NCBI GenBank assembly: GCA_965219095.1
Contig: CBDCMT010000001.1
Span: 832,001 to 896,000 of the forward strand
Length of the DNA stretch: 64,000 nt
Direction: 5' to 3'
Source: Bdellovibrionales bacterium
GTDB lineage: Bacteria; Bdellovibrionota; Bdellovibrionia; Bdellovibrionales; UBA1609
In this document: positions 1 to 64,000 of the stretch, one piece after another
Position numbering within the stretch: position 1 is the first letter of the stretch
Layout: every line of letters starts with the position of its first letter
Notes under the pieces: model-generated
What the model saw: the letters and a program-made list of their open reading frames with translations, nothing else
What the model was told of the DNA's origin: nothing
The model's database searches: none
Position numbers and translations under genes: made by a program

Positions 1-559
1 CTAAAGCCGTAAGATTTTCTCATAGTGAGTTTTACTTTGTTGTTTAAACCCTCTACAATCCCTGAGGAGAAGGCTTTTTTAGCCTTGAAGTAATTAAGAA
101 TAAGTAGCTTATGTCTTCGTATGGTTTTTGCTTCTCTTTTCATAGGTTCAATTTTTGAAAGCATGACTCGTTTCGTCCAACTGTCTATAAATTTACCAGC
201 CCAAGTTGGTGAAACATAGGTCCATAACTGTCGGAAGTCTTCTTTTAAAAAATAACAGCGGATACTTTTTAAATTGTACTGTATTAAATGCCTTAATTTT
301 ACTTTTTCATAAGATTTTAAATTTTCTGCATTTTTTAACAAGGGCCATCTAGCTTTTGTTAAAAGGGGTTCATACCCATCTTCTTTCATTTTTTTGTGTT
401 CTGAAGCTCTCACTTCGTCTAAAGCCTTATTGAGTCTTGCTACGATATGAAACCGATCTAATATATTCAAAGCTTGACTTGCCCTTTCCTTTATTACTTT
501 TAAATAGGGCTTCCACATATCAGAACACACAAACTGTATATCTTTTGACTTCTCTCCTA

Positions 560-1431
560 GGGCGTGTCCTCATTTGCCCAGACCTTTTTCAAGACCTTAG
601 CCGTGTTGAATATTTATAAAGATTGTAAAAAGCTCATAACAAAGGGAGGTGTTATGTTAAGAAAAGTTTTAACAGATTCTATGTGGAAGGATCTGGAAGC
701 TATTAGTAAGAGAGAAAGGCTGTTATCATTCAGCAAACAATAGAAATGTTATGGAAGCAATTTTATGGAAATTACGCACAGGCAGTCCGTGGCGTGATAT
801 TCCTGAACAGTTCTGTCCTTGGAAGAGAGCATATAATCGCTTTAATAGGTGGGCACAAAAAGGGTTATGGAATGATTTTTTTTTACTTTACAAGAAGAAG
901 TTGATACAGAGTGGGTGTCCATCGACGGAAGTTACGTATCGGTTCATCAGCATGCTAGTGGAGCTCGGCGTGGAGAAAGTCGTGCTGTAGGAAAATCTAG
1001 AGGTGGATCCACAACAAAAATACACATGGCCTCCGATGCGCATGGAAATCCACTCTGTTTTAAAATCACTGGGGGTGAAGTACACGACAGTCAAGTTGCA
1101 GGTGATTTAATTGATGAGTTTCGTAGTGAGTATTTGATTGCTGACAAGGCCTATGACTCGGATGAGATACGAGATAAGGCTCGTAGTAAGAAGATAAAGC
1201 CTGTGATACCGAGACGAAAAAATAGCAAAAAGAAAAATAAAGATTTTGATCGTCATATCTATAAATCTCGACATCAGATAGAAAACCTTTTTGCTCGTCT
1301 TAAGCATTTTAGAGGTATTGCCACTCGATTTGAAAAGCTTGCTAGAAATTTCAAAGCTATGCTATCTATAGCATGTATGTTTATTTGGCTTAAACTTCAA
1401 AGTAAAGGTCCAGTCAAATGAGGACACGCCC
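560..1431 (+). mobile_element. IS5-family (IS427-like, two-ORF) IS, copy 1; orfA 5' frameshifted
   Basis: 17-bp TIR GGGCGTGTCCTCATTTG/CAAATGAGGACACGCCC inserted at CTAG with TA duplication; orfA (LRTGSPWRDIP) and orfB (SIDGS, ADKAYD, IENLFARLK). Confidence 0.95.
915..1421 (+). CDS. IS5 transposase orfB (DDE domain)
   Basis: SIDGSYV, GGSTTKIH, ADKAYDS, RHQIENLFARLKHFR motifs. Confidence 0.9.
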   Translation: MSIDGSYVSVHQHASGARRGESRAVGKSRGGSTTKIHMASDAHGNPLCFKITGGEVHDSQVAGDLIDEFRSEYLIADKAYDSDEIRDKARSKKIKPVIPRRKNSKKKNKDFDRHIYKSRHQIENLFARLKHFRGIATRFEKLARNFKAMLSIACMFIWLKLQSKGPVK

Positions 1432-2671
1432 TAGTAAATCAAAGAATTTTCTAAAACTCTTTTCTGTTCTTTTTTCTCCTATCCATAGCAAACGAACACT
1501 TTCTTTGCTTATTTCATAGACTAAGGTGAGATACTGATGGTTCTTTTTCCATTGTATTTCATCTACACCTATAGCTTGTATTCCCTTTAAAACCCTTTGT
1601 TTTAAACCATATTCTACGACCCATTCTACCGAAGCATAGACCTGATTCCAACTGACATGAAACTTACAAGAAACCTCTTTCCAAGACAGGTGACGACACC
1701 AGTCAGCTAAGTACTTCATGTAAAAAATTGTTAGGTTTTTCTTCCCATCTGCCCAAGGTAAATACTCAACTTTTACTCCACAGCAAGAACAATTAACTCT
1801 TCTTACAAAATAAACAAAAAACACCCTGTAACTTAAAATAGGAAGGGATTCAAAGTCCCGTGATGATTTACTGCTGTCATACACTGAACAGGGCTTCTTA
1901 CAAACACTACAAAAATCTTGGCCATTTTTACGAGCCTTAATAGGAACATTAATTGACTTTCTATCTTTTGAAAAATAAATGTCTCCGTATACAAAAGACT
2001 TCCATCTTAAACAATCATTTAGTATAGTCTTCAAAAGCATCTCTTCCCTCCTTTTTTTTTTTTGAATAACATTTTAAGGCATCTGGGAAGTAGGTGCTTC
2101 TTTTTTAAAATTTTAATGTAACACAGCAAATAAAAGCAAATAAAATGAATGTTTTTGAGTTCAATCACCGGAGATGATAGAGGCCAGTAAGGGCCTCAAA
2201 GAACTCAAAAATACAAGATAGAATGTCTTACTCTTACTTTGATTAATATGAGCTCTTTTGGGGGATTTCTACTACTTTTCACCCACAGATTCCCGGGAGG
2301 AGCCCTACTTTTTTAAATCTTAAAGTTAATAGAACAAAACAGATAGATTTACTATGCTTAGATGTCCATCTCTAGCTTTTCTTATGGTTTTTAATGGCAT
2401 CTTTGTTTTCTCTTAATTCCTGTGCTTATCATTTCTAATGTCTAAATTTGTAGGTGAACTTTTTTTTAGTTGGGTCTTTTAAGTGGATCTGATTTTGTTA
2501 ATTAAGTCTTGCTTAACCTTCATTTTAAAAATAAGAACTGTCAAACAAGAATCTCAAAGAACGTAAGTTGGTTTCTTAAGAGCTTTTGACTCCTACGAGG
2601 AGGAGGATGTTTCGTAGATGCTTTTACCCACAGATTCTTTTGAAGAGGCAAAAACTTTAGTTGTGCTCTCT

Positions 2672-2710
2672 AAAAAGAGAGGCTGAAATCAAATTCCAGC
2701 CTCTCTTTTT
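2672..2710 (-). terminator. Intrinsic (possibly bidirectional) terminator
   Basis: AAAAAGAGAGGCTG...CAGCCTCTCTTTTT just after the stop of 2732-3565; inverted copy near 4179-4215. Confidence 0.75.
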
Positions 2711-2731
2711 AAGTATGATAGTTGTGTTGTT

Positions 2732-3565
2732 TTAATCTTCCCAAGAGTTAACACCATAAACATCAGAGGTTTGACCATTGTCATTTGTAAATTGAAGAAT
2801 ATAAGTACCTCTAAAAACAGAAACAAAAGTCTCTTTCTTTTCTACGTCATAAGTATGATTAACAGGCCGTCGTCCCCGTGAACGCCAGGAAATCTCAAGG
2901 TTTTCATCATCATAAGAATAATGTAGAGTTTCAACACTTCCATCTTCATTAAATCTTATAGTTTTAGCAAATTCATTGAGGTTTTTTGATGTCACATATT
3001 TACAGATAGTTTTTGTATCAGGACTACGATTTCTATCTGAAGCACACAATCTCTCAAAGCGTTTATTATAATGATTTGTATAAAGATCTTTGATCAGCAA
3101 ATCTTGCATTTTCTTGTTAGTAAGATCCAAATAAAGAGAGTACTTTTGACCTTGAGGATTGATCTTAATTTTGTCAAGATCGACGTTGACTAGAGTTTTT
3201 CCCTTCACTTCAATAAATTGACCTGTCACGCTATATGCTAAGGCATAAAGCCCTTTTTTAAGAGACACCTCTTTGTTTAATTCTTTTTTTGTTAAGTAAT
3301 GGCAACTATATTTTTTGGGAACCTCGAGAGTTCCTTCACAGGCAAAGATACCATATTCAGAATCTTGCCCTTCTCCTGGAACCCCATTAACCCTTAAAAT
3401 CCTTTCTAGAGGAGTTACTGCTAAGGGTGAAGCCTCCAGAAAGTGATGTGATTGTTCTAGTGAAGCTTGTAAAGTTAAGCTCTGAACTTCTCCTTCCACG
3501 ACGTCTCCATAAGAAAGTCCTCCTAAAGACATCAAAAATAAAAATGTTAGTATTAGTTTTTTCAT
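2732..3565 (-). CDS. Secreted hypothetical protein
   Basis: Signal peptide MKKLILTFLFLMSLGGLSYG, SD GGAGG upstream, terminator downstream. Confidence 0.8.
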   Translation of the reverse strand: MKKLILTFLFLMSLGGLSYGDVVEGEVQSLTLQASLEQSHHFLEASPLAVTPLERILRVNGVPGEGQDSEYGIFACEGTLEVPKKYSCHYLTKKELNKEVSLKKGLYALAYSVTGQFIEVKGKTLVNVDLDKIKINPQGQKYSLYLDLTNKKMQDLLIKDLYTNHYNKRFERLCASDRNRSPDTKTICKYVTSKNLNEFAKTIRFNEDGSVETLHYSYDDENLEISWRSRGRRPVNHTYDVEKKETFVSVFRGTYILQFTNDNGQTSDVYGVNSWED

Positions 3566-3833
3566 AACGTAAAATCCCTCCTTTTCTAATGTTTTTTCGT
3601 TATTTTGTTTCTTAAGCCCTATTTTCTAACCTACATAATAAAGGAAAAGACTCCTATCCTTTGTTAAAAGCATACCTTGTATGAAAAAAAAAAGAAGAGA
3701 TAACTTTTTGCGTTATGATTCTTCTTTAGGGGTGGTAAAGGGTTTTAAGCTAAAGTTTTAAAAACACAGTTAAACAAAATCTATTTTTTTCTACTTTTTT
3801 AAATCTTAAAGTTAATAGGACAAAACAGATAGA

Positions 3834-4157
3834 TTGTGTGCTTCAGATAGAAAACGTAGTCCTGATGTAAAAACTATGTGTAAATATATGATATCAAAAA
3901 ACTTTGATGAATATGCTAAAACTGTAAGATTTAATGAAGATGGAAGTTGGGAAGCTGCAGCTTATTTTTTTAATAGTAAAAGTAAAAAAATGAATTTATT
4001 CTGGGATTCAAAGGGACGATTGGCTGTTAGTCACACTTATGATGTAAAAAAGGAAGAGAATTTTGTTTCTGTTTTTAGGAATACTTATATTGTTCAATTT
4101 ACAGATGACAATGGTCAAACCTCTGATGTTTATGGTGTTAACTCTTGGGAAGATTAA
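3834..4157 (+). pseudogene. Silent or partial paralog of the C-terminal ~105 aa of 2732-3565, inverted
   Basis: CASDR..DNGQTSDVYGVNSWED shared; lacks N-terminus and signal peptide. Confidence 0.85.
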
Positions 4158-4325
4158 AACAACACAACTATCACACTTAAAAAGAGAGGCTGGAATTTGG
4201 TTTCAGCCTTTTTTCTTTTTAGAGAGCACAACTAAAGTTTTTACCTCTTCAAAAGAATCTGTGGATTCCCTGAGGTTCTGTCAGTTTTCCAATGCTGTGA
4301 TATAAGATATAATAGATAATACGCC

Positions 4326-4515
4326 CTAGATTCTTATCTTCATTTCACTTAAAAAATCAACAAAATTTATACATGTGACTTCTTCTTTTTGACATATTAA
4401 AGGTATTTTAAAGTGCGAAATGTTAGTAGGTTCTTGCCTTTGATCTCTTTCCTGTGTAACAACCGTAAAGCTATTTAATTTTGCATAAGCAATTAGCCTT
4501 ATGTCGTTTTCACTA
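4326..4515 (-). pseudogene. DUF4411-like PIN-domain protein, C-terminal fragment cut by IS630
   Basis: DIRLIAYAK..TVVTQE..KIPLIC..CINF pattern; the upstream part of the listed ORF is IS630 TIR sequence. Confidence 0.6.
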
Positions 4516-5961
4516 GTGTTCTGACCAGTAATTTTTTTCACAATTTTCAAGCCTTTAATCCAGGTCATTTTATTTATTTTTTTTTTATGTTTTAATACTC
4601 ATATGTTAAATTTATTAAAGCCAAAAGATAAGAGAGAAATTCTTAAAATTATAAAGAAGTCTAAAAATCCAAGAGCCATATATCGAGCCAATGTTCTAAA
4701 CTTAAGGAACAAAAATTTAACTGCCGTAGAGGCGTCAGATTACTTAGAGATAACTCCTAGAACTGTTTTCAACATCCAAAAAAACTATGAGAATTCTGGG
4801 CTGAAAAAAGCTCTTGAAGATGATCCTCGTCCTTGAAAACCTCCAAAGTTTGATGATCGCATAAAGTCAAAGATTATAGCTATAGTCTGCTCAGATCCTC
4901 CGGAGGGCTTTGATCGATGGACTTTAGAGCTCATTAAAGAGAGGGCAGAAAAAAACAAGATTGTAGACTCTATTAGCAAAGAAAAAGTTAGGATTATTCT
5001 TTTAGAACATGATCTAAAACCTTGGCAACAGAAGAGTTGGTGTGTACCAGAGCTTAATGATGAATTTATAGAGAGGATGGAGGATGTTTTGAAAGTGTAT
5101 GAGAAGCCTCCGATTAAAGGAAAGCCTGTTGTGTGTATTGATGAAAAGCCTCTTCAGTTACTTGATGATGTTCGTCCTCCATCGGGTTGTCGTCCCTCGG
5201 AAGTAAAAAAAGTAGATTATGAGTATAAAAGAGAGGGTACAGCAAATGTTTTCTGTGCTGTGGAGCCTAAGAGAGGTTTTTATATGAATAAGGTAACAGA
5301 GAGAAGGATAGGTCCGGATTTTGCTAAGTTTTTATCTTCTGTTGAGAGACATTATTCTGATTCCAAGAAGATTGTTCTAGTTATGGATAATTTGAACACT
5401 CATAGAAAAAAAAGTCTTACTGATTTTTATGGAACAGAGCGAGGTTTGCATCTATGGTCTCGCTTTGAGGTTCATTATACTCCGAGTCATGGAAGTTGGT
5501 TAAATCAAGCAGAAATTGCAATCAATATGTACTCTCGTCAATGTTTAGGAAAATCAAGAATACCTGACATAGAAACTTTAAGAAAAAGAACCAAGGCTTG
5601 GGTGAATATTATGAACAGACGGAAGATTATAATAAAATGGAATTTTTCAAGAAAATCAGCCAGAGAAAAGTTCCATTATAAAAAATGAGACGAGCCTGTA
5701 AGAGCCTGTAAACTAAATTGTATATAAACATTAGAAAATCATATCTTTCCAATGAATTTGATACACTCTTTACCCATACTTAAAAGTTATAAATTTCTAG
5801 AAGTAAAAATCCAAACTTATACATGAAAATGTAGAATTAACTTTTGGAATTGGTATAACTCTAAACATTTCACTTTTATTCTTTTTAATATAAAAATAAT
5901 TTAATAAAATGACCTGGATTAAAGGCTTGAAAATTGTGAAAAAATTTACTGGTCAGAACAC
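4516..5961 (+). mobile_element. IS630-family element A; transposase 4603-5688 with a nonsense codon at 4834
   Basis: ~57-bp TIRs (GTGTTCTGACCAGTAA..), TA duplication at CTAG; DEKP, MDNL and SWLNQAE motifs; the copy near 28660 has GGA at the same codon. Confidence 0.95.
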
Positions 5962-5963
5962 TA

Positions 5964-7240
5964 GTACAGCATAACCTTAAATTTCAATATATTTGACTTG
6001 TATTTTTGTTGTTCCTATAATATTTGTTGTAGTTTAATAAAAAGTCCAAGGAGGGGATATGAGATCAAAGATGAAATTAAAAACAAAGGTAAGAGCAAAT
6101 CCAAAAGCAAAAAGAAAGCCAAAAGTAAGGATAAAGTTAAAGAGTTCAGAGAAGACAAAATTAGAGAGGATGTTGAAGAAGGGAGTGAATCAGTCTCGAG
6201 TTTTAACACGAGCAAGGGTTTTACTTTTAAGCCATCAAGGGAAGGGTTCCACAGAGGTTTGTGAGATTCTTGGAGTGAGAACTTTAAGAACTATTCAAAA
6301 TATCAAAGAAGGGTACTTGAAGGGAGGATTAGGGAGAGCACTTTATGATGCTCCTCGTCCTGGAAAGCCTCCTAAGTTTACAGGGAAGCAAAGGACGAAG
6401 ATTACGAGTTTAGCTTGTACGAAAGCTCCTGAAGGTTATGGTCGATGGAGTTTACAGATGCTATCTGATAAGTTGGTTGAGTTAAATGTTGTAGACTCTA
6501 TTTCTCACACCCATGTGGGTCGTATATTAAAAAAAACGAAGTCAAACCTCATTTAAAAAGACAGTGGTGTTTAAGCAAGATCGATTCTCATTTTATTTGC
6601 CAAATGGAGTCTGTTTTAGAAGTTTATGAAAGAAAGCTAGATTCTAATCGTCCTGTTCTTTGTTTTGATGAGCGTCCTTGTCAATTGATAGAAGATGTTT
6701 TAATGCCAGTTCCTGTAAGCCCTGGAAAAGAAAAAAGAGAGGATTATCATTACAAAAGAAATGGAACCTGTGTTGTGTTCTTAGCCATAGAGCCATTGAG
6801 TGGAAGAAGAATTGTAGAGGTAAGAAAGAGAAAAACAAAGAAAGATTATGCTCTTTTCATGAGAAAAATGTCCTTATATTATAAGGACGTAGACAAGATC
6901 ACATTGATACAAGATAATTTAAACACTCACAATGGCTCTTCTTTTTATGAGAACATGCCAGCTCAAAAGGCCTTGGAGTTAAAAAATAGACTTGAGATGA
7001 TTTATACTCCTAAAAAGGCCAGTTGGTTAAATATGGCAGAAATCGAGTTTTCGGCTCTTTCAAAGCAATGTTTAAACCGACGTATAGGAAGTTTTGAACA
7101 ACTAAAAAAAGAAGTAGAAACTTGGACCCGTAAGAGAAACAAAGATAGAATCAAAATCAATTGGCAGTTTACAAATAATAAGGCTAGAAATAAGTTTAAG
7201 AGGCATTATGAAAATATTAAAATTTAATGTTATGCTGTAC
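5964..7240 (+). mobile_element. IS630-family element B, apparently intact
   Basis: TIR GTACAGCATAAC/GTTATGCTGTAC, TA flanks; ORFs 6059-6556 and 6604-7227 with A9 slippery run at ~6529-6537. Confidence 0.95.
6059..7227 (+). CDS. IS630 transposase, likely -1 programmed frameshift
   Basis: HTH orfA ends ILKKT at TTAAAAAAAAAC; orfB has DERP, QDNLNTH and SWLNMAE. Confidence 0.85.
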
Positions 7241-7412
7241 TAGTAAGTTGATTTTGGAGGTTTTTAAAAACCAGGGGAAAGCTTGAAAAGGATAAAAATC
7301 TGGAGGAAAAGATAGATCTATTTTTAAAAAAAATAAAATCCGGTATGGTTTCTCAGGGTGTATAACTATTACAGTTAAAAAGAAGGTCTCTTATAGAAGA
7401 AGTTTAAGTTTT

Positions 7413-9500
7413 TTACATCTCTTCAACAACAGAGATTCCAAGAAGAAGAAGACCTTCTTTAAGAACTTTTGCTGTATCAGAACAAAGTTCAATCCTGCTC
7501 CTATGAATTGGTTCGAGAATTGGTTTGAGAATAGGGCATTCAGCATAGAATTGGTTAAAATCTTTGCATAAACGAAAGAGATAAATACATAAAAGTTGAG
7601 GGGATAATTGCTCTACAGATCTTTCAAAAGCTTCATTGTAAAGACTTAAATCTTGTAGTAGAAAATGTTCTTTTTTGTGACAGAGAGAAGAGCGATTAAG
7701 TATTGGCAAATTCGCTATGAGGGGTTTAGATCTTCTCAGAATGGATTGGATTCTAGCATAGGTATAAAGTAAGTAAGGGCCTGTGTTTCCATGTAAAGAA
7801 AGCCATTCTTTCATGTTAAACACAATATTTTTTTGGTTGTCTTGATTCAGCATGCCGTATTTTATAGTTGCAATAGCAATTTTGCGAGCTGTTTCTTTGA
7901 TCTTATCTTCAGTCCATTCTTCTTTATATTTTTTTAAGTGTTCTCTTTCAATGGTTTCCATAAGTTGATTTTTTAATTCTGAGAAATAAATGGTATTACC
8001 TTTTCTGGAACTCATTTTTCCATCAGGCCCTTCCACTTTACCATAATCTAAGTGGTAACATTTATTTGTATCTTTATAGCCGAGTTTTTCCAAGGTTTTA
8101 AAGACTTGCTTGAAATAAAGAGACTGACCTTGATCAACAATATAAATGTACTGATCAGAAGGGTATTTGAGGAATTTTGAATGAGCTAGAGCAATGTCTT
8201 TTGTAGAATAAAGGGAGTTTCCATCAGATTTAAGCAGTATAAAAAAAGGAAGATTTTCAAATTTAATACCTATAGATCCTTCGTCTTTTTTTAAAAGGTT
8301 TTTTTTATAAGCTTTTAAGATTAAATCTTTTCCTAGTTGACTCATTTTTGATTCACAAAAGTAATGGTCAAAATGAACATCCATCCATGAATAGATCTCA
8401 CGAAATTCTTCCATACACCATTTTGTTGTCTTTTCCCATAGGATTGTAATTTCTGTATCCTTATTCTCTAATTTTTGAAGTATTTCTGACACTTCTTTTT
8501 TATTTTTTTCATAAAGACTTAAAATATCTTGTCCCTTGAACTTTTCATGAGAAAAAAATTGAGCTAAATCTACACCTACCTCCATATCAAAAGGAAGTTT
8601 GAATGTTTTATCATAAGAATCACTCCTTTGAGCATCCTGCTCACTTAAAATCATTCCTTCACTTTTTATTCCTTCTTTTTGCATAACTCCTACTCGTCGT
8701 CCCTTCACTTGAGCATGGACTTGAGCATAGGCTACCATTTCATTTTCCTTTAAGTCCTTAAGGTTATGGATGACTGTTTTTATACCTTTTTTTGTACCTA
8801 AATTGATAATATACCGGTTTTTACAAGGTTTTATATTGAGAACTTTTGCAGAAACAATGTTTAAAAACGGAAAGCTTGTAAAGTAAGATAAATCAAGGAG
8901 GAGGGAGGCTTTGACATAGAGACGACCTAAAAACTCACCTCGATGTTGCTTAGGGATTTTGCCTTTAAAATGCTTGAGATAATACCATAAAAACTTAGCA
9001 ATATGAGAGCCCTCATCTCCAATGTAATTGACGGCTAAAACCTCTGCCCCCTTTTTTTTAAGTAAGCGACACACACTATCTCCTAAACTTATGTTTCTTG
9101 TATGCCCTACATGGAAGGCTTTATGGGTGTTTGGTTGAGAGTACTCCACTAAAATTTTTAATTTCTTTTTTGTTTTCGATTCAAAAAAAGTACCTTTTTT
9201 GATTTGTTCATTTAGCTTTTGAGCTAAGTGATCGGTTTTGTACTCAAAGTTAAGATAAGGACCTATAGCCTTAATCTTTTTAAGAAAGCCTAGAGTGTTT
9301 TGTTTTTTTGAGAGAATTTCTTCCAACTCCAAAGCTATGAGAGGAGGAGATTTTTTGAGTTTTTTAGAGAGAGTGAAGCAGGCAAAAGCTATATCCCCAA
9401 ACTCTCTTTTTTTAGGCTTTTGAAGCAAAGGTTCTATGCTTGAAAGTTCAAGACAGAGTGTTTTTGAAATAAAACAAGCAAGCTCTTTTTTTAAAAGCAT
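7413..9500 (-). CDS. argS: Arginine--tRNA ligase with inserted OB-fold tRNA-binding domain
   Basis: VEYSQPNTHKAFHVGH (HIGH), KMSSRKGN, GNTGPYLLYTYARIQSILRR, C-terminal EEM. Confidence 0.95.
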   Translation of the reverse strand: MLLKKELACFISKTLCLELSSIEPLLQKPKKREFGDIAFACFTLSKKLKKSPPLIALELEEILSKKQNTLGFLKKIKAIGPYLNFEYKTDHLAQKLNEQIKKGTFFESKTKKKLKILVEYSQPNTHKAFHVGHTRNISLGDSVCRLLKKKGAEVLAVNYIGDEGSHIAKFLWYYLKHFKGKIPKQHRGEFLGRLYVKASLLLDLSYFTSFPFLNIVSAKVLNIKPCKNRYIINLGTKKGIKTVIHNLKDLKENEMVAYAQVHAQVKGRRVGVMQKEGIKSEGMILSEQDAQRSDSYDKTFKLPFDMEVGVDLAQFFSHEKFKGQDILSLYEKNKKEVSEILQKLENKDTEITILWEKTTKWCMEEFREIYSWMDVHFDHYFCESKMSQLGKDLILKAYKKNLLKKDEGSIGIKFENLPFFILLKSDGNSLYSTKDIALAHSKFLKYPSDQYIYIVDQGQSLYFKQVFKTLEKLGYKDTNKCYHLDYGKVEGPDGKMSSRKGNTIYFSELKNQLMETIEREHLKKYKEEWTEDKIKETARKIAIATIKYGMLNQDNQKNIVFNMKEWLSLHGNTGPYLLYTYARIQSILRRSKPLIANLPILNRSSLCHKKEHFLLQDLSLYNEAFERSVEQLSPQLLCIYLFRLCKDFNQFYAECPILKPILEPIHRSRIELCSDTAKVLKEGLLLLGISVVEEM

Positions 9501-9585
9501 AGAAAGCCCCTTAAAATTGCTTTATGCAATAATTTAACATAATTTTATTGAAAAGTCTCATTTTTTGTGTGAGATAAAAAAAGAT

Positions 9586-10575
9586 ATGTCTAAATTTCTT
9601 TTTTTCCTTTGTTTTCTTGTGTATTTGATGATTTTAATAGGAGGGCTTACCCGCTTGACTCAATCAGGGCTTTCTATGGTGAACTGGGATGTGATTATGG
9701 GAGTGATTCCTCCTTTGAACGAAAGTCAATGGCAGGAGTCTTTCAAAGCTTATCAAAACTACCCCCAGTATCAAAAGGATTTTCCCCACATGACTCTTCT
9801 AGAGTATAAGAGGATTTTTTACTGGGAATATGCTCATCGTCTTTTAGGGAGGGTTTTGGGACTTTTTTATTTTTTTGGACTTATGATTTTTTCTTTTAGA
9901 AAAAATCATTCTTTTTCTTTGAAACTTTCTTTATGGGGAGGGTTTTTCCTACTTTCTTTTCAAGGGCTTTTAGGTTGGTATATGGTTAAAAGCGGACTTA
10001 TTGATAAACCAGAAGTAAGCTCTTATCGTTTGACCACTCATTTGGGTTTAGCATTTTTTATTTTTGGCTTTCTTTTTTGGATGGGACTTAGGGAAATCTA
10101 CCCTTCTTTGATAAAGAGAAAAAAACATCTATCTTTTATGATTCTTACAGGGTTTTGTTTTTTACAAATTCTTTACGGAGGTTTTATGGCAGGTCTTAAG
10201 GCAGGAAAAGTGTATAATACTTTTCCTGCCATGCATGGGAGGTTTTGGCCTTACTTTGAGACAAGTCTTCCTGTGGAAAGATGGTTTTTTGAAGAAAAAG
10301 CTATCGTGCAATTCATCCATAGAGGTTTGGCTTGGTTGTTGGCTTTTTTGTTAATTTTTATTAGCTTTAAGCTTTTTAAAACTTTATCCTCTTTTTTAAA
10401 GCGTGTTCTTATTATCACTCAGATTTTGTTTGTCACACAGTTTATTTTAGGGGTTTTAACCCTTCTGTTTTATGTTCCTTTATCTTTATCTGTGATTCAT
10501 CAAAGCTTAGGTTTTTTTACTTTCTTAAGCTTTTTATTTTTAACGTTTAAAGTCAGAAAGAGAAAAAATTTCTAA
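9586..10575 (+). CDS. ctaA: Heme A synthase (COX15/CtaA type 2)
   Basis: GGLTRLTQSGLSM, EYAHRLLGR, GWYMVKSGL, QFIHR; start placed at the first ATG. Confidence 0.93.
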   Translation: MSKFLFFLCFLVYLMILIGGLTRLTQSGLSMVNWDVIMGVIPPLNESQWQESFKAYQNYPQYQKDFPHMTLLEYKRIFYWEYAHRLLGRVLGLFYFFGLMIFSFRKNHSFSLKLSLWGGFFLLSFQGLLGWYMVKSGLIDKPEVSSYRLTTHLGLAFFIFGFLFWMGLREIYPSLIKRKKHLSFMILTGFCFLQILYGGFMAGLKAGKVYNTFPAMHGRFWPYFETSLPVERWFFEEKAIVQFIHRGLAWLLAFLLIFISFKLFKTLSSFLKRVLIITQILFVTQFILGVLTLLFYVPLSLSVIHQSLGFFTFLSFLFLTFKVRKRKNF

Positions 10576-10864
10576 TAGAAGCTATAAGCTTTTATTAGAA
10601 ATCTCATGTTTTTCAGTTAAGACCTCCTACTAAGGTTCTGATGAGCTTACTATGTAAAATTTACATTATAAGTGTCTTTTTACAGAGGTAAAATTAGTAT
10701 ATTCTTTTCTTTAGGAGGGCTTCTAAAGAGTGGAATCTTCCATATACATGGCCCCTTATGAAAGAACTTTTGATATGAAAGTTCAAAAGGGATCTCTTAT
10801 GGAAGCGTAAAGACTTGATGCTTAAGAAAAGAGAATATATTGATTGCAAAACCTTTAAAGATTT

Positions 10865-12919
10865 ATGAAATATTTTAGATTAACAAAGCTTTTTTACAAT
10901 TTAGGAGGACAGTTTTACCTTTCTTTTTTTAAAAAAACTTTATTGTTTTTTTTATCTGCCCTACTTCTCATTCAAGGCTCCTATGGCTTAAAGCCTAAGG
11001 TTTCTTATAGCAAAAGTCATGAGGACTCAAAATTTGTGCAAGCACTTTCTAAACTTCAGACTAAAGTCCTTAAAGCAGGTGATGAGTTTTTTGAGGAAGC
11101 AAAAACTTTTTTTGTCTCTGAAACTGTTCAGTCAGTTGATTTAGGTGGAGGGATTAAAGTTTTATCCGGGAAGCTTCAAAATGATTCTTCCTTAGAAATT
11201 ATAAGACGTTTAATAAAACAAATAATGTCTGAAATTGATTTAGAAAGAACCTCTGGATCATTGCAAAAGGATCAAAAACTTTTTAAAGTGCTTAAAAAGC
11301 TTGAAAGCAAAAGCTCTTATGAAGATAACAGGAGACGTTTGACTTTATTGCGTTTTACTATGGTGGGAGGGATGTCAGGATTTTCTATTTATATAGGAAA
11401 CCCTGAGGCTCCTTGGCTGATGGCCTCCTTAGTGGCAGGAAGTTTTTCGGCTTTGATACAATATGCAAATCATACTTTCTTGGATTTTTTAGAATACAAA
11501 TTTAAAATTCCAAGATTTTCTACATCTCAAGGATCTTTTCAAGGTTACAGTGTTTTTGATAAAGAAGCAAAACAAATACTTTTTGAAAAAATATTAGAAC
11601 TTGAGAAGTATGTATCTTCCAGAAAAGATTCTGATTTCGATCGTTTCGTGTTTCAAGAAAAAGTTACTTTCATTTTAAATTCTTTAAGTGCTTTCAAAAT
11701 GAATGAGAATGTTCGAGAAAAGCTTAAAGAAAAGTACGACAAGATTTCATCTAAAATGAATCATTTGAAAAACAATCCTAAGTTTGACAAACAAGAGTTA
11801 GAGCAGGCAAAAAAAGAACTCTATCTTAAATCCGTAGAGCTTTCTTCTTATTTAGTTTATTCTCATCATATGGAAAAAATTCAAGGATTTTTTACTTCTT
11901 TAAGAGAGGACTTACATCAGTTAGAAAAAATAAATATGAACTTAGAAAGTAGGGGACGGCGTTTAAGAAATTTAGTAAAGGTGGTTGAGAGTATAGAGCC
12001 TCAGAAACTTACAGTTCTGAATTTAGAAGCAGGCCTTAAAAGTCTTAATTTAAGATTAACCCTTTTAGGAGTAAAAGATGTTGTGAAATTCATAAAAGAA
12101 AAGTCTAAGAATGTACATATACAAATTCTTGATAAAACAAAAAGAATAAGTAAATCTAGTATGTATTTTAAGTGGTGGCTTACTGAAGTGGCTTACCTTT
12201 CTCTTATTCCCATGTTCGTGGGAGTTTTTAGTTCGCAAGTAAATGCTACTCATTCTTTTTTGGAAGTTATCACCGTAGCAACTATAGCTACTATCTTTCA
12301 AGGCTCTTTAGAAAGAGTAAACATTCAACATCGCAGAAGGGAGGAAAAAGAGCTTTCAAAGGAATTGATAGAGAATATAGGAGGAGAAAAGAGAGTGCAT
12401 TTTGTAAACTTAGCCTTCCAAGCTCTTCTTTTAGGTAAAGACTTAAGTAAAGAAAATGAAACACTTATTTCTAAGCTAAAGGATGAATACATGAAAGAAG
12501 GGAATACAAATTTGGTGATAAAAATTCTAAATGATGAAAGGTTAGATGAATTGATCCCTCAAGCTAGAGAAGTGATGCTTAAAGCTCTTGTGAAAGACAT
12601 GATAGAGAATCCAAGTGAATTTTCTAAACAAAAAACTTACAAAGAACTCTACCATCATAATAAAAAAATCGTTAATATAAGAAGTATTGGACTTTCAGCC
12701 CTTGCTACAGGTCTAGCTTTAACAGTACTCTTAACGGAACACTCTAAAGTTTTTTTAGGCTTAACAGGCCTAGAACTTTCAATGCTTGCTTTAGGCCCTT
12801 CCTTGGCTTGGCTTCTAGACTTTGTTTTGAAGAGAAAAGAAAAAAAATTAAAGTCTAAAAAAGAGATGTTAAAAGCTCAAAAAAGAAAGAATCTCAATCT
12901 CTGTCCCGGGCTTTTTTAA
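10865..12919 (+). CDS. Hypothetical membrane protein with coiled-coil centre
   Basis: 684-aa ORF, several hydrophobic segments, ends CPGLF. Confidence 0.7.
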   Translation: MKYFRLTKLFYNLGGQFYLSFFKKTLLFFLSALLLIQGSYGLKPKVSYSKSHEDSKFVQALSKLQTKVLKAGDEFFEEAKTFFVSETVQSVDLGGGIKVLSGKLQNDSSLEIIRRLIKQIMSEIDLERTSGSLQKDQKLFKVLKKLESKSSYEDNRRRLTLLRFTMVGGMSGFSIYIGNPEAPWLMASLVAGSFSALIQYANHTFLDFLEYKFKIPRFSTSQGSFQGYSVFDKEAKQILFEKILELEKYVSSRKDSDFDRFVFQEKVTFILNSLSAFKMNENVREKLKEKYDKISSKMNHLKNNPKFDKQELEQAKKELYLKSVELSSYLVYSHHMEKIQGFFTSLREDLHQLEKINMNLESRGRRLRNLVKVVESIEPQKLTVLNLEAGLKSLNLRLTLLGVKDVVKFIKEKSKNVHIQILDKTKRISKSSMYFKWWLTEVAYLSLIPMFVGVFSSQVNATHSFLEVITVATIATIFQGSLERVNIQHRRREEKELSKELIENIGGEKRVHFVNLAFQALLLGKDLSKENETLISKLKDEYMKEGNTNLVIKILNDERLDELIPQAREVMLKALVKDMIENPSEFSKQKTYKELYHHNKKIVNIRSIGLSALATGLALTVLLTEHSKVFLGLTGLELSMLALGPSLAWLLDFVLKRKEKKLKSKKEMLKAQKRKNLNLCPGLF

Positions 12920-13647
12920 AACTCAGCTCCAATAAGAAATTGAAGAGCAAAAGAATCTCCGTTGAGAAATAACTCTGTTGGGATCAGAGCATCGCTATCG
13001 CTATTTGGATCTTTAAAAGAAAAATTTCTTCTTTCTGTTTCTGGGTTAAAAAGCTTATAAAGAAATTCAATTCCTAAGGCAATTTTCTTTCTTACAAGGG
13101 GGAGTTCTAATCCTAAACCTATATGGGCTCCTACAAAAGGATCACTAAAAGCATCAGTTTTGGCTGTAGCACGTTTAAAAAGGTAAAAATAATTGAGTCC
13201 TAAAAGAATATAAGGGTTGAGGAGGCTTATTTTTTGTATGGTCTTTTCAGGATTGATATAAGTTCTAAAACCTATGGAGTTATCTAGATGTGAGAGGACA
13301 AGCCTATGCTGAACTGTGTTTCCTTCTTGATTGTGATGTTCATAATCTTCAGGAATTTTTGCAAAAACAAAAGTATAGTAAAGAGAAAAACGAAGACTTA
13401 GAAAGTAATTAATAAAAAGACCTACATGAGGGGAGTTTCGATTCAATTGAGCATAGCCTTTTGTGAAGCCTGTATAACCTGCAATAAAGCCTATATCAAA
13501 AAATCTTCCATGACGAAAAAAATCAATATACCTTTGTTCTTCTCCCTCGTTTTGAAAACTTTCAAACTGACTGTGGTGAACGAAAGGGTCAGATTGTGAG
13601 TCCTGAGCTTGAGAAAAAGAGAATAGAAAAAAGAGTAAAAAGAACAT
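12916..13647 (-). CDS. Outer-membrane beta-barrel domain protein
   Basis: Signal peptide MFFLLFFLFSFSQA, alternating aromatic strands, C-terminal Phe; start moved to ATG 13647 to avoid overlap with purM. Confidence 0.75.
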   Translation of the reverse strand: MFFLLFFLFSFSQAQDSQSDPFVHHSQFESFQNEGEEQRYIDFFRHGRFFDIGFIAGYTGFTKGYAQLNRNSPHVGLFINYFLSLRFSLYYTFVFAKIPEDYEHHNQEGNTVQHRLVLSHLDNSIGFRTYINPEKTIQKISLLNPYILLGLNYFYLFKRATAKTDAFSDPFVGAHIGLGLELPLVRKKIALGIEFLYKLFNPETERRNFSFKDPNSDSDALIPTELFLNGDSFALQFLIGAEF

Positions 13648-13710
13648 ATTTTTATTATAAAAAGATTTCGGTTGACCGCATAGGCTAGTTTTTGTTAATT
13701 TATCTTTAAA

Positions 13711-14715
13711 ATGAGTGGTAGTTATGAAAAAGCAGGAGTTCATATTAAAGAGGCTGATAGGTTGGTTTCATGGCTTAAAAACAAGCCCTTTGTTAGGCCA
13801 CAGAAAGGGTTTGAGGGTTTAGGTGGCTTTTCAGCTCTTTTCAAAGTTGATTTTTCTTCTATAAAAAAACCCTATCTTGCTAGCTCCACAGACGGAGTAG
13901 GAACAAAGCTTAAACTTGCCTGTCAGTTTCAAGAGTATGAGGGTTTAGGCCAAGATCTTGTGGCTATGTGTTTAAATGATTTGGTTTCTTCTGGAGCTAA
14001 TCCTTTGTTTTTTTTAGATTATTTTTCTACATCGATCTTGGATTTAAAACAAGCTAAAGAGTTTTTAAGTGCTGTAGGACGTGCTTGTAAGGTGTGTGGG
14101 TGTGCTTTAATAGGAGGTGAAACAGCTGAGATGCCGGGAATTTACTCTCAAGGGATTTTTGATTGTGCTGGTTTTGCTGTAGGAGTTGTGGATGAGGATG
14201 AAATTTTAAGCTCTTTAAAAGTAAAACCTCAAGATGTAATCATAGGAGTTTCAAGTTCCGGCTTTCATAGCAACGGCTACTCTCTTCTGATCCATGTTTT
14301 TGAAAAGGATTTAGAAGAATATAAAAAGGAGCTTCTGAAACCGACTTACCTTTATGTAGAACTTATGAAGCATTTAAAACCTTTAGGTTCTAGTTTAAAA
14401 GCTGCCGCTCATATTACAGGGGGAGGATGGGACAATCTTTTAAGAGTTTTACCTCAAGGACTTGAGGCGAAACTTAAGAGTTGGAGGATTCCTTACCCTT
14501 TTAAAGAGGTTCAAAAAAGAATTGGGCTTTCAGATGAGGAGGCTTTGAGAACATTTAATTGCGGTGTGGGTTTGATGTTGATTTTAGATTCTGAATCTAT
14601 AAACTTTTGTAAAAAACAAATTGAGGGCTTAGGTTTTAGTTATTTTGAACTCGGTGAAGTTGTTAAAGGTGAATCAGAAAAGAAAGCTCCTCTATGGAGT
14701 TTTAATGCCTTTTGA
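13711..14715 (+). CDS. purM: Phosphoribosylformylglycinamidine cyclo-ligase
   Basis: STDGVGTK, GGETAEMPG, HSNGYSL, HITGGG. Confidence 0.97.
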   Translation: MSGSYEKAGVHIKEADRLVSWLKNKPFVRPQKGFEGLGGFSALFKVDFSSIKKPYLASSTDGVGTKLKLACQFQEYEGLGQDLVAMCLNDLVSSGANPLFFLDYFSTSILDLKQAKEFLSAVGRACKVCGCALIGGETAEMPGIYSQGIFDCAGFAVGVVDEDEILSSLKVKPQDVIIGVSSSGFHSNGYSLLIHVFEKDLEEYKKELLKPTYLYVELMKHLKPLGSSLKAAAHITGGGWDNLLRVLPQGLEAKLKSWRIPYPFKEVQKRIGLSDEEALRTFNCGVGLMLILDSESINFCKKQIEGLGFSYFELGEVVKGESEKKAPLWSFNAF

Positions 14716-15865
14716 TGTTCTTGTTCTCTCAGCTTTTGAAAGAGGTGATTGGCTGGCTGGTGAATTGAAAGAAAAGAACTTAAATGTAGTACTTTGTGAT
14801 GTTTCGCAACTTTTAGAGGATTCTTTTGTAGGAGATCCTTTTGGCTTTTTTTCTTCTTCTTGTCTTAAAACTTCTCAGATGAACTTCTTAGAGCATGCCT
14901 GTCAAACCAAACCTACAAGTTTTCACATCCTTTTAAAAGAAGGGCCTTTCATAGCTGGGCATCCTCTCACAGATTTTTGGCTTTCTCAAAATGACTTTAA
15001 ACTTTCCTGGGAGTATTTGTTTGAATACCCTCGTTTATCTAGAAAGGAGAGAAAAGAAAGCAGGAAAGTGCTTGAAAAAAAACCTTTTTGTTTTTCTTGG
15101 CTTGCTTACCTGAGTCACTTTTTAGCTTCCAGTTATTATTATGATTCTTATACAGATTTGAAAAACGAACCTCTCTTTTTTCATGATATATGGTATGGAA
15201 GATATAAAACAGAAAGGTTTTATCATGAGAGCTTTGCTGAAAAACAAAAGGTTTTAGTCTTAAATCCCATAAAGCCTATGTCTTCTTTTAGGCTGGGAAA
15301 GGTCAAAAAAATAAAGTTTGATGATTTAGGAGAAATAGAAGCTCAAAAGCTTGTTATAAGCCTTAATGAGAACGAACTTAAAGACATAGGATTTTCTTTT
15401 CAAACGCCTTACAAAAAACAAAAACCTCTTTTGTTTTGGTCTAAAATGTCTCTTAAGAGTTCTTGTTGGCAAAGTCATTGGGGGGAGAGGTTTTTATGGC
15501 TCCATAACAAAGACTTTTCTTGGACTCATGAGAATTTATGTGTTATTCAAAACTTAGGGGATAGGCTGGAGGTATGGTTAAGGCTACCTTACTGCTTTCA
15601 GTATCCAGATTATAGGGATAGGCTTTTGAGTACTCAATCTAAGTTTTTGGAAACGTTCCAAAAGAAAATACCTGTAGGGAATTTAAAAGTTCTCAAAGAG
15701 CTTGAGCTTGTTCGTTCGCTTCCTGTCTATAGGAGAGAGGAAAAAAAACAGAAGATGGAAATGGCTTATGGCGTTTGGTGGGATTCAGTAGAACTTTCTA
15801 GAAGGCTTGATTGGAAAGGACGGTTTGATCATCAAGAAAAGATTATAGAGGAGATGGGTTTTTGA
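14705..15865 (+). CDS. Hypothetical protein between purM and purB
   Basis: Long ORF overlapping the purM stop and purB start; no recognisable motif. Confidence 0.7.
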   Translation: MPFDVLVLSAFERGDWLAGELKEKNLNVVLCDVSQLLEDSFVGDPFGFFSSSCLKTSQMNFLEHACQTKPTSFHILLKEGPFIAGHPLTDFWLSQNDFKLSWEYLFEYPRLSRKERKESRKVLEKKPFCFSWLAYLSHFLASSYYYDSYTDLKNEPLFFHDIWYGRYKTERFYHESFAEKQKVLVLNPIKPMSSFRLGKVKKIKFDDLGEIEAQKLVISLNENELKDIGFSFQTPYKKQKPLLFWSKMSLKSSCWQSHWGERFLWLHNKDFSWTHENLCVIQNLGDRLEVWLRLPYCFQYPDYRDRLLSTQSKFLETFQKKIPVGNLKVLKELELVRSLPVYRREEKKQKMEMAYGVWWDSVELSRRLDWKGRFDHQEKIIEEMGF

Positions 15866-17160
15866 TTGACAGATACACAACAGAAAAGATGGGAAGAGTT
15901 TGGACTTTAGAGAATAAGTTTCAAAAAATGCTACAGGTGGAGCAGGCTGTGGCTTTTGTGCAGTCATCTTGTGGTATGATTTCTAAAAAAGCAGCCCAAG
16001 ACATTTGCAAAACAAAAAAAATCTCAGTTAAAAAAATTTTGGAAGTTGAAAAAAAAACTCATCACGATGTAACAGCTTTTGTCCAAAGTGTAGCAGAAAC
16101 TTTAGGTTCTTCGGGAGATTATTTTCACTATGGTCTTACATCTTCAGACGTTTTAGACACAGGACTTTCTTTACAGGTAAGAGAAGCAGGAGAGGTTTTA
16201 AAAAGAAGTTTAAAAGAGCTAGAAAAAAACCTTATTTCTCAAATTCGTCGCCATAAAAAAACTCTTTGTGTTGGGAGAACCCATGGTTGTCATGCAGAAC
16301 CTACAACTTTTGGCTATAAGTTATCAGGTTATTTTGCTGAACTTCAAAGAAGTAAAGGAAGGTTTGAGAGAGCTCTCTTACAGATGCAGGTGGGAAAGTT
16401 TAGCGGAGCTGTAGGGGCTTATTCTTTAATAACTCCCTCCTTAGAAAAAAAAATCTGCTCATACCTCAAACTTAAATGTGAAACCATTGCCACTCAAGTT
16501 ATTCCTAGGGATCGTCACTGTGAACTTTTAGGGTCCTTATGCTTTTTAGGGCTTTTTTTAGAAAGATTGTCAGTAGAACTGCGACATCTTCAAAGAACAG
16601 AGGTAGGAGAGGTTTCAGAGAAGTTTTCTAAAGGACAAACTGGCTCAAGTGCTATGCCTCACAAAAAAAACCCCATTAGTGCTGAAAACCTTTCAGGAAC
16701 AGCCAGACTTTTAAGAAGTTATTTTCTTGCCTCTCAAGAAAATCTAGCTCTTTGGCATGAAAGAGATATAAGCCACTCCTGCGTAGAAAGAGTAAGCTTT
16801 CCTGATTCCTTTATCTTGTGTGATTATGCTGTAAATCGTATGTCAAATCTCTTAACTCACTTAGAGGTCAACTCTTCTCGTATGTTGGAGAATATGGAAC
16901 TTTCTCAAGGACAGGTGTTTACTTCTTATCTGCTTATGGTTTTGATAAAAAAAGGCTGGTCTAGGAATAAGGCTTATAAGCTGTTGCAGTCCACAAGCCA
17001 TAGGCTTAAAGCTTGTGAGAATTTAAAAGAAAAGCTTTATGAAGATGAAAATATCAAACAGTCATTCAAGAAAAAGGAATGGAATGATATTTTCTCTGGG
17101 AAATATCATATAAAAGATCTCACAAAAGTTATTGAAAAAAGAATTCTATGTGGACGGTAG
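15862..17160 (+). CDS. purB: Adenylosuccinate lyase
   Basis: HYGLTSSD, GRTHG, GSSAMPHKKNP. Confidence 0.97.
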   Translation: MIDRYTTEKMGRVWTLENKFQKMLQVEQAVAFVQSSCGMISKKAAQDICKTKKISVKKILEVEKKTHHDVTAFVQSVAETLGSSGDYFHYGLTSSDVLDTGLSLQVREAGEVLKRSLKELEKNLISQIRRHKKTLCVGRTHGCHAEPTTFGYKLSGYFAELQRSKGRFERALLQMQVGKFSGAVGAYSLITPSLEKKICSYLKLKCETIATQVIPRDRHCELLGSLCFLGLFLERLSVELRHLQRTEVGEVSEKFSKGQTGSSAMPHKKNPISAENLSGTARLLRSYFLASQENLALWHERDISHSCVERVSFPDSFILCDYAVNRMSNLLTHLEVNSSRMLENMELSQGQVFTSYLLMVLIKKGWSRNKAYKLLQSTSHRLKACENLKEKLYEDENIKQSFKKKEWNDIFSGKYHIKDLTKVIEKRILCGR

Positions 17161-17867
17161 GAAGTCTTCTTTACAAAGGAAAAGCCAAAGAAGTGTATGC
17201 GGTTAAAGGTGCTAAAAACTATGTTTGCCTTCAATTTAATGATTCTCTTACAGCCTTCAATGGAAGAAAAAGGGGAACGTTTTCTAAAAAAGGCCAGATC
17301 AATCGTGATATTTCTTCTTACTTGTTCCAAAAATTAGAAAAAGAAGGAGTTATGACTCATTGGGTGAGTGATCATAACTCTTCCTCTCTTATAGTAAAGA
17401 AGCTGGATATGATCTTTTTAGAAGTGATTGTAAGAAATTTTTTAGCTGGATCTACGGCTCAAAAGTTCAAGCTTAAAGAGGGAGAAAAGCTCTCACAGCC
17501 TCTTTTAGAACTTTACTATAAAGATGATAAACTGCAGGATCCTTTTATTAATGATGAGCAAGCTCTTTGGCTTAAAGCAGTTGATAGTTTGAAAGACATA
17601 AAGCAACTTAAAACTCTAGCTTTGGATATCAATCAGAGGCTTACGAAGGTTTTTTCAAAAATTGGCATTGATGTGATTGATTTTAAATTAGAGTTTGGAA
17701 AAAAAGATTATAAGTTCATTTTAGCTGATGAATTAAGTCCTGATAATTTTCGTTTATGGGATCAAAAAACAAAAAAAAGATTAGATAAGGATCGATTTCG
17801 TAAGGACTTAGGAGGAGTGAGAGAAGCTTACGATGAAGTCTTGGTGCGTATAAAAAAAGGAGAGTAA
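17148..17867 (+). CDS. purC: SAICAR synthetase
   Basis: YKGKAKEVY, DFKLEFG, ADELSPD, LDKDRFR. Confidence 0.97.
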   Translation: MWTVGSLLYKGKAKEVYAVKGAKNYVCLQFNDSLTAFNGRKRGTFSKKGQINRDISSYLFQKLEKEGVMTHWVSDHNSSSLIVKKLDMIFLEVIVRNFLAGSTAQKFKLKEGEKLSQPLLELYYKDDKLQDPFINDEQALWLKAVDSLKDIKQLKTLALDINQRLTKVFSKIGIDVIDFKLEFGKKDYKFILADELSPDNFRLWDQKTKKRLDKDRFRKDLGGVREAYDEVLVRIKKGE

Positions 17868-17874
17868 AGAAGGA

Positions 17875-18123
17875 ATGAAGAGGTATAAAATTTTTTTTCA
17901 AATATTACCTAAACAAGACGTCTTAGATGTAGAAGGACGTGCTGTACAAAGAAAATTGGAACAAGAGAAGTTTCCTGTTAAACACTGTCGGATAGGAAAA
18001 TGTATAGATATGGAAGTGGAAGCCCCTAATCTTGAAGAAGTTAAAAGGAAAGCTAAAGAGATGGCTGATAAAATTCTTTTCAATCCTCTTGTAGAAGATT
18101 ATAAGTTTGAGATTCTTTCATGA
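17875..18123 (+). CDS. purS: FGAM synthase subunit PurS
   Basis: VLDVEG, RIGK, NPLVEDY. Confidence 0.92.
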   Translation: MKRYKIFFQILPKQDVLDVEGRAVQRKLEQEKFPVKHCRIGKCIDMEVEAPNLEEVKRKAKEMADKILFNPLVEDYKFEILS

Positions 18124-18782
18124 AACCTGTAGGTATTTTTCAATTTTTAGGAAGTAATTGTGATAGGGATGTTAAAAAAGCTTTAGACCACTTAGGCTTG
18201 AAGAATGAGTTTCTTTGGGGGGAGGATTTTTTTTCCCCTTCAGATTTTTCAGCTTTTATTCTGCCGGGAGGTTTTAGCTATGGAGATTACTTGAGAGCAG
18301 GTGCTTTAGCGAGCTTATCTTCCAGCATTCAATCTTTAAAGGAAGCTAGTAAAAAAGGTATGCCTATTTTAGGTATTTGTAACGGCTTTCAAATTTTATG
18401 TGAAACAGGTCTATTAGAAGGCTGTCTTCTTACAAATGAAACAGGAGCCTTTATTGATAAAGAAGTTGAGATTTGTGTAAGCTCAACTTGTCCCTTTTGG
18501 GGTGGAGAAAAAATAAAGACTCATAAGCTTCCCATAGCTCACAAACAGGGGCGGTTTTTTGCCAAAAAAGAGAGTTTAAAAAGAATGCAGGACGAAGGTC
18601 TGATCTGGCTTGTTTATAAAGAAAATCCCAATGGATCTTTAGCAAATATCGCAGGTGTTTTCAATAAAAACAAAAACATAGCAGGTCTTATGCCTCATCC
18701 AGAAAGAGCTATTTTTTCTTGGTCAGGCGTTAGTCAAGATGGTCTTTTTTATTTTGAAACTTTAAAAAACAAGCTTTCTTGA
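18120..18782 (+). CDS. purQ: FGAM synthase glutaminase subunit
   Basis: GGFSYGDYLR, GICNGFQ, MPHPER. Confidence 0.97.
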   Translation: MKPVGIFQFLGSNCDRDVKKALDHLGLKNEFLWGEDFFSPSDFSAFILPGGFSYGDYLRAGALASLSSSIQSLKEASKKGMPILGICNGFQILCETGLLEGCLLTNETGAFIDKEVEICVSSTCPFWGGEKIKTHKLPIAHKQGRFFAKKESLKRMQDEGLIWLVYKENPNGSLANIAGVFNKNKNIAGLMPHPERAIFSWSGVSQDGLFYFETLKNKLS

Positions 18783-18806
18783 CTTGTGTAAAGTATATTA
18801 TAAAAT
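18779..18806 (+). promoter_or_regulatory. Putative sigma70 promoter of the ABC-pilD unit
   Basis: TTGACT-16 nt-TAAAAT just upstream of ATG 18816. Confidence 0.4.
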
Positions 18807-18815
18807 TAGTTTTGT

Positions 18816-19700
18816 ATGGCTATTTTAGAAGTTAAGAATCTGAAAAAAAGTTATAAAAAAGGGTTTCTTCCTAAAAAAGAAGAAGTTTTAAAGGGAATTA
18901 ACTTTTCGCTACAATCTGGGAGCATTACAGGGTTTTTAGGAGCTAATGGGGCAGGAAAAACAACCACCATGAAATGTCTTTTAGAGTTAGCCTTTCCCGA
19001 TGAAGGTGAAATTTACTATTTTGACGGAAAATCTATTAGTTCCGAAGTTAAAAAAAGAATTGGTTTTCTTCCTGAACGTCCTTATTTTTATGAATACCTT
19101 ACAGGCTATGAGTTTTTACGTTTCTACGGAGAGTTATCCACAGATCTTAAGGCCAAAGATCTCAATGAAAAAATCATATCTCTTTTAAAAAAAGTGGATC
19201 TTTATTTTGCAAAAGATCGCCTCCTTAAAAAATATTCTAAAGGTATGCTTCAAAAAATTGGCTTAGCACAGGCTCTTGTACATAATCCTGAGTTTGTTAT
19301 TTTAGACGAACCTATGTCAGGCCTTGATCCTGATGGTCGCTACTATTTAAGAGAACTTATCTTGAAAACAGCAAAAGAAGGAGCCTCGGTATTTTTTAGT
19401 AGCCACCTTTTACATGATGCTGAGATAATTTGTAAAAATCTTGTAATTTTGAAGGAGGGGCAGGTCATCTACGAAGGGACAACGCAAAATTTATTAGAAG
19501 GTGTTGTTAAAAATGTAGAGATTTTTTATGAGAAAAGAGGAGAAACCCATGTCTTGAAATGTGAGAAAGGTGAAAGTCTGCAAAAAAATATTGATCAATT
19601 AAGACGTCATGGAAATTACATCTTAAGCATCCAAGAAGAAAAAGCAAGTCTTGAGAGTGCTTTTATCTCTATGGCTCTAAGAGAAGGTGAGAAGGAATGA
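18816..19700 (+). CDS. ABC transporter ATPase (myxobacterial PilH-like)
   Basis: GANGAGKT, YSKGM, LDEP; precedes permease and pilD. Confidence 0.92.
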   Translation: MAILEVKNLKKSYKKGFLPKKEEVLKGINFSLQSGSITGFLGANGAGKTTTMKCLLELAFPDEGEIYYFDGKSISSEVKKRIGFLPERPYFYEYLTGYEFLRFYGELSTDLKAKDLNEKIISLLKKVDLYFAKDRLLKKYSKGMLQKIGLAQALVHNPEFVILDEPMSGLDPDGRYYLRELILKTAKEGASVFFSSHLLHDAEIICKNLVILKEGQVIYEGTTQNLLEGVVKNVEIFYEKRGETHVLKCEKGESLQKNIDQLRRHGNYILSIQEEKASLESAFISMALREGEKE

Positions 19701-20464
19701 ACACGATTTTTGTTATCGCTAAAAATACTTTTAGAGAGGTAATTCGTGATCGTATTTTGTACATTCTGTTTTTCTTTGCTGTTTTAGTTATAAGTATGAG
19801 CTTGGTTTTAGGTCAGCTGAGTTTTGGCGAACAGTCCAGAATTGCTGCTAACTATGGTTTTTCTGGAATTCAAATCAGTATGGTTGTGATTTCTATATTT
19901 ATTGGGTGCACATTGGTTCGCAAAGAACTGGATAAAAAAACAGCCTTTACTTTATTAGCACGTCCTGTTACCAGACTTCAGTTTCTTTTATCTAAAATCT
20001 TAGGTTTTTCTTTCGCTGTCTTTTGTCTTCTTATAGGTTTTTGTTTGATTCTTTCTGGGATATTACTGTTTTTAGGGTTTTCTTTTTCCATAACTTTTAT
20101 GGCAGTTTTTTGGGGGATTTACTTAGAAAGTCTACTTCTTGTTTGTTTAAGTGTGCTGTTTTCAACTTTTTCAGGACCCTTTATAGCACCCTCTTTTACG
20201 TTTGGTTGCTTTGTCATTGGTCATTGGGTGAATGATATGAAATTTTTTGCTGATAAAAGTGATTCAGATTTTTTTAAAATATTTGTAGATATTTTTAGAT
20301 CTGTTTTCCCTAATTTAGAAAAGTTTAATTGGAGAGCTTTTCCTATTTATGGCGAAAGCATATCTTTTTATGAAGTTCTTATGAGTACTCTTTACTGCTT
20401 TCTTTGGGTTTTGATTTTGATTTCTTTTTCAGGGCTTTTTCTAAGGAAAAAAGATCTTGTTTGA
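19697..20464 (+). CDS. ABC-2 permease (PilI-like)
   Basis: IAKNTFREVIRDR, LLARPVTR, multiple TM segments. Confidence 0.88.
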   Translation: MNTIFVIAKNTFREVIRDRILYILFFFAVLVISMSLVLGQLSFGEQSRIAANYGFSGIQISMVVISIFIGCTLVRKELDKKTAFTLLARPVTRLQFLLSKILGFSFAVFCLLIGFCLILSGILLFLGFSFSITFMAVFWGIYLESLLLVCLSVLFSTFSGPFIAPSFTFGCFVIGHWVNDMKFFADKSDSDFFKIFVDIFRSVFPNLEKFNWRAFPIYGESISFYEVLMSTLYCFLWVLILISFSGLFLRKKDLV

Positions 20465-21245
20465 CTTTTACTTTGGATGTTTTTTATTTATTTTAGGGCT
20501 TCTTTTTGGAAGCTTAGCTAATGTTATTATTTTAAGACTTCCCAAGAACGAAAGTATTGTTGTTCCTCGAAGTCATTGTCCTCATTGCCATCACATGATA
20601 GCTTGGTATGATAATATTCCTCTTTTATCTTGGTTAATTCTTTTAGGAAGATGTCGGCACTGTAAAGCACAAATCTCTTTTCGCTACCCTTTTGTAGAGC
20701 TTTTAGTCGCTCTTGTGTTTTTAGCTATTTATCTTAGAGGCGGTTTAAGTTGGTTGACTTTAGAGATGATTTTATTTTCATATGGTCTTGTAGTTGTGAG
20801 TTTTATTGATTTGGATCATATGATTTTGCCGGATAGTTTCACTTTGTCAGGTGTTGTAATAGGTCTTTTAGGAGCGGCTTTGAACCCTGAAAGAGATTTT
20901 TTACCAGCTTTAGCAGGTGTTTTTGTTGGCGGAGGGTTTTTATGGTTTGTGGCCTACATGTATTGGATTTGGAGGAAACAAGAAGGCTTAGGCGGTGGTG
21001 ATATTAAACTTCTAGCTTGGATAGGAGCCCTCTTGACTTGGAAATCTTTTCCTTTCGTTATACTATTGTCTAGTTTTTTAGGAATTGTGATAGGAGGATC
21101 TTTTTTACTTTTTAAAGATTCAAGTCTAAAGTCATACATACCTTTTGGCCCTTACTTAGCATTTAGTGCTTTGATGTATTTTTTGTTCGGAGAGAAGGTC
21201 ATTCATATTTACTTCAAACTTTTTCCTCTTCCTATTTTTTCTTGA
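20457..21245 (+). CDS. pilD: Prepilin peptidase
   Basis: RSHCPHC, NIPLLSW, GRCRHC, GGGDIKL, IPFGPYL. Confidence 0.96.
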   Translation: MFDFYFGCFLFILGLLFGSLANVIILRLPKNESIVVPRSHCPHCHHMIAWYDNIPLLSWLILLGRCRHCKAQISFRYPFVELLVALVFLAIYLRGGLSWLTLEMILFSYGLVVVSFIDLDHMILPDSFTLSGVVIGLLGAALNPERDFLPALAGVFVGGGFLWFVAYMYWIWRKQEGLGGGDIKLLAWIGALLTWKSFPFVILLSSFLGIVIGGSFLLFKDSSLKSYIPFGPYLAFSALMYFLFGEKVIHIYFKLFPLPIFS

Positions 21246-21293
21246 GATTGACTTTTGCTAAAGTTTTCAGTTTAATTATAATGAGGGAAACTT

Positions 21294-22379
21294 ATGTCAT
21301 TGTCTTTGAAAGATAGGCTATCATTTCTTAGTCTAAGAACAACACAATCAGTTTTATCTGTTGATATTGGAACGAGGTATTTGACTTTAGCTGAACTTAC
21401 TTTTACTAAAGACAAGCCTCAGTTAACTCACTTTGAGCATAAAGAACTTCCCTTTGAATGCGTTGAAGAAAGTCAATTAACTAACTTTGATACTTTGTCT
21501 GAGCTTTTAAAAGACATGTTTGAAAAGGGAGGGTTTACTCAAAAAAAAGCTATTGTTTCTATTTCCGGAGTAAATGTTATTACAAAGAGGATCACTGTTC
21601 CTAAGGTAGATAGTCATATGATGGAAACTCAAATTCGTTATGAAGCAGAAAATTATATTCCTTTTGAGATCAACGCTGTGTTTTTTGATTATTTTAAATT
21701 GAAAGATTCTTTGCAGAGTGATTCTATAGATGTCATCATGGTGGCCGTTTTGGACACTAAACTTCTTGAATTTTTAGAAATTATAGAAAAAGCAGGATTG
21801 AGATGTCTTGTTATGGACACTCCTTGCTTTTCCTTAGCAAATTGCTATCTTCATAATTATAAAGACATGGAAAGTGAAACAAGTCTTTTGCTGAATGTAG
21901 GCCATAGCTACACAAGTTTTTTAATATGTAGCAAGGGCGAACTTGTCTTTTCTAGAGATTTGCCTTTAGGAGGGCATGTTTATACTTCTGAGTTACAAAA
22001 GCAATATGGTACTTCTTTTCAAGAAGCTGAGGAGAGAAAACTAAAAACTTTAACAGATGATACAGCTTTAGAGGAGCAAAAACGGCTTTTTCAAATTCCT
22101 AATAACTTTATTGTGAGTGAAATTGAAGAGACTTTAAGTCATTTCACAGACTCTTATGGAAGTCTTTATGATCCTATTAAACATTGTTTGCTTACAGGGG
22201 GGGCCAGTCAAGTGCCAGGTTTAAGAGAAACTCTTAGTCACACTCTTTCTTTAGAGTGTGATTTTTTAGATGGCTTAAGAAATCTTAAGGCAGAAGGAAA
22301 GCTTTTAACAAATCAGTATATAAGAGAAATTAAGTTTATAGCTCCTATAGTTTTAGGCTTAGGTTTAAGAGGGTATTAA
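21294..22379 (+). CDS. pilM: Type IV pilus assembly protein PilM
   Basis: VDIG, EAENYIPF, LTGGAS, LGLGLR; operon position. Confidence 0.93.
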   Translation: MSLSLKDRLSFLSLRTTQSVLSVDIGTRYLTLAELTFTKDKPQLTHFEHKELPFECVEESQLTNFDTLSELLKDMFEKGGFTQKKAIVSISGVNVITKRITVPKVDSHMMETQIRYEAENYIPFEINAVFFDYFKLKDSLQSDSIDVIMVAVLDTKLLEFLEIIEKAGLRCLVMDTPCFSLANCYLHNYKDMESETSLLLNVGHSYTSFLICSKGELVFSRDLPLGGHVYTSELQKQYGTSFQEAEERKLKTLTDDTALEEQKRLFQIPNNFIVSEIEETLSHFTDSYGSLYDPIKHCLLTGGASQVPGLRETLSHTLSLECDFLDGLRNLKAEGKLLTNQYIREIKFIAPIVLGLGLRGY

Positions 22380-22382
22380 GCT

Positions 22383-23030
22383 GTGATTAAAATTAATCTT
22401 TATAAAAAAGCTCAAGATCAACTTGCTGTTAAAAAGATAAAATCTGGTTCAGATCTAAATTTAGAGTTATTCTCCGATGATCAAATCCACAAAGGGAAAA
22501 GTTTTGCTTCTTTAATTCCTAAAATATTGATTATACTCCTTATTCCAGGAATTTTAAGAGCTTACAGTTTTTATAAAATAACAACTTTAAATCGTCACAA
22601 AAAGATTGAACAAGAAAAGTTAGATGATATATTAAAAATCAATCGAAATTTGAGAGAGAAAAATCAAAAATTTAAAAGAGATAAAGCTAGAGCTGATGTC
22701 CATAAAAATAAACTTCTTATTTTCAAAAAAATTGCTTCTCAGAGACTTGATGAGGTTAAAACCTTAGACTTCTTACAAGAGGCTATGGTTGATGGTGTCT
22801 GGCTAAAATCAATCCGGTATAATAATAAAGACTATTCTTTGAAGCTTCTCGGCCTAGGTGATACTGATGATACTGTAAATACCTTTGTAGAAAGGTTAGA
22901 GAAGTTTGACTTTTTTAAAGAAGTTTACTTAACGAGTACTAAAGAGAAGGTTGTGGATAAAGTTGCAATTAAATCTTTTGAGATCAATTCAAAAATCACT
23001 CCCAATTCTCAGGGAAAAGAGGTAAAATGA
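22383..23030 (+). CDS. pilN: Type IV pilus assembly protein PilN
   Basis: MIKINL motif, TM segment, coiled coil, GVWL. Confidence 0.9.
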   Translation: MIKINLYKKAQDQLAVKKIKSGSDLNLELFSDDQIHKGKSFASLIPKILIILLIPGILRAYSFYKITTLNRHKKIEQEKLDDILKINRNLREKNQKFKRDKARADVHKNKLLIFKKIASQRLDEVKTLDFLQEAMVDGVWLKSIRYNNKDYSLKLLGLGDTDDTVNTFVERLEKFDFFKEVYLTSTKEKVVDKVAIKSFEINSKITPNSQGKEVK

Positions 23031-23635
23031 AAGATTTTCTCTTTTCCTTATCTTTTAGAGGAGCTTTTGTTATTAGTGTAGCTTTAGGGCTTGTTTATCA
23101 CTTTACTTTGTTTGATGATGGAAGTTCTATTGAGCAGAAAATAAGTATGATCAAAAAGGAACAGATATCAAAAAAAGAAGAAAACAAAAGACTAAATAAA
23201 GAAAATAATATTTTTAAAGAGTTATTAAGAAATAAGGAGCAGTTAGGTAAGCAGTTTCAGAGGTTGATTGGCTACATACCTGAGAAAGATACAGCTTCTA
23301 GTTATACGAAGCTTTTAGCAAACCAAGCAAAATTATCTAATGTTGATATTTTAAGTTTAGATAAGCAAAAAGAAATTGTTAGTAAGGATGGCTTGTATAC
23401 AACTCTCCCTTTTAAAATCAAGTTGCGAGGAACTTATTCTAGCATTGTTCTTTTTTTATCTTACTTAACAAAAGTTAATAGAATTATTAATATAGGAAGT
23501 TTTGAGATAAATGCTATTGTTGATCCAAAAGACAAAACAAAAAAAATAACTACTTGTACAGGAGATATTCTGACCTATAAGTATAATCCGGAAAAAGAAG
23601 AGTTATTAAAACAAGAAAAACAAAAAGGAGCCTAG
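23027..23635 (+). CDS. pilO: Type IV pilus assembly protein PilO
   Basis: LPFKIKLRGTY..RIINI; operon position. Confidence 0.9.
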   Translation: MKDFLFSLSFRGAFVISVALGLVYHFTLFDDGSSIEQKISMIKKEQISKKEENKRLNKENNIFKELLRNKEQLGKQFQRLIGYIPEKDTASSYTKLLANQAKLSNVDILSLDKQKEIVSKDGLYTTLPFKIKLRGTYSSIVLFLSYLTKVNRIINIGSFEINAIVDPKDKTKKITTCTGDILTYKYNPEKEELLKQEKQKGA

Positions 23636-24165
23636 TGAAAGTAAGTTTTATTTTAGCCATTTTATTTTTATTGTGTTTTGTAGCTTTTTCCGAAGAGCCT
23701 CAAAAAAAATCCTTTCAGGATACTAGTTTAAAGGACTTTAGTATAGATTTAGACATTCTTCTAGCTCCGTATAATTACTCTGCAGAGAACAGACGAGATC
23801 CTTTTGTTCGAAAAAATACAGAAGAGCTTTTGATAGAAGATGGTGCTACTTTAACTGAAGCTCAACAGTACACTCTCAGAAGCTTCAAGGTTTTAGGTAT
23901 TATATGGAATCATTGTTCTAACAAAAGTCGAGAATGTAGGGCTTTGAGTGAAAAATCCAGAGTTATGCTTGCAGATCCTAAAAATAAAATTCATTATTTA
24001 AGCAGAGGGGATCGTATAGGAAACAGAGGAGCCTATATAGAGGAGATTCGTGAAGGGGAGATTGTGGTTATAGAACCTTTTCGCAAAGGAGGTAAGTTGT
24101 ATTACAGATCTCGTATTTTAGCATTTGATGACTCCTCTAAGAAATCCTTTGTAGGAGGTGAGTAA
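23635..24165 (+). CDS. pilP: Type IV pilus assembly protein PilP
   Basis: RRDPF, VLGIIW, GDRIG. Confidence 0.9.
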   Translation: MKVSFILAILFLLCFVAFSEEPQKKSFQDTSLKDFSIDLDILLAPYNYSAENRRDPFVRKNTEELLIEDGATLTEAQQYTLRSFKVLGIIWNHCSNKSRECRALSEKSRVMLADPKNKIHYLSRGDRIGNRGAYIEEIREGEIVVIEPFRKGGKLYYRSRILAFDDSSKKSFVGGE

Positions 24166-25013
24166 TGACACAAAACTTTTTGATTCTTTCCTTAAGTGCC
24201 TTTTTGTTTTCTTGTTCTTCTATGAACTCTCATTATCTGCAAGTTGAAAAAGAAATGGAAGAAGGTTTAAAGTATCTTTCTTATGAATTGCTTTCAGATG
24301 AAGATAGACGAGAGATGAGAGATCTGGACAGCAAAAATATTGATTTAGAAGAGGGATTTTTTTTCATGTCAAATGCTGATGTTAAAGAATTAGCTGTTGA
24401 GATTGAAGATGATTTTCAATCTGAAGATTTTCTTTCCGATGTGTTTTTAAACACTTTTTCTCTTTCCTCTGTTTCAGAAGTTGATCTAGGACTTAGAAAA
24501 TCTTTATCCCAATCTTTTACAAACTCAGGGGATAGAGTTGAAAGTGGACAGGAAGAAGATTTAAGGCACTTAAAGCCTTTTATTCAGGAAGAGTTTTTTG
24601 AACTGCCTAGCAATGATCCTTCAGAACTCTCAAAAACAGAGCTTTCGAAAAGACAGAAATTTATAACTCTTAAAAGAGAAACAGAAAGTGAAAATTTTCA
24701 AGTCTTTAATGAATTAAACAAGCAACAAACTTCATTTTCAGTTCCAGCAATACCTTCTTTGCAAGGCATCCGTTGGTCTTATTATAAAAATGGAAAAATG
24801 AAAATCATTTTAGAAAGCGATCAAAAAATCAATTATAAGACTCAATTTGATTTTTATTCAGGGGAAATTTTCATTGATTTAGAAAAAGCAGTTTTATCTG
24901 AAGAGTTAAAGCAAAAATTTTCAAATAATAAAAACATTAGGTTATATGAAATTCCTAGTAAAAAGTGGGCTAGGGTGATTATCTTAAGGACAGGAAATAA
25001 CCAGAAGGATTGA
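24165..25013 (+). CDS. Acidic lipoprotein with AMIN-like C-terminus
   Basis: Lipobox LFSC; acidic region; IDLEKAVL..IRLYE..ARVII resembles an AMIN domain. Confidence 0.65.
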   Translation: MTQNFLILSLSAFLFSCSSMNSHYLQVEKEMEEGLKYLSYELLSDEDRREMRDLDSKNIDLEEGFFFMSNADVKELAVEIEDDFQSEDFLSDVFLNTFSLSSVSEVDLGLRKSLSQSFTNSGDRVESGQEEDLRHLKPFIQEEFFELPSNDPSELSKTELSKRQKFITLKRETESENFQVFNELNKQQTSFSVPAIPSLQGIRWSYYKNGKMKIILESDQKINYKTQFDFYSGEIFIDLEKAVLSEELKQKFSNNKNIRLYEIPSKKWARVIILRTGNNQKD

Positions 25014-27349
25014 TGATGAAAATGTTCAAGTTTATTTTAGTGCTTTTCTTTTTATCATCTTGTTCTTCTGTAAAAAAAGTTCAAAAAAGTTCAAAAAAAG
25101 AACTCAAGACTCCGCCCTCTTTATACTCAGATGATAAGGAAGAAATTTCTTTAGAAAATCAACAAGATCGTGAAGAGGGGGACCAAGATCTTGAAGAAGA
25201 TTTTGAAGATAATGAAAGTGATGAAGAGTCTTTGTTATCTGACAATCAGGAATTAAAAGAACTTTTAGAAGAAGATCAAAAAATACTTTCTCAGAATTCA
25301 GAGAATAAAACATCAAACACAGAAGAAACTTTAAACTTTGAAAAAGAGCAACTCGGGAAGGACGAACAGTTAGATGAAATCCTCTTAGAGGAGGAACAAT
25401 CAGAGCTTTCTAAAAAACAAAATGATAAGGGTTTAGATTTAGAAGATGATCTGGAAGATTTAGAAGTAGAACCTCCTTTTACAGAAGAAAAAAGGGAAGA
25501 AAACAAGATATCAGAAGACAGTTCGACAGATTTGGATAATTTAGAAGATTCACAAGAGGAAATTGCTTCTCAGACTATAAGAGTTAAGGCTATTAGGTTT
25601 TTTGCTCATAAGTCCCAGGGAACTGTTGTGGTTGACACTTCAACTCCTGTTGATCCTGAATCTTCTTTTAACCAAGAGACAAAACAATTTATTGTTAAAA
25701 TCAAACAAGCTATTTTAGATAAATCTGTTGAAAGGCCTTTGATTACAAAAGAATTTCGAGGGCCTATTTCAGCCATTCAAGCTTACCAAAAGGGAAATGA
25801 AGTACGCATTGTGGTTCAAATGAAAGATTCTATATCACCTTTTCTACAAACAGAAGGAACCTCTTTTCTAATCATACCCTCTTCTAGTTCTGAAACTTTA
25901 GCAGGTGAAGACTTAACAGACACAGAATCTAGTACCATTGAAAAAGAGATATCTCAAATTGAAAAGGAAGAAAAAGCTCGTAGAGGAAGCAATTTAGAAA
26001 ATGAAATAGTAGAAACATTTACTACAGATACAAACGATAAAAAAGCAAGGGACTTGATTCTATCAGCAAATTCCTTAGAAGACTTTCTTTTAGGAAAAAT
26101 AAAATTTTATGGCCGTCCTATTAGTATTGAAACAAAAAAAGATACAGACATTCGTACTATCATTGAGTTTATTTCTGAGGAAGTGAGTTTAAACCTTATT
26201 TTCTCTTCAGATGTTAAAGGTCAGGCTCAACTCAAACTCAAAAATGTTCCTTGGGATCAAGTTTTGATTACTTTGTTAAGAAACAATAAGTTAGGCTACA
26301 TTCGTCAGGGCAATGTCATTCGTATTGATACTTTAGAAAATTTAAAAAGCGAAGCTAAAAATTTAAAGGAGATTTTAGAAACAAAGAAGAGCTTAGACCC
26401 TATTACTTTGAGAGTATTGGCTGTTAACTTTGCTAAGGCAAGTGATATAGCAGGTCACGTTCAGGGGTTTTTAACACCTAAAAGAGGTAAGGTAGTTACA
26501 GATAATGAAACAAATTCTTTAATTGTTCATGATACGGAAGAGGTAGTTGCTAAAATACAGAAGCTTTTATTAGAGTTGGATCAAGCTCCACCTCAGGTGA
26601 TGATTGAAGCTAAGGTTATAGAAGCCTCAGAAAACTTTAGCAATAAACTAGGAGTTAACTGGAGAGCTTCAGGAGTAAGCTACCAATTAAGTGAAGATGG
26701 AGGCTATAAAGGTCGCCCTATAACACTTAGCTCTTTTTTAGATTTGAATTTAGCAGGCAATAATGCAGGTGCTAACCAGTTAAGGTTAAAATTAGGAACT
26801 TTAGACTTTTTAGGTAATTTAGATGCTCGGTTATTCATTGAAGAGGAAAAAGACAACGTGAAGGTGATTGCTGCACCTAGAATTTTGGCAATGAATAAAG
26901 TGGCATCTACTATCACTCAATCAGGGCAAGTTTTTTCAAGAAAGGTGACAACTGATACAGAGGGAAAAACAGAAAGTACATTTATTCCTAGGAATTTTTC
27001 TCTCAATATGTCAGTAACACCTCAAGTGAGTGCTGATGGTAGCGTGATCATGGATTTAAACATCACGCGTTCTTTTCCTGGAGCTGAAGTTAATGGAGAA
27101 AGTCCTATCAATACACGTTCAGCAAAAACCAAAGCGATTGTGAGGAGTGGTGAAACAGCTGTTATTGGAGGAATTTATCAAGATGATGAAACATTTAAAG
27201 TATCAGGAGTTCCTGTTTTGCAAAACATTCCTCTTGTAGGCTGGTTGTTTAAAAGTCAACAGAAAATTAAAGTGAAAACAGAGCTTCTGCTTTTCTTAAA
27301 ACCTGAAATAGTACCTTATAAGAAAAAAAATCTGACAGCTAAGTTTTAG
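25010..27349 (+). CDS. pilQ: Type IV pilus secretin
   Basis: NVPWDQ, QVMIEAKVIE, GETAVIGG, VPVLQNIPLVGWLF. Confidence 0.96.
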   Translation: MMMKMFKFILVLFFLSSCSSVKKVQKSSKKELKTPPSLYSDDKEEISLENQQDREEGDQDLEEDFEDNESDEESLLSDNQELKELLEEDQKILSQNSENKTSNTEETLNFEKEQLGKDEQLDEILLEEEQSELSKKQNDKGLDLEDDLEDLEVEPPFTEEKREENKISEDSSTDLDNLEDSQEEIASQTIRVKAIRFFAHKSQGTVVVDTSTPVDPESSFNQETKQFIVKIKQAILDKSVERPLITKEFRGPISAIQAYQKGNEVRIVVQMKDSISPFLQTEGTSFLIIPSSSSETLAGEDLTDTESSTIEKEISQIEKEEKARRGSNLENEIVETFTTDTNDKKARDLILSANSLEDFLLGKIKFYGRPISIETKKDTDIRTIIEFISEEVSLNLIFSSDVKGQAQLKLKNVPWDQVLITLLRNNKLGYIRQGNVIRIDTLENLKSEAKNLKEILETKKSLDPITLRVLAVNFAKASDIAGHVQGFLTPKRGKVVTDNETNSLIVHDTEEVVAKIQKLLLELDQAPPQVMIEAKVIEASENFSNKLGVNWRASGVSYQLSEDGGYKGRPITLSSFLDLNLAGNNAGANQLRLKLGTLDFLGNLDARLFIEEEKDNVKVIAAPRILAMNKVASTITQSGQVFSRKVTTDTEGKTESTFIPRNFSLNMSVTPQVSADGSVIMDLNITRSFPGAEVNGESPINTRSAKTKAIVRSGETAVIGGIYQDDETFKVSGVPVLQNIPLVGWLFKSQQKIKVKTELLLFLKPEIVPYKKKNLTAKF

Positions 27350-27444
27350 AGTAATAACAATTACAGAAGTTACACAATTTTTGTTTATAGACTCCACAAT
27401 TTCAGGTTCTTAGTTTACAGGCTCGCTACAAGGCTCAATTTATT

Positions 27445-27492
27445 GCCTCCTCAAAAGAACCTCCGGGAACCCACAGATTCTTTTGAGGAGGC
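27445..27492. repeat. 48-bp ISL3-terminus-derived palindromic mini-element
   Basis: GCCTCCTCAAAAGAA...TTCTTTTGAGGAGGC (15-bp IR); related to the ISL3 end at 2281-2304. Confidence 0.75.
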
Positions 27493-27995
27493 AAAACTTT
27501 CTCAATACCACAAACAACACGCTTTTTCTCCTCTAAAATACTGCCTGAGAACTGGAAATCTTTCTCACTCTTTTTTTTCTTCTCTTTCTTCTTCTTCTCC
27601 TTAGCCTTAGGCCTTTTACCATAAACTAGCTCCTCACAACCTGGAAGCACAGGATCTCTTTGATTCTTAATGTCTATGATCAACTCTTCTGCTAACTTCT
27701 TAGTTTTTTAACTTCCCCTTATCGTTTGCAAAAATACCCATAGAACGAATGGTCTTTTGTACGCACTTCCCCTTAAACCAAACAGACTCTACAATCCGTA
27801 CACTTTTTTTACCCTTAGACTTTGATGTTACTTTTATAAACATTCTTCAAAAAGGCTAAACAACTTTTGCAAGCTTGTAAAATGGGCCGGGGCCACAGAA
27901 CCGACCTAAAACCTGTGTATAACTCCTTCAACTAAAAGCTAGAAGTAAAAGAACGAAAATATTTTTTTAACTCACTGTGTTGTGTTGAAGTCAGG
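27493..27995 (-). mobile_element. IS1634-family left-end remnant with frameshifted transposase N-terminus
   Basis: End CCTGACTTCAACACAACAC; ATG 27843 MFIKV..VRIVES..KGKCVQKTIRSMG; matching other end at 53866. Confidence 0.75.
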
Positions 27996-28028
27996 AAAAG
28001 AATAATCCTAACTTTTTCTTTGCTAATA

Positions 28029-28648
28029 ACCCGAGTTTCGACTTTTATATATTGTTCAGAAGCTCCTGTTTTGAGTTTTAAGTTGAATGGAGGGTTTTTT
28101 AGGTTTTAAGCAATAGGAGATGAGAGTACCTAAAAGATTGATGACAAAGTTTTGTGGGCTACGATGGCGAGAATGCTCAAGATGAAACTCTCCTTTTAAC
28201 ACTCCAATCACTGTTTCCACAACAGAACGTTTTTTCAACATCAACTTGTCAAATAAGGGAATCAATTTATTCTTCATATTTAATTTGACGTTTGTAATAA
28301 GCTTAACTCCCTTCTTTAAAAGCTTTTTGAAAAGGTCTGATGAAATATAACCTCTGTCCCCAAAGAGTTTTCCCATCAGCCCTTTACTATAAATCCATAA
28401 CTTAGCTTTCGATCATCTACATTTCCCGGAGTTAAGGTAAAACTTAAAAGTTCTCCTAGGTGATTGATAACAATATGGAGTTTAAATCCAAAGAACCAGC
28501 CCATACTACTTTTGCCTCTTTTTAGCTAACTTTTAGAACACCTTATTTCGTCCTATTCTTTTATTTTTGAAGAAAAATCGATGTGGAATCAATAAATGAT
28601 ATGCCGGTGGTTTTACTCATAAGGCTTGTCGAGAAAAGAAACATCAAA
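28029..28648 (-). mobile_element. IS982-family 3' half (pseudogene)
   Basis: End ACCCGAGTTTCGAC; GWFFGFKLH, GDRGYIS, RHRS; near-identical to 54393-55429. Confidence 0.9.
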
Positions 28649-28983
28649 CTTTGGAGGTTTTCCAGGACGAGGATCATCTTCAAGAGCTTTTTTCAGCCCA
28701 GAATTCTCATAGTTTTTTTGGATGTTGAAAACAGTTCTAGGAGTTATCTCTAAGTAATCTGCTGTCTCTACGGCAGTTAATCTTTTGTTCCTTAAGTTTA
28801 GAACATTGGCTCGATATATGGCTCTTGGATTTTTAGACTTCTTTATAATTTTAAGAATTTCTCTCTTATCTTTTGGCTTTAATAAATTTAACATATGAGT
28901 ATTAAAACATAATAAAAAAAAATAAATAAAATGACCTGGATTAAAGGCTTGAAAATTGTGAAAAAAATTACTGGTCAGAACAC
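28642..28983 (-). mobile_element. IS630-A left part fused to IS982
   Basis: Near-identical to 4516-4855; junction at TTTGATG. Confidence 0.9.
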
Positions 28984-29100
28984 TAGTTTGTTTACAGGCC
29001 CAAGCTTTTTAAGAATCCTCTTCACTTTTATTTTCTTTTAGAACTGCTCTAGAATTTTCTGGCATACCTAAGCGATTTTGAGAAGCCTTTTCATTTTCTT

Positions 29101-30837
29101 TCATATACCTTGATTGCTTTTTCTTAAGGCTATAATTTTAGCACTTAAACCTATCTTACGGAATCCTGTATCAAGGCTCACAACTTCTGCTTTCAAAATA
29201 TCTCCTACTTTAAATTCATCTTCTGGGTTTCCAATTCTTTTTGTAGATAACTCGCTTATATGAATAAGTCCTTCAATGTTTTTATCAAGTTCTACAAAAA
29301 CACCAAAGCTTGTGATTTTTACAATTTTCACTTCACCTTGATGACCAATAGGAAATCTCTCAGCTACATCTTTCCAAGGATCTTGATCGAGTTGTTTGAT
29401 TCCTAAACTGATTTTTTCCTGTGCTACATCTAAGGATAAGACAACAGCTTTTACTATATCTCCTACTTTATAAAAATCTCTGGGCCTTTCTATACGTTTT
29501 TCCCATGAAAAATCAGACACATGGACTAAGCCTTCAATACTTTCCTTAATTTCTACAAACATACCAAAATCAGTTAAGGCTTTCACTTTGCCTTCTACCA
29601 CATGTCCTGGAGGAAGTTCTTTTTTTAGTTGAAACCAAGGACTTTCTTCTAATTGCTTTAAACTTAAACTAATGCGACGATGCTCTAAAGAGGATTCTAA
29701 GATGGCCACTTCCACTTCTTCCTCTAGTTTGAAGACTTGATTAGGTTTTTTATGCTTTCTAAACCAACTTATTTCTGTTACATGAATTAAACCCTCAACA
29801 CCCTTTTCAAGCTCTACAAAAGCACCATAGTCTGTAATTCGTGCAATTTTACCTTTAACTTTTTTCCCCTCAGTGTACTTTTCTACAATAGCTTTCCAAG
29901 GATCCTCCTGCATCTGTTTTAAACCTAAATTGATTCTTTTTAAATCATGATCAATTCTGAGAACTTTCACCTCTAGATCTTGACCTACATTAACAATTTC
30001 AGAAGGATGTTTAATTCTTTTCCAAGAAAGGTCTGTAATATGTAGCAAACCATCCACTCCTCCTAAATCTAAGAAAACACCATAAGTTGTAATGTTTTTT
30101 ACACGACCTTTTATAAGATCCCCTTCTTTTAAGTTACCTATATTTAAGGTTGTTTCCACCACTTGAAAAGATGAATCACTTTTACCCTCAACGTCAAGGG
30201 TTTCATTTAAAGCTTTTCTAGAAAGAACAATATTTCCTCTTTTTTTATTGAACTTAATGATTTTAAATTTTAAAACTTGTCCGATAAGGGTTTTAGTGCT
30301 TTTCATATAGGAAACGTCCATTTGGCTTCCGGGAAGAAAAGCTTTTACACCGATATCAACGCTTAAACCTCCCTTAACTCTATCTATAATTTTTCCCTCT
30401 ATCACCTCTTTGTTTTCTGAAGCTCTTTCAATATCATCCCAAACTTTTAAAACATCGGCCTTTTCTTTAGATAAAATCACAATTCCATTTTCATCTTCTA
30501 AAGAATCAATAAGAACTTCAATTTCTTTTCCAATTTCAATATCAACGTCCTTTTGAGGCCCTACACGAAATTCAGAAATAGGAATAAGACCTTCACTCTT
30601 ATAGCCAATATCCACAAGGACATAATCCTTAATACGATCAATAATTCTGCCCTTAACAAGATCCCATTGTTGCAAGCCTTTTTTAGATGTTTCTTCAAAA
30701 AGGTCTTTAAAAGATTCTTTAGACCGGTACTCAGAAACTTCTTTAGGTTCTGAAAGAAAGTTCTTATCTGCTTTATCTAACTCCTTAATAGCTTCCACTA
30801 ACTTTTCTTTTTTCTTACTCATTGTAAACGCATCCAA
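29101..30837 (-). CDS. rpsA: 30S ribosomal protein S1
   Basis: Six S1 repeats (DIGYKSEG, GLLHITDLSW); true start may be a few codons downstream. Confidence 0.97.
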   Translation of the reverse strand: MDAFTMSKKKEKLVEAIKELDKADKNFLSEPKEVSEYRSKESFKDLFEETSKKGLQQWDLVKGRIIDRIKDYVLVDIGYKSEGLIPISEFRVGPQKDVDIEIGKEIEVLIDSLEDENGIVILSKEKADVLKVWDDIERASENKEVIEGKIIDRVKGGLSVDIGVKAFLPGSQMDVSYMKSTKTLIGQVLKFKIIKFNKKRGNIVLSRKALNETLDVEGKSDSSFQVVETTLNIGNLKEGDLIKGRVKNITTYGVFLDLGGVDGLLHITDLSWKRIKHPSEIVNVGQDLEVKVLRIDHDLKRINLGLKQMQEDPWKAIVEKYTEGKKVKGKIARITDYGAFVELEKGVEGLIHVTEISWFRKHKKPNQVFKLEEEVEVAILESSLEHRRISLSLKQLEESPWFQLKKELPPGHVVEGKVKALTDFGMFVEIKESIEGLVHVSDFSWEKRIERPRDFYKVGDIVKAVVLSLDVAQEKISLGIKQLDQDPWKDVAERFPIGHQGEVKIVKITSFGVFVELDKNIEGLIHISELSTKRIGNPEDEFKVGDILKAEVVSLDTGFRKIGLSAKIIALRKSNQGI

Positions 30838-30963
30838 ATCTGTCCTTTCTCCTTTCTGTCAACAACTACTAGAGTGTATACAAGGTAAGACTACACAATA
30901 GTGGCAAAACAATCAACTTTTTTCTTCACACCCTATTCGTCCTAAAAAACCTTCAAACAAAGT

Positions 30964-31626
30964 TCACTTAAGCTCATTTAATACCATAAGATGTATATGT
31001 TTTACAACTTGCTCAAACTCCATAGAGCTTGTATCAAGAAAAATGGCATCAGAAGCCTTTTTTAAAGGGGCTATATTACGAGTTTTTTCATTTTGATCAC
31101 GAATTTTCTGATCCCTTATAACATCTTGATAAGACTGGGTTTTTTCCCAAAACCTTCTTTCTGCCCTGCTTTTGATGGAGGCTGTGAGATAGAATTTTAA
31201 GAGGGCTTGACGCTTGAAGACAATAGTTCCGCAGTCCCTTCCCTCAGCCACCAAGCCTTTTGAGGCCTGCTTTAGGGTTTGTCTTTGAGGCTCCAGTAAA
31301 AAATCTCTTACCTTAGGCAGTCTAGCTATCATGCTGGAAAGAGTTCCTATTTCCAGACGTCTTAAGCTTCTTTCTGAAATTTCTTTGTCTTTATAGAAAA
31401 ACTTTGTTCTCTCCGGACTGAGTTTAATAAGCCATTTCACCTTTTGAAAAAAACAAACCAAAGCCTCTTGATTTTTAATATCAAGATGATTTTCATGAGC
31501 GATAAAGGCAAATCCTCTGTAAAAGACTCCTGTAGAAAGCCAACTCCATGACAATCTATGGGCGAGTTCACGACTTACAGAACTTTTTCCAGAAGCTACA
31601 GGTCCGTCAATTGTTACAATATACAT
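30964..31626 (-). CDS. cmk: Cytidylate kinase
   Basis: TIDGPVASGKS, EGRDCGT. Confidence 0.95.
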   Translation of the reverse strand: MYIVTIDGPVASGKSSVSRELAHRLSWSWLSTGVFYRGFAFIAHENHLDIKNQEALVCFFQKVKWLIKLSPERTKFFYKDKEISERSLRRLEIGTLSSMIARLPKVRDFLLEPQRQTLKQASKGLVAEGRDCGTIVFKRQALLKFYLTASIKSRAERRFWEKTQSYQDVIRDQKIRDQNEKTRNIAPLKKASDAIFLDTSSMEFEQVVKHIHLMVLNELK

Positions 31627-31627
31627 C

Positions 31628-32725
31628 TTAAGAATCTAAAACCTTTTTTAAAATCTTTACAGCTACTTCGTTTTCCTTGCGAGAACCTACTGTCATTCTC
31701 AGTTCACTAGGATAATCATAAAACGTTCTTAAAATTAAACCTTCTTTTAAAAGTCTTCCATAAAATGCATTTAAATCTTTTTTGGGATCAATAAAAATAA
31801 AATTCCCTTGTGTCTTATAGTATTTTAATTTCATCAAATCAAATTGTTCGTATAAGTAATCAATCTCCTTGTGAATTTGTTTACATGTTTCTAACATAAA
31901 TTTTTGATTCTTTAAAACTTTTTCGGCCACAGTTTGAGCTACTGAACTCACACTAAAGGGACTTCGTATACGTAAAATTTCCCGAACACACTCTTCATCA
32001 GCCACCATGTAGCCTATTCTTAAACCCGCTAATCCATAAGCTTTACTGAAAGTTCTTAGAACCACTACATTCTTATGATCCTGAAACAACTTAATGCCAT
32101 CAAAAGTATCTTTAGTTCTCACAAACTCTTTATAAGCTTCATCTAGAACAAACTTTATATGAGGTTTTTGAAAAGCTAACTTCATAAGCTTGTTTAAATC
32201 TTCTTTCGAGCTACATAAACCTGTAGGGTTGTTAGGATTGGCTACGAACACAAGTCTTGGATTTTTCTTCTGTATTGTTTCGATAAGTTTAGTAATGTTT
32301 AAATTCATATCCTTTTGATAAGGGACTTCAAAAAAAGGAACTCTACAAACTTGAACCGCTAACTTGTAGCCTATAAAAGAACCCTTAGAAAACACAACGC
32401 AGTGGTTGGGATCAAGGGGATTACAGAAACGTTTGACAAGAAGTTCTATAAGTTCACTTGCCCCTGCCCCTAAGGCTATATTTTCTATAGGAATTTTTAG
32501 AACTTCACTTAAGGCGGATACAAGCTTATGACCTCTCGGAGAGGGATAAAGATGTAGATTTTTTAAACTCTCTAAAGCTTTTAAGGCTATTTTGTTTCTA
32601 TAGGCCGGAATTTCATTGCTTGCTAAACGATAAATATGAGAAGGGTTGTACTTTCTTTTGATTTCACTTAAACTTTGGCCTACTTTATAGGATTTTAGTT
32701 TTGAAATAGGATCTGACTTTGTCAT
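31628..32725 (-). CDS. hisC: Histidinol-phosphate / aromatic aminotransferase
   Basis: LASNE, NPNNPTG, DEAY, RTFSKAYGLAGLRIGY. Confidence 0.92.
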   Translation of the reverse strand: MTKSDPISKLKSYKVGQSLSEIKRKYNPSHIYRLASNEIPAYRNKIALKALESLKNLHLYPSPRGHKLVSALSEVLKIPIENIALGAGASELIELLVKRFCNPLDPNHCVVFSKGSFIGYKLAVQVCRVPFFEVPYQKDMNLNITKLIETIQKKNPRLVFVANPNNPTGLCSSKEDLNKLMKLAFQKPHIKFVLDEAYKEFVRTKDTFDGIKLFQDHKNVVVLRTFSKAYGLAGLRIGYMVADEECVREILRIRSPFSVSSVAQTVAEKVLKNQKFMLETCKQIHKEIDYLYEQFDLMKLKYYKTQGNFIFIDPKKDLNAFYGRLLKEGLILRTFYDYPSELRMTVGSRKENEVAVKILKKVLDS

Positions 32726-32776
32726 TAAGGTGTTATAGCTTAGTTAGAGAGAGTTTTCAAGCCTCTCTTTTTTAAG

Positions 32777-33997
32777 CTAGAGTAAGGTGATCTCCTCTTT
32801 TTCTTGAGAAAAGCTCTTTTTTATTCTTTCTAGATGTCCATCATCTAGAACTTCAATGATCATCTGGATTTCCACTTGTTTAGGGCCTAAATGATAGGAC
32901 ATGCGATCATGGACTACTTGTAAAATGTTTCCGCCACATTCACATACTTTTTGTGTAATTTTATTTAAAGTCCCAGGCTTATCCACCACTATAAACTTTA
33001 ACTCAACAAGATTACGGCGGAGAAAAAGATCTTTTTGAATCAGGCAGGAAAGGAGGTTTAAATCTACATTTCCTCCTCCTAAAATAAGCACTGTAGATTC
33101 ACCAAAATCCCATGAAGCTTTTAAGCTTGCAGCTAAGACTGCGGCTGCAGATCCTTCTACTAAAACCTTAGCTCTTTCTAAAAGAAAGATCATACTTGAG
33201 GCGATCTCTTCATCGGAAACACAAATGATATCATCTACGAGTTTTGAAACATAGGCTTCATACATAAGAGGGCTTGGTGTTTTCACACTAATTCCATCAG
33301 CCAATGTTATAGGCTTAAGGACAGAACTTAAGGGTTTGTTATGAAAAAGATTGTACATATCAGGAGAGTTATCACTCACAACACCGTAAACTTTGCACTC
33401 AGGCTTAAACGACTTGACGACCGTAGCTACACCACTGATAAGTCCTCCTCCTCCTATGGCTACAACAACAGAACTTACATCAGGACACTGGCTTATAATT
33501 TCAAAACCTAAGCTTGATTGTCCTCCTATGATGTAAGGATCCTCATAAGGGTGGATGAAAACAAGGGAGTGTTTTTTTTCAAGCTCCTTGGCCTTGGCAT
33601 AACTTTCGTCATAAAAATGGCCATGCAAAATCACTTCTGCCCCATAAGCTTGAGCGGCTTTAATCTTTACCACAGGAGCGTTTTTTGGCATAACAACTTT
33701 TGATAGAATACCTCTTTGAGTAGCAGCATAAGCAACCCCTTGAGCGTGGTTTCCTGCTGAAGCGGCAATAACACCTTTTTGACACTCTTCATCACTTAAA
33801 GAGTAAATTTTATTTAAGCCCCCTCTGACTTTAAAACTACCTGTAGTTTGTTTGTTTTCATATTTGAGATAAGCTTTCCTAGCTAATTTTTTAGAAACAT
33901 GTCGAGAAAGAAAAAGAGGGGTTTTCATCACTTTATCTTTTAAAAAGTCATATGATGTTTTGCAGAAGCCTAAAGAGATAGGATGTTCAGAACCCAT
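32777..33997 (-). CDS. ilvA: Threonine ammonia-lyase with C-terminal ACT domain
   Basis: TGSFKVRG, SAGNHAQG, GGGGL, DKPG. Confidence 0.92.
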   Translation of the reverse strand: MGSEHPISLGFCKTSYDFLKDKVMKTPLFLSRHVSKKLARKAYLKYENKQTTGSFKVRGGLNKIYSLSDEECQKGVIAASAGNHAQGVAYAATQRGILSKVVMPKNAPVVKIKAAQAYGAEVILHGHFYDESYAKAKELEKKHSLVFIHPYEDPYIIGGQSSLGFEIISQCPDVSSVVVAIGGGGLISGVATVVKSFKPECKVYGVVSDNSPDMYNLFHNKPLSSVLKPITLADGISVKTPSPLMYEAYVSKLVDDIICVSDEEIASSMIFLLERAKVLVEGSAAAVLAASLKASWDFGESTVLILGGGNVDLNLLSCLIQKDLFLRRNLVELKFIVVDKPGTLNKITQKVCECGGNILQVVHDRMSYHLGPKQVEIQMIIEVLDDGHLERIKKSFSQEKEEITLL

Positions 33998-34010
33998 AGT
34001 CCATTACAGA

Positions 34011-34235
34011 CTACCAAAAAACACTTAAACCTACAAGAGGTGCAAATTTCACATCTTCTCCCGGCTCCTCTCGCACCATAATAGCTTTAGATGAGATACC
34101 TAAGCCTATTTCAAAATCATTAAAGTGATAAAAAGGTGTGAGTTCAGCCTTACAGTTTGTGCATTCATCCACCCTTTTATTATAAGCTTTATTTAAGTTT
34201 GAGCAAATATGACATCTTCTAAAATAAATGTTCAT
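34011..34235 (-). CDS. Small zinc-ribbon hypothetical protein
   Basis: CHIC and CTNC pairs. Confidence 0.6.
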   Translation of the reverse strand: MNIYFRRCHICSNLNKAYNKRVDECTNCKAELTPFYHFNDFEIGLGISSKAIMVREEPGEDVKFAPLVGLSVFW

Positions 34236-34411
34236 AATTTTATTTTAAACAAGTCATAAAGAAATAAAAATGTTTTTTATCTAACACTTGATCAAATTTT
34301 TAACAAATGAAATGTTTTTTTACGCTAAGATTCTATAAGAAGCTTTTTTGAAATTTGAAAGCTATAAAATGATTTAAAAAAAATTTTGAAAGTGATCCAA
34401 ATTGAGACACT

Positions 34412-34861
34412 CTAAATTTTATTTTTGACTTCAAAAATTAAATTCCGAGCTTCAAGGGTTCCTGCAAAACTCAATTCAAGCTCTACACAAGGCCAATCTT
34501 GAGGCCAAAATCTTTCATCACTGATTTTTTCAGGCCATTCTATAAAGACCCAGCCTTTTTTAAAGAACAACAAATCCCATAAGCCCACTGTTTCTAAATC
34601 TTCTTCATTCTTTATACGATAAAGGTCTAGGTGAAAGATGCTTCTTTGTTGAAGTTGATATTCGTTCAAAAAACTAAAAGTCGGTGAACTAGCTGTTTCA
34701 TCACAAGCTACTAATTCTAGAACAAATTTCACTAGCTGAGTTTTTCCTGAACCCAAAGGGCCTTTGAGTAAAACCAACTGCCTTTCAGAGAAGTTATTTA
34801 AAAAAAAAGCTGTCAGTTTTTTAAGTTCTTCAAGGTTTTTGACAAAAAATTTTTGTTTCAT
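34412..34861 (-). CDS. tsaE: tRNA t6A biosynthesis ATPase
   Basis: GPLGSGKT, SPTF, HLDLYR, IEW. Confidence 0.96.
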   Translation of the reverse strand: MKQKFFVKNLEELKKLTAFFLNNFSERQLVLLKGPLGSGKTQLVKFVLELVACDETASSPTFSFLNEYQLQQRSIFHLDLYRIKNEEDLETVGLWDLLFFKKGWVFIEWPEKISDERFWPQDWPCVELELSFAGTLEARNLIFEVKNKI

Positions 34862-35262
34862 TCTTTACTTTCTTGAGATTTCTCAATGTGAAGAAAAAGC
34901 TTTTTAGGAGTTATAGAGAGAATTTTAACTCCCACAGGAGTGTTAATATCTTCTTTTTTGAGAAAAATAGTTTTCCAACCTAAGCTTTCATCATTAGCAT
35001 CGATGCTTATAATAGCACCGCTTTTGATGTATTTTTTCACACTTGACTCTGGTCCTGAAAGTCTCAAAGTTATATGCTTAGGAACTTCATTGGTAATCAC
35101 CAAATTAGAACCCAACAAAATCTGTAAAGGAAATTCATGAACTAAACCCCAACCCACTTTCCCTAAAATATTTACCCATAACAGAACACTAATTACTAAG
35201 GCTACGATCTTATAAAGCTTATTTTTAGAAAACAAATCAATTAAAAACTTTTTTAAACTCAT
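34858..35262 (-). CDS. cdaR: CdaR/YbbR-domain protein
   Basis: KIVALVISVLLW TM plus YbbR-like domain, downstream of cdaA. Confidence 0.85.
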   Translation of the reverse strand: MSLKKFLIDLFSKNKLYKIVALVISVLLWVNILGKVGWGLVHEFPLQILLGSNLVITNEVPKHITLRLSGPESSVKKYIKSGAIISIDANDESLGWKTIFLKKEDINTPVGVKILSITPKKLFLHIEKSQESKE

Positions 35263-35263
35263 T

Positions 35264-36061
35264 TTAACCTTTCTTTACAGTAAAAATATCGTACAGTTTC
35301 TTTCTCAAATCAACATGATCCATAGGGCTTGAAAACTTTCCTTTTTCAACATATATGACAGCTTTCTTTTCTTCACTGACAAGTAAAATAATAGCGTCCG
35401 TTTCTTCTGACAGGCCTAAAGCCGCTCTATGTCTTGTTCCTAAAGTTTTATCTAAGGCTGGGTTGTTGCTTAAAGGCAAAAAACAACCAGAATAGCTAAT
35501 TCTATTGTCTCTGATTAAAATAGCTCCATCATGAGTAGGGCTTCTAGAATTAAAAATAGCAAGCAACATTTCTGCACGAATATTACATTCCAGCTTTACT
35601 CCTGTTTCAATGTAATGATCTAAAGCCATATCTTTTTCTATAACTACTAAAGCACCTACTGCTCTTTGAGAAAGTTGTATTAGACCTTTTGAAAGTTCAT
35701 CCACAATGGAACCTTCTTTTATAGAAGAAATGCCTCTGGAAGAAGAAAAAACTTGCTTACTTCCTATTTGTATTAAAGCTTGGCGAATTTCTTTTTGAAA
35801 TAAAATCACAACAATCAAAATAAGCTGAGAGAAAAGAGCTTCTAGAAGCCAATTAAAAGTGATCAGTTCAAACAAAATAGATAGTGCATAAATCAAACCG
35901 ATAAAAGTGATTCCTAAAACTACTTGTAAAGAGCCTGAGCTTTTTGTAAAAAGCAGAATGCGGTATACAACAAGCCATACCAAAATTAAATCAATCACAT
36001 TTCGAAAAGATAACTCTTCTAAAATGATCTTCAGATCGGGCAAAAACAAAGAAAGGTTCAT
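35264..36061 (-). CDS. cdaA: Diadenylate cyclase
   Basis: Three TM segments, HDGA, GTRHRAA, VSEE. Confidence 0.96.
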   Translation of the reverse strand: MNLSLFLPDLKIILEELSFRNVIDLILVWLVVYRILLFTKSSGSLQVVLGITFIGLIYALSILFELITFNWLLEALFSQLILIVVILFQKEIRQALIQIGSKQVFSSSRGISSIKEGSIVDELSKGLIQLSQRAVGALVVIEKDMALDHYIETGVKLECNIRAEMLLAIFNSRSPTHDGAILIRDNRISYSGCFLPLSNNPALDKTLGTRHRAALGLSEETDAIILLVSEEKKAVIYVEKGKFSSPMDHVDLRKKLYDIFTVKKG

Positions 36062-36550
36062 CTTAAAAGTATCGGCTTTTTAAATAAAAATCTTAAGAAA
36101 AGGAGATTGTCCGTAAAGTCGTTAGGATTTGAAGAGGGGGCTCACCTGAGGTAAACTCAAGGTATTATTAACAAAAAATAGAAAAAAACCCCAAATGAAA
36201 GATACATAATATCGGTAAGTCAAAAAGATAGATCACTGGTTTAAGCCAGTAGTGACCCTGAAATACTTGTAGAAAGAGGTTGACTTTCCGAGACAAATTC
36301 TAAGCCCTTTAGCTGGTCTGGCTTTTAAGACCTCAAAATGTATAGTTTTAGTTTTCCCTTTTTTTCGATTAAGCCTGTGTTTTTACGAAGGCTTACTTGA
36401 AAAAAAGGAAAAAGGATCCTGTAAATTAGTCGAATGTGAAAAATGCACAAACAGCTAAAAACACTTGTTTTTTTGTAATTTTTGCATAAAAATAATTGCA
36501 AGGAAGTGGAAAAACAGATAAAAAACCTTGCAAAACAGAAAGGAAAAAAG

Positions 36551-37216
36551 ATGAGGCCAAAAGACATGTTCAGCACACAAAAGAGAAGCCCTCTTAATTT
36601 TAGAGTAAACGACATTGTTCATAAGAAGCATCCGCTTGTCATTTTAGCTAATAAAATAGACTGGGATCGTTTTGATAAAGTTTTTGGTTCGAAGTATGAT
36701 GAAAAAAAAGGTCGTCCAGGTCTTTCAACTCGTTTAATGGTGGGACTTCAGTGCTTGAAATACATTTATAATTTAAGTGACGAGAAGACAATAGAAATGT
36801 TCAAAGAGAGTCCTCAATGGCAGTATTTTTGTGGTCAGCCTTTTTATTCTTATGAAGATCCCTGTGATAGAAGTTCATTGACTAACTGGAGAAAGAGGAT
36901 GGGGGCTGAGAAGATAGAAGTTCTCTTAGAGGAAACCATTGATTTAGCTTTGAGAGAGGGTTTTGTAAAAAAAAAAGAGTTTGAGAATGTAGTTGTTGAT
37001 ACAACTGTTCAAGAGAAAGCAATAGCTTTTCCTACAGACAGCCGTCTTTATTACAAAGCTTTAAAGACTTTAGTTCACAGGGCTAAAAAAGAGGGTTTAG
37101 TTTTACGTCAAAGCTATAAAAGAAAGGCCAAGGAGTGTTTGTTTAAGAATGCTCGTTATGCTCATACAAGAAAAATACGTTTAGCAAGAAAACAGCAAAG
37201 AAAGCTTCATACTTAT
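36551..37216 (+). pseudogene. IS5-family (IS5 group) transposase, N-terminal part
   Basis: HPL..IDW..GRP..RLMVGL..QYFCG..VDTTVQEK..PTD; cut after RKLHTY. Confidence 0.88.
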
Positions 37217-38087
37217 CAAAGCTATCAGCGCTTATGGGGAGGAGAAGGCACGTTATGAAGCAGAGTTTAAGAGGCTAAGTAAAAAACACAAAGATATTAG
37301 AAATCTTAATAGCATTCCAGGAATTGGTTCTATCAAGGCTATCAAGATTGTAGCCAGGGTTGTAGTGCCTCACCGATTTAAACGTAATTCCTGGTGGAGT
37401 GGACTGCGGACTTGTAAAGCTACATAAAATGAGTAGTGGAAGGTCTTATGGAACTAAGAAGTCTAGGTTTTGCCCACAAATGAAAAGTGTTTTTAAGATA
37501 GCTGCACTCTCAGTTATAGGAAATAACAATGAATTTAATGATTTTTATGAAGAATTGATCAAAAAAAATTTACCACCACACACTGCTAGAAATGCTACCA
37601 ACTAGAAGAATTGCAGCTTTAACTTTAGGTGTTTTCAAGTCTGGGAAAAAATATAAACCTTATGGAGAACGTAAAAATGTAAATAATAATAAAACAACCT
37701 TATAAAATCATCTGTTTAAAGTTTCTTGCATAGTAAGTAACAATACAAATAATGACTTTATGAGGTGAGGATAGATAGCTTAATAAAAATGATATTTATA
37801 AAAAATTCATTTCGACGAATAGCACATCCTCTATTCCTGAAATTTACTATAATCTAAGGTTTTAAATCTTTGGAATTCATGATTTAAAACTAAAAAAGGT
37901 TCAGATAGACGCATAATAGGAATATGTTTGTTTTACAATGTGTAAAGGAAGAGTCATTAAAAATGGAAAGCAAATGCAGGAAGTTTTCTCTTAGGTGATT
38001 AGAATATTCATGACCGTATGCAAAAAAAATTTTTTATATTTTTTGTAAATGGAGAAGTGTTTTTTCTTGACATACTTTTTGATAGAC
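37217..38087 (+). mobile_element. IS110-family 3' remnant (transposase C-terminus plus ~380-nt right noncoding end)
   Basis: SIPGIG, CGL..MSSG, RRIAALTLGV..Y..Y across frameshifts; TTGACA near the end. Confidence 0.8.
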
Positions 38088-38170
38088 ACTCTAAAAATTT
38101 AACAGAGTTTGATTAAAAAGCCAGGACGCTATGCGTTAAAAGAATGTCGAATTAATTTTTGGAAATGGTA
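38088..38170 (-). repeat. Isolated IS630-C left end
   Basis: Matches 41265-41347 and 58893-58975. Confidence 0.85.
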
Positions 38171-38585
38171 TTATCACGCAAAAATCACGCAATTTTTTTT
38201 GATGGAAAGTCTTTTTCAAATAGGACTTTTGAGATTCATGTCGTCTGCCTGTGTCTGACCTATTTCTGACAACCCTAGCCCCTATTCTTTGAAAAAGCTC
38301 TTTAAAATCAAGGCTTTCAAGGCTTCATGTCGTCTGCTTGTCGTCTGACTTATTTTTACCGATTTAACTCCAACCCCTTAAAAAAGCCAATTATTGCCCA
38401 TTTTCTTATGTTAGTGACGAACAACCTATAACTATTTAATTTTACTGCTCTTTTTTTCCATAAAAATTTGTCACTAATCTGTTACTAACAAAAAAAACCC
38501 GTTACTAACAGCCTACTAACAAAATTTTGACTTTACTAACAATTACTAATAAACTCTAAAACTACTAAAAAAAAATGAGGTTTTT

Positions 38586-39890
38586 GTGAAAAATAACCCC
38601 TTTAACCCAAATTCAGTTGTTCAGCCTCGATTATTTGCTGGTCGTGTTGATCAAGTACGTCATGTCATCCGAAAAATGTCCCAGGTTCGGGATAAAATGC
38701 CTTCAAGTTTTGTTATATCTGGAGAGCGGGGTATAGGGAAAACAGCTTTAGCTAAACTTATAATGTTCATTGTTCAAGAGAAAGATGAAGTTTTTGAAAA
38801 TCTAAACTTTTTAACAACCTACTATACAGTGGAGAAAGATCAACCTTTTCGTTCTGCTTTTCAATCTTCCCTTAATTTATTAACCGATCAACTTCCCAAA
38901 ACAGCTATAGACAGACTTAACTCCCATTTAGGAAGTTTTTTCAAAGAAGGTAAATTTACGCTTGGGGCTTTTGGTGTTAAAGCAGAATTTGATAAGACTT
39001 TAGAAAAGTCTTCTGAAGATGATATATATCTTAAAGATCAAGCTACATCTATACTTACAAATATTCTTAAAGGGATAGAGGAAGATAAATTGAAAAAAGA
39101 AAAAGAAAATACTTCTCCAGACGGAGTACTTATTGTTTTGGATGAGATTCACAATGTTAAAAATATTGATGGTATAGCTCAAATTTTAAGGAGTGTTATA
39201 ACTACTTTAGATATGAACGGACATGGAAATATAGTTTTTCTAATTATTGGTTATCCTGAAGCAGTTAAGAATTTTTTTAAAGGCGATCCTTCAGCGAAAA
39301 GAAGTTTTGATATGCTCCCTTTGGGAATAATGCCGGATAATGAAGCAGAACAAATATTAACAAAAGGACTTGATCAAGCTCAAATCAAATACGATAAATC
39401 AGTCATTAGCAATAATATAGACAAAGCCGGTGGTTATCCACATTCTATTCAAGTTTTAGGACATAATTTAGTTGAAATTGACAGTGACAACCATATTGAT
39501 CAGGAAGATTGGACACAAGCTATAAAGCAAACAGCTTTGGAGCTTCAACATAAAGATTTTTCACATCTCTACAGTTTCAATGGAAAAGTTAGACAAAGGG
39601 ATGAAGTGCTAAATATTTTAGCACTAATGCCAGAACCAGTATTAAAATCTGATTTAGGAAAAGAATTTAATAAAAAAAATAAAAATATATATGCTAGATC
39701 CTGTTTGCCTGAATTAAAAAAAATAGGGGCTATAAAAGAAGAACCGGAAACAGGATTGCTTTCTTTACAATCTTACCTTTTTAAGTCAGCTATCAGCCTG
39801 CATATAGCCTCTCAATCAGATGAAAAAAAATTACAATTGGAATGGTATCAGGTATATAAAAAATTATTAGAGGGAAAAGAGAATATATAA
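38586..39890 (+). CDS. P-loop ATPase (AAA_16/STAND-like) with probable C-terminal winged helix
   Basis: NPF..FAGR, Walker A GERGIGKT, Walker B LIVLDEIH, GGYP. Confidence 0.85.
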   Translation: MKNNPFNPNSVVQPRLFAGRVDQVRHVIRKMSQVRDKMPSSFVISGERGIGKTALAKLIMFIVQEKDEVFENLNFLTTYYTVEKDQPFRSAFQSSLNLLTDQLPKTAIDRLNSHLGSFFKEGKFTLGAFGVKAEFDKTLEKSSEDDIYLKDQATSILTNILKGIEEDKLKKEKENTSPDGVLIVLDEIHNVKNIDGIAQILRSVITTLDMNGHGNIVFLIIGYPEAVKNFFKGDPSAKRSFDMLPLGIMPDNEAEQILTKGLDQAQIKYDKSVISNNIDKAGGYPHSIQVLGHNLVEIDSDNHIDQEDWTQAIKQTALELQHKDFSHLYSFNGKVRQRDEVLNILALMPEPVLKSDLGKEFNKKNKNIYARSCLPELKKIGAIKEEPETGLLSLQSYLFKSAISLHIASQSDEKKLQLEWYQVYKKLLEGKENI

Positions 39891-39934
39891 TTTTAAAAAC
39901 TTATACGAAAGAAGAGATGAAAACTTTAATGTTA

Positions 39935-41347
39935 TACCAATTACAGAAATTAATTCGACATTTTTATGTTCAAATTTAAAATTTTAAAATTGACTTAAGG
40001 AAAAGTTTCAATTAGGAGGCTTTAAAAAAGTTTTTTTTGAAGGGAGGTTGAGTTTTCATAAGATATGTTTATTTTATGTATATCTATTGTTGTGTGAATC
40101 GATTGATGGGTTAAAATAAGTGTAAAAAAGTGAGGTTAAGATGTAAAATGAAAAAAATCAGTTACGCAATTTAATTTATAGGTTCAAATTAATTTACAAG
40201 CTTGATTCATCTTGTTGTTTTGCCCAAGATCGAGTGCATAATTTTTTAATCCTGCCCTCCTGATCGCAAAAAGTATTCCAGGCCTCACAACAAGTATTCA
40301 GTATATGGTCATAGTTTTTAAAACATGCATTCGATAATTTGATCCTTCGTAATTGTTGCCAGACTTGTTCCATGGGATTTAATTCTGGACTATAAGGAGG
40401 TAAAGGCATCAGGGATAAATTCTTAGGAACTATCAAAGTCTCTGTGGTATGCCAACTGGCTCTGTCCATTAAAACAATTCCATGATAGTTTTCTTGAATA
40501 TTTTTAGATATCTCATCTAAGTGAATTTGCATCATCCCTGAATTACATTCCGGTAAAATCCAAGCACAGCCTTTATCTTTATCCGGACAAACTGCTCCAA
40601 AAATATAAGTGGATAAAAATTGTCTTTGCCTCACAACTCTAGGCCGTGTGCCTTTTCTTGCCCAAATCCTACTCAAAGAACCTTGCTGAGCTTATTCTGC
40701 ATTCATCCTGCCACCAAATCTCTATTTTATGAGTCTGAATCTTTTCCTTTATTTTCTCCACCTCTTCTGGAAAATGTTCCTTAAACTGTTCCATAGCTTC
40801 TTAATGAACTTTTAGGATGAAGAGAACGACCACTGATCCATACAATATTAAGACGGTCTAAAGAAACATAAACCCCAGAAAGAGAATAGCAACAGTCAAA
40901 TTCATTTGCTAAAAGTTCCTGTATTCCCTTTGCTCCTATGCTTCCTCCTTCTCTCTTGTCTTGAATTTCATCTAACTTGATTTTGAAGTTCTCTTCTTCT
41001 GTCACTGGTAAACGAGGCTTGCGCCCTCTGCCTTCTCGATCTATCAACCCCTCGTAATCAAAGTCTACAAAAAAAGACTGTAACCAGGATTTGATACTGT
41101 GACGGTGATAGAAAACTATACTTGCTGTTTCTTGAATCGATTTTCCTTCTTGCATATGCTGCAAAGCTTGGAGTTTTATCTTGATGTTGGCACTTCTTTC
41201 TACTTTGTAAGTAGCTAGAAAATCATACCCTTGAATTTGTGTAACTAAATCTTTTTTCGACATGACTCTAAAAATTTAACAGAGTTTTATCAAAAAGCCA
41301 GGACGCAATGCGTTAAAAGAATATCGAATTAATTTTTGGAAATGGTA
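39935..41347 (-). mobile_element. IS630-family element C, frameshifted transposase (40781-41263, 40194-40676)
   Basis: Imperfect TIR TACCA.T..A.AAATTAATTCGA; MDRASWH, LPPYSPELNPME. Confidence 0.9.
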
Positions 41348-41485
41348 TTATTGGTGTTTAATTTAAAGAATCCCAGAATCAACTTGCTAGTGCAACCGAG
41401 AGGTAATGACAAGCTGAGAAAAAAGTAGCCACCAGACGATTTCATGGCAATCTCAGTTTTGAATAAAAAAAAGGAGGTTGTACTA

Positions 41486-42357
41486 GGGCGTGTCCTCATT
41501 TGACTGGACCTTTGCTTTGAAGTTTAAGCCAAATAAACATACACGCTATAGATAGTATAGCTTTGAAATTTCTAGCAAGCTTTTCAAATCGAGTAGCAAT
41601 GCCTCTAAAATGTTTAAGACGAGCAAAAAGGTTTTCTATCTGATGTCGAGATTTATAAATATGACGATCAAAATCTTTATTTTTCTTTTTGCTATTTTTT
41701 CGTCTCGGTATTACAGGCTTTATCTTCTTACTATGAGCTTTATCTCGTATCTCATCTGAATCATAGGCCTTATCAGCAATCAAATACTCACTATGAAACT
41801 CATCAATTAAATCACCTGCAACTTGACTGTCGTGGACTTCACCCCCAGTGATTTTAAAACAGAGTGGATTTCCATGCGCATCGGAGGCCATGTGTATTTT
41901 TGTTGTGGATCCACCTCTAGATTTTCCCACAGCACGACTTTCTCCACGCCGAGCTCCACTAGCATGCTGATGAACCGATACGTAACTTCCGTCGATGGAC
42001 ACCCACTCTGTATCAACTTCTTCTTGTAAAGCAAAAAAAAATCATTCCATAACCCTTTTTGTGCCCACCTATTAAAGCGATTATATGCTGTCTTCCAAGG
42101 ACAGAACTGTTCAGGAATGTCACGCCACGGACTGCCTGTACGTAATTTCCATAAAATGGCTTCCATAATATTTCTATTGTTTGCTGAATGATAACAGCCC
42201 TTCCCTCTTAATAATAGCTTCCAGATCCTTTCACATAGAATCTGTTAAAACTTTTCTTAACATAAATACCCCCTTTGTTATGAGCTTTTTACAATCTTTA
42301 TAAATATTCAACAGGCCTAAGGTCTTGAAAAAGGTCTAGGCAAATGAGGACACGCCC
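41486..42357 (-). mobile_element. IS5 (IS427-like) copy 2; TGG>TGA early in orfA
   Basis: Same TIRs as 560-1431; CTAG site. Confidence 0.95.
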
Positions 42358-42680
42358 TAGTGAATTGCAGTTAGGTCTTAAAAAAAAGTGAAATTATAAA
42401 TAAAGAACCTCCGGGAACCCATAGATTCTTTTGAGGAGGCGATTTTTAAAAGAAAAGATTGAACATCATAATCTAAAGAATGAAAACTAAAGCCTGTTGT
42501 TTGAACTCATCTGTGTATAAAAACTTTTACGATTTAAATTCTTTCCTATTTATTTCTTTCATGTTCAATGTTTGTTTCTGCTTTGGCTTACAGGCTCCTT
42601 TGGTTAGTTACTGATGCACTGCATTATTTCTTAGAAATTTCTTATTTTGAGTTCACTTTTTCAACCCAGTCCACTTTTTA

Positions 42681-42767
42681 TGGTCCCTCGGGGGAGAATC
42701 GAACTCCCATGCTCAAATGAACATACGATTTTGAGTCGTACGCGTCTACCAATTCCGCCACCGAGGG
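42681..42767 (-). tRNA. tRNA-Leu(CAA)
   Basis: CCCTCGG/CCGAGGG acceptor stem, anticodon loop CTCAAAA, long variable arm, TTCGATT, encoded CCA. Confidence 0.96.
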
Positions 42768-42971
42768 TTCTTAGTTAAAAAAATTACTTTACCATATAGA
42801 ATATTTACAATCTATTATTTATTTTATGAAAAGTTTGTAAAAAACTGTTAACATAAAGTGTAATTTTTTAACAACTATGGGCTAATAATGTTGAGTTTTT
42901 ATTTGTTTAGATTGTGTTACTTGTCATAAGCCTATGTGTTATAAAAATGAGATTTTGAAAGGAGGATCAAA

Positions 42972-44192
42972 ATGAAAAAAATTATAGAAAAGAAATCATT
43001 TTCTTACTTATTAGTGTTAGCGTCAATTTCTCTACTTTTTTCTTTAGTTACTTTCAAGCTTATTGGAGGAGAGGTTAATTTTGAAGAAGAGTTAAACGAA
43101 CCTTCATTTAGTAGCGAAAAGCTAGAAAGCTTGAATAAAAAAGTTCTAGAATATAGAGAAGAAGATGAAGTAGAAGGTTATGAGGTTTCCCCTAGAAAAC
43201 AAGCTTTACCCTTAAATTCGCAAGAAAACGAAGAAGAGGAACAAAGCTTTCAACCACAAACCGTGGTGGTGGAGGATACTCCTATTACAGAGGAGCAAAG
43301 AAAACGAAATAAAATTAATAAAATTCTTCAAAGAGTTCAGCAAAATACCAATGATGAAGCCACCAAGCAACTTAATTTACAAAGGATAGGTCATGAGGAA
43401 AAATTAATAAGTACCATTGATGAAGCTTTTAATCAAAAAAAAGAAAAGCCGGCTGTAAGTCAGCCCCAACAAACTGTTAAACCACAAAAATCTTCAAACC
43501 AAGAAGTCTCTGATTACGAGAAAGAGATTTCAGAAGCACAAAGAGATGCTGTCATAAACTCCATCCAAGAAGAAATTAGCACCCTTTCTAATAAGTTGTC
43601 AGAAAAGCCTTCTCGTTCTTACACCAACTATTTAAACTCTAAGCATTATATTGGTGGTTTGTTCAACTTCTATACCACCTATCCTCAAGTTCTTAACGTA
43701 GACTTCCGCTGGAGCGGTGGTTTGTCTGTGGGTTTGAGACTAGATGATCCAGGTTTTATTTTAGAAGGTAACTTCATTTACAGTGATTACTACTTAGATG
43801 ACAGAAGAGGCTTTAGTGAAGTCAAGCAATATAATTCTGAGTTGTTCTTAAAGTACTCTATTTTTCCTGAAAAAAGAGTGCGTCCTTATGGAGGTGTAGG
43901 ACTATCTTACACAGTAAGAAAGTACTACAATATAAGAAGCCCTTCTTTTTCTAGAAACATAGACAGTCAAGCTCATACAACATCGAGAGCTATTGACATG
44001 GGGGTTCAAGCAGGAGTCGATATTTTTGTACAAAGACGTATGTCTTTAGGCATAGAATATCGCTACTACTACAACATTAACCATGAATCTGACTCTGATT
44101 CCGTTTTTATTGACTTCTTTGGAATCAATAGAAACTCTCTAGAAAAACAAAGCTATAGTATGGTTTCTGCCGTTATGAGGCTTAATTTCTAA
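42972..44192 (+). CDS. Outer-membrane beta-barrel protein with long charged N-terminal region
   Basis: RPYGGVGLSY, LGIEYRY, C-terminal F; SD GGAGG. Confidence 0.8.
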   Translation: MKKIIEKKSFSYLLVLASISLLFSLVTFKLIGGEVNFEEELNEPSFSSEKLESLNKKVLEYREEDEVEGYEVSPRKQALPLNSQENEEEEQSFQPQTVVVEDTPITEEQRKRNKINKILQRVQQNTNDEATKQLNLQRIGHEEKLISTIDEAFNQKKEKPAVSQPQQTVKPQKSSNQEVSDYEKEISEAQRDAVINSIQEEISTLSNKLSEKPSRSYTNYLNSKHYIGGLFNFYTTYPQVLNVDFRWSGGLSVGLRLDDPGFILEGNFIYSDYYLDDRRGFSEVKQYNSELFLKYSIFPEKRVRPYGGVGLSYTVRKYYNIRSPSFSRNIDSQAHTTSRAIDMGVQAGVDIFVQRRMSLGIEYRYYYNINHESDSDSVFIDFFGINRNSLEKQSYSMVSAVMRLNF

Positions 44193-44273
44193 AAACTACT
44201 TAAAAAGAGGCTTGTATTTTAAAAGGTTTTTTGATACTCTTTTTCAAGGATTCCATTATGAGAATGACTGGGG

Positions 44274-44831
44274 TTGTCTTTAGATAACCCTTTTTTAATG
44301 GCTCTTGAAAGGGAATTAAAGGAAGAAATGAAAATGCTAAAAGAGTATATGGACAAAATCGAAAAACTAGCCTCTCAAGTGGCCTTAGATCACAACTGTC
44401 TTCTCTATGACTTAGAGTTTAAGAACAGAACTTTAAGAGTTTTTATTGATAAAAAAAATCAGACTGTGAGCTTAGATCATTGTACTCAAGTCTCTGAAGA
44501 TCTGGGAAGGCTTCTTGATCAAGAAGATCTGAAAGATCTGATCAAAACCTCTTACGATCTAGAGGTTTCAAGCCCTGGTCTGGAAAAAATCTTAAAGAAG
44601 TCTTGGCATTTTGAACAATCTTTAGGGGAAACTATAAAAATTAATATGAATAGCAAATATGAAGGAGATCGTTATTTTGAAGGAAAGCTTTCTTATTTCA
44701 AAAACAACAACATCATTTTAGAGAAAGAAGAAACGACCTATACCCTTCCTTTAGAGTTCGTTCATAAAGCTCAGGTTGTCTTTCATAAAAAGGATCATCA
44801 AAAAAGACAAAAAAAAGAGGATAAGTTATGA
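44274..44831 (+). CDS. rimP: Ribosome maturation factor (true start probably ~44328-44349)
   Basis: LRVFID, YDLEVSSPGL. Confidence 0.92.
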   Translation: MSLDNPFLMALERELKEEMKMLKEYMDKIEKLASQVALDHNCLLYDLEFKNRTLRVFIDKKNQTVSLDHCTQVSEDLGRLLDQEDLKDLIKTSYDLEVSSPGLEKILKKSWHFEQSLGETIKINMNSKYEGDRYFEGKLSYFKNNNIILEKEETTYTLPLEFVHKAQVVFHKKDHQKRQKKEDKL

Positions 44832-46390
44832 CAACAGAAGTAAATTTTTCAGAGCTCAACAAGCTCATTGAGCTTTTAAGTAAGGAAAGAGGTGTTGAAA
44901 AGGCACTGATAACAGATGCTATGATTCAAGGAGTCTTAGCGGCAGCTAAGAAAAAATATGGAACTTATAGAGAGATTGAAGCTCAGTACAACGAAGAAAC
45001 AGGAGAGATTGAACTTTATGAGTTTAAAGAAGTTATTGAGGATGATAAATTTGTAGATGAAGAAATAGAAATTAAAATGTCTGAGGCTAAGCACCTTGAT
45101 CCAGAGGTTCAAGTTAATGACTTTTTAGGAACGAAATTAGATATGACGGGATTAGGACGTATAGCCGTTCAAACAGCTCGTCAAATCATGGGGAAAAAGG
45201 TGCGTGATGCTGAAAGAGAGATCATTTTTTCGGAATTTGAAAATAGAAAAGGAGAGATTGCTTCCGGGATTGCACGTCACGTGGAAAGAAGAAACATTGT
45301 TGTGGACTTAGGCAGAACAGAAGCACATATTCCCCCTAAAGATCAAATCCGAGGGGAGGTGTATAAACCGGGAGAACGTATTCAAGGTTATATCTTAGAT
45401 GTACGTCAAACAACAAGAGGACCTCAAATTGTCATGTCGCGATCTTGTAATGAGTATTTAATTAAGCTTTTTGAACAAGAAGTACCTGAACTCTTAGAAG
45501 GTTTAGTGGAAATTGTTTCTGTGGCAAGAGAACCCGGCCAAAGAGCTAAAGTCGCTGTCCGATCAAAAGATCCTGATATTGATCCTGTGGGATCTTGTGT
45601 TGGTATGAAAGGAAGCCGTATTCAAAATGTCATTCAAGAATTAGGTGGAGAAAAAATTGATGTTGTCCTTTATGATGAAGGCACAGTACAGTCTGTATGT
45701 AACGCCCTTTCTCCTGCAGATATTACAGAAGTTTTTCTCAACGAAGATGAAAGGTCTATGGAAGTGATTGTAGCAGAAAACCAACTAAGCCTTGCTATAG
45801 GAAAAAAAGGACAAAATGTGAGACTTGCGGCTAAGCTTACAGGTTGGAAATTAGACATCATCTCTGAAGACGAAGCTAAAAACAGAATGGCTGAGTCTAT
45901 CTTCAATATCATGCTGATTCCTGGAATGACGGAAACTATGGCTCAAAACTTTTTTCAATCAGGTTATCCTTCTTTTCAGGAACTGGCTAAATCCTCTTTG
46001 GATATGATCACAAAAGTCCCTGGCTATGAAAAACAAGAGGATGCTAAAAGAATTATAGAGGAGGCTCAGAAACTTTGTGAATACTATAAGGATAAGGAAA
46101 TTCCTACTAAATTCAAAAAGAAAACAAGTGAAAAAGTAACCGATGTTCATTCTGAAGCCGAAAGGAAGCTAAAAGAAGAAATGTCTAAGCTGGAAAGTGA
46201 AAATCAAAAAAGCGAGAGTCGAAAAAGTGAAAAGAAAGGAAATAAGCCTGAAGAAAAGGATAGCCAACAAGTCACAAAAATTCAAGAAGAAACAACACCG
46301 CAGAACCCTCAAACACAAGTCTCTCAGACAATAAACACTCAAGCTGTGTTAGAAAAAAAAGAAGAAACAGGAGAGAAAAAGAAAAACTAA
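44828..46390 (+). CDS. nusA: Transcription factor NusA
   Basis: GRIAVQTARQ, AREPG, GKKGQNVRLA. Confidence 0.97.
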   Translation: MTTEVNFSELNKLIELLSKERGVEKALITDAMIQGVLAAAKKKYGTYREIEAQYNEETGEIELYEFKEVIEDDKFVDEEIEIKMSEAKHLDPEVQVNDFLGTKLDMTGLGRIAVQTARQIMGKKVRDAEREIIFSEFENRKGEIASGIARHVERRNIVVDLGRTEAHIPPKDQIRGEVYKPGERIQGYILDVRQTTRGPQIVMSRSCNEYLIKLFEQEVPELLEGLVEIVSVAREPGQRAKVAVRSKDPDIDPVGSCVGMKGSRIQNVIQELGGEKIDVVLYDEGTVQSVCNALSPADITEVFLNEDERSMEVIVAENQLSLAIGKKGQNVRLAAKLTGWKLDIISEDEAKNRMAESIFNIMLIPGMTETMAQNFFQSGYPSFQELAKSSLDMITKVPGYEKQEDAKRIIEEAQKLCEYYKDKEIPTKFKKKTSEKVTDVHSEAERKLKEEMSKLESENQKSESRKSEKKGNKPEEKDSQQVTKIQEETTPQNPQTQVSQTINTQAVLEKKEETGEKKKN

Positions 46391-46396
46391 AACAAT

Positions 46397-48880
46397 ATGA
46401 AAGTTTACGATCTAGCAAAAGAACTTAAAATGGAGACTTTAGTCCTGATGGATCAAATCCGTCAACTTAAGATTCCTGTAAAAAGTCATATGTCATCTCT
46501 TGACGATGAAACATTAGCAACCATTCGTAAATTTTTTTCTGAACAAAACTTCCATAAGAAAAAGACAAAGAAAAAGACAAAAAAGAAAACAACAAAAAAG
46601 AAAGTTACACCAAAAATTCCCACAGCAAAAGTAAGAACTCCTATTACAGCTAAAAAAACGAGTCAGAATGAAAGTCTATCAACTCCTTCACAAAAAAAAG
46701 TTTTAAAAAGTAGAACCATCATTCGTAGAAAAAAAGAAGATATGGCTCCTCCTAAAGAAATTGAAAAAACATCTTTTCTCAAGAAAGAGATTGAAGTTGA
46801 TTCAACTCATACTTCAGAAAAAGTTACAAACTCTGTAACAGATACATCTTCCACAGATACTTCTCCTAATATCAAAAGACGTAACATTCGTTCAGGGTTT
46901 GTTGTGGCTCCTTCTCTAGAAGCAGAAGAAAAGAATGCTAAAGAAAAGGCTGAGATTGCTAGGAAGAAGCCTGTAAAAAAACCCCAAATTCAAGCTCATT
47001 TTCTAAGCTCAGACTTCAAAAAAAGAGAAGTTGTCTTCCAGCCTAAGCAAAAAAAGAACATTCCTCTTAAAAATTTAAAGAAAACAGAAATTACAACTCC
47101 TAAATCCTCAAAAAGGGTTGTAAAAATGTATGAAACGATCGAACTTAATGAATTAGCTCAACAAATTAAAATTAAAAATAGGGAGTTGATAAAAAAATTA
47201 AAAGAAAGTGGTTTAGAGACAAGTCAGGAGAGCTTATTGGATTTAAATACAGTAGAATTTATAGCTTCTGACTTTGGCTTTGAAGTTCAAAACCTTCATA
47301 GAACTTTTAAAGATACTTTAGAAGAGGTGAGAGGTCAAAGGGAAAACGCTTCTGAAACAGTGATCAAGCCCCCTGTGGTAACAGTCATGGGCCATGTGGA
47401 TCATGGAAAAACCACACTTCTGGATGCTCTTCGTAAAACAAATATGGTCAAACAAGAGGCCGGGGGAATCACACAGCATATAGGAGCTTATATGGTGATC
47501 ACAGAAAATAAAAAAACCATCACTTTTATCGATACTCCCGGACATCAAGCCTTTACAGCAATGAGAGAGAGGGGAGCTCATATTACAGATATTGTGATTC
47601 TTGTTGTGGCTGCTGATGATGGTGTCATGCCTCAAACTATAGAAGCTTTAAACCATGCAAAAGCAGCTAAAGTTCCAATCATTGTAGCTGTTAATAAAAT
47701 CGACAAACCCGGTGCCAGTACAGATAAAATCAAACAAACTTTAGGAGAGTATGAGCTTTTAGCAGAAGAATGGGGAGGAGAGACCATTTACTGTGAAGTT
47801 TCTGCCACTAAAAAACAAGGACTCAAAGAACTTTTAGAACAGATTGATCTTTTAGCTGAAATTTTAGAATTAAAAGCCCATCCTAAAAGTTTAGCAAAAG
47901 GTGTGGTTATTGAAAGTCGATTTGAAAAAGGGCAAGGTCCTGTGGCAACTTTACTTGTACAGGATGGTACTTTAAGAAAGTCAGATCCTATTGTGTGTGG
48001 AGATGTTCATTCAAAAATTCGTGTTATGGTAAATGATAAGGGGGAAAAAGTCAACCATATCTTATGTGGTCATCCTGTTGAGATTTCAGGTTTTGAAAAA
48101 CCTCTACAAGCAGGGGAAAATTTTTATGCTTGTAAAACTGAAAAAGAGGCTAAAAAACTTTCAGAAACCTTTAAAAAAGAAACCCAAGAAGAAACTACAA
48201 AAGAGGACTCTGAACAAGAAGACATTTTTGCTAAACTTAAAAAGAAAGAAGTTAAAGAGCTTCCTATTATCCTTAAAGCTGATGTAGCAGGAAGCTTAGA
48301 GGCTATTAAGAATTCTCTTGAAAAACTCAATGAAGCCACCAGTGAAGTGGATCTACGTATAATTCATTCTGGAGTGGGAGCTATTGCTGAGTCAGACATT
48401 TTACTCATTTCAACTCTTAAAGGAATTGTTCTAGGTTTCAATGTAAGACCTGATAGTGGAGCCCATCAAAAAGCTAAACAAAAAACAGTTTCTGTTCATT
48501 GTTACAAAGTCATTTACGAACTTCTTGATGATGTGAAAAAAATGTTAAAAGATATGTTAAGCCCCGATGAAAAAGAATCTGTTACAGGGACTGTTGAAGT
48601 CAGAGAGATTTTTCCTATTACTAAGCAAGGCACTATTGCAGGATGTTTTGTTACCTCGGGGAAAATCACTCGTAACAGTCGCTTACGACTTTTAAGACAA
48701 GGACGTATGATTTACGAAGGAAAACTTAAAAGCCTTCGACGTTTCAAAGATGACGTCAAAGAAGTGGCATCGAATTATGAGTGTGGTCTTATTATTGAAA
48801 ATTACAATGATATTAAAGTAGGTGATGTCATTGAAGCTTTTATTATTGAAGTCGTTAAAAAGGATCTGGATTTCTCATGA
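46397..48880 (+). CDS. infB: Translation initiation factor IF-2
   Basis: GHVDHGKT, DTPGH, NKID. Confidence 0.98.
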   Translation: MKVYDLAKELKMETLVLMDQIRQLKIPVKSHMSSLDDETLATIRKFFSEQNFHKKKTKKKTKKKTTKKKVTPKIPTAKVRTPITAKKTSQNESLSTPSQKKVLKSRTIIRRKKEDMAPPKEIEKTSFLKKEIEVDSTHTSEKVTNSVTDTSSTDTSPNIKRRNIRSGFVVAPSLEAEEKNAKEKAEIARKKPVKKPQIQAHFLSSDFKKREVVFQPKQKKNIPLKNLKKTEITTPKSSKRVVKMYETIELNELAQQIKIKNRELIKKLKESGLETSQESLLDLNTVEFIASDFGFEVQNLHRTFKDTLEEVRGQRENASETVIKPPVVTVMGHVDHGKTTLLDALRKTNMVKQEAGGITQHIGAYMVITENKKTITFIDTPGHQAFTAMRERGAHITDIVILVVAADDGVMPQTIEALNHAKAAKVPIIVAVNKIDKPGASTDKIKQTLGEYELLAEEWGGETIYCEVSATKKQGLKELLEQIDLLAEILELKAHPKSLAKGVVIESRFEKGQGPVATLLVQDGTLRKSDPIVCGDVHSKIRVMVNDKGEKVNHILCGHPVEISGFEKPLQAGENFYACKTEKEAKKLSETFKKETQEETTKEDSEQEDIFAKLKKKEVKELPIILKADVAGSLEAIKNSLEKLNEATSEVDLRIIHSGVGAIAESDILLISTLKGIVLGFNVRPDSGAHQKAKQKTVSVHCYKVIYELLDDVKKMLKDMLSPDEKESVTGTVEVREIFPITKQGTIAGCFVTSGKITRNSRLRLLRQGRMIYEGKLKSLRRFKDDVKEVASNYECGLIIENYNDIKVGDVIEAFIIEVVKKDLDFS

Positions 48881-49806
48881 ATTTAAGTTCCTACAATGGT
48901 ATTTTACTAGTTAATAAACCTTCTGGACTGACAAGCCATGACTTAGTCCTCCATGTCAGAAAAACTCTTAAACAAAAAACAATAGGTCATACAGGGACTT
49001 TAGACCCTTTTGCTTCAGGGCTTATGGTTTTAGTCTTAGGAAAGGCTACAAAAATTTCAGATCACTTAAGAGATAAGCAAAAATCTTACACTTTAACAGT
49101 TAAGTTAGGCTTTACCACAGACACCTTGGATAAAACGGGGCAAATAAGCGGACCCTATCCTCTTGTTCAAGACAAAAGGCAAATAGAAAAAGCTTTAGAG
49201 GGAATGGAAGGGCATATGAAGCTTCCTGTTCCTAAATTCTCAGCCATGAAAATTAAGGGTAAAAAACTTTACGAATACGCAAGAAAAGGAGAAGATATAG
49301 AACTTCCTCTGAAAACAATGAATTTTTTTGATATGAAAATTCACAGTATAAAACTTGATGAAATAAGTTTAAGTTTAAAATGCTCTAAGGGAAGCTATAT
49401 TCGTTCTTGGGTTGAAGCTTTGGGAAAAAAGCTTCAATCAGGTGGTTTCGTAGAATCTCTTTGTCGCACTCATGTGGCAGATTTTGAATTGACACAGGCT
49501 GTGGATCTTAAAGAGCTTTTGCCACTGCATTTTTCAAAGCTTTCTAAAAAAAGCTTTTACCCTTTGGAAGAACTTTTTTCTGATTCTAAAAGCCTGTGGG
49601 TGAATTCAAAAGAACAACGTTTGATGTTAAATGGGCAGATAGCCTATTCTCTTAAAAACCGCCTTGTCATAGAGCAGAAAAAAGCCAATCGTTCAGACAA
49701 GATAAGACCTGTGAGAGTTCTCAGTGAAGAGACAGGAGAGCTTTTAAGCTTCTTAGAGCTTGTACCGAGGAAAAAGCCTAAAATCCACAGTCTTTTTAAC
49801 CATTGA
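48877..49806 (+). CDS. truB: tRNA pseudouridine(55) synthase
   Basis: GHTGTLDP, SKGSYIRS. Confidence 0.96.
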   Translation: MNLSSYNGILLVNKPSGLTSHDLVLHVRKTLKQKTIGHTGTLDPFASGLMVLVLGKATKISDHLRDKQKSYTLTVKLGFTTDTLDKTGQISGPYPLVQDKRQIEKALEGMEGHMKLPVPKFSAMKIKGKKLYEYARKGEDIELPLKTMNFFDMKIHSIKLDEISLSLKCSKGSYIRSWVEALGKKLQSGGFVESLCRTHVADFELTQAVDLKELLPLHFSKLSKKSFYPLEELFSDSKSLWVNSKEQRLMLNGQIAYSLKNRLVIEQKKANRSDKIRPVRVLSEETGELLSFLELVPRKKPKIHSLFNH

Positions 49807-49862
49807 CAAAGTTTACTGTATTGACTAAGTTAAGTTGAGTGGGCTTCAAGTAGGAGGAATAG

Positions 49863-50129
49863 ATGTTACAGAAACAGCAAAAAGAACAAATCGTCAACCA
49901 ATTCAAAAACTATGATTTAGATACAGGAAATCTTAAAGTCCAAGTTGCTCTTTTAACAGAGCGTATCAGGGAGTTGACAGAACACTTTAAAATTCATAAA
50001 AAAGACTTTCACGGTCAAAGAGGGCTTGTGAACTTGGTCAATCGTCGTGTGAAGCTTCTTAAGTATTTAAAGCGAAAAAATGAAAGTAAGTATCGTGATT
50101 TGATTTCAAAACTGAATCTAAGAAAATAA
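49863..50129 (+). CDS. rpsO: 30S ribosomal protein S15
   Basis: DTG..VQVALLT..HKKD..RGL. Confidence 0.96.
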
Positions 50130-50151
50130 TATAACATAAGGAATAAAAATT

Positions 50152-52254
50152 ATGAAGTTAGAAAATTTTGAGTTTTCTTTTTGTGGAAAGAAAATAACTT
50201 TAGAAACAGGAGAGATAGCATCACAGGCAGATGCTTCAATGTTTGTAAAATGTGGAGATAATCGTATTTTAGTCACCGTAATCTCTGATACTAAAGAATC
50301 ACAATCTGATTTTTTTCCTCTCACAGTGGAGTACACAGAAAAGTTCTTTTCTACAGGAAGAATTCCTGGAGGTTATTTTAAAAGAGAGGGTCGCCCTGCT
50401 AATGAATCCATTCTCGTATGCCGTTTGATTGATCGTCCTATGAGACCATGCTTTCCTGAGGGCTATCGTCAAGAAACTCAAATTGTAGCTACAGTGTTAA
50501 GTTCTGATAGTCAATTTCCCTTACCCATTTTAGCTACCTTAGGAGCTTCAGCAGCTTGTCACATTTCAAACATTCCTTTTGATGGGCCTATTGCTTCTGT
50601 TCAGGTTGCAGAAATTGATGGTCAACTTGTAGGTAACCCCAGTTTAGAGTCTTTAGAAAAAAGCACTCTTAACATGATTGTATCAGGAACGTCTGAAGGT
50701 CTTCTCATGGTAGAAGCAGGAGCTCAATTTATAGAAGAAAAAAGAGTGATGGAAGCTTTAAAGTTTGCTCATAAGTCCTTAACGACAGCTTTAGATGTTC
50801 AAAACGAAATGAGAAAAAAGCTGGGAGAAAAGAAAAGAGAGTTTTTGCCTCCTCGTATTGATGAAAAGTTCATCACAGATGTGAAAAATTTCGCTACTCC
50901 TCTTTTAAGCCAAGCTCTTAAAACTCCGGAAAAAAAGAAACGATACGAACAAATCAAAGAAGCTTTGAGTAAAACCTTTGAAGAATTTACTGAAACCTCT
51001 GAAAACTCTGAGTCTGAATTAAAAGAACATGAAAATCAAGTTACTCAAGCTTTTAATGATCTAAAGTACAAATTAGCTAGAGACATGATCTTAAAAGAAA
51101 AAACACGTATTGATGGACGAAATTTTACTTCAGTAAGAAATATTAATTGTAGGGTGGGACTTTTGCCGAGAGTTCATGGTTCCAGTCTTTTTACAAGAGG
51201 AGAAACTCAAGTGATGGGATCTGTGACTTTAGGAACAAGTCTTGATGAACAAATGATTGATTCCCTTCATGGCTTAGTGAAAAAACAATTCATGCTTCAT
51301 TATAACTTCCCTCCTTACTCTGTAGGAGAGGTGGGACGTATGGGAGGACAAAGTCGTAGAGAAATAGGTCATGGGTTTTTAGCGGAAAAAGCTCTCTCGG
51401 CTGTTTTGCCTGAGCACAAAGATTTTCCCTACACAGTTCGTCTTGTAGGAGATGTTATGTCTTCTAATGGTTCAAGCTCTATGGGAACTGTATGTGCTGG
51501 ACTCTTAGCTTTCTTAGATGCTGGTATTCCCATAAAAGAAAATGTAGCAGGAATTGCTATGGGACTTGTTAAAGAAGATGATAATTTAGCTATCTTAAGC
51601 GATATTTTAGGTGATGAAGATCACCTAGGTGATATGGACTTTAAAGTTGCAGGAGGATTTTCCGGCATCACAGCTTTACAAATGGATATTAAAGTTAAAA
51701 GTCTTTCCTTTGAGATCATAGAAAAAGCTCTTTTTCAAGCACTTGAGGGAAGATGTTATATCCTTAAGGAGATGGAAAAAGTAATTCAAGAGCCTCGCAA
51801 AGACATCTCTCAGTATGCACCTCGAATCACAACCATTCAAATTAACCCTGAAAAAGTAAGAGAAGTGATTGGTGTAGGAGGAAAAGTTATAAGACAAATT
51901 ACTGAGGAATCGGGAGCTCGTATTACTATTGAAGATGATGGTCGGATTCATGTGGCTTCTTCTGATCCTAAATCAAGTCAGGTGGCTATTGATAAAATAC
52001 AAGCCATTTGTGCTGAAGCTGAAGTGGGAAAAACTTACAAGGGTAGAATCACTAAAATTACAGAGTTTGGAGCTTTTGTAGAAATTTTACCTAATACAAG
52101 TGGTCTTTTACACATTTCAGAGATCGCTCATAAAAGAATTCGCAAAGTATCAGATGTCTTAAAAGAAGGAGAAGAAGTAGAAGTGAAAGTGTTAGATGTA
52201 GATCGTTCGGGTCGTATCCGTTTGAGTAGAAAAGCACTTATAAAGACTCATTAG
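50152..52254 (+). CDS. pnp: Polynucleotide phosphorylase
   Basis: FFPLTV, RLIDR, SNGSSSM, GDMDFKVAG, KH and S1 domains. Confidence 0.98.
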   Translation: MKLENFEFSFCGKKITLETGEIASQADASMFVKCGDNRILVTVISDTKESQSDFFPLTVEYTEKFFSTGRIPGGYFKREGRPANESILVCRLIDRPMRPCFPEGYRQETQIVATVLSSDSQFPLPILATLGASAACHISNIPFDGPIASVQVAEIDGQLVGNPSLESLEKSTLNMIVSGTSEGLLMVEAGAQFIEEKRVMEALKFAHKSLTTALDVQNEMRKKLGEKKREFLPPRIDEKFITDVKNFATPLLSQALKTPEKKKRYEQIKEALSKTFEEFTETSENSESELKEHENQVTQAFNDLKYKLARDMILKEKTRIDGRNFTSVRNINCRVGLLPRVHGSSLFTRGETQVMGSVTLGTSLDEQMIDSLHGLVKKQFMLHYNFPPYSVGEVGRMGGQSRREIGHGFLAEKALSAVLPEHKDFPYTVRLVGDVMSSNGSSSMGTVCAGLLAFLDAGIPIKENVAGIAMGLVKEDDNLAILSDILGDEDHLGDMDFKVAGGFSGITALQMDIKVKSLSFEIIEKALFQALEGRCYILKEMEKVIQEPRKDISQYAPRITTIQINPEKVREVIGVGGKVIRQITEESGARITIEDDGRIHVASSDPKSSQVAIDKIQAICAEAEVGKTYKGRITKITEFGAFVEILPNTSGLLHISEIAHKRIRKVSDVLKEGEEVEVKVLDVDRSGRIRLSRKALIKTH

Positions 52255-52261
52255 TTTAAAA

Positions 52262-53512
52262 TTGAAAGTTTTTAACTTCAAGCCTTCTTTTTATAAAACA
52301 CAAGTAAAAAATCTTAAACTGATTACAGAACATCATCCCTATTGTCGTTCAGTGAGCGTAGGGGTTTTTGTAAATTACGGTACACGTCATGAAAAACCTT
52401 CGGAAAACGGCATAGCTCATTTGCTTGAACATATGGTTTTTAAAGGGAGTTCGAATTATACGGCATTTGAATTGAATCAAAAAATAGAAGCACTAGGAGG
52501 AGAACTCAATGCCTTCACATCAAAAGAATTGACATGCTTCCATGCCAGTGTGCTAAGTGAACACTTAGAAACTGCTTTAGAAGTACTCTCTGAAATATCA
52601 CAAAGAGCTCTTTTTACAGAAAAAAATCTAAAAAAAGAAAAAGAAGTAATCGTACAAGAGATTGAAAGTGAAAAAGATGATCCAGAACAAGTAATTTATA
52701 ACCTGTACTTTGAAAAAGCCTACAAGAAAAATCCTCTTTCACAACCTATTTTAGGAACAACTAAAAAATTAGCTTCTCTCACGCTTAAAGATTTAGAAGA
52801 GACATATAAAAAAAAATACAAAACTCTTCTTATCTCTATAGCGGGTAATGTAGATCACCAAAAAAGTCTTTCATTTGTAAAGAAGTACTTTAAAAAAGAA
52901 AATATAGATTTTCAAAAACCTTCTTTAGCACCTGTTATCTCTCAACATTTTTCAGAAAGTAGAGTTGCTCAATTTCAACAAAGTCATTTGCTTTTAGGTT
53001 TTGAAACTCCCTGTTTTTGTGATGATGATAGGTTTGTAGCTCAACTTTTTACAACTGTTTTAGGAAGTGGTATGACTTCAAGACTCTACCAACTTCTAAG
53101 AGAAAAAAAAGCTCTTGTTTATTCTATTAATAGCTATTTAAGCCAAACCAATAACTCAGGTCTATTGCTTATCTCATCAGCTACTAAAGAATCAAATTTG
53201 AACCTTACTTTAGAACTTATCAACACAGAACTTATGGAGTTAAAAAACAAAGGTGTGAGAGAGGAAGAACTACGTTTTTTCAAAGATCAGTTAAAAGGAG
53301 AGATCATTTTAGCCTCTAATGATATAGAACATCGCATGGAATCTATTGCTTATTATGAAATGTATCATGAAGAGTACAAACAAGTTGATAAAGTTCTAAA
53401 AAGAATAGAGGAAATATCTATAAATTCTTTCAATACATTCTGTAACAAGCTTATAAAGAATATTAGCACTTTTGTTTTAAAATCCGATCCTGTAAAGTAT
53501 AGATATTCATAA
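52262..53512 (+). CDS. M16 family zinc peptidase
   Basis: HLLEH motif, NAFT, SRLYQLLREK. Confidence 0.93.
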   Translation: MKVFNFKPSFYKTQVKNLKLITEHHPYCRSVSVGVFVNYGTRHEKPSENGIAHLLEHMVFKGSSNYTAFELNQKIEALGGELNAFTSKELTCFHASVLSEHLETALEVLSEISQRALFTEKNLKKEKEVIVQEIESEKDDPEQVIYNLYFEKAYKKNPLSQPILGTTKKLASLTLKDLEETYKKKYKTLLISIAGNVDHQKSLSFVKKYFKKENIDFQKPSLAPVISQHFSESRVAQFQQSHLLLGFETPCFCDDDRFVAQLFTTVLGSGMTSRLYQLLREKKALVYSINSYLSQTNNSGLLLISSATKESNLNLTLELINTELMELKNKGVREEELRFFKDQLKGEIILASNDIEHRMESIAYYEMYHEEYKQVDKVLKRIEEISINSFNTFCNKLIKNISTFVLKSDPVKYRYS

Positions 53513-53617
53513 AAGTTTCGCTACAACTGCATAATTTTCTAGATTGATTATAATGTTGGTGGTATGAGACAAGAATATGCAAGCTACGAAGAAAAGAAAA
53601 GAACGATTCAAAATTAT

Positions 53618-53852
53618 GCTTCCTCAAAAGAACCTCCAGGGCAGACGAGCCCATTTTCTAAGTTTTTGGAATCAGTGAAAAATTTAATAATAACAACAAA
53701 ATACCCTGACTGCCTGAGACCTCGACAGACCGCAACGTACCGCTCTAAACTGCTCTATCTATCACGCCAAAAACAAAAAGTAAGGTAAAAGATGATTGAA
53801 CAGAACGCAAACTGCCAGAACCTCCGGGAACCCACAGATTCCCGGAGGAGCC
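53618..53852. mobile_element. ISL3-terminus-bounded non-autonomous remnant
   Basis: GCTTCCTCAAAAGAACCTCC ... GAACCTCCGGGAACCCACAGATTCCCGGAGGAGCC; no TSD found. Confidence 0.6.
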
Positions 53853-53865
53853 AATAATAAAAACT

Positions 53866-54150
53866 CCTGACTTCGACACAACACACTGCAACAAGTGAAT
53901 AATTTCAAATAGTTACAATTTTTGGAGCCACAGGAAAGGGTTTTTTAAAGGTCAGCAGATTCAGCAGATGTTGTGGGAAAGAGGCTCATAGAGGAGTCTC
54001 TTTTAAGCGAAAAAGCACTGTAAATTTCTTCTACTTCCTTTGTACAACCTGATGGAAGGCGATAAAGTTTTTTCGTCTTTTTTTCTTTTAAAATACTGTA
54101 CTGATCTCTTTTTAAGATCTTTCTCATTCTTTCAAAGCTTAAATTAGTCG
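53866..54150 (-). mobile_element. IS1634-family right-end remnant with transposase C-terminus
   Basis: End CCTGACTTCGACACAACAC; KLYRLPS..IYSAFSL tail. Confidence 0.7.
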
Positions 54151-54392
54151 AACGTGAAAAATTGACAAAAGCCTAGGATTTTTATGCTGTATGATCTTTA
54201 TTCCTGTTACTTTCTACTATAGAGGGTTAAATATTTTAGAGGGTTAAATATTTTTTCATAACTTAAACAAAACAGTAGTTTTCAAGAAGGCGTACAGGCC
54301 TTTTAAGCCATTTCAGTGAAAAAAACGAAAAAAGACGCACCTCTAGCATTAACTTTCTAAAATTTTGAGAAGTTCCTGATAAAAGACTATTA

Positions 54393-55429
54393 ACCCGAGT
54401 TTCGACTTTTTTCAGGGCTAAAGGCTAGCTGATATCAACAAACACCTCAGACCTTTGTAAGATTTTCTTGAAGAAGCAACTTACAAGGAAAAACACCTTG
54501 AGAGTTGCAAAAAACATACAAGGAGGTCTAAGATGTTTAATTCTAATTATATCATATCAATTTATGTTCTTGTCGATGATTTTTTAACCCCTCTCATACA
54601 GCAGCATCCAGAACTAGTTTCCAAAAATAAAAGAGGTTTTTCTTGTGCTATGTCTCCCAGCGAAATTATCACTCTTTGCTTACTTTTCCAAAGTTCTGGC
54701 TTTAGGAATTTTAAAGCCTTTTATCAGTTTGCAGAAGTCTATCTTAAACCTTATTTTCCTAAAATGTTGTCTTACTCCCGATTTGTGAACATCAAAAAAG
54801 ACATGGCTTTTTTGATGTTTCTTTTCTCGACAAGCCTTATGAGTAAAACCACCGGCATATCATTTATTGATTCCACATCGATTTTTCTTCAAAAATAAAA
54901 GAATAGGACGAAATAAAGTGTTCTAAAAGTTAGCTAAAAAGAGGCAAAAGTAGTATGGGCTGGTTCTTCGGATTTAAACTCCATATTGTTATCAATCACC
55001 TCGGAGAACTTTTAAGTTTTACCTTAACTCCGAGAAATGTAGATGATCGAAAGCCTGTTATAGGTTTGTGTAAAGGGCTGGTGGGGAAACTCTTTGGAGA
55101 CAAAGGTTATATTTCATCAGACCTTTTCAAAAAGCTTTTAAAAAAGGGAGTTAAGCTTATTACAAACGTCAAATTAAATATGAAGAATAAATTGATTCCC
55201 TTATTTGACAAGTTGATGTTGAAAAAACGTTCTGTTGTGGAAACAGTGATTGGAGTGTTAAAAGGAGAGTTTCATCTTGAGCATTCTCGCCATCGTAGCC
55301 CACAAAACTTTGTCATCAATCTTTTAGGTACTCTCATCTCCTATTGTTTAAAACCTAAAAAACCCTCCATTCAACTTAAAACTCAAGAACAGGGGCCTCT
55401 GAGCAATATATAAAAGTCGAAACTCGGGT
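54393..55429 (+). mobile_element. IS982-family IS, full length, transposase pseudogene (54533-55413)
   Basis: 18-bp TIR ACCCGAGTTTCGACTTTT; TATTA flanks; FIDST, GWFFGFKLH, GDKGY. Confidence 0.93.
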
Positions 55430-55467
55430 TATTAATAGCATCCCCTTAGCATCCCCTTGTGATCCTA

Positions 55468-55878
55468 GGGTGTGTCCTCATTTACCTAGACCTTTTTCAA
55501 GACCTTAGGCGTGTTGAATATTTATAAAGATTGTAAAAAGCTCATAACAAAGGGAGGTATTATGTTAAGAAAAGTTTTAACAGATTCTATGTGGAAGGAT
55601 CTGGAAGCTATTATAAGAGAGAAAGGCTGTTATCATTCAGCAAACAATAGAAATGTTATGGAAGCAATTTTATGGAAATTACGCACAGGCAGTCCGTGGC
55701 GTGATATTCCTGAACAGTTCTGTCCTTGGAAGAGAGCATATAATCGCTTTAATAGGTGGGTACAAAAAGGGTTATGGAATGATTTTTTTTTACTTTACAA
55801 GAAGAAGTTGATACAGAGTGGGTGTCCATCGACGGAAGTTACGTATCGGTTCATCAGCATGCTAGTGGAGCTCGGCGT
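55468..55878 (+). mobile_element. IS5 (IS427-like) 5' fragment
   Basis: Left TIR plus most of orfA, cut by the MITE. Confidence 0.9.
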
Positions 55879-56272
55879 CCCGACTTCAGCGTTTTCCACT
55901 ACTAAAACTTCATAAAAGTGTGCGAGCTATGTTTAGAACAGAGTTGGGGGGTATTTTTCCAGACAGTGCATTTGTAGTGTCAGAAATCTTTTTTTGAGGT
56001 CTTTTCAAGGCTGGAAATTTCTTTTAACATTTAAATATGTTTGTAAAAAAGATTCCAAGAAAGAATAGTTTTATTTCAGTTCAGATTGTAGAGAACAAGA
56101 GAGTGCAGAATAAAGTCATCCAAAAAACCATTCAACATTTGGGGCAATATACAGTTTTAACCCCTAAAATCATATAAAAATCCTATAAGGCACCGTTTAA
56201 AATGTAGTGATCACGATTTTGCGTAACCACTTGAAATCATTAGATTCTTGAAAAGAAAACGCTGAAGTCGGG
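55879..56272 (+). mobile_element. IS1634-derived MITE (394 bp)
   Basis: 18-bp TIR CCCGACTTCAGCGTTTTC; residual ORF at 56037 MFVKK..VQIVENKR..KVIQKTIQHLG. Confidence 0.85.
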
Positions 56273-56328
56273 AAAAGTCGAAACTCGGGTTATTAATAGC
56301 ATCCCCTTAGCATCCCCTTGTGATCCTA

Positions 56329-56886
56329 GGGTGTGTCCTCATTTACCTAGACCTTTTTCAAGACCTTAGGCGTGTTGAATATTTATAAAGATTGTAAAAA
56401 GCTCATAACAAAGGGAGGTATTATGTTAAGAAAAGTTTTAACAGATTCTATGTGGAAGGATCTGGAAGCTATTATAAGAGAGAAAGGCTGTTATCATTCA
56501 GCAAACAATAGAAATGTTATGGAAGCAATTTTATGGAAATTACGCACAGGCAGTCCGTGGCGTGATATTCCTGAACAGTTCTGTCCTTGGAAGAGAGCAT
56601 ATAATCGCTTTAATAGGTGGGCACAAAAAGGGTTATGGAATGATTTTTTTTTACTTTACAAGAAGAAGTTGATACAGAGTGGGTGTCCATCGACGGAAGT
56701 TACGTATCGGTTCATCAGCATGCTAGTGGAGCTCGGCGTGGAGAAAGTCGTGCTGTGGGAAAATCTAGAGGTGGATCCACAACAAAAATACACATGGCCT
56801 CCGATGCGCATGGAAATCCACTCTGTTTTAAAATCACTGGGGGTGAAGTACACGACAGTCAAGTTGCAGGTGATTTAATTGATGAG
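56329..56886 (+). mobile_element. IS5 (IS427-like) copy truncated in orfB
   Basis: Intact orfA; orfB stops at GDLIDE where an IS3-like end begins. Confidence 0.9.
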
Positions 56887-56929
56887 TGATCTTCCCCCCA
56901 AAAAAGTGGACAGTTTTTATGTTCTTAAA
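56887..56929. mobile_element. IS3-family-like terminal IR remnant
   Basis: TGATCTTCCCCCCAAAAAAGTGGACA resembles IS3 ends (TG..CCC..GTGGACA). Confidence 0.6.
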
Positions 56930-57044
56930 TGTAATAGACGTTATATGATCTGACAGTTACCCTTTCTGGGTTGATAAAAAACTGTCTGTCAGTTTTTTAT
57001 CAACCCAGAAAGGGTAACTGTCAGATCATATAACGTCTATTACA
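56930..57044. repeat. Perfect 55-bp inverted repeat with 5-nt loop; IS481-like TGT..ACA ends
   Basis: 56930-56984 is the exact reverse complement of 56990-57044. Confidence 0.95.
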
Positions 57045-57063
57045 AATAAAACAAATAATTTGG

Positions 57064-58062
57064 TTGGGAGTATGGTCTTTATTTTCTATGACTTCTTTTG
57101 CAGATATTTATACCAATTACAGAACTAAAACAATAAAAGATTTACAGGGTGATAAGTTACAGGACTACAAAAAAGCCTTTGATTGGTTTGAAAAGTCAGC
57201 AAAACAAGGAAATGCAGAAGCTCAGAATAATCTTGGTGTGATGTATGTTAGGGGAGAAGGCGTTTTAAAGGATTACGAAAAAGCCTTTGATTGGTTTGAA
57301 AAGTCAGCAAAACAAGGACTTGCAGAAGCTCAGTATGCTCTTGGTGTGATGTATAGTGAGGAAAAAGGCGTTTTACAGGACTACAAAAAAGCCTTTGATT
57401 GGTTTGAAAAGTCAGCAAAACAAGGAAATGCAGAAGCTCAGAATAATCTTGGTGTGATGTATTATAAGGGAGAAGGCGTTTTACAGGACTACAAAAAAGC
57501 CTTTGATTGGTTTGAAAAGTCAGCAGAACAAGGATTTGTAGAAGCTCAGAATAATCTTGGTGTGATGTATAGTGAGGAAAAAGGCATTTTACAGGACTAC
57601 ATCAACAAGGCTTATAAATGGCTTATTTTATCATATGAGGGAAAAGGCGTTTTACAGGATTACGAAAAAGCCTTTGATTGGTATGAAAAGTCAGCAGAAC
57701 AAGGAAATGCAGAAGCTCAGTATAATCTTGGTGTGATGTATTATGAGGGAAAAGGCGTTTTACAGGACTACAAAAAAGCCTTTGATTGGTATGAAAAGTC
57801 AGCAAAACAAGGATTTGCAGAAGCTCAGTATGATCTTGGTATGATGTATACTAAGGGAAAAGGCGTTTTAAAGAATTACCTCACAGCTTATGCATGGCTT
57901 ATTTTATCAAAAGCTCAAGCACATGGCAAATTAGAAGCGATTGTAAGCGAATCATTATCTATACTAGAAAATAAAATGACTTCCTCGCAAATTGCAAGAG
58001 CTCAAAAGCTAGCAAATCAATTTAAAGCTGAGAAAACCATTTTAGAGGAACCTGTGAATTAA
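57064..58062 (+). CDS. Sel1-repeat protein; native start apparently lost
   Basis: 36-aa units DYKKAFDWFEKSAKQGNAEAQNNLGVMY; 108-bp DNA tandem repeats from 57157. Confidence 0.92.
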   Translation: MGVWSLFSMTSFADIYTNYRTKTIKDLQGDKLQDYKKAFDWFEKSAKQGNAEAQNNLGVMYVRGEGVLKDYEKAFDWFEKSAKQGLAEAQYALGVMYSEEKGVLQDYKKAFDWFEKSAKQGNAEAQNNLGVMYYKGEGVLQDYKKAFDWFEKSAEQGFVEAQNNLGVMYSEEKGILQDYINKAYKWLILSYEGKGVLQDYEKAFDWYEKSAEQGNAEAQYNLGVMYYEGKGVLQDYKKAFDWYEKSAKQGFAEAQYDLGMMYTKGKGVLKNYLTAYAWLILSKAQAHGKLEAIVSESLSILENKMTSSQIARAQKLANQFKAEKTILEEPVN

Positions 58063-58159
58063 AAATGATGGATGAGTGGTAAAAAACTCTAAAAAAGAAG
58101 AAAAAAACAAAACCGAGCCTTATCATAAAAAATTGAGTCCTTTGTCCGGCTTCTTTTGC

Positions 58160-58340
58160 GTAAGTCGGTTTCTTAACAGCCCTTGACTTCTGTGGAGAGG
58201 ATGTTTCTTAGATTTTAACGGGGTTTTTTTGAAAGAAGTGTAGTCAGTATAAGTTAGGAGCGGTTTAAAAACCGAGTTACGACTCATCTAAGAAATATCC
58301 TCCTCAGTAGAAGTCAAGGGCTGTTAAGAAACCGACTTAC
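58160..58340. mobile_element. IS66-type MITE (181 bp)
   Basis: GTAA..TTAC ends, 32-bp perfect TIR (imperfect to ~54 bp), 8-bp TSD TCTTTTGC. Confidence 0.85.
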
Positions 58341-58449
58341 TCTTTTGCAGATATAGAAGATGACAGACAGTTTACGACTCAAAAAGTTCTTTATGACACA
58401 GAATTTCAAGATGATGAAATTGACAGTATAAAAGGGCTTTGTTGCACGT

Positions 58450-58773
58450 CCCGACTTCAGCGTTTTCCACTACTAAAACTTCATAAAAGTGTGCGAACTA
58501 TGTTTAGAACAGAGTTGGGTGGTATTTTTCCAGAAAGTGCATTTGTAGTGTCAGAAATCTTTTTTTGAGGTCTTTTCAGGGCTGGAAATTTCTTTTAACA
58601 TTTAAATATGTTTGTAAAAAAGATTCCAAGAAAAAATGGTTCTATTTCAGTTCAGATTGTAGAGAACAAGAGAGTACAGAATAAAGTCATCCAAAAAACC
58701 ATTCAACATTTGGAGCAATATACAGATAAGAACAGGAGCTTCTGAACAATATATAAAAGTCGAAACTCGAGTT
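58450..58773 (+). mobile_element. IS1634 left end fused to an IS982 right end
   Basis: Matches 55879-56154, then switches to AACAGGAGCTTCTGAACAATATATAAAAGTCGAAACTCG. Confidence 0.8.
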
Positions 58774-58892
58774 AATAGTAAGCTCCTTTTTATGAGCTTA
58801 CTTCTTAGATGAGTCTAACTCTTCTAATCAGGGTTTTTAAGTCCCAGCTTTGCAAAAAAAGGCTGGTCATCCATATTTTCTTTTTGATAGAC

Positions 58893-58975
58893 ACTCTAAA
58901 AATTTAACAGAGTTTGATTAAAAAGCCAGGGGGCTATGCATTAAAAGAATGTCGAATTAATTTTTGGAAATGGTA
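58893..58975 (-). repeat. Isolated IS630-C left end
   Basis: Matches 38088-38170 and 41265-41347. Confidence 0.85.
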
Positions 58976-59024
58976 TAATATCCTGCAATAGGAGAAGAAA
59001 TCAAGAAAAATAGTCTTACAGTGT

Positions 59025-59105
59025 ACTAGGATCCAGTTTTACATTTCTTACAACTTTCCACAATCGTGTAAAGTGCTGTAGCTGTTCTTGAGCCTTTCCT
59101 GGATT
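59025..59105 (-). pseudogene. Possible IS66 TnpC C-terminal remnant
   Basis: Translates as GSRTATALYTIVESCKK..LDP across a frameshift. Confidence 0.35.
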
Positions 59106-59323
59106 CTTGAATTCTGACTTGGTGAGACTTTATCTTGTCTGTAATAGCCTTTTATTGTCATCATATAATAAACTGATTACCGTACTTTATCGGAAGTATT
59201 TAAATGGAGCTAAATTTGTGGGTCAATAAAGATTTTAACCAAGAGAGTTAAAAAAATGTGGAAAGAGAATTCTGACGTATAGGTGGATAAAGATAATAGC
59301 ACAGATGAAATGAAATAAAGGAA

Positions 59324-60994
59324 TTGTTAATGGCAACTAAGAAGAAAACTGTCAAAAAAAAGATCCAAAAATCTATAAAGAAAAAACAAACTCTTGAAGA
59401 TATTGAAAAAAAGCTTTGGCTTATGGCAGATAAGTTTCGAGTCAATATGGACGTTACTGAATATAAACATGTTGTTTTAGGACTTATATTTCTTAAATAT
59501 TTATCAGACGATTTTGATAAATTTCGCAAAAATTTAAGAAAACAATTCAAAGATCCAAAGCACGAAAACTTTTATAAAAACGCTACTAAAAATGGCATTG
59601 AGCAGGAACTAGAAAATAAAGATTACTATAAATCTCAAAATATTTTTTGGGTTCCTGTAGAAGCGAGGTGGTTTGGAAATACTGTAACGGGAGACCAAGG
59701 ACTCCAAGATGACGCTGAACAAGCTTATATAGGGAAAAGAATTGATAATGCTATGGCAGTTCTTGAAAAGGAAAACTCAAAACTTAAAAAAGTTTTGCCG
59801 AAGGATTTTGCAAGACAACAATCCAATGTACGCTTAGGAGAGCTTGTGAATCTTATTTCCACTATTGGCTTTAACGACACTGAACGTCCCTCAAGAGACA
59901 TTTTCACTCATGTTTATGAATATTTTCTGAGTCAATTTGCTTTTCAAGAAGGAAAAAAGGGAGGACAATTCTACACACCTAAGTCTGTAGTAAATTTGGT
60001 TGTAGAATGCTTAGAACCCTACAAGGGAAGAATCTACGACCCTGCTATGGGTTCAGGAGGCTTTTTTGTCTCAAGAAATCGTTTCATTAAAATGTACAGC
60101 GATCAAAAACACTTCCAAAAAACAAAACAAAATATCTCCTTCTATGGTCAGGAATCAAATCCAACAACTTGGAGGCTCGTTGCCATGAACATGGCTATTC
60201 GAGGAATAGACTTTAATTTTGGAAAAGAGCCAGCCGATACTTTTCATAAAAATCAGCACCCTGACTTAAAAGCAGACTTTATTATGACAAGTCCTCCTTT
60301 TAATATCAGTAATTGGGGTAGAGATAAACTCATTAAAGATAGACGTTGGAAGTACGGTATTCCGCCAAAAAATAATGCTAACTTTGCTTGGATTCAGCAT
60401 GTGATCGATCATCTTTCCCCCAGAGGATATGTCGGAATTGTTTTGGCCAATGGTTCGATGTCATCAGATATAAACAATGAAGGAATGATTAGAAAAAAAC
60501 TCCTTGAGTCTGATCTTGTAGATTGCATGATAGCATTCCCTGGGCAACTTTTTTTAAACACTCAAATTCCAGCTTGTATTTGGATTTTAGCTAAAGATAA
60601 GTCTGGAAAAGATGGGAAACGAAAAAGAAAAAATGAAGTGCTTTTTATTGATGCTAGAAATACAGGAGAGATGATTAACAGAACCCAAAGAGCCTTTTCT
60701 GATAATGAGATTCAGAAAATAGCTGGTATTTATCATTCTTGGAGAAATAAAGGTAAAAAATATGCAGATATAAAAGGGTTTTGCAAGTCTTCGGTTTTAG
60801 AAGAAATTAAATCTAACAATTATGTATTGACTCCCGGAAAGTATGTGGAGATAGACATAACTGAAGGTGATGTTCTTTCTTTTCATAAAAAAATGAATCA
60901 ACTCACAAAGAGATTAAAAGATGAGTTTGCCAAATCAGAGAAGCTAGAAAAAGAAATCAAAAAAAATCTATCAAGTATTGGGTTTGAAGTATAA
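59324..60994 (+). CDS. hsdM: Type I R-M methyltransferase subunit with atypical SPPF motif IV
   Basis: EYKHVVLGLIFLKY, GQFYTP, YDPAMGSGG, YGQE, TSPPFN, NANFAWIQH. Confidence 0.93.
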   Translation: MLMATKKKTVKKKIQKSIKKKQTLEDIEKKLWLMADKFRVNMDVTEYKHVVLGLIFLKYLSDDFDKFRKNLRKQFKDPKHENFYKNATKNGIEQELENKDYYKSQNIFWVPVEARWFGNTVTGDQGLQDDAEQAYIGKRIDNAMAVLEKENSKLKKVLPKDFARQQSNVRLGELVNLISTIGFNDTERPSRDIFTHVYEYFLSQFAFQEGKKGGQFYTPKSVVNLVVECLEPYKGRIYDPAMGSGGFFVSRNRFIKMYSDQKHFQKTKQNISFYGQESNPTTWRLVAMNMAIRGIDFNFGKEPADTFHKNQHPDLKADFIMTSPPFNISNWGRDKLIKDRRWKYGIPPKNNANFAWIQHVIDHLSPRGYVGIVLANGSMSSDINNEGMIRKKLLESDLVDCMIAFPGQLFLNTQIPACIWILAKDKSGKDGKRKRKNEVLFIDARNTGEMINRTQRAFSDNEIQKIAGIYHSWRNKGKKYADIKGFCKSSVLEEIKSNNYVLTPGKYVEIDITEGDVLSFHKKMNQLTKRLKDEFAKSEKLEKEIKKNLSSIGFEV

Positions 60995-61005
60995 GAAGTG
61001 CAGAA

Positions 61006-61422
61006 ATGAAAATAAACCTTTCACCGCTAGAAAAAACAATTCGATCTCTTGAGAGTTCACTGTTAGTTTATGATAAATATGAAAATACAGAGGATAAAGA
61101 ACTCAAAGTTTCTTTAAAAGAAAGTGTCATTAAATCTTTTGAGATGTGTTATGAAATGTCTCGAAGCTTAATGGATCGTTATTTGAAAGAGTATACAGAC
61201 GAAAAAGTTGATCAAATGACAATTCATGATATTTTTAGACATGGAGAAAAAAATGGAATTCTTTCCAGTGCAGAAATTTGGTTTGACTACAGGAAAAAAC
61301 GAAATCAAACAAGCCATGTTTATGATATCAATATAGCCGAGGAAGTTTTCCTTACAGCCAGGAATTTTTTAGAGGATGTTCGATTTTTATTTAAAAAATT
61401 AGAGGAAAAAATTGAATCTTGA
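61006..61422 (+). CDS. HEPN-domain protein (HI0074 / nucleotidyltransferase substrate-binding family)
   Basis: VIKSFEMCYE and RNQTSHVY (RX4HXY). Confidence 0.88.
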   Translation: MKINLSPLEKTIRSLESSLLVYDKYENTEDKELKVSLKESVIKSFEMCYEMSRSLMDRYLKEYTDEKVDQMTIHDIFRHGEKNGILSSAEIWFDYRKKRNQTSHVYDINIAEEVFLTARNFLEDVRFLFKKLEEKIES

Positions 61423-63037
61423 TCTTGCCCCAGCCTACGAAGAGGTCGTCAAAAAAATTTTTAAAGAGCATATTCCTAATGACGAGGTATGGGCTTTTGG
61501 CTCTAGAGTGAGGTGGATGGCAAAGGATAACTCTGATCTTGATCTTGTGATTGTTTCAAGAAAAAAAACTCCATCTAAAACTCTAACTCTTTTAAAATTA
61601 GACTTTGAAAACTCAGATCTTCCCATTAAGGTGGATATTCTGGACTGGAAAAGCATTTCTAAAGAGTTTCAGAAAATTATCAAGGAGGAGTATGTTATTT
61701 TCCAAGAAAAGAAAATGAATTTTAATTTTAGGTCCTGGGAAAAGTTTAAACTAAGTGAAATAACTACCTTTTTAAACGCAAAGAAAGTTCCTTTAAGCGG
61801 TTTAAAGAGAAAAACAAAAAAAGGAAAATATAGGTATTATGGAGTTTCTGGAGTTGTTGATTATATTGATGATTATACTTTTGACGGCAAATACTTTTTG
61901 ATCTCGAAAGACGGTGAGAATTTGAAGACTAGAAAAACGCCAATTGCATTCGTAGTTGAAGGTAAATATGGAATAAATGATCATGTTCATATATTAGATG
62001 AGAAAAAAGAAGGCATTCTAGACTATCTTGAAAATTATTTTAGATATTTAGATATTTCACCTTATATAACTGGAGCAGTCCAACCTAAATTAAACAAAAA
62101 ATCTCTTGAAAAAATCAAAATACTACTTCCTAAGAGAGATGATCGACTTAAAATTAATAAAGTTGCGAACAATTTTAAGCTTAAAATAGAAATAAATAAT
62201 AAAATAAATAATATTCTTGAATCTTTAGCACAAACAATTTTCAAATCTTGGTTTATTGATTTCGACCCCGTCTATGCCAAAAAGCTGGCATTCGACTCTG
62301 GTTTGTCAAAAAAACAAGCTGAACGTGTAGCTATAGCTATTATCTCTGGGGTTTGTAACCCTAAAAAGTTTGTTGAAGATTTCAAGAAAATGGATCATCT
62401 TTTATCTCAAAAGCTATCAAAAATGAACAAGAAAAAACAAAAAGAACTAGCTTATATGGCTTCTTTATTTCCAGGTGAGTTTGAAGATAGTGATTTAGGA
62501 GAGATTCCCAAAGGGTTTAATGTTTGCAGGATAGATCAAATACTCGAATTAGCCTATGGGAAATCTTTAAAAAAATCAAATCGTGTAGAAGGATCTTATC
62601 CTGTTTATAATTCAGAAGGACGCAGTGGTGTTCATAATGTTTATTCTGTTAAGGGGCCTGGAATTATTTTGGGAAGAAAAGGAACTACTGGTAGCCTGTA
62701 TTGGGAGGATAATAATTTCTTTCCTGTAGATACTACTTTTTTTATAAAACCTAGAAAATCATATAAACTTACTTTTATTTTTTATCTTATGCAAACTTTA
62801 GGGCTAGAAAAGATGAATACAAATGCCTTAACTTTAAATTTTAATAGAAACAATGTCTACAAACTTAAGTTTGTAGAGTTTCCTAGAGAAATAAGAATTG
62901 TATATGAAAACTTAGTTGCTTCCATAAGAAATCTTATGTTTAATAATTTAAAAGAGGTTGAGGAAATAGAGAAGTTAAGAGACACACTTCTTCCGAGATT
63001 ACTGGAAGGTAAGATAGGTTTATCAGACATACAGTGA
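61412..63037 (+). CDS. hsdS: MNT nucleotidyltransferase fused to a Type I specificity subunit
   Basis: aa 1-100: FGSRVRWMAKDNSDLD (GSX10DXD); then TRD1, LESLAQTIFKSWFIDF, LGEIPKG, TRD2, LRDTLLPRLL. Confidence 0.92.
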   Translation: MNLDLAPAYEEVVKKIFKEHIPNDEVWAFGSRVRWMAKDNSDLDLVIVSRKKTPSKTLTLLKLDFENSDLPIKVDILDWKSISKEFQKIIKEEYVIFQEKKMNFNFRSWEKFKLSEITTFLNAKKVPLSGLKRKTKKGKYRYYGVSGVVDYIDDYTFDGKYFLISKDGENLKTRKTPIAFVVEGKYGINDHVHILDEKKEGILDYLENYFRYLDISPYITGAVQPKLNKKSLEKIKILLPKRDDRLKINKVANNFKLKIEINNKINNILESLAQTIFKSWFIDFDPVYAKKLAFDSGLSKKQAERVAIAIISGVCNPKKFVEDFKKMDHLLSQKLSKMNKKKQKELAYMASLFPGEFEDSDLGEIPKGFNVCRIDQILELAYGKSLKKSNRVEGSYPVYNSEGRSGVHNVYSVKGPGIILGRKGTTGSLYWEDNNFFPVDTTFFIKPRKSYKLTFIFYLMQTLGLEKMNTNALTLNFNRNNVYKLKFVEFPREIRIVYENLVASIRNLMFNNLKEVEEIEKLRDTLLPRLLEGKIGLSDIQ

Positions 63038-63291
63038 TTGTAAGTTAAAAATTTATACGATTGACCAATAGAGAAAAGGATAAGCTTTAAGAGACAACAC
63101 TCAATCGTTTTAATAAATTGTTATTCTAGAAGGCGTTAGAAATTAACAGAACAGACATAAATGCCTATGATACATAGCAACGAATGAAGCTTCTTTGCAA
63201 TTCTATAGTAGACTAAAAGCAGTGTAAGTAAAAAGGAGGACAGATTATGGTAAAACAAATCACCTAAATTCCCGACAAAAAATATACACTA

Positions 63292-64000
63292 GTGTTCTGA
63301 CCAGTAAATTTTTTCACAATTTTCAAGCCTTTAATCCAGGTCATTTTATTAAATTATTTTGCCTCCTCAAAAGAATAAAAGTGAAATGCTTAGAGTTATA
63401 CCAATTCCAAAAGTTAATTCTACATTTTCATGTATAAGTTTGATTTTTACTTTTAGAAATTTATAACTTTTAAGTACGGGTAAAGAGTGTATCAAATTCA
63501 TTGGAAAGATATGATTTTCTAATGTTTATATACAATTTAGTTTACAGGCTCTTACAGGCTCGTCTCATTTTTTATAATGGAACTTTTCTCTGGCTGATTT
63601 TCTTGAAAAATTCCATTTTATTATAATCTTCCGTCTGTTCATAATATTCACCCAAGCCTTGGTTCTTTTTCTTAAAGTTTCTATGTCAGGTATTCTTGAT
63701 TTTCCTAAACATTGACGAGAGTACATATTGATTGCAATTTCTGCTTGATTTAACCAACTTCCATGACTCGGAGTATAATGAACCTCAAAGCGAGACCATA
63801 GATGCAAACCTCGCTCTTTTCCATAAAAATCAGTAAGACTTTTTTTTCTATGAGTGTTCAAATTATCCATAACTAGAACAATCTTCTTGGAATCAGAATA
63901 ATGTCTCTCAACAGAAGATAAAAACTTAGCAAAATCCGGACCTGTCCTTCTCTCTGTTACCTTATTCATATAAAAACCTCTCTTAGGCTCCACAGCACAG
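63292..64000 (-). mobile_element. IS630-A copy, 3' part (continues beyond window)
   Basis: Reverse complement of ~5253-5961; CTAG site. Confidence 0.95.

Follow-up and report, generated by a model that had tools for sequence, protein, structure and literature searches.

An MntA-type antitoxin domain is recurrently fused to the HsdS specificity subunit in Type I restriction-modification operons

The specificity subunit HsdS of Type I restriction-modification (R-M) operons can carry, as its N-terminal part, an MNT domain of the kind that serves as antitoxin to HEPN toxins. This MNT::HsdS arrangement is real, widespread and recurrent, and it joins two known kinds of system in a way that has apparently not been described previously. 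We found it in a window of 64,000 nucleotides from a Bdellovibrionales bacterium (assembly GCA_965219095.1, contig CBDCMT010000001.1, positions 832,001 to 896,000), the window being the whole stretch of DNA that was analyzed. Our main reading, to which we give a probability of about 0.45, is that the locus is a toxin-antitoxin (TA) system of type VII in which the supply of antitoxin is tied to HsdS, an arrangement that would serve as a maintenance lock and possibly as a fail-safe.

The features of the locus are given in Table 1. The hsdM product has HsdM_N and N6_Mtase domains (Pfam/NCBIfam) and a motif I of DPAMGSGG, and its gene is separated from the HEPN gene by 11 bp. The HEPN protein matched PF08780 (E 3e-24) and scored above the cut-off of TIGR01987, families that Pfam and NCBIfam name NTase_sub_bind/HI0074; its motif reads R99-NQTS-H104-V-Y106. 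The MNT::HsdS reading frame (61412-63037) starts with a TTG preceded by GAGG, overlaps the end of the HEPN gene by 11 bp, and runs for 541 codons with zero internal stops. Residues 13-100 matched Polbeta/NTP_transf_2, with G30 and S31 followed by D42 and D44, and two Methylase_S stretches came after them. In an AlphaFold2 model of the protein (mean pLDDT 92, pTM 0.77), the MNT was compact and a linker of five residues, low in confidence, led to a full two-TRD HsdS; the linker (residues 103-107) was the sole stretch of at least 3 residues with pLDDT below 50. The modeled MNT superposed on HI0073 (1no5) with a TM of 0.95 and an rmsd of 1.0. Both the domain calls and the model placed in the HsdS portion the two TRDs and two helical spacers that Type I R-M requires. 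A preliminary description made from the sequence had reported hsdM and a HEPN gene with RNQTSHVY 11 bp apart, a single 541-aa MNT::HsdS frame overlapping HEPN with no intervening stop, and an MNT with GSX10DXD ahead of a two-TRD HsdS. The positions, motif and open frame were reproduced, and the domain calls and structure model agreed with the last of these points. Prediction of a complex of HsdM with MNT and two HEPN gave a score of 0.00, which counts neither way, and a scan for promoters and terminators at the locus was at chance level. The repeat at the end of the window, which we take to be of IS630 type, is present in about ten near-identical copies in the source genome.

Table 1. Features of the hsdM-HEPN-MNT::hsdS locus, in positions of the window
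Feature	Position	Strand	Remarks
hsdM, Type I methyltransferase subunit	59330..60994	+	554 aa when started at ATG; TTG in frame at 59324
HEPN toxin candidate, HI0074/PF08780 family	61006..61422	+	138 aa; RX4HXY at R99-H104-Y106
MNT domain (MntA-type, HI0073-like)	61412..61717	+	fusion residues 1-102; GSX10DXD intact
Linker, short	61718..61732	+	residues 103-107; model pLDDT <50
HsdS: TRD1 - coiled-coil spacer - TRD2 - spacer	61733..63037	+	same frame as MNT
Multicopy transposase-like repeat	63289..64000	-	occupies hsdR position of intact relatives

The assignment of the HEPN-MNT pair to Class I HepT/MntA (type VII) is supported by the sequence definition of that class, which is PF08780/PF01909 with RX4HXY and GSX10DXD (Yao 2020, PMC7641770). 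The window has a HEPN of the PF01934/PF08780 kind with RX4HXY, and adjoining it a PF01909 MNT with GSX10DXD. In HepT/MntA systems the MNT AMPylates the tyrosine of RX4HXY and the RNase is silenced (PMC7641770); the discussion of the same paper leaves open the cellular trigger of HEPN/MNT toxins. This tyrosine was invariant in 16 of 16 aligned HEPN proteins, a set chosen from fused loci. The best PDB matches, by sequence as well as by fold, were HI0074/HI0073 (1jog, 1no5) and the L. pneumophila HEPN-MNT (PMC11586414; 8xdj, 8xeh), which likewise have a PF08780 HEPN with RX4HXY beside a short GSX10DXD MNT. Mutants of the R and the H were still active in the closest assayed relative, in which Q44 and E47 are catalytic (PMC11586414), so RX4H by itself does not establish that a member of this subfamily is an RNase. 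The HEPN of the window keeps E46, and its K43 corresponds to Q44, which is a metal ligand in the assayed relative. Since K-x-F-E occurred in 18 of the 138 motif-bearing HEPN-like ORFs counted, this lysine is a natural variant that may or may not affect activity. The pairs described in the passages of the HepT/MntA and L. pneumophila papers (PMC7641770, PMC11586414) are free-standing, whereas the antitoxin here forms the N-terminal domain of an HsdS with two TRDs, within an hsd operon. FhepTA (PMC13000451) resembles the present case as a type VII module changed by gene fusion but differs in that its MNT is joined to its own toxin, not to HsdS; the words restriction, HsdS and specificity are absent from the main text of that paper.

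The preliminary description had proposed a domain-architecture search for proteins combining NTP_transf and Methylase_S, together with their neighborhoods. Similarity searches yielded hundreds of independent homologues with the same fusion point. A HEPN gene lay upstream in 20 of 20 fused loci that came from outside the source genome and had upstream DNA; the adjoining HEPN had RX4HXY in 19 of them, and the remaining one had an intact copy one gene further upstream. Among the 120 best homologues, 53 started with an MNT fused at the same point. Methylase_S was found in 47 of 52 long proteins with the MNT type of the window, and in 115 of 120 listed proteins (query included) with a second MNT type, which comes from another locus of the source genome and is 31% identical to the first. 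The 150 best cluster representatives of the window's MNT comprised 102 joined to a TRD, 25 with other tails, and 23 solo, a fused share that is inflated by the variability of TRDs. Many of the 25 other tails were broken TRD starts. Of 429 proteins retrieved, 262 were full-length fusions, and every one of these kept GSX10DXD; they had been gathered by similarity to motif-bearing queries.

Nine of 79 metagenome loci, in a ranking that favors fused forms, were fused; HEPN came directly before the fusion in 8 of the 8 with upstream DNA, and hsdR was downstream in 8 of the 9. In a 400-genome sample of the source phylum, 7 of 7 hsdM-HEPN-MNT-hsdS loci outside the source genome were fused, a count that covers part of 189 HEPN matches and may have missed split loci. 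All 67 HEPN matches were read in a second phylum (301 genomes), and the 4 that were in Type I operons were fused as well, bringing the embedded loci of the whole-genome samples to 11 fused of 11. The fusion is present in EcoAI-like and EcoR124-like Type I families and in the window's own family, and most intact relatives have hsdR. The Zymomonas mobilis ATCC 10988 plasmid pZMOB01 has a complete hsdM-HEPN-MNT::hsdS-hsdR operon, and this strain is cultured and harmless. The PADLOC profile PDLC03138 (Specificity_I) takes in the MNT at positions 2-100, and its label names the specificity subunit only, leaving the TA unrecognized. The fusion was found in 0 of 65 hsdS-like loci on viral contigs, and HEPN profile matches in 0 of the 299 genomes scored, out of 301, in the phylum of genome G042. 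An error of assembly or sequencing, or a single read-through event in a genome undergoing decay, could be suspected from the many IS copies and broken genes of the source genome, but the fusion at the same point in the best homologues, the complete plasmid of a cultured strain, and the inclusion of MNT in the PADLOC profile make this explanation extremely improbable for the window. At the level of the family it is ruled out by the independent fused homologues and pZMOB01.

The fusion is not obligate, as is evident from split loci and free-standing pairs. A stop between MNT and HsdS in homologues had been named beforehand as a finding that would count against a functional fusion; hundreds of homologues are fused, and such a stop does follow the MNT in the three Acetobacter plasmid loci that were read (23 Acetobacter records matched), with the gene order otherwise the same. 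Two further Zymomonas plasmids carry the HEPN-MNT pair alone, and the window's pair has its nearest relative, at 60% identity for each protein, in a free-standing pair. HEPN loci were outside Type I operons in 63 of 67 cases in one phylum and in 27 of 28 cases in 40 relatives. In 6 genomes the MNT has an SLT domain as its fusion partner, other downstream proteins serve as partners elsewhere, and the HEPN genes at the site turn over, with two in locus L168 and three in L169. Forms truncated or deleted downstream of the MNT exist, including in the source genome.

On a 147-row MNT tree (23 fused; rows taken from loci), the fused state needed 9 changes, 3 of them forced by strong branches. A single clade of fused MNTs was rejected by an AU test (p-AU 7e-5) that used 68 of these 147 rows, leaving out 5 long-branch rows and retaining 45 unfused ones. 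TA presence needed 10 changes, 9 of them forced, on a 40-row HsdM tree. The MNT and HsdM trees are quick or FastTree trees, and in 98 columns gains of the fusion are inseparable from later splits. The scattered states on both trees therefore indicate that the cassette comes and goes and that the fusion arose or was undone several times. This scatter, the predominance of free-standing HI0074 pairs (the window's nearest pair among them), the read-through fusions to SLT and other proteins, the HEPN turnover, and the survival of MNT when hsdS decays would all fit a passenger, that is, a mobile TA pair that entered an insertion hotspot between hsdM and hsdS, lost its stop codon since fusion is tolerated at both ends, and spread by recombination with no functional link. 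However, neutral read-through would be expected to leave split loci in large numbers, whereas every embedded genome locus was fused, the fusion has several origins in three R-M families, and nearly all of the listed long proteins of two MNT subtypes carry Methylase_S. We consider a mere passenger unlikely.

The fused proteins appear to keep changing their specificity regions. TRD1 was less than 35% identical in 304 of 353 pairs with MNTs at least 80% identical. Linker length varied from 4 to 39 residues across fusions, and the linker was without Met in 167 of 228 scorable fusions; a junction Met was kept in the other 61 of 228, a count that covers Met only, with GTG and TTG starts outside it. 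With linkers that lack Met and TRD1 regions that are unrelated, HsdS would mostly be made only as a fusion while still shuffling its specificity. The conserved and recurrent fusion, nearly always with both motifs, argues for selection and for what may be an addiction or back-up role.

We propose that a HepT/MntA pair from the HI0074/HI0073 subfamily came to lie between hsdM and hsdS on repeated occasions and that its antitoxin thereby became the N-terminal domain of HsdS. As read from the sequence, the operon encodes HsdM, HEPN and MNT::HsdS in coupled frames. Family chemistry and the intact motifs suggest that the MNT transfers AMP to Tyr106 and so silences the HEPN RNase, and sequence comparison suggests that the HsdS part remains a specificity subunit that still exchanges TRDs. 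With most fusions lacking a junction Met, each antitoxin would be an HsdS and each HsdS would carry an antitoxin, and the antitoxin supply would probably follow the synthesis, assembly and turnover of HsdS. Should the specificity subunit be lost, silenced or degraded, fresh HEPN would go unmodified and growth arrest would result. This would place a lock on the operon and possibly provide a fail-safe in infection, acting through protein abundance rather than as an allosteric sensor. The lock would not protect HsdS function, since a stop downstream of the MNT would spare the antitoxin. We infer the gain from fusion, since co-location alone would already make the operon addictive.

The preliminary description had gone further and suggested that the tether may make RNase activation depend on the condition of the M-S complex, as a guard against anti-restriction proteins or as an addiction device. 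An addiction or back-up role is supported by the conserved, recurrent fusion with its motifs, but coupling to the state of the complex is not. By analogy with PrrC in EcoprrI, a true guard would have the tethered MNT report on M2S1, so that a block by Ocr, ArdA or Stp-like proteins would leave HEPN unmodified and cause abortive infection. PrrC (Type IC; PMC3874165, PMC3710099) is a precedent in that a HEPN RNase gene lies inside a Type I operon, as it does here. In PrrC, however, HEPN is combined with an ABC-ATPase and the complex keeps the protein latent, whereas the HEPN of the window is a 138-aa solo domain with no ABC-ATPase, is predicted to be silenced by covalent AMPylation, and is linked physically through its antitoxin. 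A guard would also be consistent with the convergent fusion to the very subunit bound by DNA mimics, with the Ocr-bound Type I structures among the fold matches of the MNT::HsdS model, and with PDB chains (9z7q, 9z7v, 9z7x) whose molecule name, 'Cmr1-MntA', indicates MntA joined to a defense-complex subunit, although the scaffold there is CRISPR type III-B.

In contrast, there is no conserved MNT-TRD surface, and the low-confidence linker of varying length sits beside a freely swapped TRD. A short flexible tether with TRD swapping beneath it does not support specific sensing of anti-restriction proteins. The covalent nature of AMPylation means that release would require fresh toxin or an eraser. 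Split orthologues, MNTs on unrelated proteins, and TA modules that survive R-M decay also count against coupling, and we regard a guard as unlikely. The hsdSp deletion of Z. mobilis ZM4 (PMC8432527) was considered as a natural test and rejected, its gene order being R-M-x-S; there were no ZM4-labelled records among 29 MNT matches.

The window's copy is probably a relic, dead for restriction, whose TA half appears to be outlasting the R-M half. HsdM motif IV is SPPF here, compared to NPPF in 59 of 59 HsdM proteins outside the source genome with a readable motif. The window's HsdM was off at 12 of 167 well-conserved columns (30 relatives: median 4, range 0-22). There was no cognate hsdR at the locus, where an IS630-like ORF follows instead. 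A close HsdR was absent from the 94% complete genome by tblastn, the sole match being 30% identical and belonging to another operon, and the HSDR_N matches of the genome lie away from the locus. The lack of a cognate hsdR and the change from NPPF to SPPF indicate that this copy is probably decaying; its TA motifs are intact. The preliminary description had missed the absent hsdR, the SPPF change and the probable restriction-dead state. Two more HEPN-MNT::hsdS loci, with the second MNT type, are present in the source genome and both are damaged, and there is also a 97% partial duplicate of the window's hsdS along with an hsdM fragment. The source genome is rich in IS copies and broken genes.

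A full-text literature search, with subscription papers and most supplements outside its scope, returned no relevant paper on the fusion or on the guard idea. The 2013 HEPN survey noted clustering of HEPN with R-M operons, and the MNT::HsdS fusion is not in those passages; a portion of its supplement gave no match, and a portion of the Yao 2020 (PMC7641770) supplement gave none for 'S subunit', though other parts of either may list such proteins. The fusion is not described in the sections seen of the 2009 TA survey. A BREX survey brings up MNT solely in fusion with HEPN, the term 'nucleotidyltransferase' does not occur in the Type I review, and a search for a paper on the 'Cmr1-MntA' chains found none.

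The natural tethering to HsdS, which evolved repeatedly, opens one candidate trigger of HEPN/MNT toxins to direct testing. If the lock is true, these operons show a route by which Type I operons, which are usually held to be non-addictive, gain one. If a guard is true, the fusion would be a second R-M back-up beside PrrC and chemically different from it, and together with 'Cmr1-MntA' it would suggest that tethering type VII antitoxins to immune complexes, as monitors of their integrity, is a general design. That the fusion is a widespread convergent guard, with phage attack on M2S1 stopping toxin silencing and leading to abortive infection, is doubtful. Hundreds of 'restriction endonuclease subunit S' annotations conceal an antitoxin, and deleting such an hsdS for better transformation could unmask the toxin.

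Two HEPN genes lie between hsdM and the fused MNT::hsdS frame in one of the loci read for comparison (L168), and three lie there in another (L169). In these stacks one HEPN gene is set apart by an hsdM fragment, and some of the HEPN genes are decayed. The stacks represent turnover of the toxin beneath a fixed antitoxin.

The source genome (G000; contigs C1 and C2) holds further related loci, and IS copies are abundant in it. At the second locus (L012), the HsdM motif is NPPL, the HEPN is without the Arg of RX4H, and the HsdS is shortened to 363 aa. At the third, the MNT continues through the opening residues of HsdS before entering a transposase frame.

Table. Related features in the source genome and upstream of the window's operon
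Feature	Location	Remark
Second hsdM-HEPN-MNT::hsdS locus (L012)	G000 C1:175225-178272	MNT of another type than the window's
Third HEPN-MNT-hsdS locus	G000 C2:530943-533493	HEPN interrupted by transposase
Partial duplicate of window hsdS 3' half and downstream DNA	G000 C2:2191502-2192652	97% identical
Related hsdM	G000 C2:554546-555106	Fragment
Broken transposase frames and 332-aa Sel1-repeat gene	window 54533-58062	Upstream of the hsdM-HEPN-MNT::HsdS operon

MNT also occurs joined to the C-terminal part of an HsdR, to a helicase-like domain, to a PilX-like protein or to a signal peptidase (P0222, P0256, P0121, P0151/P0154/P0155, P0276); these fusions probably arose by deletion or read-through. 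Three PDB entries (9z7q, 9z7v, 9z7x) contain 438-aa chains named 'Cmr1-MntA', a name that points to MntA carried by a subunit of a type III CRISPR system; a literature search for these chains found no paper.

Six genomes from the same phylum as the window (L173-L178; G304, G408, G075, G272, G243, G171) carry a conserved HEPN followed by an MNT-headed protein of 338-349 aa, in which the MNT is joined to a Cys/His/Trp-rich stretch. An SLT (lytic transglycosylase) domain was present in both of the two members scanned for domains. This arrangement is a second kind of MNT tethering.
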